A stretch of DNA of 14,554 nt, taken from IMG/VR virus record IMGVR_UViG_2579778702_000011; one strand, given 5' to 3'. The DNA is from a virus. Taxonomy: Duplodnaviria > Heunggongvirae > Uroviricota > Caudoviricetes. This document shows, in pieces, positions 1 to 14,554 of the stretch; positions within the stretch are counted from its first letter, which is position 1; every line of letters starts with the position of its first letter. Below the pieces are notes generated by a model. That model was not told where the DNA came from. It worked only from the letters and a program-made list of their open reading frames with translations, and made no database searches. The position numbers were made by a program, and so were the translations under genes.

Positions 1-7040: not shown

Positions 7041-7697
7041 ATGAAGTCTTTAGGTGAACGTCTCATCAACGCACGGCAAAAAGCTGGGTTAACACAAGAT
7101 GCGTTGGCTAAAAAAGCTGGGATCACCAGAGTTGCAATCAGTAAAGCCGAGCAAGGCCTTACAAAAAGTTTCAACGGTGACACCCTTTTTAAAGTTGCAG
7201 CTGCACTGCGGTGTTCACCGCAGTGGCTTCAGAACGGAGATGAAAAAGATAAGCATTGGGAAAATAATGTTAAGAGCTGCCCACAGAGAGACACAGCACA
7301 CTCTTACCCTGTAATTAACTGGGTTCAGGCAGGATTATTCGCAACTTCTGGTGATGACTACAACATGTATGATCAGGATAATTGGAGGCATTCTGTAAAA
7401 TACGCTGGTGAGAGGGGGTTCTGGCTGGAAGTGCACGGAGACTCAATGACTTCGCCCGTAGGAATAACATTTCCTGAAGGAATGTCGATCCTTGTCAACC
7501 CAGATAAAGAAGTTTTTTCAGGGTGTTACGTCATCGCCAGAAAAAAATCCACCAATGAAGCAACATTCAAAAAATATATTTCTGACATGGGAAAGGCGTT
7601 TCTAAAGCCCCTTAATCCACAATATCCAATCATAGAAATGGACAATGATTGCGAAATAGTAGGTGTTGTGGTTGATGCCAGGTGGGATATTTTCTGA
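7041..7697 (+). CDS. CI/LexA-type prophage repressor (N-terminal HTH-XRE, C-terminal S24 peptidase autocleavage domain)
   Basis: HTH 'LTQDALAKKAGITRVAISKAEQG'. Ala-Gly cleavage site in 'WVQAGLF'. Catalytic Ser in 'GDSM' and Lys in 'ATFKKY'. SD GAGAGGAG before ATG 7041; the track's upstream ATG at 6966 lacks an SD and would overlap the operators. Confidence 0.9.
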   Translation: MKSLGERLINARQKAGLTQDALAKKAGITRVAISKAEQGLTKSFNGDTLFKVAAALRCSPQWLQNGDEKDKHWENNVKSCPQRDTAHSYPVINWVQAGLFATSGDDYNMYDQDNWRHSVKYAGERGFWLEVHGDSMTSPVGITFPEGMSILVNPDKEVFSGCYVIARKKSTNEATFKKYISDMGKAFLKPLNPQYPIIEMDNDCEIVGVVVDARWDIF

Positions 7698-7702
7698 CCA
7701 GA

Positions 7703-7723
7703 CACAAAACACAAAACACAAAA
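7703..7723. repeat. three tandem heptamers CACAAAA just after the repressor stop
   Basis: Read directly; phased A-tracts. Confidence 0.6.
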
Positions 7724-7728
7724 AGAAA

Positions 7729-7805
7729 CCAAAGTATCAAAAATCACTTGCCACACCTTGATACCTTAGTTACCATAAAACAAAGTTCGTAACTGAGGTA
7801 TCATC
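7729..7805. promoter_or_regulatory. OL-like operator/promoter region: the same TATC-core motif in both orientations, with a pL-like promoter candidate
   Basis: aaaGTATCAA (7731..7740), TTGATACC (7758..7765, inverted) and GGTATCA (7798..7804). Promoter candidate TTGCCA (7748..7753)-N17-TACCAT (7771..7776) reading into the gene at 7808. Confidence 0.4.
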
Positions 7806-7807
7806 TC

Positions 7808-8224
7808 ATGATCAATAAAGCTACAACTCTTGACTGTCTCGAAGAACTGAAAAACCTCGGCAGCCTCATTACACTAATAGCAAAAGCAACACCTGATGCT
7901 ACGCTCTCTAGCGATATAGAGTCATGCGCAGGGCTGGCATGGGATATGACAAATAGCATATCCAGAAAGCTATCGTCAGCAATGCTTTTACAGAATAAAA
8001 ATTCTGCAATCAACAACCGTCTTCGCACCCAACGCGAAGCCTGCGGCTTAACAACCGCCGAACTCGCCAGGCTGCTCGATCTCGATGAAGAAATTATCAT
8101 CCAGTGGGAGAGCGGAGAGTATGAACCAACTATCAGTATGCTTATCCCACTGGCAAATATTCTTGGCTGCGATCCGATGTGGCTGTTAACTGGTAAACCA
8201 ACAGGTGGGGATACTTGCGCATGA
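7808..8224 (+). CDS. protein with C-terminal HTH-XRE DNA-binding domain (138 aa); first gene of the pL-like operon
   Basis: HTH 'LTTAELARLLDLDEEIIIQWESGEYEPTISMLIPLANILG'. GAGG 9 nt upstream of ATG 7808. Confidence 0.7.
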   Translation: MINKATTLDCLEELKNLGSLITLIAKATPDATLSSDIESCAGLAWDMTNSISRKLSSAMLLQNKNSAINNRLRTQREACGLTTAELARLLDLDEEIIIQWESGEYEPTISMLIPLANILGCDPMWLLTGKPTGGDTCA

Positions 8225-8463
8225 AAAACTGTGATGCTTACCATATTTGTCTCATTGGTGAATTGCTTGATTTCATACAAAAAAGCACTGCGCGCAATAA
8301 TAAAAATATAACATATGGTGATCTGGTAATAATTTCAGAGGATATAAAGAGCATCGCTCTTAAATTCAAGAGCGACGCGAGTATTGATGACGCTATTTAC
8401 GCTTATCTTGCGAAAATAATTGACGGATCCAAAATCCAGCCTCTGGATGAACCTCGTCAGTGA
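8221..8463 (+). CDS. hypothetical small protein (80 aa), coupled to the HTH gene by ATGA
   Basis: ATG 8221 overlaps the TGA of the upstream gene (the track's 8215 start is a TTG). AT-rich with six ATA codons, so coding status is uncertain. Confidence 0.4.
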   Translation: MKNCDAYHICLIGELLDFIQKSTARNNKNITYGDLVIISEDIKSIALKFKSDASIDDAIYAYLAKIIDGSKIQPLDEPRQ

Positions 8464-8620
8464 AAAACTCCTTTGATGAAGATGAGAACTGCTTCATAAA
8501 CTTTACTTTATCTTCAGGTGAAACTACCTGACGAATTAATGCGGAGATAGCAACTTTGTGCCAAATTAATTCTTTTTTGAGTTCTGAAATCTCTTTTTCG
8601 AGTTGCTCTGCGTTAATCAT
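8393..8620 (-). CDS. hypothetical small coiled-coil protein (75 aa), transcribed against the surrounding plus-strand genes
   Basis: Strong SD GGAGGA 3 nt before ATG 8620. N-terminus EQLEKEISELKKEL. Its 3' end overlaps 8221..8463 convergently by 71 bp. Confidence 0.5.
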   Translation of the reverse strand: MINAEQLEKEISELKKELIWHKVAISALIRQVVSPEDKVKFMKQFSSSSKEFFTDEVHPEAGFWIRQLFSQDKRK

Positions 8621-8731
8621 TTATCCTCCATTGAGAGCTGAATTGAAAATGGGGACCAACACGCGGCTACGTGTGGTCGTGCGCCGGACACGGATAAGCA
8701 TCCGGTAACTGATTATCAATCATTGCGGAAA

Positions 8732-8760
8732 CAGTCTCAATATGAAAACACTTCTGAGAC
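8732..8760. promoter_or_regulatory. inverted repeat AGTCTCA-N15-TGAGACT just upstream of a TATATA -10-like element, in a divergent intergenic region
   Basis: Read directly. Lies between the minus-strand gene ending at 8620 and the plus-strand gene starting at 8800; TATATA is at 8765..8770. Confidence 0.3.
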
Positions 8761-8799
8761 TCGCTATATAGCAGGACATATAAGTCAGCTGAGGAAGCC

Positions 8800-9165
8800 A
8801 TGAAAAAGTTCGAAAACATAACTGTTCTCCATGTTGATGACTTTGATTATACAAACCCGGAACTTCTCCCGGAGGTTGTAAAGGCAATAGATGTTGCCGA
8901 TATAGTGATTAGAGAAAAGAGAATTGTCAAAAACAGGCTCGCATGCACTTCAGGAGCAATGACAGAAACAACCTCACAGCAAGATAATTACGAAGGCATT
9001 TGTCTGGAGCCTGATTCATTTGCGGTAAATGTTTATCATTTATTGCATGCAACACAGGTATTACATATGTCCAGTAATCACGAAACGAAAACACTCGGCA
9101 GCGAAATTCTGAGTTTTGCATGTGAGTATACAAAAGCTGCTGCCGAAAAAGAATTAGCGCAATAA
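8800..9165 (+). CDS. hypothetical protein (121 aa)
   Basis: ORF track; GAGGAAG SD before ATG 8800; no motif recognised. Confidence 0.65.
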   Translation: MKKFENITVLHVDDFDYTNPELLPEVVKAIDVADIVIREKRIVKNRLACTSGAMTETTSQQDNYEGICLEPDSFAVNVYHLLHATQVLHMSSNHETKTLGSEILSFACEYTKAAAEKELAQ

Positions 9166-9243
9166 CAACAAATATGCCCTGAACGTTTATTGCGGTTTTA
9201 TCGCCGGGGATTGTTACAACCTTAATCCACAGGAGGCTTTATT

Positions 9244-9357
9244 GTGACTTTTATAAAGAATATGGCATCACACAAGACCGCCTGCCTTATTGCACAATAC
9301 GGTGAAAATTACATGCATATTGCCTGCTTATTTCTGCGTAAAGCATACGGGAGATAA
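9244..9357 (+). CDS. possible small ORF (37 aa, GTG start)
   Basis: AGGAGG 8 nt upstream of GTG 9244. Ends with TAA 2 nt before the next ATG. Below the ORF-track size threshold; translated by hand. Confidence 0.3.
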   Translation: MTFIKNMASHKTACLIAQYGENYMHIACLFLRKAYGR

Positions 9358-9359
9358 TA

Positions 9360-9590
9360 ATGCATCAGAAAACAGCAGAACACGAACAAACCAGAGTATT
9401 GCTGACCATCAAAAACGGGAAAGTAATATTCATTCGCCATGTTCATGACGATGAACTTGTAGGAACTCTTTCAACATTCCTGTTTATTGCAGAAAGGGCA
9501 GGATATGACGTTATTGCACCAGCAGATGAAGATGAAGATGAAGATGAAGATGAAGATGAAGATGAAGATGAAGATGAAGATGAGGAATAA
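9360..9590 (+). CDS. small protein with C-terminal poly-(Asp-Glu) tail (76 aa; about 55-aa globular part plus (DE)10E)
   Basis: ORF track; the tail is encoded by a perfect (GATGAA)9 tract. Confidence 0.7.
   Translation: MHQKTAEHEQTRVLLTIKNGKVIFIRHVHDDELVGTLSTFLFIAERAGYDVIAPADEDEDEDEDEDEDEDEDEDEE
9525..9578 (+). repeat. hexanucleotide microsatellite (GATGAA)x9, in frame
   Basis: Read directly; followed by GATGAGGAATAA. Confidence 0.95.
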
Positions 9591-9595
9591 ATATC

Positions 9596-10177
9596 ATGCA
9601 ATACGATGAATTCCAGGCTGAAGCAACAGCCAATGGTATACGAACTGGCAGTATGACGATTGATTATCACGACGCCATACGTCGTCTGGATGCCGGAGAA
9701 TTCGATACTCCTAATGTGCGAGGTTTACGTATCCTTCAGTGTCTGGCGCAAGCCGACGAAGCAGGATTACTGGGTAAACTTCCGGTTGAGATGAAGGTTG
9801 CTCAGTGGCGATGGTTGTATGTGACGACATTCATCAACGAAGAAGAAGACAAGAACGGCACAATTGATATCTTGAATGAACACGGAACAACTGAACACGC
9901 CGTGGTATATAACGGGATGTATGGGTTTATGACGATATATCCCGGCCCCATTCGATTTGCCTTACAACAGTATATTGAATGGAATTTAATTCAAAAATAC
10001 GGCGAAGCTGAAGGAATGGGAAGAGCGCTGTTTCTTTATCAGAAAATGCTCACTACTTCCCCTGATAAAGGTTTCATTCTTTCAGATATGGGTCGAGAAG
10101 GGCTTGAAATCCTTCTGGATGAAATTATTAACGAAATGAATACTCATGGCATGCAATCCGAAACAGATATTAAGTAA
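9596..10177 (+). CDS. hypothetical protein (193 aa)
   Basis: ORF track; GAGGA 9 nt upstream of ATG 9596; no motif recognised. Confidence 0.65.
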   Translation: MQYDEFQAEATANGIRTGSMTIDYHDAIRRLDAGEFDTPNVRGLRILQCLAQADEAGLLGKLPVEMKVAQWRWLYVTTFINEEEDKNGTIDILNEHGTTEHAVVYNGMYGFMTIYPGPIRFALQQYIEWNLIQKYGEAEGMGRALFLYQKMLTTSPDKGFILSDMGREGLEILLDEIINEMNTHGMQSETDIK

Positions 10178-10187
10178 AAGGGACCAC

Positions 10188-10409
10188 ATGACCGTTATCG
10201 AGCATATCCAGGAAAATCCAGATTGCAGTAGAGAAGATATATCCCTCGCACTTGGAAGAAGCGCAACTTCTATCAGTAATGAATTATCACGGTTATTGTG
10301 GAATGGGTTAATAGTACGAACTGGAGAAAAAAACAAAATGATTCTGTACTGCGTAAACAATCTGCCGTTTGGATACAGCAATCCCCTCAGTGTTATGTTC
10401 AACCAGTGA
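10188..10409 (+). CDS. small protein, possibly winged-helix DNA-binding (73 aa)
   Basis: ATG 10188 with AAAGGGA upstream (the track start 10146 overlaps the previous gene and lacks an SD). Segment 'DISLALGRSATSISNELSRLLWNGLIVRTGEK' resembles a wHTH. Weak. Confidence 0.5.
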   Translation: MTVIEHIQENPDCSREDISLALGRSATSISNELSRLLWNGLIVRTGEKNKMILYCVNNLPFGYSNPLSVMFNQ

Positions 10410-10452
10410 TAGTGATGTTCCGACAGGAGAGAGCAGAGAAAGGGGAATCAGC

Positions 10453-11193
10453 ATGAAATTTTCCAAATTTTCTGAGTTGGTGAATCGTATTTTGTCCAAC
10501 AACCACAGCCATCGTCGCGATATGGATGTAACGATCGTTGTTCATTCGCCTGGCAGCATTGGTTCAACACCCTCAGTTGAAGTTCAGTCAATTCACGCTG
10601 GTTTTGATTGGGATTCCGGGAAAGTGCTGATTTTCCCAGCACAGCCACTGACCACTCTAACACCAGAACAGATTACTGATATTACTGATAGTGTGCGCAA
10701 AGGTCAGTCCTGGCACGCATATCAGGAATACAAGAAGCATAAAGAGCAGTTGGAAAAATTATCGATTGAACTTGATGCCGCAAAACAGCGCATTGCAGAG
10801 CTGGAGGGTAATTTCACGGCGCTGGCAGCGGAGAATGCGGGAATAAAGTCTGCAATTCCAGAATCACGGGATATTGAAGATGACAATGACAATATGGATG
10901 ACGTATCTCTCGCGGAAGACTTCGGGTTCAATCATGCAATAGAACGGATGAGGAGACAGATACCTGAAACGCCAACCACTGATGCTTTCCTGGCTGAAGT
11001 CCGGGCGCAGGGGGTGGATGCTGCTATAGAAGCTGCAAAAAATCTGGTGGCCCAAGAATATGAGTATAAGGATTTCAAAGCGGCGCAGAGTGATTGCTGT
11101 ATGTACCCTGGTTCAGACCTGGTAGGGAAGGTTGAAATGACTGAGTGGTTAGTTGACTTTGCTGCCCAGCTTCGCAAAGGAGGCAACCAGTGA
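10453..11193 (+). CDS. coiled-coil accessory protein, Ead/Ea22-like (tentative)
   Basis: ATG 10453 with AAAGGGGA SD (the track's 10369 start is a TTG). Central coiled coil (EQLEKLSIELDAAKQRIAELEGNF). Family assignment is from memory only. Confidence 0.6.
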   Translation: MKFSKFSELVNRILSNNHSHRRDMDVTIVVHSPGSIGSTPSVEVQSIHAGFDWDSGKVLIFPAQPLTTLTPEQITDITDSVRKGQSWHAYQEYKKHKEQLEKLSIELDAAKQRIAELEGNFTALAAENAGIKSAIPESRDIEDDNDNMDDVSLAEDFGFNHAIERMRRQIPETPTTDAFLAEVRAQGVDAAIEAAKNLVAQEYEYKDFKAAQSDCCMYPGSDLVGKVEMTEWLVDFAAQLRKGGNQ

Positions 11194-11675
11194 GCGAAAT
11201 TAATTACCAGGCACTGCGTGAGGTGGCGGAACGTGCAATTCCAGCAATGGAACGCCTGTTAATGTTGCCAGCTGATGATGACTTGTTAAGTGAACAGGAA
11301 CTTAAAGATTACGGTGTGGATATTGATGCGCTCAACGCCTTCAAATTTCTGACCGGACTAGAAACCGTGCTGGCACTGCTGGATGAACGGGAAAGAAACC
11401 TGCAATACATCAAAAGCCGCGATCAGGAGAACGAGGATATTGCGCTAACGGTAGGGAAGCTGCGCGTTGAGCTTGAAGCAGAAAAACAGCGGGCAAAAGT
11501 TCTATTTATGGAAAATGCTCGGCTTAAGTCAGGCATAGCCGGTCTGATACACCTCGGTATTCGATATGCAGATGTTGAGGTCATGAAAATTGCTGGAGAT
11601 GCCCAGCTTTCTACCCCATGCACTGACAGCATCATAAACAGCATTGCAACAGGCATTCGCATCAAAGGAGAGTGA
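11190..11675 (+). CDS. accessory protein, Ead/Ea22-like (tentative), GTG start
   Basis: AAGGAGG 7 nt before GTG 11190, which overlaps the upstream stop (GTGA). N-terminus 'MSEINYQALREVAERA'. Family assignment is from memory only. Confidence 0.6.
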   Translation: MSEINYQALREVAERAIPAMERLLMLPADDDLLSEQELKDYGVDIDALNAFKFLTGLETVLALLDERERNLQYIKSRDQENEDIALTVGKLRVELEAEKQRAKVLFMENARLKSGIAGLIHLGIRYADVEVMKIAGDAQLSTPCTDSIINSIATGIRIKGE

Positions 11676-11676
11676 T

Positions 11677-11940
11677 ATGGCAACTTTGACAAAAAAAGAA
11701 CAAGCATGGTTGAGCGAATTACAGGACGTTCTTGATCGCTGTCCATCACCGAAAAAAATTGGTTTTTACACCATTGGCGATAAAAGCATTTACCTGTATG
11801 ACCTGCGCCGCATGGATGAAATCATGGAGGCTCTTGATAATCGTTCGTCGATGGATTGGTGTGTTGCTGTTCATGATATGAATGCAGGGTTTGATGAAAA
11901 GATTTTGTTCCCCTCATCAGTTGAAAGCACTGCGGGTTAA
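11677..11940 (+). CDS. hypothetical small protein (87 aa)
   Basis: AAGGAG 7 nt before ATG 11677 (the track's 11644 start is a TTG). Confidence 0.6.
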   Translation: MATLTKKEQAWLSELQDVLDRCPSPKKIGFYTIGDKSIYLYDLRRMDEIMEALDNRSSMDWCVAVHDMNAGFDEKILFPSSVESTAG

Positions 11941-11950
11941 GGAGTAACAC

Positions 11951-12463
11951 ATGACCACTATAACCAAAGAGCGACTGCTGACAATCAAGCAGTGGCGCGA
12001 AACATACGGACCGGGTAGCAACGTTGTGCTTCCAGCAGAAGAAGCGGAAGAGCTGGCACGGATTGCGCTGGCATCACTGGCAGCAGAGCCGGTGGCAAAG
12101 ATTATAGCTCATTACCCATTAGGAGTTGACGTAGGCAAACAAAAATTCGTACAGGCCATTAGAGAGCTTCCTGACTTTGGCGGATATCTATTTGCCGCCC
12201 CTCCAGCGCCGATAGTGCCGGAAGAAATGTATTGGCAGGATGCGCCAGTTGAAGGCAGCAGCAAAGCGGCTGCATACGCTACAGGCTGGAACGATTGCCG
12301 CGAAGCCATGCTTCAGTCCGGAAACTTTCGGGAAAATAAAGATTCGTCAACCAATAATTTTCGGAAAATCCCGGAAGCGTCAACCAGCTCTCCGGTAACT
12401 CCGGATGGTTGGATAAGCTGTAGTGAGCGAATGCCGGACGACAGGCAGGAGGTGAATCAATGA
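11951..12463 (+). CDS. hypothetical protein (170 aa), possibly DUF551-like
   Basis: AAGGAG 8 nt before ATG 11951. The motif 'YATGWNDCREAMLQ' resembles a common prophage accessory family; tentative. Confidence 0.65.
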   Translation: MTTITKERLLTIKQWRETYGPGSNVVLPAEEAEELARIALASLAAEPVAKIIAHYPLGVDVGKQKFVQAIRELPDFGGYLFAAPPAPIVPEEMYWQDAPVEGSSKAAAYATGWNDCREAMLQSGNFRENKDSSTNNFRKIPEASTSSPVTPDGWISCSERMPDDRQEVNQ

Positions 12464-12543
12464 GCTGGCCTGATGCAATCGTAACTCTGGGGGTGGTATT
12501 CGCAGCAGCGTTTGTTGTGTTCTCGATTTGTCGATGGGGATAA
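12460..12543 (+). CDS. 27-aa hydrophobic single-helix peptide (MSWPDAIVTLGVVFAAAFVVFSICRWG)
   Basis: Hand translation. AGGAGG 8 nt before an ATG that overlaps the upstream stop (ATGA); the next gene starts 5 nt after its stop. Confidence 0.45.
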   Translation: MSWPDAIVTLGVVFAAAFVVFSICRWG

Positions 12544-12547
12544 CCAC

Positions 12548-12790
12548 ATGTTCGCTTTGATTCAACGCGGTCAGATATACACGGACAGAGCCGGATACCC
12601 CGTGGTGATTACTCGCATCACTGAGCACTCAGTGTTCTTTCGACGGATGGACGGACGATCCGGGCGGGTACGCATTGGTGAGTTAAACTGCCTGTTCGAA
12701 CATATTGACCACCAGGAGTACCGCAAAATTCTCGCGGACACTGAGCAGGAAAAGCACCTGAAAAAATTAGGAGCCATAAAAAGGAAGTAA
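12548..12790 (+). CDS. hypothetical small protein (80 aa)
   Basis: ATG 12548 (the track's 12512 start is upstream and lacks an SD); GGGGA 8 nt upstream. Confidence 0.55.
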   Translation: MFALIQRGQIYTDRAGYPVVITRITEHSVFFRRMDGRSGRVRIGELNCLFEHIDHQEYRKILADTEQEKHLKKLGAIKRK

Positions 12791-12793
12791 AGA

Positions 12794-12940
12794 ATGAATA
12801 AAGCATTTGAACGATGGGTCCACCAGCGTTACGGCAATCGCTATGACCTGACGCGAGATGTTGACGGCTTCTACTGTCGTGAAGTTGTGAAGCGAATGTT
12901 TGAAGTGTGGTGCCACTGCCGTGGGCTGAGTGTTGTGTGA
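12794..12940 (+). CDS. 48-aa Cys/His-containing small protein (MNKAFERWVHQRYGNRYDLTRDVDGFYCREVVKRMFEVWCHCRGLSVV)
   Basis: Hand translation; AAGGAAG SD 5 nt before ATG 12794; tightly packed between neighbouring genes. Confidence 0.45.
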   Translation: MNKAFERWVHQRYGNRYDLTRDVDGFYCREVVKRMFEVWCHCRGLSVV

Positions 12941-12948
12941 GGTAATAC

Positions 12949-13185
12949 ATGGGCAATGTGATTCAACTGGCTCCCAATGAATGGGTTTGTGAAAGCGTTC
13001 TTATCGCAATTACCGGGCTCAAACCAGGCACAATTCTTCGGGCCCGGAAAGAATGCTGGATGGTTGGAAGAGAGTATATTCACGTATCACCAGACGGTAA
13101 TCCAAAGCCTTCCAGTGAATGTATGTATAACAGAAAAGCAATAGATGCCTGGGTCGCCTCAATGAAAAACAAACAACCCAGGTGA
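12949..13185 (+). CDS. xis: excisionase-like small DNA-binding protein (DUF1233/Xis-like)
   Basis: 78 aa immediately upstream of the integrase. Motifs 'NEWV...ITGLKPGTILRARKE...GREYIHV...AIDAWV' resemble prophage excisionase-like proteins. GAGGT SD. Confidence 0.65.
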   Translation: MGNVIQLAPNEWVCESVLIAITGLKPGTILRARKECWMVGREYIHVSPDGNPKPSSECMYNRKAIDAWVASMKNKQPR

Positions 13186-13240
13186 TTTAATATCATGAAA
13201 TATGTAAGCTCGTATCGCTCTTGGGCGTCTGGAGGTATCG

Positions 13241-14554
13241 ATGGATAAAGTCAAATATCCAACAGGCGTCGAAAACCACGGCGGCACATTACGCATCTGG
13301 TTTAATTTTAAAGGTAAACGTGTCAGGGAAAATCTTGGTGTCCCTGACACTGCCAAGAACAGGAAGATCGCCGGGGAACTGCGGACATCAGTATGTTTTG
13401 CCATCCGCACAGGAAGCTTTGATTATGCTGCACAGTTCCCTGACTCCCCCAACCTTCAGGCTTTTGGGGTAAGTAAAAAAGAAATTACGGTGAAGGAACT
13501 TGAAGAAAAGTGGCTGGATCTGAAACGAATGGAAATCTCTGCAAATGCATTCAATCGCTATGAATCCGTTGCAAGAACGATGGTTCCGAAAATTGGAGGC
13601 AGTAGACTGGTGTCATCGGTAACCAAAGAGGAATTGCTGTATATCAGGAAAGATTTGCTGACCGGGTATCAGAATTCAACGAAAAACAAAGCAGCAGCAA
13701 AAGGACGGAGCGTCGTTACTGTAAATTATTACATGACGACAATCGCTGGAATGTTTCAGTTTGCTGCAGATCACGGTTACTTAGAAGCAAATCCCTTCCA
13801 GGGAATTAAGCCTCTTAAAAGAGCCAGGGCAGAGCCAGATCCGCTAACTCGTGACGAATTTATTCGCCTGATAGATGCTTGCCGACATCAGCAGACGAAA
13901 AACCTGTGGTCATTGGCTGTGTACACAGGAATGCGTCACGGTGAACTGGTCTCCCTGGCCTGGGAAGATATCGATCTGAAGGCAGGAACAATTACCATCA
14001 GGCGCAATTATACGAAACTTGGTGAGTTCACTCTACCGAAAACTGAAGCAAGCACAAACAGGGTTGTGCACCTTATCCAGCCCGCTATCAGTGTCCTGAA
14101 AAATCAGGCTGAAATGACAAGACTGGGTAAGCAGTACAACATCAAGGTGCAACTACGTGAATATGGACGTTCAGTGAACCATGAATGTACTTTCGTGTTT
14201 AACCCTCAAGTGGTTAGAAAAAGCGAACAGGTAGGTTTTGTCTACAAAGTCGATTCTGTAGGTGACTCATGGGAAACAGCCATTAAGCGTGCAGGGATCA
14301 GGCATCGAAAGGCATACCAGTCACGACACACTTATGCGTGCTGGTCATTATCTGCCGGAGCAAACCCAAGCTTCATTGCCAGCCAGATGGGCCATGCAAG
14401 TGCCCAGATGGTATTCAATGTATACGGAGCATGGATGACTGACAGCAATGCAGAACAGATCGCAATGCTGAATCAGAAGCTGACAGATTATGTCCCAATG
14501 ATGCCCCATAGTCACCAAAGTGACACCAGAGGCTTATTAAAATCAGTAAGTTAA
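13241..14554 (+). CDS. int: tyrosine site-specific integrase (phage integrase family), complete
   Basis: 437 aa. C-terminal catalytic signature 'RHTYACWSL...MGHASAQMVFNVYGAW' (box II Arg/His and catalytic Tyr). N-terminal arm-binding-like region. GGAGGT SD. Stop TAA at 14552..14554 is the last codon in the window. Confidence 0.92.
   Translation: MDKVKYPTGVENHGGTLRIWFNFKGKRVRENLGVPDTAKNRKIAGELRTSVCFAIRTGSFDYAAQFPDSPNLQAFGVSKKEITVKELEEKWLDLKRMEISANAFNRYESVARTMVPKIGGSRLVSSVTKEELLYIRKDLLTGYQNSTKNKAAAKGRSVVTVNYYMTTIAGMFQFAADHGYLEANPFQGIKPLKRARAEPDPLTRDEFIRLIDACRHQQTKNLWSLAVYTGMRHGELVSLAWEDIDLKAGTITIRRNYTKLGEFTLPKTEASTNRVVHLIQPAISVLKNQAEMTRLGKQYNIKVQLREYGRSVNHECTFVFNPQVVRKSEQVGFVYKVDSVGDSWETAIKRAGIRHRKAYQSRHTYACWSLSAGANPSFIASQMGHASAQMVFNVYGAWMTDSNAEQIAMLNQKLTDYVPMMPHSHQSDTRGLLKSVS

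Follow-up and report, generated by a model that had tools for sequence, protein, structure and literature searches.

L10, a mosaic protein with a repressor-type HTH, and its overlapping small ORF behind the predicted CI-controlled leftward promoter of a phiP27-like prophage

Described systems with similar parts

The repressors P22 C2 and 434 cI carry an N-terminal DNA-binding domain with a five-helix helix-turn-helix (HTH) fold and a C-terminal, cleavable S24 domain for dimerisation. Such repressors read DNA with the first turn of their recognition helix. The antiterminator N of phage λ is encoded by the first gene behind the repressor-controlled leftward promoter. SinR of Bacillus subtilis combines an XRE HTH with helical hooks and is antagonised by SinI, a small hook-only protein. 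TF-smORF modules (Silpe et al., 2023, PMC10432266) pair a phage XRE-type factor with a small, unannotated ORF near cI. The factor activates this ORF, which is transcribed divergently from the factor gene and in turn inactivates cI. In the paaR2-paaA2-parE2 system of prophage CP-933P, PaaR2 is itself the CI analogue, and a true ParE toxin pair is encoded after it (PMC8630535). The "bully phage" preprint has Cro as its subject.

The DNA analysed here (the window, 14,554 nt) contains a gene pair of a known kind, in which a small gene accompanies an XRE-family phage regulator. Its unusual features are the domain mosaic of the regulator and the overlapping-gene arrangement of the partner. The regulator gene (138 aa) is L10 of phage phiP27 as judged by sequence (the phiP27 protein is 98% identical), and our literature search found no paper on this gene. 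Like a TF-smORF module, the L10 locus has an XRE-type factor beside an unannotated small ORF (80 aa) close to cI. Gene orientation and control logic differ, however: L10 and the 80-aa ORF are co-directional with an ATGA overlap, and are predicted to be translationally coupled and CI-controlled. Assignment to the TF-smORF modules was rejected for these differences. With paaR2-paaA2-parE2 the locus shares its setting, a lambdoid immunity region, and an HTH regulator gene with small genes after it, but L10 lies beyond cI and OL, and its partner does not resemble a toxin.

The locus and its leftward promoter

The window comes from a lambdoid E. coli prophage of the phiP27 type. Strain O111:H21 15A has a prophage, located next to the DUF72 gene and yecN, that matches region 6700-9200 with 100% identity; for the Stx2e phage phiP27 the identity over this region is 94.6%. 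The plus strand of the window corresponds to the "leftward" direction of the prophage. Along this strand the order is cro-like gene, cI, the 138-aa and 80-aa ORFs and many function-unassigned small genes; the distal leftward genes are, in order, Ead/Ea22-like, DUF551 and DUF4222 genes, then xis and int. The opposite side of the immunity region carries replication genes, two Rha-family genes and a Q-type antiterminator, QuuD. The features of the region are as follows.

6720-6929, minus strand: cro-like gene, adjoining cI
7041..7697, plus strand: cI-type repressor gene (HTH_3 and Peptidase_S24), RefSeq start; the longest ORF begins at 6966
7725..7803, no strand assigned: OL-like operator cluster, three copies of TGATACYWNRGTWAC (7725-7739, 7759-7773 and 7789-7803), from the motif count
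7748..7776, plus strand: pL-like sigma-70 promoter, TTGCCA-17 nt-TACCAT, from the consensus scan (9/12 matches)
7808..8224, plus strand: L10-family gene, 138 aa (HTH_3 and phrog_4739 matches, AF2 model)
L10 residues 1-72: predicted helical hairpin (type A, immunity-linked and variable); residues 73-128: nearly invariant C2-type HTH
8221..8463, plus strand: 80-aa ORF, predicted three-helix protein (phrog_23054, E 1.3e-56; 7 alleles; relative P0129)
8351..8378, minus strand: 12-bp hairpin with U-rich tail, putative terminator of the 75-aa gene, from the terminator scan
8393..8620, minus strand: convergent 75-aa gene WP_000606214 (RefSeq CDS; phrog_20080, E 1.4e-46)
8621..8740, minus strand: promoter-like site (TTGAGA, 17 nt, GATAAT) and structured leader of ~85 nt, 75-aa gene, from the consensus scan
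8800..9165, plus strand: L08-like gene, 121 aa (phrog_5451, E 1.7e-83)

The cI product matches Peptidase_S24 (E 4.2e-22) and HTH_3 (E 2.1e-14) in Pfam and is named "LexA family protein" in RefSeq. The 15-bp motif TGATACYWNRGTWAC is present in 6 copies in the window, against 0.68 expected by chance, and all of them are confined to the two intergenic regions on either side of cI. Three copies (6979-7017) form the cro-side group and the other three the OL-like cluster, in which sites 7759-7773 and 7789-7803 make an inverted repeat (93% complementary). The middle operator copy is overlapped by the -35 TTGCCA/-10 TACCAT pair, and the last copy (7789-7803) overlaps the Shine-Dalgarno sequence of L10. 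The original prediction had placed the two ORFs as the first genes after a pL-like promoter. The three CI-operator motif copies and the -35/-10 pair directly upstream bear out such a promoter, and this context together with the conserved position bears out the place of the pair behind it. It was concluded that L10 occupies the first position behind a leftward promoter which is, on this pattern of sites, CI-controlled. Relatives of three further immunity types have a clean hairpin terminator at the end of cI, and their L10 homologue directly follows a promoter of the TTGACA type. An L10 homologue comes first after cI, terminator and promoter in four immunity types, and also in Salmonella. Because the same layout is found with other repressor types, the position behind a repressor-controlled leftward promoter appears to be a property of the whole family.

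This position is the only likeness between L10 and λ N. L10 showed no N-family similarity in Pfam, PHROGs or NCBIfam, it resembles N neither in sequence nor in composition or motifs, it is acidic and predicted to be folded, and it contains no arginine-rich motif. One exact boxA-like 9-mer was found (8355-8363), located inside the 8351-8378 hairpin, and none downstream of cro; the boxA-like matches in the search (8 vs 4.5 expected) are not a significant excess. A λ-N-type antiterminator is thus ruled out by the absence of family similarity, of an arginine-rich motif and of a convincing nut site, as the original prediction had suggested for the occupant of this slot. L10 might still replace N as a non-homologous protein that modifies RNA polymerase for read-through of terminators in the early operons. 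It sits in the same place, no N homologue was found among the scanned pL-side ORFs, and N likewise joins a variable, immunity-linked N-terminus to a conserved C-terminus, although this last point is an analogy only. We consider such a replacement highly improbable: apart from the acidic, folded character of L10 and its lack of an arginine-rich motif, no nut-like boxA/boxB pair was found on both early transcripts, and the phage has a separate Q-type antiterminator in QuuD. The scan also found no intrinsic plus-strand terminator between pL and 9400, so antitermination may be unneeded here.

L10 as a domain mosaic

The L10 ORF runs from ATG at 7808 to TGA at 8222-8224. Residues 72-126 match Pfam HTH_3 (E 2.6e-11, 43.8 bits vs a cut-off of 23), and residues 1-135 match phrog_4739 with an E-value of about 1e-84. 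This full-length profile match (phrog_4739/phrog_4836) and the location as first gene after cI/OL place the protein in the phiP27 L10 family. The N-terminal half gave no family match in Pfam, NCBIfam or PADLOC. Both halves therefore agree with the original prediction, a C-terminal XRE-type HTH behind an N-terminal half of no known family. Comparison of the window with phiP27 indicates purifying selection on L10 (pN/pS = 0.009/0.104, i.e., 0.09). The exact protein sequence is found on 577 contigs of the protein collection, always named only "helix-turn-helix domain-containing protein".

The AF2 model (pLDDT 79.8) has helices at residues 4-27, 31-78, 83-89, 94-102, 109-119 and 123-128. The first two form an antiparallel hairpin, and the second continues into the five-helix HTH. 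The best Foldseek match is the P22 c2 DNA-binding domain (3jxb) with TM 0.90, rmsd 0.8 Å and 32% identity, which gives L10 a predicted five-helix fold of the repressor type. The hairpin itself found no fold in PDB or BFVD, where Foldseek matched the HTH only. The signatures QWE..E.EP and L.C.P..LL.G are common to L10 and the P22 C2/434 cI domains. L10 differs from these repressors in that its HTH is C-terminal, its predicted dimerisation part is the N-terminal hairpin in place of an S24 domain, and its gene is predicted to be repressed by CI and does not encode the repressor. L10 has no Peptidase_S24 match in Pfam, unlike the adjoining cI; lacking a C-terminal S24 autocleavage domain, it is ruled out as a cleavable repressor of the LexA/CI type. 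PADLOC returned merely generic HTH matches for the locus (to RmrA and CapH), and a defence system was rejected on that basis.

A distant relative of the whole locus was found on one contig, L018. Its gene order is cro-like, repressor, promoter, L10-like, 86-aa, convergent 76-aa and L08-like. The L10-like protein (139 aa) is 29% identical to phiP27 L10 and has a canonical recognition helix, GVTVQAISLWEN; its helix 1 is basic, and over the HTH it shares 41-48% identity with the domains of genuine CI/C2 repressors. From the P22 c2 fold of L10 and this canonical, CI/C2-like HTH we concluded, on sequence and predicted structure, that the L10 family descends from a repressor-type DNA-binding domain. 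Two scans of GTDB species genomes turned up no more distant copies of the module, and IMG/VR and metagenomes yielded only near-identical copies.

At the positions that read DNA in such repressors the E. coli HTH differs from P22 c2. In the phmmer alignment D93-E94-E95 of L10 fall at S31-N32-V33 of P22 c2, the start of the recognition helix (our search for P22 c2 contact residues in the literature found nothing useful). The basic helix 1 of P22 c2 is largely lost, and by residue counts the net charge is about -7 for L10 and about -5 for the HTH domain. The D-E-E start, the loss of basic helix 1 and the acidic charge make classical DNA binding by the E. coli L10 HTH doubtful.

A search of 5.8 billion proteins recovered 156 L10 relatives; of those named by source nearly all belong to E. 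coli and a few to Shigella and Salmonella. The N-terminal 60-90 residues of the family fall into at least 8 mutually unalignable types, all predicted to be helical, whereas the HTH is nearly invariant (RTQREACGLTTAELARLLDLDEEIIIQWESGEYEPTISMLIPLAN.LGCDP, with the recognition helix starting D-E-E): 36 residues are at least 90% invariant across 74 family members, and phages that are otherwise unrelated share the DNA of the HTH at 92-94% identity. In mosaic relatives the DNA similarity extends from codon 73 to about codon 123, which are the domain borders. Many members (215-230 aa) carry a second HTH, and the 138-aa form corresponds to a 218-aa form minus the stretch between two repeated PLAN.LGCDP segments. 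Unusual recognition helices also occur in the second HTH of the long forms and in a Salmonella variant. The only other contexts of the type-A N-domain were truncated L10 fragments; no other fusion of it was found.

Repressor type and L10 N-domain type correspond 1:1 in 40 loci (4 types), while no such correspondence holds for the HTH count, the C-terminal tail or the downstream gene, which assort freely. The co-segregation could be mere physical linkage, since the two coding segments lie roughly 100-150 bp apart. It is also what would be expected if the L10 HTH had been re-purposed for protein binding, with L10 acting as an adaptor or anti-regulator, e.g., an immunity-specific anti-repressor or commitment factor. 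The hairpin would then bind the cognate CI/Cro or hairpin-only small proteins of the same operon, and a conserved protein, for instance RNA polymerase, would be the partner of the acidic HTH. The acidic D-E-E at DNA-reading positions, the domain charge of about -5 and the loss of a basic helix 1 that both P22 c2 and the L018 protein retain are consistent with this possibility. Small partners for a hairpin are at hand as well. Hairpin-only proteins of 63-66 aa, homologous to the type-C N-domains, are encoded right after L10 in sister phages, and a protein of the hairpin family is fused to an HTH in Salmonella. The C-terminal half of L08 is a helical hairpin as well, homologous by alignment to the N-domain of type-C L10 proteins (residues 57-121 match phrog_4587 and phrog_4836). 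These paralogues and L08 in the same operons recall SinR/SinI, as L10 is by analogy an XRE HTH fused to a two-helix unit with hairpin-only small proteins adjoining its gene. The domain order, however, is reversed in L10, and homology to the hairpin family was detected neither for the type-A hairpin nor for the 80-aa protein (hhalign gave a probability of 0.3% in each case). Protein binding is also opposed by P22 c2, which has equivalents of E39/E42/E44 yet binds DNA, and by the retention of Q99-W100 in the L10 recognition helix. We regard it as the main competitor of the explanation preferred below, but as a rather unlikely one.

A wider form of the same idea is less likely again. L10 proteins could be immunity-specific commitment factors, and not DNA-binding regulators, that head the pL operon as a SinR/SinI-like titration network: the hairpin would recognise the cognate CI/Cro or L08 and the 63-66-aa paralogues, and the HTH would dock on a conserved protein. 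This proposal must be considered speculative. If it were true, the titration network would replace N-based timing in many E. coli prophages, including long-tailed Stx phages, with the 80-aa protein as one modulator among several that can be exchanged.

The 80-aa ORF and its place in the operon

The 80-aa ORF extends from ATG at 8221 to TGA at 8461-8463. Its start precedes the L10 stop (8222-8224), so that the two ORFs overlap by ATGA, and a Shine-Dalgarno-like sequence (GGTGGGGA) is located 10 nt upstream. These coordinates agree with the ATGA-coupled ORF originally predicted after the 138-aa gene. The ORF is absent from the RefSeq/PGAP and phiP27 annotations. It is intact in 7 alleles. In codons 1-57, outside the overlap, 11 changes are synonymous and 13 nonsynonymous, whereas the corresponding sites are in a ratio of about 32:139, and in a two-allele comparison the synonymous excess was found in only one of the six frames, that of the 80-aa ORF. 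Where it overlaps the 75-aa gene the 80-aa frame looks relaxed (2 synonymous and 10 nonsynonymous changes). The AF2 model has three helices at moderate confidence (pLDDT 69). An exhaustive profile search of 1.84 billion representatives recovered one true relative, P0129, which is the 86-aa protein of contig L018, with 38% identity across 73 residues. Conservation in P0129 is highest in the third helix (DAIYxYLxKI).

The 75-aa gene converges on this ORF, and its 3' end overlaps the last 71 nt of the ORF. Its pN/pS is 0.24. Its putative terminator hairpin (8351-8378; folding energy -19.2 kcal/mol, z -3.6) falls within codons 44-53 of the 80-aa ORF. The promoter-like site lies at 8740-8712 on the minus strand and is followed by a leader with a folding energy of -30.5 kcal/mol (z -2.6). 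The core of the leader, CCGTGTCCGGCGCACGA at 8677-8693, is identical in contig L018, and on another contig, L014, the whole promoter/leader cassette is re-used before a different gene. No Rfam family was found in 8300-8800, even at E <= 1. The L10-like stop and the start of the 86-aa gene are separated by 1 nt in L018, and a GAGGAGG lies within the L10-like gene. The convergent 76-aa gene is 63% identical to the 75-aa protein and overlaps the 3' end of the 86-aa gene by 89 nt, and a different GC hairpin is found at the same codon position of the small ORF, where the amino acids are not conserved. The block L10, 80-aa, convergent 75-aa and L08 is thus conserved in L018 as four genes. The intact alleles, the synonymous excess and the occurrence of P0129 in the same four-gene arrangement indicate that the 80-aa ORF is probably a real gene, with a predicted product. 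The convergent 75-aa gene is judged to be real as well.

The original prediction also proposed that L10 and the 80-aa ORF form a two-gene module. The junction supports this. A tight connection of HTH gene and small gene is found behind L10 N-domain types A, B, C and E and with four repressor types, as an ATGA overlap with the four N-domain types and a 1-nt spacer in L018. Obligate pairing did not hold. The 80-aa/75-aa cassette occurs in 54 of 5426 complete E. coli genomes, while a 2.5-kb query (6700-9200, cI and L10) matches, in some part, 1047 of them. After the same L10 types the place of the small gene is taken in other phages by a 66-aa protein or another HTH protein (an L08-HTH fusion), or L08 follows directly. 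Given these counts and the exchange of L10 partners elsewhere, the pair appears by its distribution to be a conserved expression unit and not an obligate functional pair, a conclusion that settles the matter in part.

The 80-aa ORF may instead belong functionally with the 75-aa gene in an insertable cassette that uses the L10 stop only for translation, with no partnership between the two proteins. The 80-aa and 75-aa genes are always found together, and PhiR49_2 has neither, although the HTH and L08 are retained there with 99.8% identity. The cassette is found behind four different L10 types, the 3' overlap and embedded hairpin are conserved in L018, and the 75-aa gene has its own predicted promoter, leader and terminator. 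On the other side, L018, the only distant relative, again has an L10-like gene immediately upstream (1 nt), its Shine-Dalgarno sequence lies inside the 3' end of that gene, and the recombination junction always keeps the tight coupling. An independent cassette is in our estimate about one chance in four, and we do not favour it.

A type II toxin-antitoxin pair, with L10 as HTH antitoxin and the 80-aa protein as toxin, was suggested by the gene order, the 4-nt overlap and the XRE HTH, all typical of such pairs. L10 does give HTH-only matches to antitoxin models, but below threshold: 25.9 vs 71.65 bits for HipB/Y4mF (couple_hipB) and 24.9 vs 61.8 for MqsA. For the 80-aa protein, Pfam, NCBIfam and PADLOC gave no match to any toxin or antitoxin family, no similar fold was found (best E-value 7.4), and the search of 1.84 billion representatives provided no link to a toxin family. 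The partners of L10 are freely exchanged, and expression appears to be under the phage repressor and not under an autoregulated promoter of the pair. Relatives carry a separate ParE-like pair further down the same operon. With no toxin-family partner, no antitoxin model above cut-off and no obligate co-occurrence, the toxin-antitoxin part of the original prediction was not sustained, and we think it very unlikely. Its regulatory, non-N part stands. A regulatory pair is a reasonable reading, given how closely the HTH is related in structure to the P22 C2/434 repressor DNA-binding domain.

Our preferred explanation, to which we assign a probability of about 40%, is that L10 is an early regulator built from the CI/C2-type repressor DNA-binding fold, with a translationally coupled helical partner. 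CI bound to the three OL-like operators would shut the pL-like promoter. Upon induction or infection the promoter would fire, L10 would be the first product, and the 80-aa protein would be produced with it via translational coupling. L10 would be insensitive to RecA and would probably dimerise through its N-terminal two-helix hairpin. The nearly invariant HTH may engage a target, DNA or protein, that is common to all these phages or to the host, while the repressor-linked hairpin may supply the immunity-linked part of the function. The three-helix 80-aa protein may act as an accessory partner within the four-gene block, possibly in contact with L10, and the output would presumably be regulatory. 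Besides the doubtful DNA binding and the possible physical linkage noted above, two observations count against this explanation. Most L10 family members have other genes in place of the 80-aa one, and no operator for L10, or other candidate site, common to the pL regions of different immunity types was seen.

The L10 family heads the early-left operon of phiP27-type prophages, and the cI-L10 query matches about one fifth of complete E. coli genomes. One gain from this work is a probably real 80-aa gene that is missing from RefSeq and has a conserved antisense overlap with a gene predicted to be separately transcribed. The combination of an immunity-locked N-domain and an invariant HTH offers a clean experimental handle. 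The phiP27-type prophages include Stx1a-, Stx2a-, Stx2d- and Stx2e-converting phages. Should the choice between lysogeny and lytic growth be shaped by L10, the protein would have a bearing on the induction of Shiga-toxin phages.

RNA matches and a small gene around cro, rha and cI

Two Rfam matches on the minus strand were found, both within the 5' part of an ORF (4566-5420) that carries Phage_ASH and Phage_pRha domains. A small gene lies between cro and rha.

5175-5262, minus strand: C4 antisense RNA (Rfam, 82 bits)
5287-5363, minus strand: isrK Hfq-binding RNA (Rfam, 62 bits)
6356-6649, plus strand: 97-aa gene (phrog_4753)

The presence of C4 and isrK RNAs inside ORF 4566-5420 suggests that this antirepressor-like gene is under P1/Gifsy-style RNA control. 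The 97-aa gene is oriented against the pR operon and is followed on its 3' side by a weak terminator-like hairpin (6657-6679). The same gene is found at the equivalent place in two related loci (L009 and L011). A pRE-type transcript running toward cI would begin where this gene lies.

In contrast to other immunity types, cI is not followed by a hairpin terminator in 7698-7725. Where the other types have the terminator, this DNA has a C/A-rich, G-poor tract, ACACAAAACACAAAACACAAAAAG. Rho-dependent termination after cI and read-through from cI into L10, the 138-aa HTH gene behind it, are both possible.

Hairpin-domain proteins and the downstream early-left operon

Two-helix hairpin domains form one family that occurs in several forms: as stand-alone proteins of 63-66 aa, as the C-terminal half of L08 (the gene at 8800-9165), as the N-domain of L10 proteins of types B, C, D and H (classes with mutually unalignable N-domains), and in a Salmonella L08-like protein fused to an HTH. 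The carriers in the window and in related phage or prophage loci, together with a further ORF of the window, are as follows.

Window 8800-9165: L08
L003 5223-5420: hairpin-domain carrier
L005 3203-3579: hairpin-domain carrier
L009 4699-4899: hairpin-domain carrier
L012 4720-5355: hairpin-domain carrier
Window 9360-9590, plus strand: 76-aa ORF (phrog_340)

The 76-aa ORF shows a weak match to an anti-repressor PHROG and ends in an alternating Asp-Glu run of about 24 acidic residues. The prophage of strain 15A (L001) carries an IS903B insertion in its early-left operon (L001 11736-12704); the window lacks this element and the two are otherwise identical.

The convergent 75-aa gene and its promoter-leader cassette

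The 80-aa ORF behind L10 and the convergent 75-aa gene overlap at their 3' ends, and the latter is preceded by its own promoter and leader.

8393-8463, both strands: 71-nt overlap of the 3' ends
8621-8740, minus strand: promoter, structured leader of about 85 nt and Shine-Dalgarno sequence
L018 2400-2520: promoter-leader cassette with the same core
L014 735-852: matching promoter-leader cassette

The corresponding overlap in L018, the contig of the sole distant relative, is 89 nt, and both protein segments are conserved there. On the plus strand, the part of the 80-aa ORF that codes for the loop region between helices 2 and 3 also holds the terminator hairpin of the minus-strand 75-aa gene. 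In the phiP27 record (L002 7786-7874), one additional T within a T-run disrupts the 75-aa gene, leaving two ORFs that carry the annotation L09. Every other allele has the gene intact, so either a sequencing error or a mutation in the strain probably accounts for the extra T.

The promoter, leader and Shine-Dalgarno sequence before the 75-aa gene make up a portable cassette. Its core, CCGTGTCCGGCGCACGA, has the same letters in the window and in L018, and the related locus L014 re-uses the entire cassette upstream of an unrelated 81-aa gene between rha and cro. A comparison of 8621-8740 to Rfam gave no match. The cassette may serve to express accessory genes that are transcribed independently, or it may be a riboregulator.

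What the first reader, a model, noticed from the sequence alone, without database searches (positions are those of the whole stretch)
8800..10177. Cluster of unrecognisable accessory genes behind their own divergent promoter region
The genes at 8800..9165, the possible 37-aa ORF, the acidic-tail gene and 9596..10177 all have good ribosome-binding sites but no motif I can assign. They occupy the position where lambda carries ral, sieB, kil and cIII-type functions. If the window hides an undescribed defence or anti-defence module, this is a prime candidate, but I cannot assign a mechanism from sequence alone.
Basis: inference. Interest (0 to 1): 0.55.

Follow-up and report, generated by a model that had tools for sequence, protein, structure and literature searches.

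The report
Uncharacterised early-left genes of P27-like prophage
The four open reading frames are real, conserved genes of unknown function in the repressor-controlled early operon of a common E. coli prophage (relatives of phage phiP27), and nothing found here marks them as a defence system.

Summary
ORFs 8800-9165 (121 aa), 9244-9357 (37 aa), 9360-9590 (76 aa) and 9596-10177 (193 aa) have Shine-Dalgarno sites and are under purifying selection. They stay contiguous in all 83 related Escherichia loci examined. They correspond to phiP27 L08, an unannotated 37-aa gene, L07 and L06, all catalogued as hypothetical. Pfam, NCBIfam, PADLOC and PDB give no assignment.

The "own divergent promoter" is not supported. 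The cI operators and a promoter-like site lie at 7725-7802, upstream of an HTH gene. In sister phages the cluster follows that gene directly. The 8621-8799 gap is one edge of a 518-nt insertion.

Three partial clues emerged:
- The 121-aa protein ends in a helical hairpin that also forms the N-terminus of the upstream HTH regulator in sister phages.
- The acidic tail is a GATGAA microsatellite of variable length. It is absent from phiP27.
- The 193-aa protein belongs to an Enterobacterales-wide acidic family with a confident model but no matching fold. The family occurs in phage early-left operons and in P4-like islands.

At larger evolutionary distances the genes assort independently. This is an ordinary set of early accessory genes of unknown function. 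Anti-defence remains possible but untested.

The parts
7725..7802 (+). OL-like operator triplet (7725-7738, 7760-7773, 7789-7802) with a promoter-like site at 7748-7776 (TTGCCA-17-TACCAT). This is the probable pL that drives the whole early-left operon, the cluster included.
   Evidence: The pattern GATACYTTRGTWAY gives 7 matches (6 sites) where 0.61 are expected, all at 6947-7016 or 7725-7802. Repeats D4, I4, I6 and I10. Promoter scan.
7808..8224 (+). First gene of the operon: a 138-aa protein with a C-terminal Xre/HTH_3 domain (residues 72-126) and an N-terminal domain of 'type 1'.
   Evidence: Pfam HTH_3 at 2.6e-11. PHROG 4739 and 4836. The HTH segment 8021-8194 is 95-100% identical in phages whose N-terminal domain and cI differ.
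8195..8712 (.). 518-nt variable insertion. It carries the 3' end of the HTH gene, an 82-aa ORF (8215-8463, +) and a convergent 75-aa gene (8393-8620, -). L006 and L003 have 158 nt in its place. This insertion creates the apparent 'divergent' gap upstream of the cluster.
   Evidence: blastn breakpoints. Presence or absence across loci. PHROG 23054 and 20080. A - strand promoter-like site at 8740-8712 and a terminator-like hairpin at 8378-8351.
8800..9165 (+). 121-aa protein, the orthologue of phiP27 L08. It has an N-terminal alpha/beta domain of about 50 aa that is optional and absent from many relatives, then a disordered linker, then a C-terminal helical hairpin (residues about 69-120). The hairpin also exists as a stand-alone 63-68-aa protein.
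   Evidence: PHROG 5451 at 1.7e-83 and PHROG 4587. Homologues and alignment. AF2 model with pLDDT 64.8 and helices 74-89 and 94-120. Similarity to HTH-regulator N-termini. phiP27 annotation.
9244..9357 (+). 37-aa basic protein (pI 9.5) with GTG start, a perfect AGGAGG site and a conserved C-terminus LRKAYGR. Its stop lies 2 nt before the next start.
   Evidence: pN/pS 0.23. Present in all 83 loci. Homologues in L092, Fels-1 and L099. Annotated in Stx1_14040 and PhiR49_2.
9360..9590 (+). 76-aa protein, the orthologue of phiP27 L07. A conserved core of about 55 aa is followed by a (Asp-Glu)n tail encoded by a GATGAA microsatellite at 9524-9583.
   Evidence: PHROG 340 at 7e-24, with weak matches to the C-terminal part of antirepressor PHROGs 4792 (2.3e-6) and 2379. 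TRF finds 10 units. Tail length is 7-23 aa across loci and the tail is absent from phiP27-type copies. tblastn to phiP27, Fels-1 and Klebsiella phages.
9596..10177 (+). 193-aa acidic protein (pI 4.6, net charge -14), the orthologue of phiP27 L06. It belongs to a family found across Enterobacterales whose fold matches nothing known.
10146..10409 (+). MarR-like winged-helix ORF. It is 87 aa from ATG 10146, which overlaps the end of the 193-aa gene, or 73 aa from ATG 10188 behind AAGGGA. It is an optional neighbour and not part of the conserved four.
   Evidence: Pfam MarR_2 at 8.2e-5, below the curated cut-off. PHROG 1687 at 3.7e-20. Absent from 25 of the 83 loci.

Best explanation
The four ORFs are promoter-proximal accessory genes of the cI-repressed early-left (pL) operon of a phiP27-like lambdoid prophage inserted at yecE.

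Inferred expression. They are silent in the lysogen. After induction or infection they are transcribed from the operator-flanked promoter at about 7748-7776. The transcript would pass through the HTH gene and the cluster and continue towards xis and int.

Inferred mode of action. The products are small proteins with no enzymatic or DNA-binding signature. They most likely act by binding other proteins.

The 121-aa protein (inferred). It carries a free-standing copy of the helical hairpin that forms the N-terminal, non-DNA-binding domain of the operon's first-gene HTH regulator in sister phages. It probably pairs with such hairpins, or with their partner. That would modulate the regulator in the way SinI antagonises SinR.

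The 37-aa, acidic-core and 193-aa genes (inferred). They are tightly packed and probably translationally coupled. They are separable accessory functions, not subunits of one machine. The 193-aa acidic protein most likely sequesters a host protein early in lytic development of both phages and P4-like satellites.

Shown here: gene reality, operon position, conservation, domain sharing and the absence of known homologues. Inferred: transcription from pL, protein-binding action, the SinI-like role and the host target.
For: Identity of the element. The window is 99.6% identical to an E. coli prophage lying between the Q antiterminator gene and yecE/yecN. The gene order matches phiP27 L11(cI)-L10-L08-L07-L06.

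Operators and promoter. Operator-like sites occur only at OR and at 7725-7802, and a promoter-like site lies at 7748-7776. No + strand terminator-like site lies between 7800 and 12600.

Co-transcription. In Stx1_14040 and L081 the first cluster gene follows the HTH gene by 6 nt. The gap in the window is an insertion.

Gene reality. Purifying selection acts on all four genes. They are contiguous in 83 of 83 loci. Part of the query matches in 1120 of 5426 complete E. coli genomes.

Hairpin sharing. Residues 69-115 of the 121-aa protein are 43% identical (E 5e-10) to residues 24-70 of the HTH regulators of L081 and PhiR49_2. An HMM of the hairpin hits type-4 regulators (phiP27, L092) at 2.5e-9 and 2e-7. 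hhalign gives 78% probability to the 88-aa gene that follows the regulator in distant L092. The model shows a two-helix hairpin.

No known function. Pfam, NCBIfam, PADLOC and PDB give no hits.

The 193-aa family. It is mostly acidic. It sits in early operons of temperate phages and of P4-like islands.
Against: - No transcript data exist. A weak or non-sigma-70 promoter in 8621-8799 cannot be excluded, and the convergent 75-aa gene could impede read-through from pL.
- The window's own regulator (type 1) shows no detectable similarity to the hairpin of the 121-aa protein.
- Variants of the 121-aa protein track the 3' part of the regulator gene, not its N-terminal type. That argues against a co-evolving heterodimer.
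- 'Protein binding' for the 193-aa protein rests only on acidity and the lack of motifs. Its conserved polar residues (D37, R72, Y105, R120, E128, Y148 and a C-terminal His) could equally form a catalytic site.
Confidence: 0.45

Rival explanations
1. Counter-defence or host takeover. One or more of the genes (most plausibly the 193-aa protein or the 37-aa/acidic-core pair) inhibits a host immune system or host enzyme early in infection. They would play the role of lambda Ral or Gam, or T7 Ocr.
For: The genes sit directly downstream of pL, where lambdoid phages keep such functions (established knowledge of lambda and P22). They are early and repressor-controlled. The products are small, acidic and lack any enzymatic motif. 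The genes are mosaic and shuffled among phages. The 193-aa family is shared by phages and P4-like satellites, which suggests a host target. The acidic tail gives net charge -22 to the 76-aa protein.
Against: No known anti-defence family matches at sequence or fold level. The acidic tail is a length-variable microsatellite, absent from phiP27-type copies, so it is not a conserved DNA mimic. The phage is Chi-rich and lacks a Rec module (PMC12315714), so RecBCD is probably not the target. No phenotype data exist.
Confidence: 0.3
2. Prophage-expressed defence or superinfection-exclusion module with its own promoter. This is the first reader's 'defence' reading, with the cluster in the role of sieB or rex.
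For: A 179-nt gap (8621-8799) precedes the cluster in this window. A divergent 75-aa gene has a promoter-like site there. A promoter-like site also lies inside the 121-aa ORF at 8959-8988.
Against: No + strand promoter-like site lies in the gap. The gap is an insertion edge that is absent from sister phages, where the cluster abuts the upstream gene. PADLOC finds nothing. No membrane, nuclease, ATPase or NTase signature is present. The genes assort independently.
Confidence: 0.07
3. Cryptic recombination or replication function. The 193-aa protein would be an unrecognised single-strand annealing or replication-accessory protein that substitutes for the missing Rec module.
Confidence: 0.07
4. 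Chance or decaying ORFs without function.
For: The ORFs are short. RefSeq does not annotate the 37-aa ORF and annotates only 68 aa of the 121-aa ORF. Frameshifted copies of the 193-aa gene exist.
Against: All four have pN/pS of 0.2-0.65. They have strong ribosome-binding sites. Homologues go down to 26-45% identity. They are present in about a fifth of complete E. coli genomes.
Confidence: 0.03

Closest known systems
Phage phiP27 (Stx2e phage, integrates at yecE), ORFs L08, L07 and L06 with upstream L10 and L11
   Same: The gene order is the same: cI - HTH regulator - 121-aa - (37-aa) - small beta/alpha protein - ~193-aa protein. The integrase is of the same type, and the window prophage sits next to yecE/yecN. 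The 121-aa protein is 95% identical to phiP27-type copies (L082, L083). The 193-aa protein is 67-70% identical and the acidic-core protein 53% identical.
   Different: phiP27 has a type-4 N-terminal domain on the regulator and no acidic tail on L07. It also lacks the 82/75-aa insertion, the MarR-like gene and the Ea22 genes. All these ORFs are annotated 'unknown', so the comparison gives no function.
Lambda and P22 early-left accessory genes (ral, sieB, kil, cIII, abc, and others)
   Same: They occupy the same position, between the immunity region and xis/int. They are small genes, repressor-controlled and mosaic.
   Different: No sequence or profile similarity to any of them. No N antiterminator gene was recognised among the early-left proteins scanned. 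The first pL gene here is an HTH protein. There is no Rec module and the window is Chi-rich, which places the phage in the 'no Rec module' class of PMC12315714.
SinI/SinR-type antagonist-regulator pairs (Bacillus subtilis)
   Same: A small protein consists largely of a helical module that is homologous to the non-DNA-binding domain of a neighbouring HTH regulator.
   Different: There is no sequence relationship to SinI or SinR. Here the shared domain is N-terminal to the HTH. Sharing is seen with regulator types 2 and 4 but not with the window's own type 1. No interaction was tested.
Acidic DNA-mimic anti-restriction proteins (Ocr, ArdA)
   Same: The 76-aa protein (pI 4.05) and the 193-aa protein (pI 4.6) are strongly acidic, and they are expressed early.
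   Different: There is no similarity in sequence or fold. The acidic tail is a variable microsatellite and is dispensable in relatives.

Membership tests
phiP27 L08/L07/L06 orthologue set (PHROG 5451/4587, 340, 1515) | Full-length profile match to the PHROG families and the same gene order as phiP27 | tested here: met
   PHROG E-values are 1.7e-83, 7e-24 and 3e-90, covering whole proteins. Order and homology to phiP27 and to the phiP27-type loci L082 and L083.
Known anti-phage defence systems (PADLOC-DB v2) | At least one protein matching a defence-system component model | tested here: not met
   Zero hits for all four proteins at E<=0.1. Only generic HTH or wHTH hits appear for the flanking regulators.
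Lambda-type early-left functions (Ral, SieB, Kil, cIII) | Sequence or profile similarity to the named families | tested here: not met
   No Pfam, NCBIfam or PHROG hit to any of them. Only the position is analogous.
Lambdoid Rec module (Exo, Beta/RecT/Erf/Sak, Gam/Abc2) | Profile or fold match to a nuclease, an annealing protein or a RecBCD inhibitor | tested here: not met
SinI/SinR-like antagonist-regulator pair | The small protein is homologous to the oligomerisation (non-DNA-binding) domain of the adjacent HTH regulator | tested here: inconclusive
   Met for PhiR49_2 and L081 (BLASTP E 5e-10 and 9e-10) and for type-4 regulators (HMM 2.5e-9). Not met for the window's own regulator (E 0.72, hhalign probability 0.2%).
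SinI/SinR-like antagonist-regulator pair | Physical heterodimer that blocks DNA binding by the regulator | not testable with these tools
   It needs two-hybrid, pull-down or multimer structure prediction. Only single-chain prediction was available.
DNA-mimic anti-restriction proteins (Ocr/ArdA type) | A conserved, structured array of acidic residues that mimics the DNA backbone | tested here: not met
   The acidic residues form a C-terminal (Asp-Glu)n run that varies from 7 to 23 aa. It is replaced by PPAKEQTL in phiP27-type copies. There is no ArdA or Ocr profile hit.
Phage antirepressors (Ant/KilA/ORF6N type) | An N-terminal DNA-binding or BRO/KilA-N/ORF6N domain plus an ANT-type C-terminal domain | tested here: not met
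   The 76-aa protein matches only about 40 residues of the C-terminal part of PHROGs 4792 and 2379. It has no Pfam Ant domain. It has no similarity to the ORF6N proteins next to distant homologues of the 193-aa protein.

The most novel reading that the evidence does not exclude
The 193-aa family would be a new fold with a conserved polar set and a conserved C-terminal His. It has about 100 clusters at 50% identity across Enterobacterales and occurs in early operons of both temperate phages and P4-like satellites. On this reading it is a previously unrecognised inhibitor of a host defence or host DNA-transaction system. The free-standing regulatory-domain copies (the hairpin of the 121-aa protein and the antirepressor-like core of the 76-aa protein) would act as decoys against the regulators of competing phages.
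Probability: 0.2. Interest if true: 0.6.

Novelty: new member of a known kind. Interest (0 to 1): 0.3.

Why it matters
Part of the cluster is present in about a fifth of complete E. coli genomes, including Stx1- and Stx2-converting phages. It belongs to the little-studied lambdoid phages that lack a recombination module. If any of these genes proved to be a counter-defence or regulatory factor, that would bear on induction and host range of Shiga-toxin phages. The 193-aa family would also add a new fold shared by phages and their satellites. As it stands the result is mainly a clean-up. The genes are real and conserved, they are not a recognisable defence system, and they are not separately promoted.

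Tried and rejected
1. Tested whether the acidic-core protein is related to the C-terminus of the ORF6N Ant-like proteins next to distant homologues of the 193-aa protein. BLASTP E was 6.9 and 11. Rejected.
2. Tested whether the acidic-core protein is homologous to the 114-120-aa family upstream of distant homologues of the 193-aa protein. hhalign probability was 0.5% and the HMM search was negative. Rejected.
3. Tested the hairpin of the 121-aa protein against the window's own HTH regulator and against type-3 regulators. No similarity.
5. The afdb50 library was unavailable.
6. PDB sequence and profile searches were negative.
7. Rfam found nothing in 8600-10400. Its two hits lie elsewhere in the window.
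8. The RNA fold of 8621-8810 is unremarkable, z = -1.6.
9. Literature searches by accession, by phage name and for early-left anti-defence found no functional study of these genes.
A single-protein scan gave 3 loci, from Symbiopectobacterium, Pantoea and an unnamed Enterobacterales bacterium.
11. The plasmid collection holds one record with the cluster. The 112 plasmid places therefore come from the flanks of that query.
Full report
**What the window is**

The region 8600-10450 is 99.6% identical to a chromosomal prophage of E. coli strain 100416. That prophage lies between a Q-antiterminator gene and the yecE(DUF72)/yecN/cmoA locus. At least part of the query matches in 1120 of 5426 complete E. 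coli genomes, and 121 genomes hold 80% or more of it. In the phage collection it matches PhiR49_2 and many Stx1- and Stx2-converting phages, several of them named for insertion at yecE.

The layout of the window is as follows:
- 6720-6929 (-): cro-like gene.
- 7041-7697 (+): LexA-family cI.
- 7808-8224 (+): 138-aa HTH protein.
- 8215-8463 (+): 82-aa ORF.
- 8393-8620 (-): convergent 75-aa gene.
- 8800-10177 (+): the four ORFs of the finding.
- 10146-10409 (+): MarR-like ORF.
- 10453-11675 (+): two Ea22-like genes.
- 12949-13185 (+): xis.
- From 13241 (+): int.

The cluster corresponds to phiP27 L08, an unannotated 37-aa gene, L07 and L06, downstream of L11 (cI) and L10 (HTH). All are annotated 'unknown'.

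**Checking the observation**

The four ORFs exist at the stated coordinates. Each has a Shine-Dalgarno sequence, read directly:
- GAGGA at 8791-8795.
- AGGAGG at 9231-9236.
- GGGAG at 9349-9353.
- GAGGA at 9582-9586.

The ORFs are real genes. Raw pN/pS against diverged copies is:
- 0.23 for the 37-aa ORF (17 synonymous and 14 non-synonymous differences).
- 0.26-0.29 for the 193-aa gene.
- 0.45 for the core of the 76-aa gene.
- 0.28-0.45 for the C-terminal half of the 121-aa gene.

The N-terminal 50 codons of the 121-aa ORF are less constrained, at 0.59-0.65. They remain open in homologues of 45-60% identity. RefSeq nevertheless calls only the last 68 aa.

None of the four proteins matches Pfam, NCBIfam or PADLOC above threshold, or any PDB sequence. 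They fall only in PHROG families of unknown function.

**The promoter claim**

Fourteen-base operator-like sites (GATACYTTRGTWAY, up to 2 mismatches) give 7 matches where 0.6 are expected. All lie in two triplets, at 6947-7016 between cro and cI and at 7725-7802 just upstream of the HTH gene (repeats). A promoter-like site (TTGCCA-17-TACCAT) lies at 7748-7776. The early-left promoter is therefore upstream of the HTH gene.

The gap at 8621-8799 contains no + strand promoter-like site. It contains one - strand site, at 8740-8712, facing the 75-aa gene. No + strand terminator-like site lies between 7800 and 12600.

Comparison with relatives shows that 8195-8712 is a 518-nt insertion. It replaces 158 nt in L006 and L003. 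In Stx1_14040 and L081 the first cluster gene starts 6 nt after the HTH gene. The 'own divergent promoter region' is therefore an insertion edge. The cluster is best read as part of the cI-repressed pL operon. This is an inference, because no transcript data exist.

**Conservation as a unit**

I examined 83 loci: three annotated records and 80 IMG/VR contigs recovered with the 193-aa family. In all of them the 121-aa protein (or its C-terminal 63-68-aa form), the 37-aa protein, the acidic-core protein and the 193-aa protein are contiguous. Meanwhile cI, the N-terminal domain of the HTH regulator, the 82/75-aa insertion, the MarR-like gene and the Ea22 genes vary.

At larger distances the unit dissolves:
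- The 193-aa family occurs without detectable partners in other temperate phages (L089, L090) and in P4-like islands (L084, L097, L098).
- In one distant phage, L092, a hairpin protein and a 37-aa homologue do accompany it.
- The 37-aa and acidic-core genes occur without the 193-aa gene in Fels-1 and in L099.

These are therefore separable accessory genes that travel together in Escherichia phages, not an obligate multi-component system.

**The 121-aa protein**

The AlphaFold model is of modest confidence, with pLDDT 64.8. It shows a small alpha/beta N-terminal domain (residues 9-49), a disordered linker and a two-helix hairpin (74-89 and 94-120). The hairpin also exists alone as a 63-68-aa protein (PHROG 4587) in many phages.

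The hairpin is shared with HTH regulators:
- Residues 69-115 are 43% identical to residues 24-70 of the upstream HTH regulators of L081 (E 5e-10) and PhiR49_2 (E 9e-10).
- An HMM of the hairpin detects the N-terminus of type-4 regulators (phiP27-type and L092) at 2.5e-9 and 2e-7.
- hhalign gives 78% probability to the 88-aa gene that follows the regulator in distant L092.

The regulators carry at least four N-terminal types and either one or two HTH domains. All are joined to a nearly invariant HTH segment, 8021-8194.

**The 37-aa and 76-aa proteins**

The 37-aa protein is basic (pI 9.5). It ends in a conserved LRKAYGR. It has homologues in L092, Fels-1 and L099. Its stop lies 2 nt before the next start codon. 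The stop of the 76-aa gene lies 5 nt before the start of the 193-aa gene. This spacing suggests translational coupling.

The core of the 76-aa protein matches PHROG 340. It weakly matches about 40 residues near the C-terminus of two antirepressor PHROGs (2.3e-6 and 1.5e-3). Tests against the Ant-like ORF6N proteins and against a 115-aa family in distant loci were negative.

The acidic tail is encoded by ten perfect GATGAA units. Across 57 related copies it ranges from 7 to 23 residues, and the window has the longest. phiP27-type copies end in PPAKEQTL instead. The tail is therefore a microsatellite expansion and not a conserved functional element.

**The 193-aa protein**

A word-indexed search found only Escherichia relatives of at least 52% identity. 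An exhaustive profile search found 102 cluster representatives at E<=1e-3, mostly 190-220 aa. One Pantoea, one Symbiopectobacterium and one unnamed Enterobacterales genome carry relatives.

The alignment shows conserved L31, G34 and D37 (motif LDxGxYD), R72-W73, F79, G88, Y105, R120, E128, Y148, G166 and a C-terminal His. The window copy lacks the His, where its 3' end is overlapped by the MarR-like ORF. The family is mostly acidic.

Distant members sit in two kinds of context. The first is an early-left operon of the form cI(S24) - HTH protein of 130-150 aa - small genes - family member - xis/AlpA - int, often beside an ORF6N Ant-like gene. The second is a P4-like island of the form int - AlpA - Ash/AntA - small genes - family member - primase-helicase.

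**Interpretation**

These results are shown:
- The genes are real.
- They lie in the early-left operon of a phiP27-like prophage.
- They are conserved and widespread.
- They have no known homologue.
- One carries a domain shared with the operon's regulator.

These points are inferred:
- The genes are expressed from pL on induction.
- They act by protein binding.
- The 121-aa protein modulates the HTH regulator or its partner.
- The 193-aa protein sequesters a host factor.

A counter-defence role is a reasonable rival, given the position, the timing and the sharing of the 193-aa family with satellites. It has no direct support. A prophage-expressed defence module is unlikely.

The finding is an accurate description of phage genes of unknown function with one wrong structural claim, the promoter. 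It does not reveal a new system.

**Context from the literature**

The window has 8 Chi sites on one strand and 1 on the other in 14.5 kb. It has no recognisable exo, bet, gam, erf or recT. This fits the 'no Rec module, abundant Chi' class of lambdoid phages described in PMC12315714. That paper notes that no phage of this class has been studied in depth, and that no universally present unknown gene occupies their early-left operons.

Noticed in passing
window 5175-5262 (-) and 5287-5363 (-): Rfam gathering-level hits to C4 antisense RNA (82.4 bits) and to the isrK Hfq-binding sRNA (61.6 bits). Both lie inside the mechanical 284-aa ORF 4566-5420, upstream of the Rha/Ant-like coding part. This suggests P1/P7-type antisense control of an antirepressor in the early-right operon.
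   Followed up: no
window, whole (- strand Chi at 115, 386, 738, 1388, 3529, 4201, 6173, 12820; + strand Chi at 4301): Eight Chi sequences (GCTGGTGG) on one strand and one on the other in 14.5 kb, where about 0.2 per strand are expected. No recombination module lies between cI and int. The prophage fits the 'no Rec module, Chi-rich' lambdoid class of PMC12315714.
   Followed up: partly
window 8195-8712: A 518-nt insertion carries an 82-aa ORF (+, start overlapping the stop of the HTH gene) and a convergent 75-aa coiled-coil gene (-). Their 3' ends overlap by 71 nt. The 75-aa gene has a GGAGGA ribosome-binding site, a promoter-like site at 8740-8712 and a terminator-like hairpin at 8378-8351. 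It may be a lysogen-expressed moron. It is present in 10 of the 83 related loci.
   Followed up: partly
window 7808-8224 and the equivalent genes in L002, L003, L051, L060, L082 and L092: The first gene after OL is an HTH protein whose HTH segment (8021-8194) is 95-100% identical at nucleotide level across phages. Its N-terminal domain comes in at least four unrelated-looking helical types. Its C-terminus carries either one or two HTH domains (138-233 aa). The conserved HTH segment looks like a recombination joint between modules.
   Followed up: partly
window 9524-9583: Perfect (GATGAA)x10 microsatellite inside a coding region. Unit number varies from 2 to 10 among close relatives, so the encoded Asp-Glu tail ranges from 7 to 23 residues.
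   Followed up: yes
L084 5041-6004, L089 2890-3253, L088 1-370, L099 3445-3648: Distant loci that carry the 193-aa family or the 37-aa gene hold arrays of 57-71-aa predicted helical-hairpin proteins (for example ...LNALLFTISGEF...LIELAHELSDSVACWLIEE). By eye they resemble the hairpin of the 121-aa protein. The HMM scores are marginal (E 8e-4 to above 1).
   Followed up: partly
window 10146-10177: The 193-aa gene and the MarR-like ORF overlap by 32 nt if the latter starts at 10146. An alternative start at 10188 sits behind AAGGGA. The window copy of the 193-aa protein ends ...SETDIK and so lacks the family's conserved ...P-x-x-H C-terminus.
   Followed up: no
L089 6584-7177 and L088 2365-2799: Next to distant homologues of the 193-aa protein lies a protein of about 197 aa (for example MFIHTDILRAALCCVADQTEERRYLHGVHITS...). 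By recollection only, its N-terminus resembles single-domain DnaN/beta-clamp-like phage proteins. This was not tested.
   Followed up: no

Follow-up and report, generated by a model that had tools for sequence, protein, structure and literature searches.

An acidic (DE)n tail of variable length, encoded by an in-frame hexanucleotide repeat, on a phiP27 L07-family protein of Escherichia coli prophages

Known DNA mimics present rigid arrays of carboxylates on a folded surface, and the SSB-type tail is acidic, carries a conserved hydrophobic tip (such as DDDIPF) and is attached to an OB-fold. As a rule, antitoxins are acidic proteins, whereas toxins are basic. Host-takeover genes of lambdoid phages are often found in the early-left accessory operon, and the coding VNTRs of E. 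coli include 6-bp in-frame repeats used for MLVA typing. [quoted passage not shown] An upstream nascent chain of at least 30 aa largely counteracts IRD (bioRxiv 10.1101/2021.02.02.429294).

We investigated a small phage protein with a long acidic C-terminus, encoded in a stretch of 14,554 nucleotides (the window). By its sequence, the window is assigned to an E. coli temperate phage of the phiP27 / PhiR49_2 / yecE-type Stx-phage group: nt 8700-10300 show 99.7% identity to Escherichia phage PhiR49_2 and about 93% identity to many Stx1a/Stx2a-converting phages. The gene of interest, hereafter the tail ORF, is found in the early-left accessory region, on the strand of the repressor and between the repressor and xis/int, so that the pL-proximal location proposed in the first-pass annotation is borne out by the ORF map of the window and by the related loci. 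In every public annotation this gene bears the label 'hypothetical protein'. The features of the region are the following:

6966-7697, plus strand: cI-like repressor
7808-8224, plus strand: HTH protein
8800-9165, plus strand: 121-aa phiP27 L08-like gene, the upstream member of the cassette (phrog_5451, E=1.7e-83; 96% identity to phiP27 L08)
9244-9357, plus strand: conserved 37-aa ORF (orf37) with a GTG start, directly 5' of the tail ORF, annotated in PhiR49_2 and Stx phages
9349-9353, plus strand: Shine-Dalgarno GGGAG, 6 nt 5' of the ATG of the tail ORF and within the end of the 37-aa ORF
9360-9590, plus strand: tail ORF of the phiP27 L07 / phrog_340 family, a 55-aa core followed by (DE)10E (translation and PHROG match)
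9396-9497, plus strand: confidently predicted core, beta-hairpin and helix (AlphaFold2)
9525-9584, plus strand: hexanucleotide microsatellite (GATGAA)9 + GATGAG, encoding (DE)10 (Tandem Repeats Finder and codon register, the latter also defining the four subfeatures of the tract and stop below)
9525-9578, plus strand: (GATGAA)9
9579-9584, plus strand: GATGAG, last repeat unit
9585-9587, plus strand: GAA codon
9588-9590, plus strand: TAA stop of the tail ORF
9582-9586, plus strand: GAGGA in the final tail codons, the probable Shine-Dalgarno of the downstream gene (sequence; inferred function)
9596-10177, plus strand: 193-aa phiP27 L06-like gene (phrog_1515), with 5 nt between its ATG and the stop of the tail ORF
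between the 193-aa gene and xis, plus strand: a MarR-like gene, then two Ea22-like genes
12949-13185, plus strand: xis
13241 to the window end, plus strand: int

The tail ORF encodes the 76-aa protein MHQKTAEHEQTRVLLTIKNGKVIFIRHVHDDELVGTLSTFLFIAERAGYDVIAPA(DE)10E, in which translation gives a run of 21 consecutive acidic residues ending in ...DEDEE. Tandem Repeats Finder reported an array at 9524-9583 with a period of 6, 10.0 copies, 100% matches and a score of 120, which no other repeat in the window approaches. An 18-nt probe made of three units gave 8 overlapping matches at the repeat and none elsewhere in the window, and it gave 0 matches in 200 dinucleotide-preserving shuffles. Translation, codon register and Tandem Repeats Finder agree with the earlier description of a 55-aa part with a (DE)10 tail encoded by (GATGAA)9. 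An antisense poly-Ser ORF (9443-9670, minus strand) and a +2-frame MKMK ORF were set aside as mechanical by-products of the repeat. No RNA family was found in Rfam at the repeat site, and a promoter and terminator scan returned sites no more numerous than in shuffled sequence.

The 76-aa protein matches PHROG phrog_340, a family of unknown function, with E=7e-24 (residues 2-67 to profile positions 17-82 of 85), and the family profile, searched against the window, scored 106.9 bits at the tail ORF. The phiP27 gene L07 belongs to the same family, its core being 53% identical to that of the window protein. A HMMER search of 1.84 billion cluster representatives gave 19 matches at E<=0.001, which, leaving aside two close relatives and one spurious match, are small proteins of 54-120 aa with 38-52% identity; the spurious one (P0027, 1950 aa, 10 partial matches) was judged to be a repetitive surface-type protein and rejected as a homologue. 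A profile search collected 168 homologues from Enterobacteriaceae, including Escherichia, Klebsiella, Salmonella, Raoultella, Lelliottia and Shigella, of which a few were pre-assigned to PF27490. The window protein carries the family motif LTI[EK]NG..V...R....E...S..TF...A..AGY.V..P. Family members have this core motif in common, measure 54-101 aa and are encoded in the early-left operon of temperate Enterobacteriaceae phages, between repressor and integrase. Residues G20 and E32 are invariant in both alignments (A1 and A2) and P54 is invariant in A2, in which T16, I17, N19, F40, A47, G48 and Y49 are conserved at 90% or more, and the core motif is kept at 30-50% identity across many genera. 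Thus, the profile match, the motif together with the size, and the early-left location all place the protein in phrog_340. Weak PHROG matches to the C-terminal part of the anti-repressor-annotated phrog_4792 and phrog_2379 (E=2e-6 and 1.5e-3) gave a tentative anti-repressor lead; the ORF6N and Rha proteins of related loci showed no such domain with the family HMM.

An AlphaFold2 model built on a 60-sequence alignment reached a mean pLDDT of 80.8. The predicted core comprises two strands (residues 13-18 and 21-27) forming a beta-hairpin and a helix (residues 37-46), with block-mean pLDDT values of 91-95 over residues 11-50 and of 57-60 over residues 61-76; the tail, modelled at low confidence, is probably disordered. 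The predicted core has no fold match among solved or viral structures, the small protein had no match above threshold when scanned against Pfam, NCBIfam and PADLOC, and no RHH, HTH or AbrB DNA-binding domain is recognisable in the core. The core is the conserved part of the protein, presumably also the functional one, and, considering its small size and the absence of a catalytic or DNA-binding signature, its role is most likely that of a protein-binding module.

The C-terminal part of the family behaves differently from the core. Among 77 distinct family tails, the mean length is 12 aa and the mean net charge is −2.4, with a net negative charge in 86%; they are rich in E, S, N, T and D, and some are just NTEKQ or AKEQTL. 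The phiP27 L07 protein ends in ...PPAKEQTL and presents no acidic repeat, in the same gene order as in the window, with L08 and the 37-aa ORF upstream and L06 (65% identity to the 193-aa gene) downstream. The homologue of PhiR49_2 ends in ADEDEDEE and those of Stx phages in ADEDEE, and close homologues differ from the window protein just in repeat number. The ancestral end of this DE lineage is ADEDEE (GATGAA GATGAG GAA), and the acidic (DE)n tail is lineage-specific and not conserved across the family. According to the first-pass annotation, homologues that lack the tail with unchanged function would refute its reading; tail-less homologues in the same gene context, such as phiP27 L07 with its AKEQTL end, come close to this, on the side of the missing tail and of the shared context. 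As 86% of the family tails are net negative, some acidity may nevertheless be selected, and a stronger acidic tail could have a functional effect.

Repeat number was compared across related prophages, as had been proposed, in 77 loci, of which 73 are IMG/VR contigs, three are phage records and one is the window. The (DE)n tail has n=2 in 35 loci, n=3 in 25, n=4 in 5 and n=5 in 5, the long alleles being n=6 (1 locus), n=7 (4), n=8 (1) and n=10 (1, the window). All 77 arrays are pure (GATGAA)n-1 GATGAG and the ORF is intact in 77/77, the repeat changes being in frame. In complete E. coli genomes, 249 of 5,426 carried the region, with matched lengths of 453, 459, 465, 471, 477, 483 and 495 bp for a 501-bp query, corresponding to 2, 3, 4, 5, 6, 7 and 9 copies, and the 10-copy allele was absent from these 249. 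The alleles known overall from loci and complete genomes span 2-10 units, with 10 copies as the longest and 2-3 as the commonest. A collection of about 15 billion proteins contained no exact copy of the 76-aa protein; in it, cluster members of 60 aa and 62 aa were found in at least 1000 contigs each, those of 64 aa in 265, of 66 aa in 84 and of 72 aa in 1.

The copy number also varies on otherwise identical DNA. Defining a 1-kb flank haplotype as identical 300 nt upstream and 700 nt downstream, 6 of the 15 multi-member haplotypes are polymorphic in copy number; that of the window contains 7/7/7/10 copies, and the others 2/2/8, 4/5/6, 2/3/3, 3/5 and 3/4. Since different copy numbers occur on identical flanks, copy number shifts faster than point substitution and the tract is a hypermutable in-frame repeat. 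Therefore, the idea of a slippage-prone tract that changes tail length without a frameshift holds well, alleles of 2-10 units being found, often on identical 1-kb flanks. All 26 loci whose core has S36 or F33/N36 carry 2 copies, whereas T36 cores range from 2 to 10, which fits a microsatellite length threshold for slippage. The perfect units and the copy differences between near-identical haplotypes are those of a hypermutable coding tandem repeat (VNTR). With a unit of 6 nt, the reading frame is preserved in every allele and the locus does not behave as an on/off phase-variable contingency locus; the repeat lies 5' of the Shine-Dalgarno of the next gene, the spacing of which it leaves unchanged. 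The rarity that rises with tail length fits mutation-drift, and weak selection against long tails fits equally.

Segregating sites were counted in the DE lineage. The 55 codons of the core contain 10 nonsynonymous and 1 synonymous sites, compared to 20 and 26 for the 193-aa gene and 11 and 9 for the 37-aa ORF, the difference between the core and the 193-aa gene being significant (Fisher p=0.006). The 10:1 against 20:26 indicates that the small protein is under relaxed or diversifying selection relative to its neighbour, and an arms race is one possible source of the nonsynonymous excess in the core, which would fit a counter-defence role. Databases also contain a few variants with a frameshift (P0020, P0021, P0025 and P0026).

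The 193-aa L06-like gene is the constant partner of the tail ORF in the DE lineage. In phiP27 the two genes overlap, L07 ending at 3168 and the L06 match starting at 3165 (locus L087), and this overlap, together with the 5-nt gap from stop to ATG in the window, suggests translational coupling. As the GAGGA is placed 3' of the variable units, its spacing to the ATG at 9596 is constant whatever the copy number. Upstream, homologues of the 37-aa ORF precede the family gene in prophages of E. coli, Klebsiella, Salmonella and Citrobacter, among others (tblastn).

In other prophages, of E. coli (L077-L080), Klebsiella (L081-L083) and Lelliottia (L086), the family gene overlaps a downstream gene of 72-74 aa that matches Pfam PF24732 'ParE-like toxin domain' with 62-68 bits for a cut-off of 24.4. 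A scan of one genome per species found the ParE-like pairing in 7/9 loci, the paired ones being from Citrobacter, Pseudocitrobacter, Trabulsiella, Enterobacter and Pseudescherichia. In the reciprocal test, a family member was directly upstream in 53 of 57 viral ParE-like loci, 48 of these overlapping by 28 nt, and in the other 4 of the 57, which lack the family gene, the toxin-like gene is directly preceded by one for a phrog_1737 protein. Conversely, the family occurs without a ParE-like gene in phiP27, Fels-1, a Salmonella prophage, C. amalonaticus, Rouxiella and the whole DE lineage, no ParE-like sequence being found in the window or in any DE-lineage locus. The cassette, made of orf37, a 69-aa gene, phrog_1737 or L08, the L07 family, the ParE-like gene, phrog_1886 and an L06-like gene, is shuffled, and its members come and go.

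The first-pass annotation had likened the tail to the DNA-mimic surfaces of anti-restriction proteins and to partner-recruiting tails such as that of SSB, i.e. the polyanion would be a mimic or decoy blocking restriction enzymes or DNA-binding host proteins, or an SSB-like recruiting tail. The 21 consecutive acidic residues and the position of the gene in the early-left accessory operon speak for such a role, and the net-negative bias of the tails and the nonsynonymous excess are compatible with a host-interaction protein. However, the protein resembles none of Ocr, ArdA and KlcA, has no match above threshold in Pfam, NCBIfam or PADLOC and no fold match, so that it shares neither the sequence or fold of the Ocr, ArdA and KlcA-ArdB groups nor their DNA-like carboxylate surface; the commonest alleles encode just (DE)2-3, and in many homologues from the same context the tail counts 5-6 residues and bears no net negative charge. 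The structure prediction, which had been suggested as a check, also goes against the proposal, the low pLDDT of the tail indicating that it is not a rigid charge array. As for the SSB-like version, the ...DEDEE end is devoid of the hydrophobic or aromatic tip of SSB or T7 gp2.5 tails, the core is a beta-hairpin with a helix, and no OB-fold or SSB match was obtained in Pfam. The tests made here thus lend no support to DNA mimicry, to anti-restriction or to an SSB-like tail, and we consider a dedicated function of this kind unlikely, with a small chance left for the long allele. A cis-acting effect on translation is still less probable, and we would be surprised to find it: long alleles would abort translation in the tail by IRD, so that less of the small protein would be made and fewer ribosomes would reach its stop, and the repeat number would set the expression of the gene pair. 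With 21 acidic residues the tract is comparable to the 20D/20E reporters and is, by length, a candidate IRD sequence, and the 5-nt gap here and the gene overlap in phiP27 would provide the link to the next gene. Nevertheless, 55 residues precede the tract, so IRD is expected to be mostly suppressed, the 193-aa gene possesses its own GAGGA Shine-Dalgarno, and the rarity of long alleles argues against a routinely used switch.

The linkage to the ParE-like gene raises another explanation, in which the family would be a partner, an antitoxin-like neutraliser or an orphan antitoxin, the tail and the core binding the very basic ParE-like toxin-domain protein; in the orphan version, the toxin gene is missing here and the protein would act in trans against the ParE-like proteins of other prophages (anti-addiction or anti-exclusion). 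The upstream and mostly overlapping pairing in 53/57 loci is the classical antitoxin-toxin layout, and the species-level scan, with its 7/9 pairs, points in the same direction. The hypothesis was downgraded after the reciprocal test, since the four ParE-like loci without the family gene imply that the family member is not an obligatory antidote. Moreover, the two genes do not co-occur obligatorily: the ParE-like gene is absent from the window and from the DE lineage, and loci of phiP27, Fels-1, Salmonella, C. amalonaticus and Rouxiella carry the family gene without the toxin-like one. An RHH, HTH or AbrB domain is not recognisable in the core, no PDB antitoxin matched the small protein in sequence, and the ParE-like partner is a putative toxin by its Pfam domain. 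An antitoxin role is consequently doubtful, with a small chance of being right. The view that the ORF is non-functional and decaying, its C-terminus gathering repeat junk, could draw on the 10:1 ratio in the lineage and on the few frameshifted database variants, and it is hardly credible in view of a core motif conserved across many genera, a good Shine-Dalgarno, a confident fold prediction and an ORF intact in 77/77 loci with all repeat changes in frame. Finally, a diversifying core and a tail reset by slippage could together form an arms-race factor, a tunable decoy for a basic nucleic-acid-binding protein of the host or of a rival prophage, a ParE-like toxin for example; we give this a slim chance. 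A further possibility within it is that tail length also sets the yield of the protein itself and downstream translation through ribosome destabilisation, and, if true, this combination would amount to a contingency locus, in frame and variable in length, within a counter-defence gene of a phage.

The explanation that we favour, and hold to be probable, is that of a real accessory protein of phiP27/PhiR49_2-like prophages, with a functional core and a slippage-expanded, length-variant tail that is not a dedicated DNA mimic. Two near-identical hexamers at the gene end, GATGAA GATGAG, would have seeded the microsatellite in the DE lineage. Slipped-strand mispairing in replication would then gain or lose whole 6-nt units, which would keep the frame, the stop codon and the ribosome-binding site of the downstream gene, and the (DE)10 of the window would be the rare long extreme of the 2-10 copy polymorphism. 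The compact core would carry the function, with a disordered, generic and mildly acidic C-terminal tail appended to it. Differences in tail length are most likely neutral and would at most slightly tune a generic acidic tail.

The extreme 10-copy allele is new, and the uncharacterised family, phrog_340 / L07, was already catalogued. If this slippage-expanded tail is the right reading, the locus is a clean natural case of a two-unit seed turning into a hypervariable in-frame microsatellite, and a warning that striking polyanionic phage tails need not be DNA mimics. It could also serve as a typing marker for this E. coli prophage group, including ST131-associated alleles; a literature search found no paper listing GATGAA as a published MLVA locus. 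The tight, not obligatory ParE-like linkage and the uncharacterised early-left cassette represent the more useful lead, present in many Enterobacteriaceae prophages; together with the excess of amino-acid polymorphism, the ParE-like cassette is what most deserves follow-up.

Compared to the described systems, the protein shares with T7 Ocr, ArdA and the SSB and T7 gp2.5 tails a high negative charge, a phage-encoded origin and a plausible early expression. It differs from Ocr and ArdA in that its charge is carried by a disordered, homopolymer-like tail rather than by a folded surface shaped like DNA, and from all four in that the tail length is not conserved. With type II antitoxins (ParD, PaaA2) it has in common a small gene located upstream of, and overlapping, a ParE-like gene in most relatives, and an acidic, disordered C-terminus; unlike them, the prophage of the window has no toxin gene, and each of the two genes is also found alone. 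The resemblance to IRD tracts (MgtL EPDP and the 20D/20E reporters) lies in about 20 consecutive D/E residues translated in E. coli, the difference being that the tract of the window comes after a 55-aa chain. As in the coding VNTRs of E. coli, a perfect repeat within an ORF changes by whole units between near-identical genomes, and here, unlike in those, the repeat builds a homogeneous polyanionic C-terminal tail.

Of the sites that segregate among 65 related loci, 10 nonsynonymous and 1 synonymous fall in the 55-codon core of the acidic-tailed gene (9360-9524), against 20 nonsynonymous and 26 synonymous in the 193-aa L06-like gene directly downstream (9596-10177), a difference that is significant by Fisher test (p = 0.006). 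The variable residues of the core are grouped at positions 13, 23-26, 33-36 and 46. On either side of these two genes lies a further short reading frame:

9244-9357, + strand, 37-aa ORF with a GTG start, directly upstream of the tail gene
10146-10409, + strand, 87-aa MarR/winged-helix-like ORF, overlapping the 3' end of the 193-aa gene by 32 nt

Homologues of the 37-aa ORF, with 46-70% identity, are found upstream of L07-family genes (phrog_340, the family of the tail gene) in E. coli, Klebsiella, Salmonella, Citrobacter, Enterobacter and other prophages, and the ORF has the appearance of a conserved micro-protein. It is frequently missing from gene calls. In 55 of 87 related loci the MarR-like ORF is conserved with constant spacing.

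In many relatives, L07-family members are paired with a gene of 72-74 aa encoding a ParE-like toxin domain (PF24732, phrog_1525), which is overlapped by the upstream L07-family gene in 53/57 viral loci and in 7/9 species genomes. The ParE-like gene lies in the following related prophage loci:

L077, 5001-5795
L081, 5001-5840
L086, 4001-4412
L089-L094 and L096
L098-L154

The usual flanks of the ParE-like gene are phrog_1737 upstream and phrog_1886 downstream, and the cassette belongs to the early-left operon of prophages from Enterobacteriaceae. It is possibly a multi-component unit resembling toxin-antitoxin systems. In a Pseudescherichia MAG (L094, 3302-4536), the gene order is L06-like, partial L07-family copy, full copy and ParE-like gene, an order which shows that the cassette has been duplicated and rearranged there.

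Elsewhere in the window, on the minus strand, two Rfam matches exceed their gathering scores:

5175-5262, - strand, C4 antisense RNA, 82.4 bits
5287-5363, - strand, isrK Hfq-binding sRNA, 61.6 bits

Both are placed within or at the start of a 284-aa ORF (4566-5420, - strand), and together they resemble a C4/isrK antirepressor control module of the P1/P7 type. Two minus-strand replication-gene ORFs contain repeats:

3132-3173, perfect 21-nt tandem duplication, within ORF 2321-3229 (-)
3761-3807, 3.1 copies of the 15-nt unit CAGATTCTGAAGGTT, within ORF 3231-4157 (-)

The 15-nt repeat looks like a set of origin iterons in an O-like gene, a position that is comparable to that of the lambda iterons, which lie inside the O gene.
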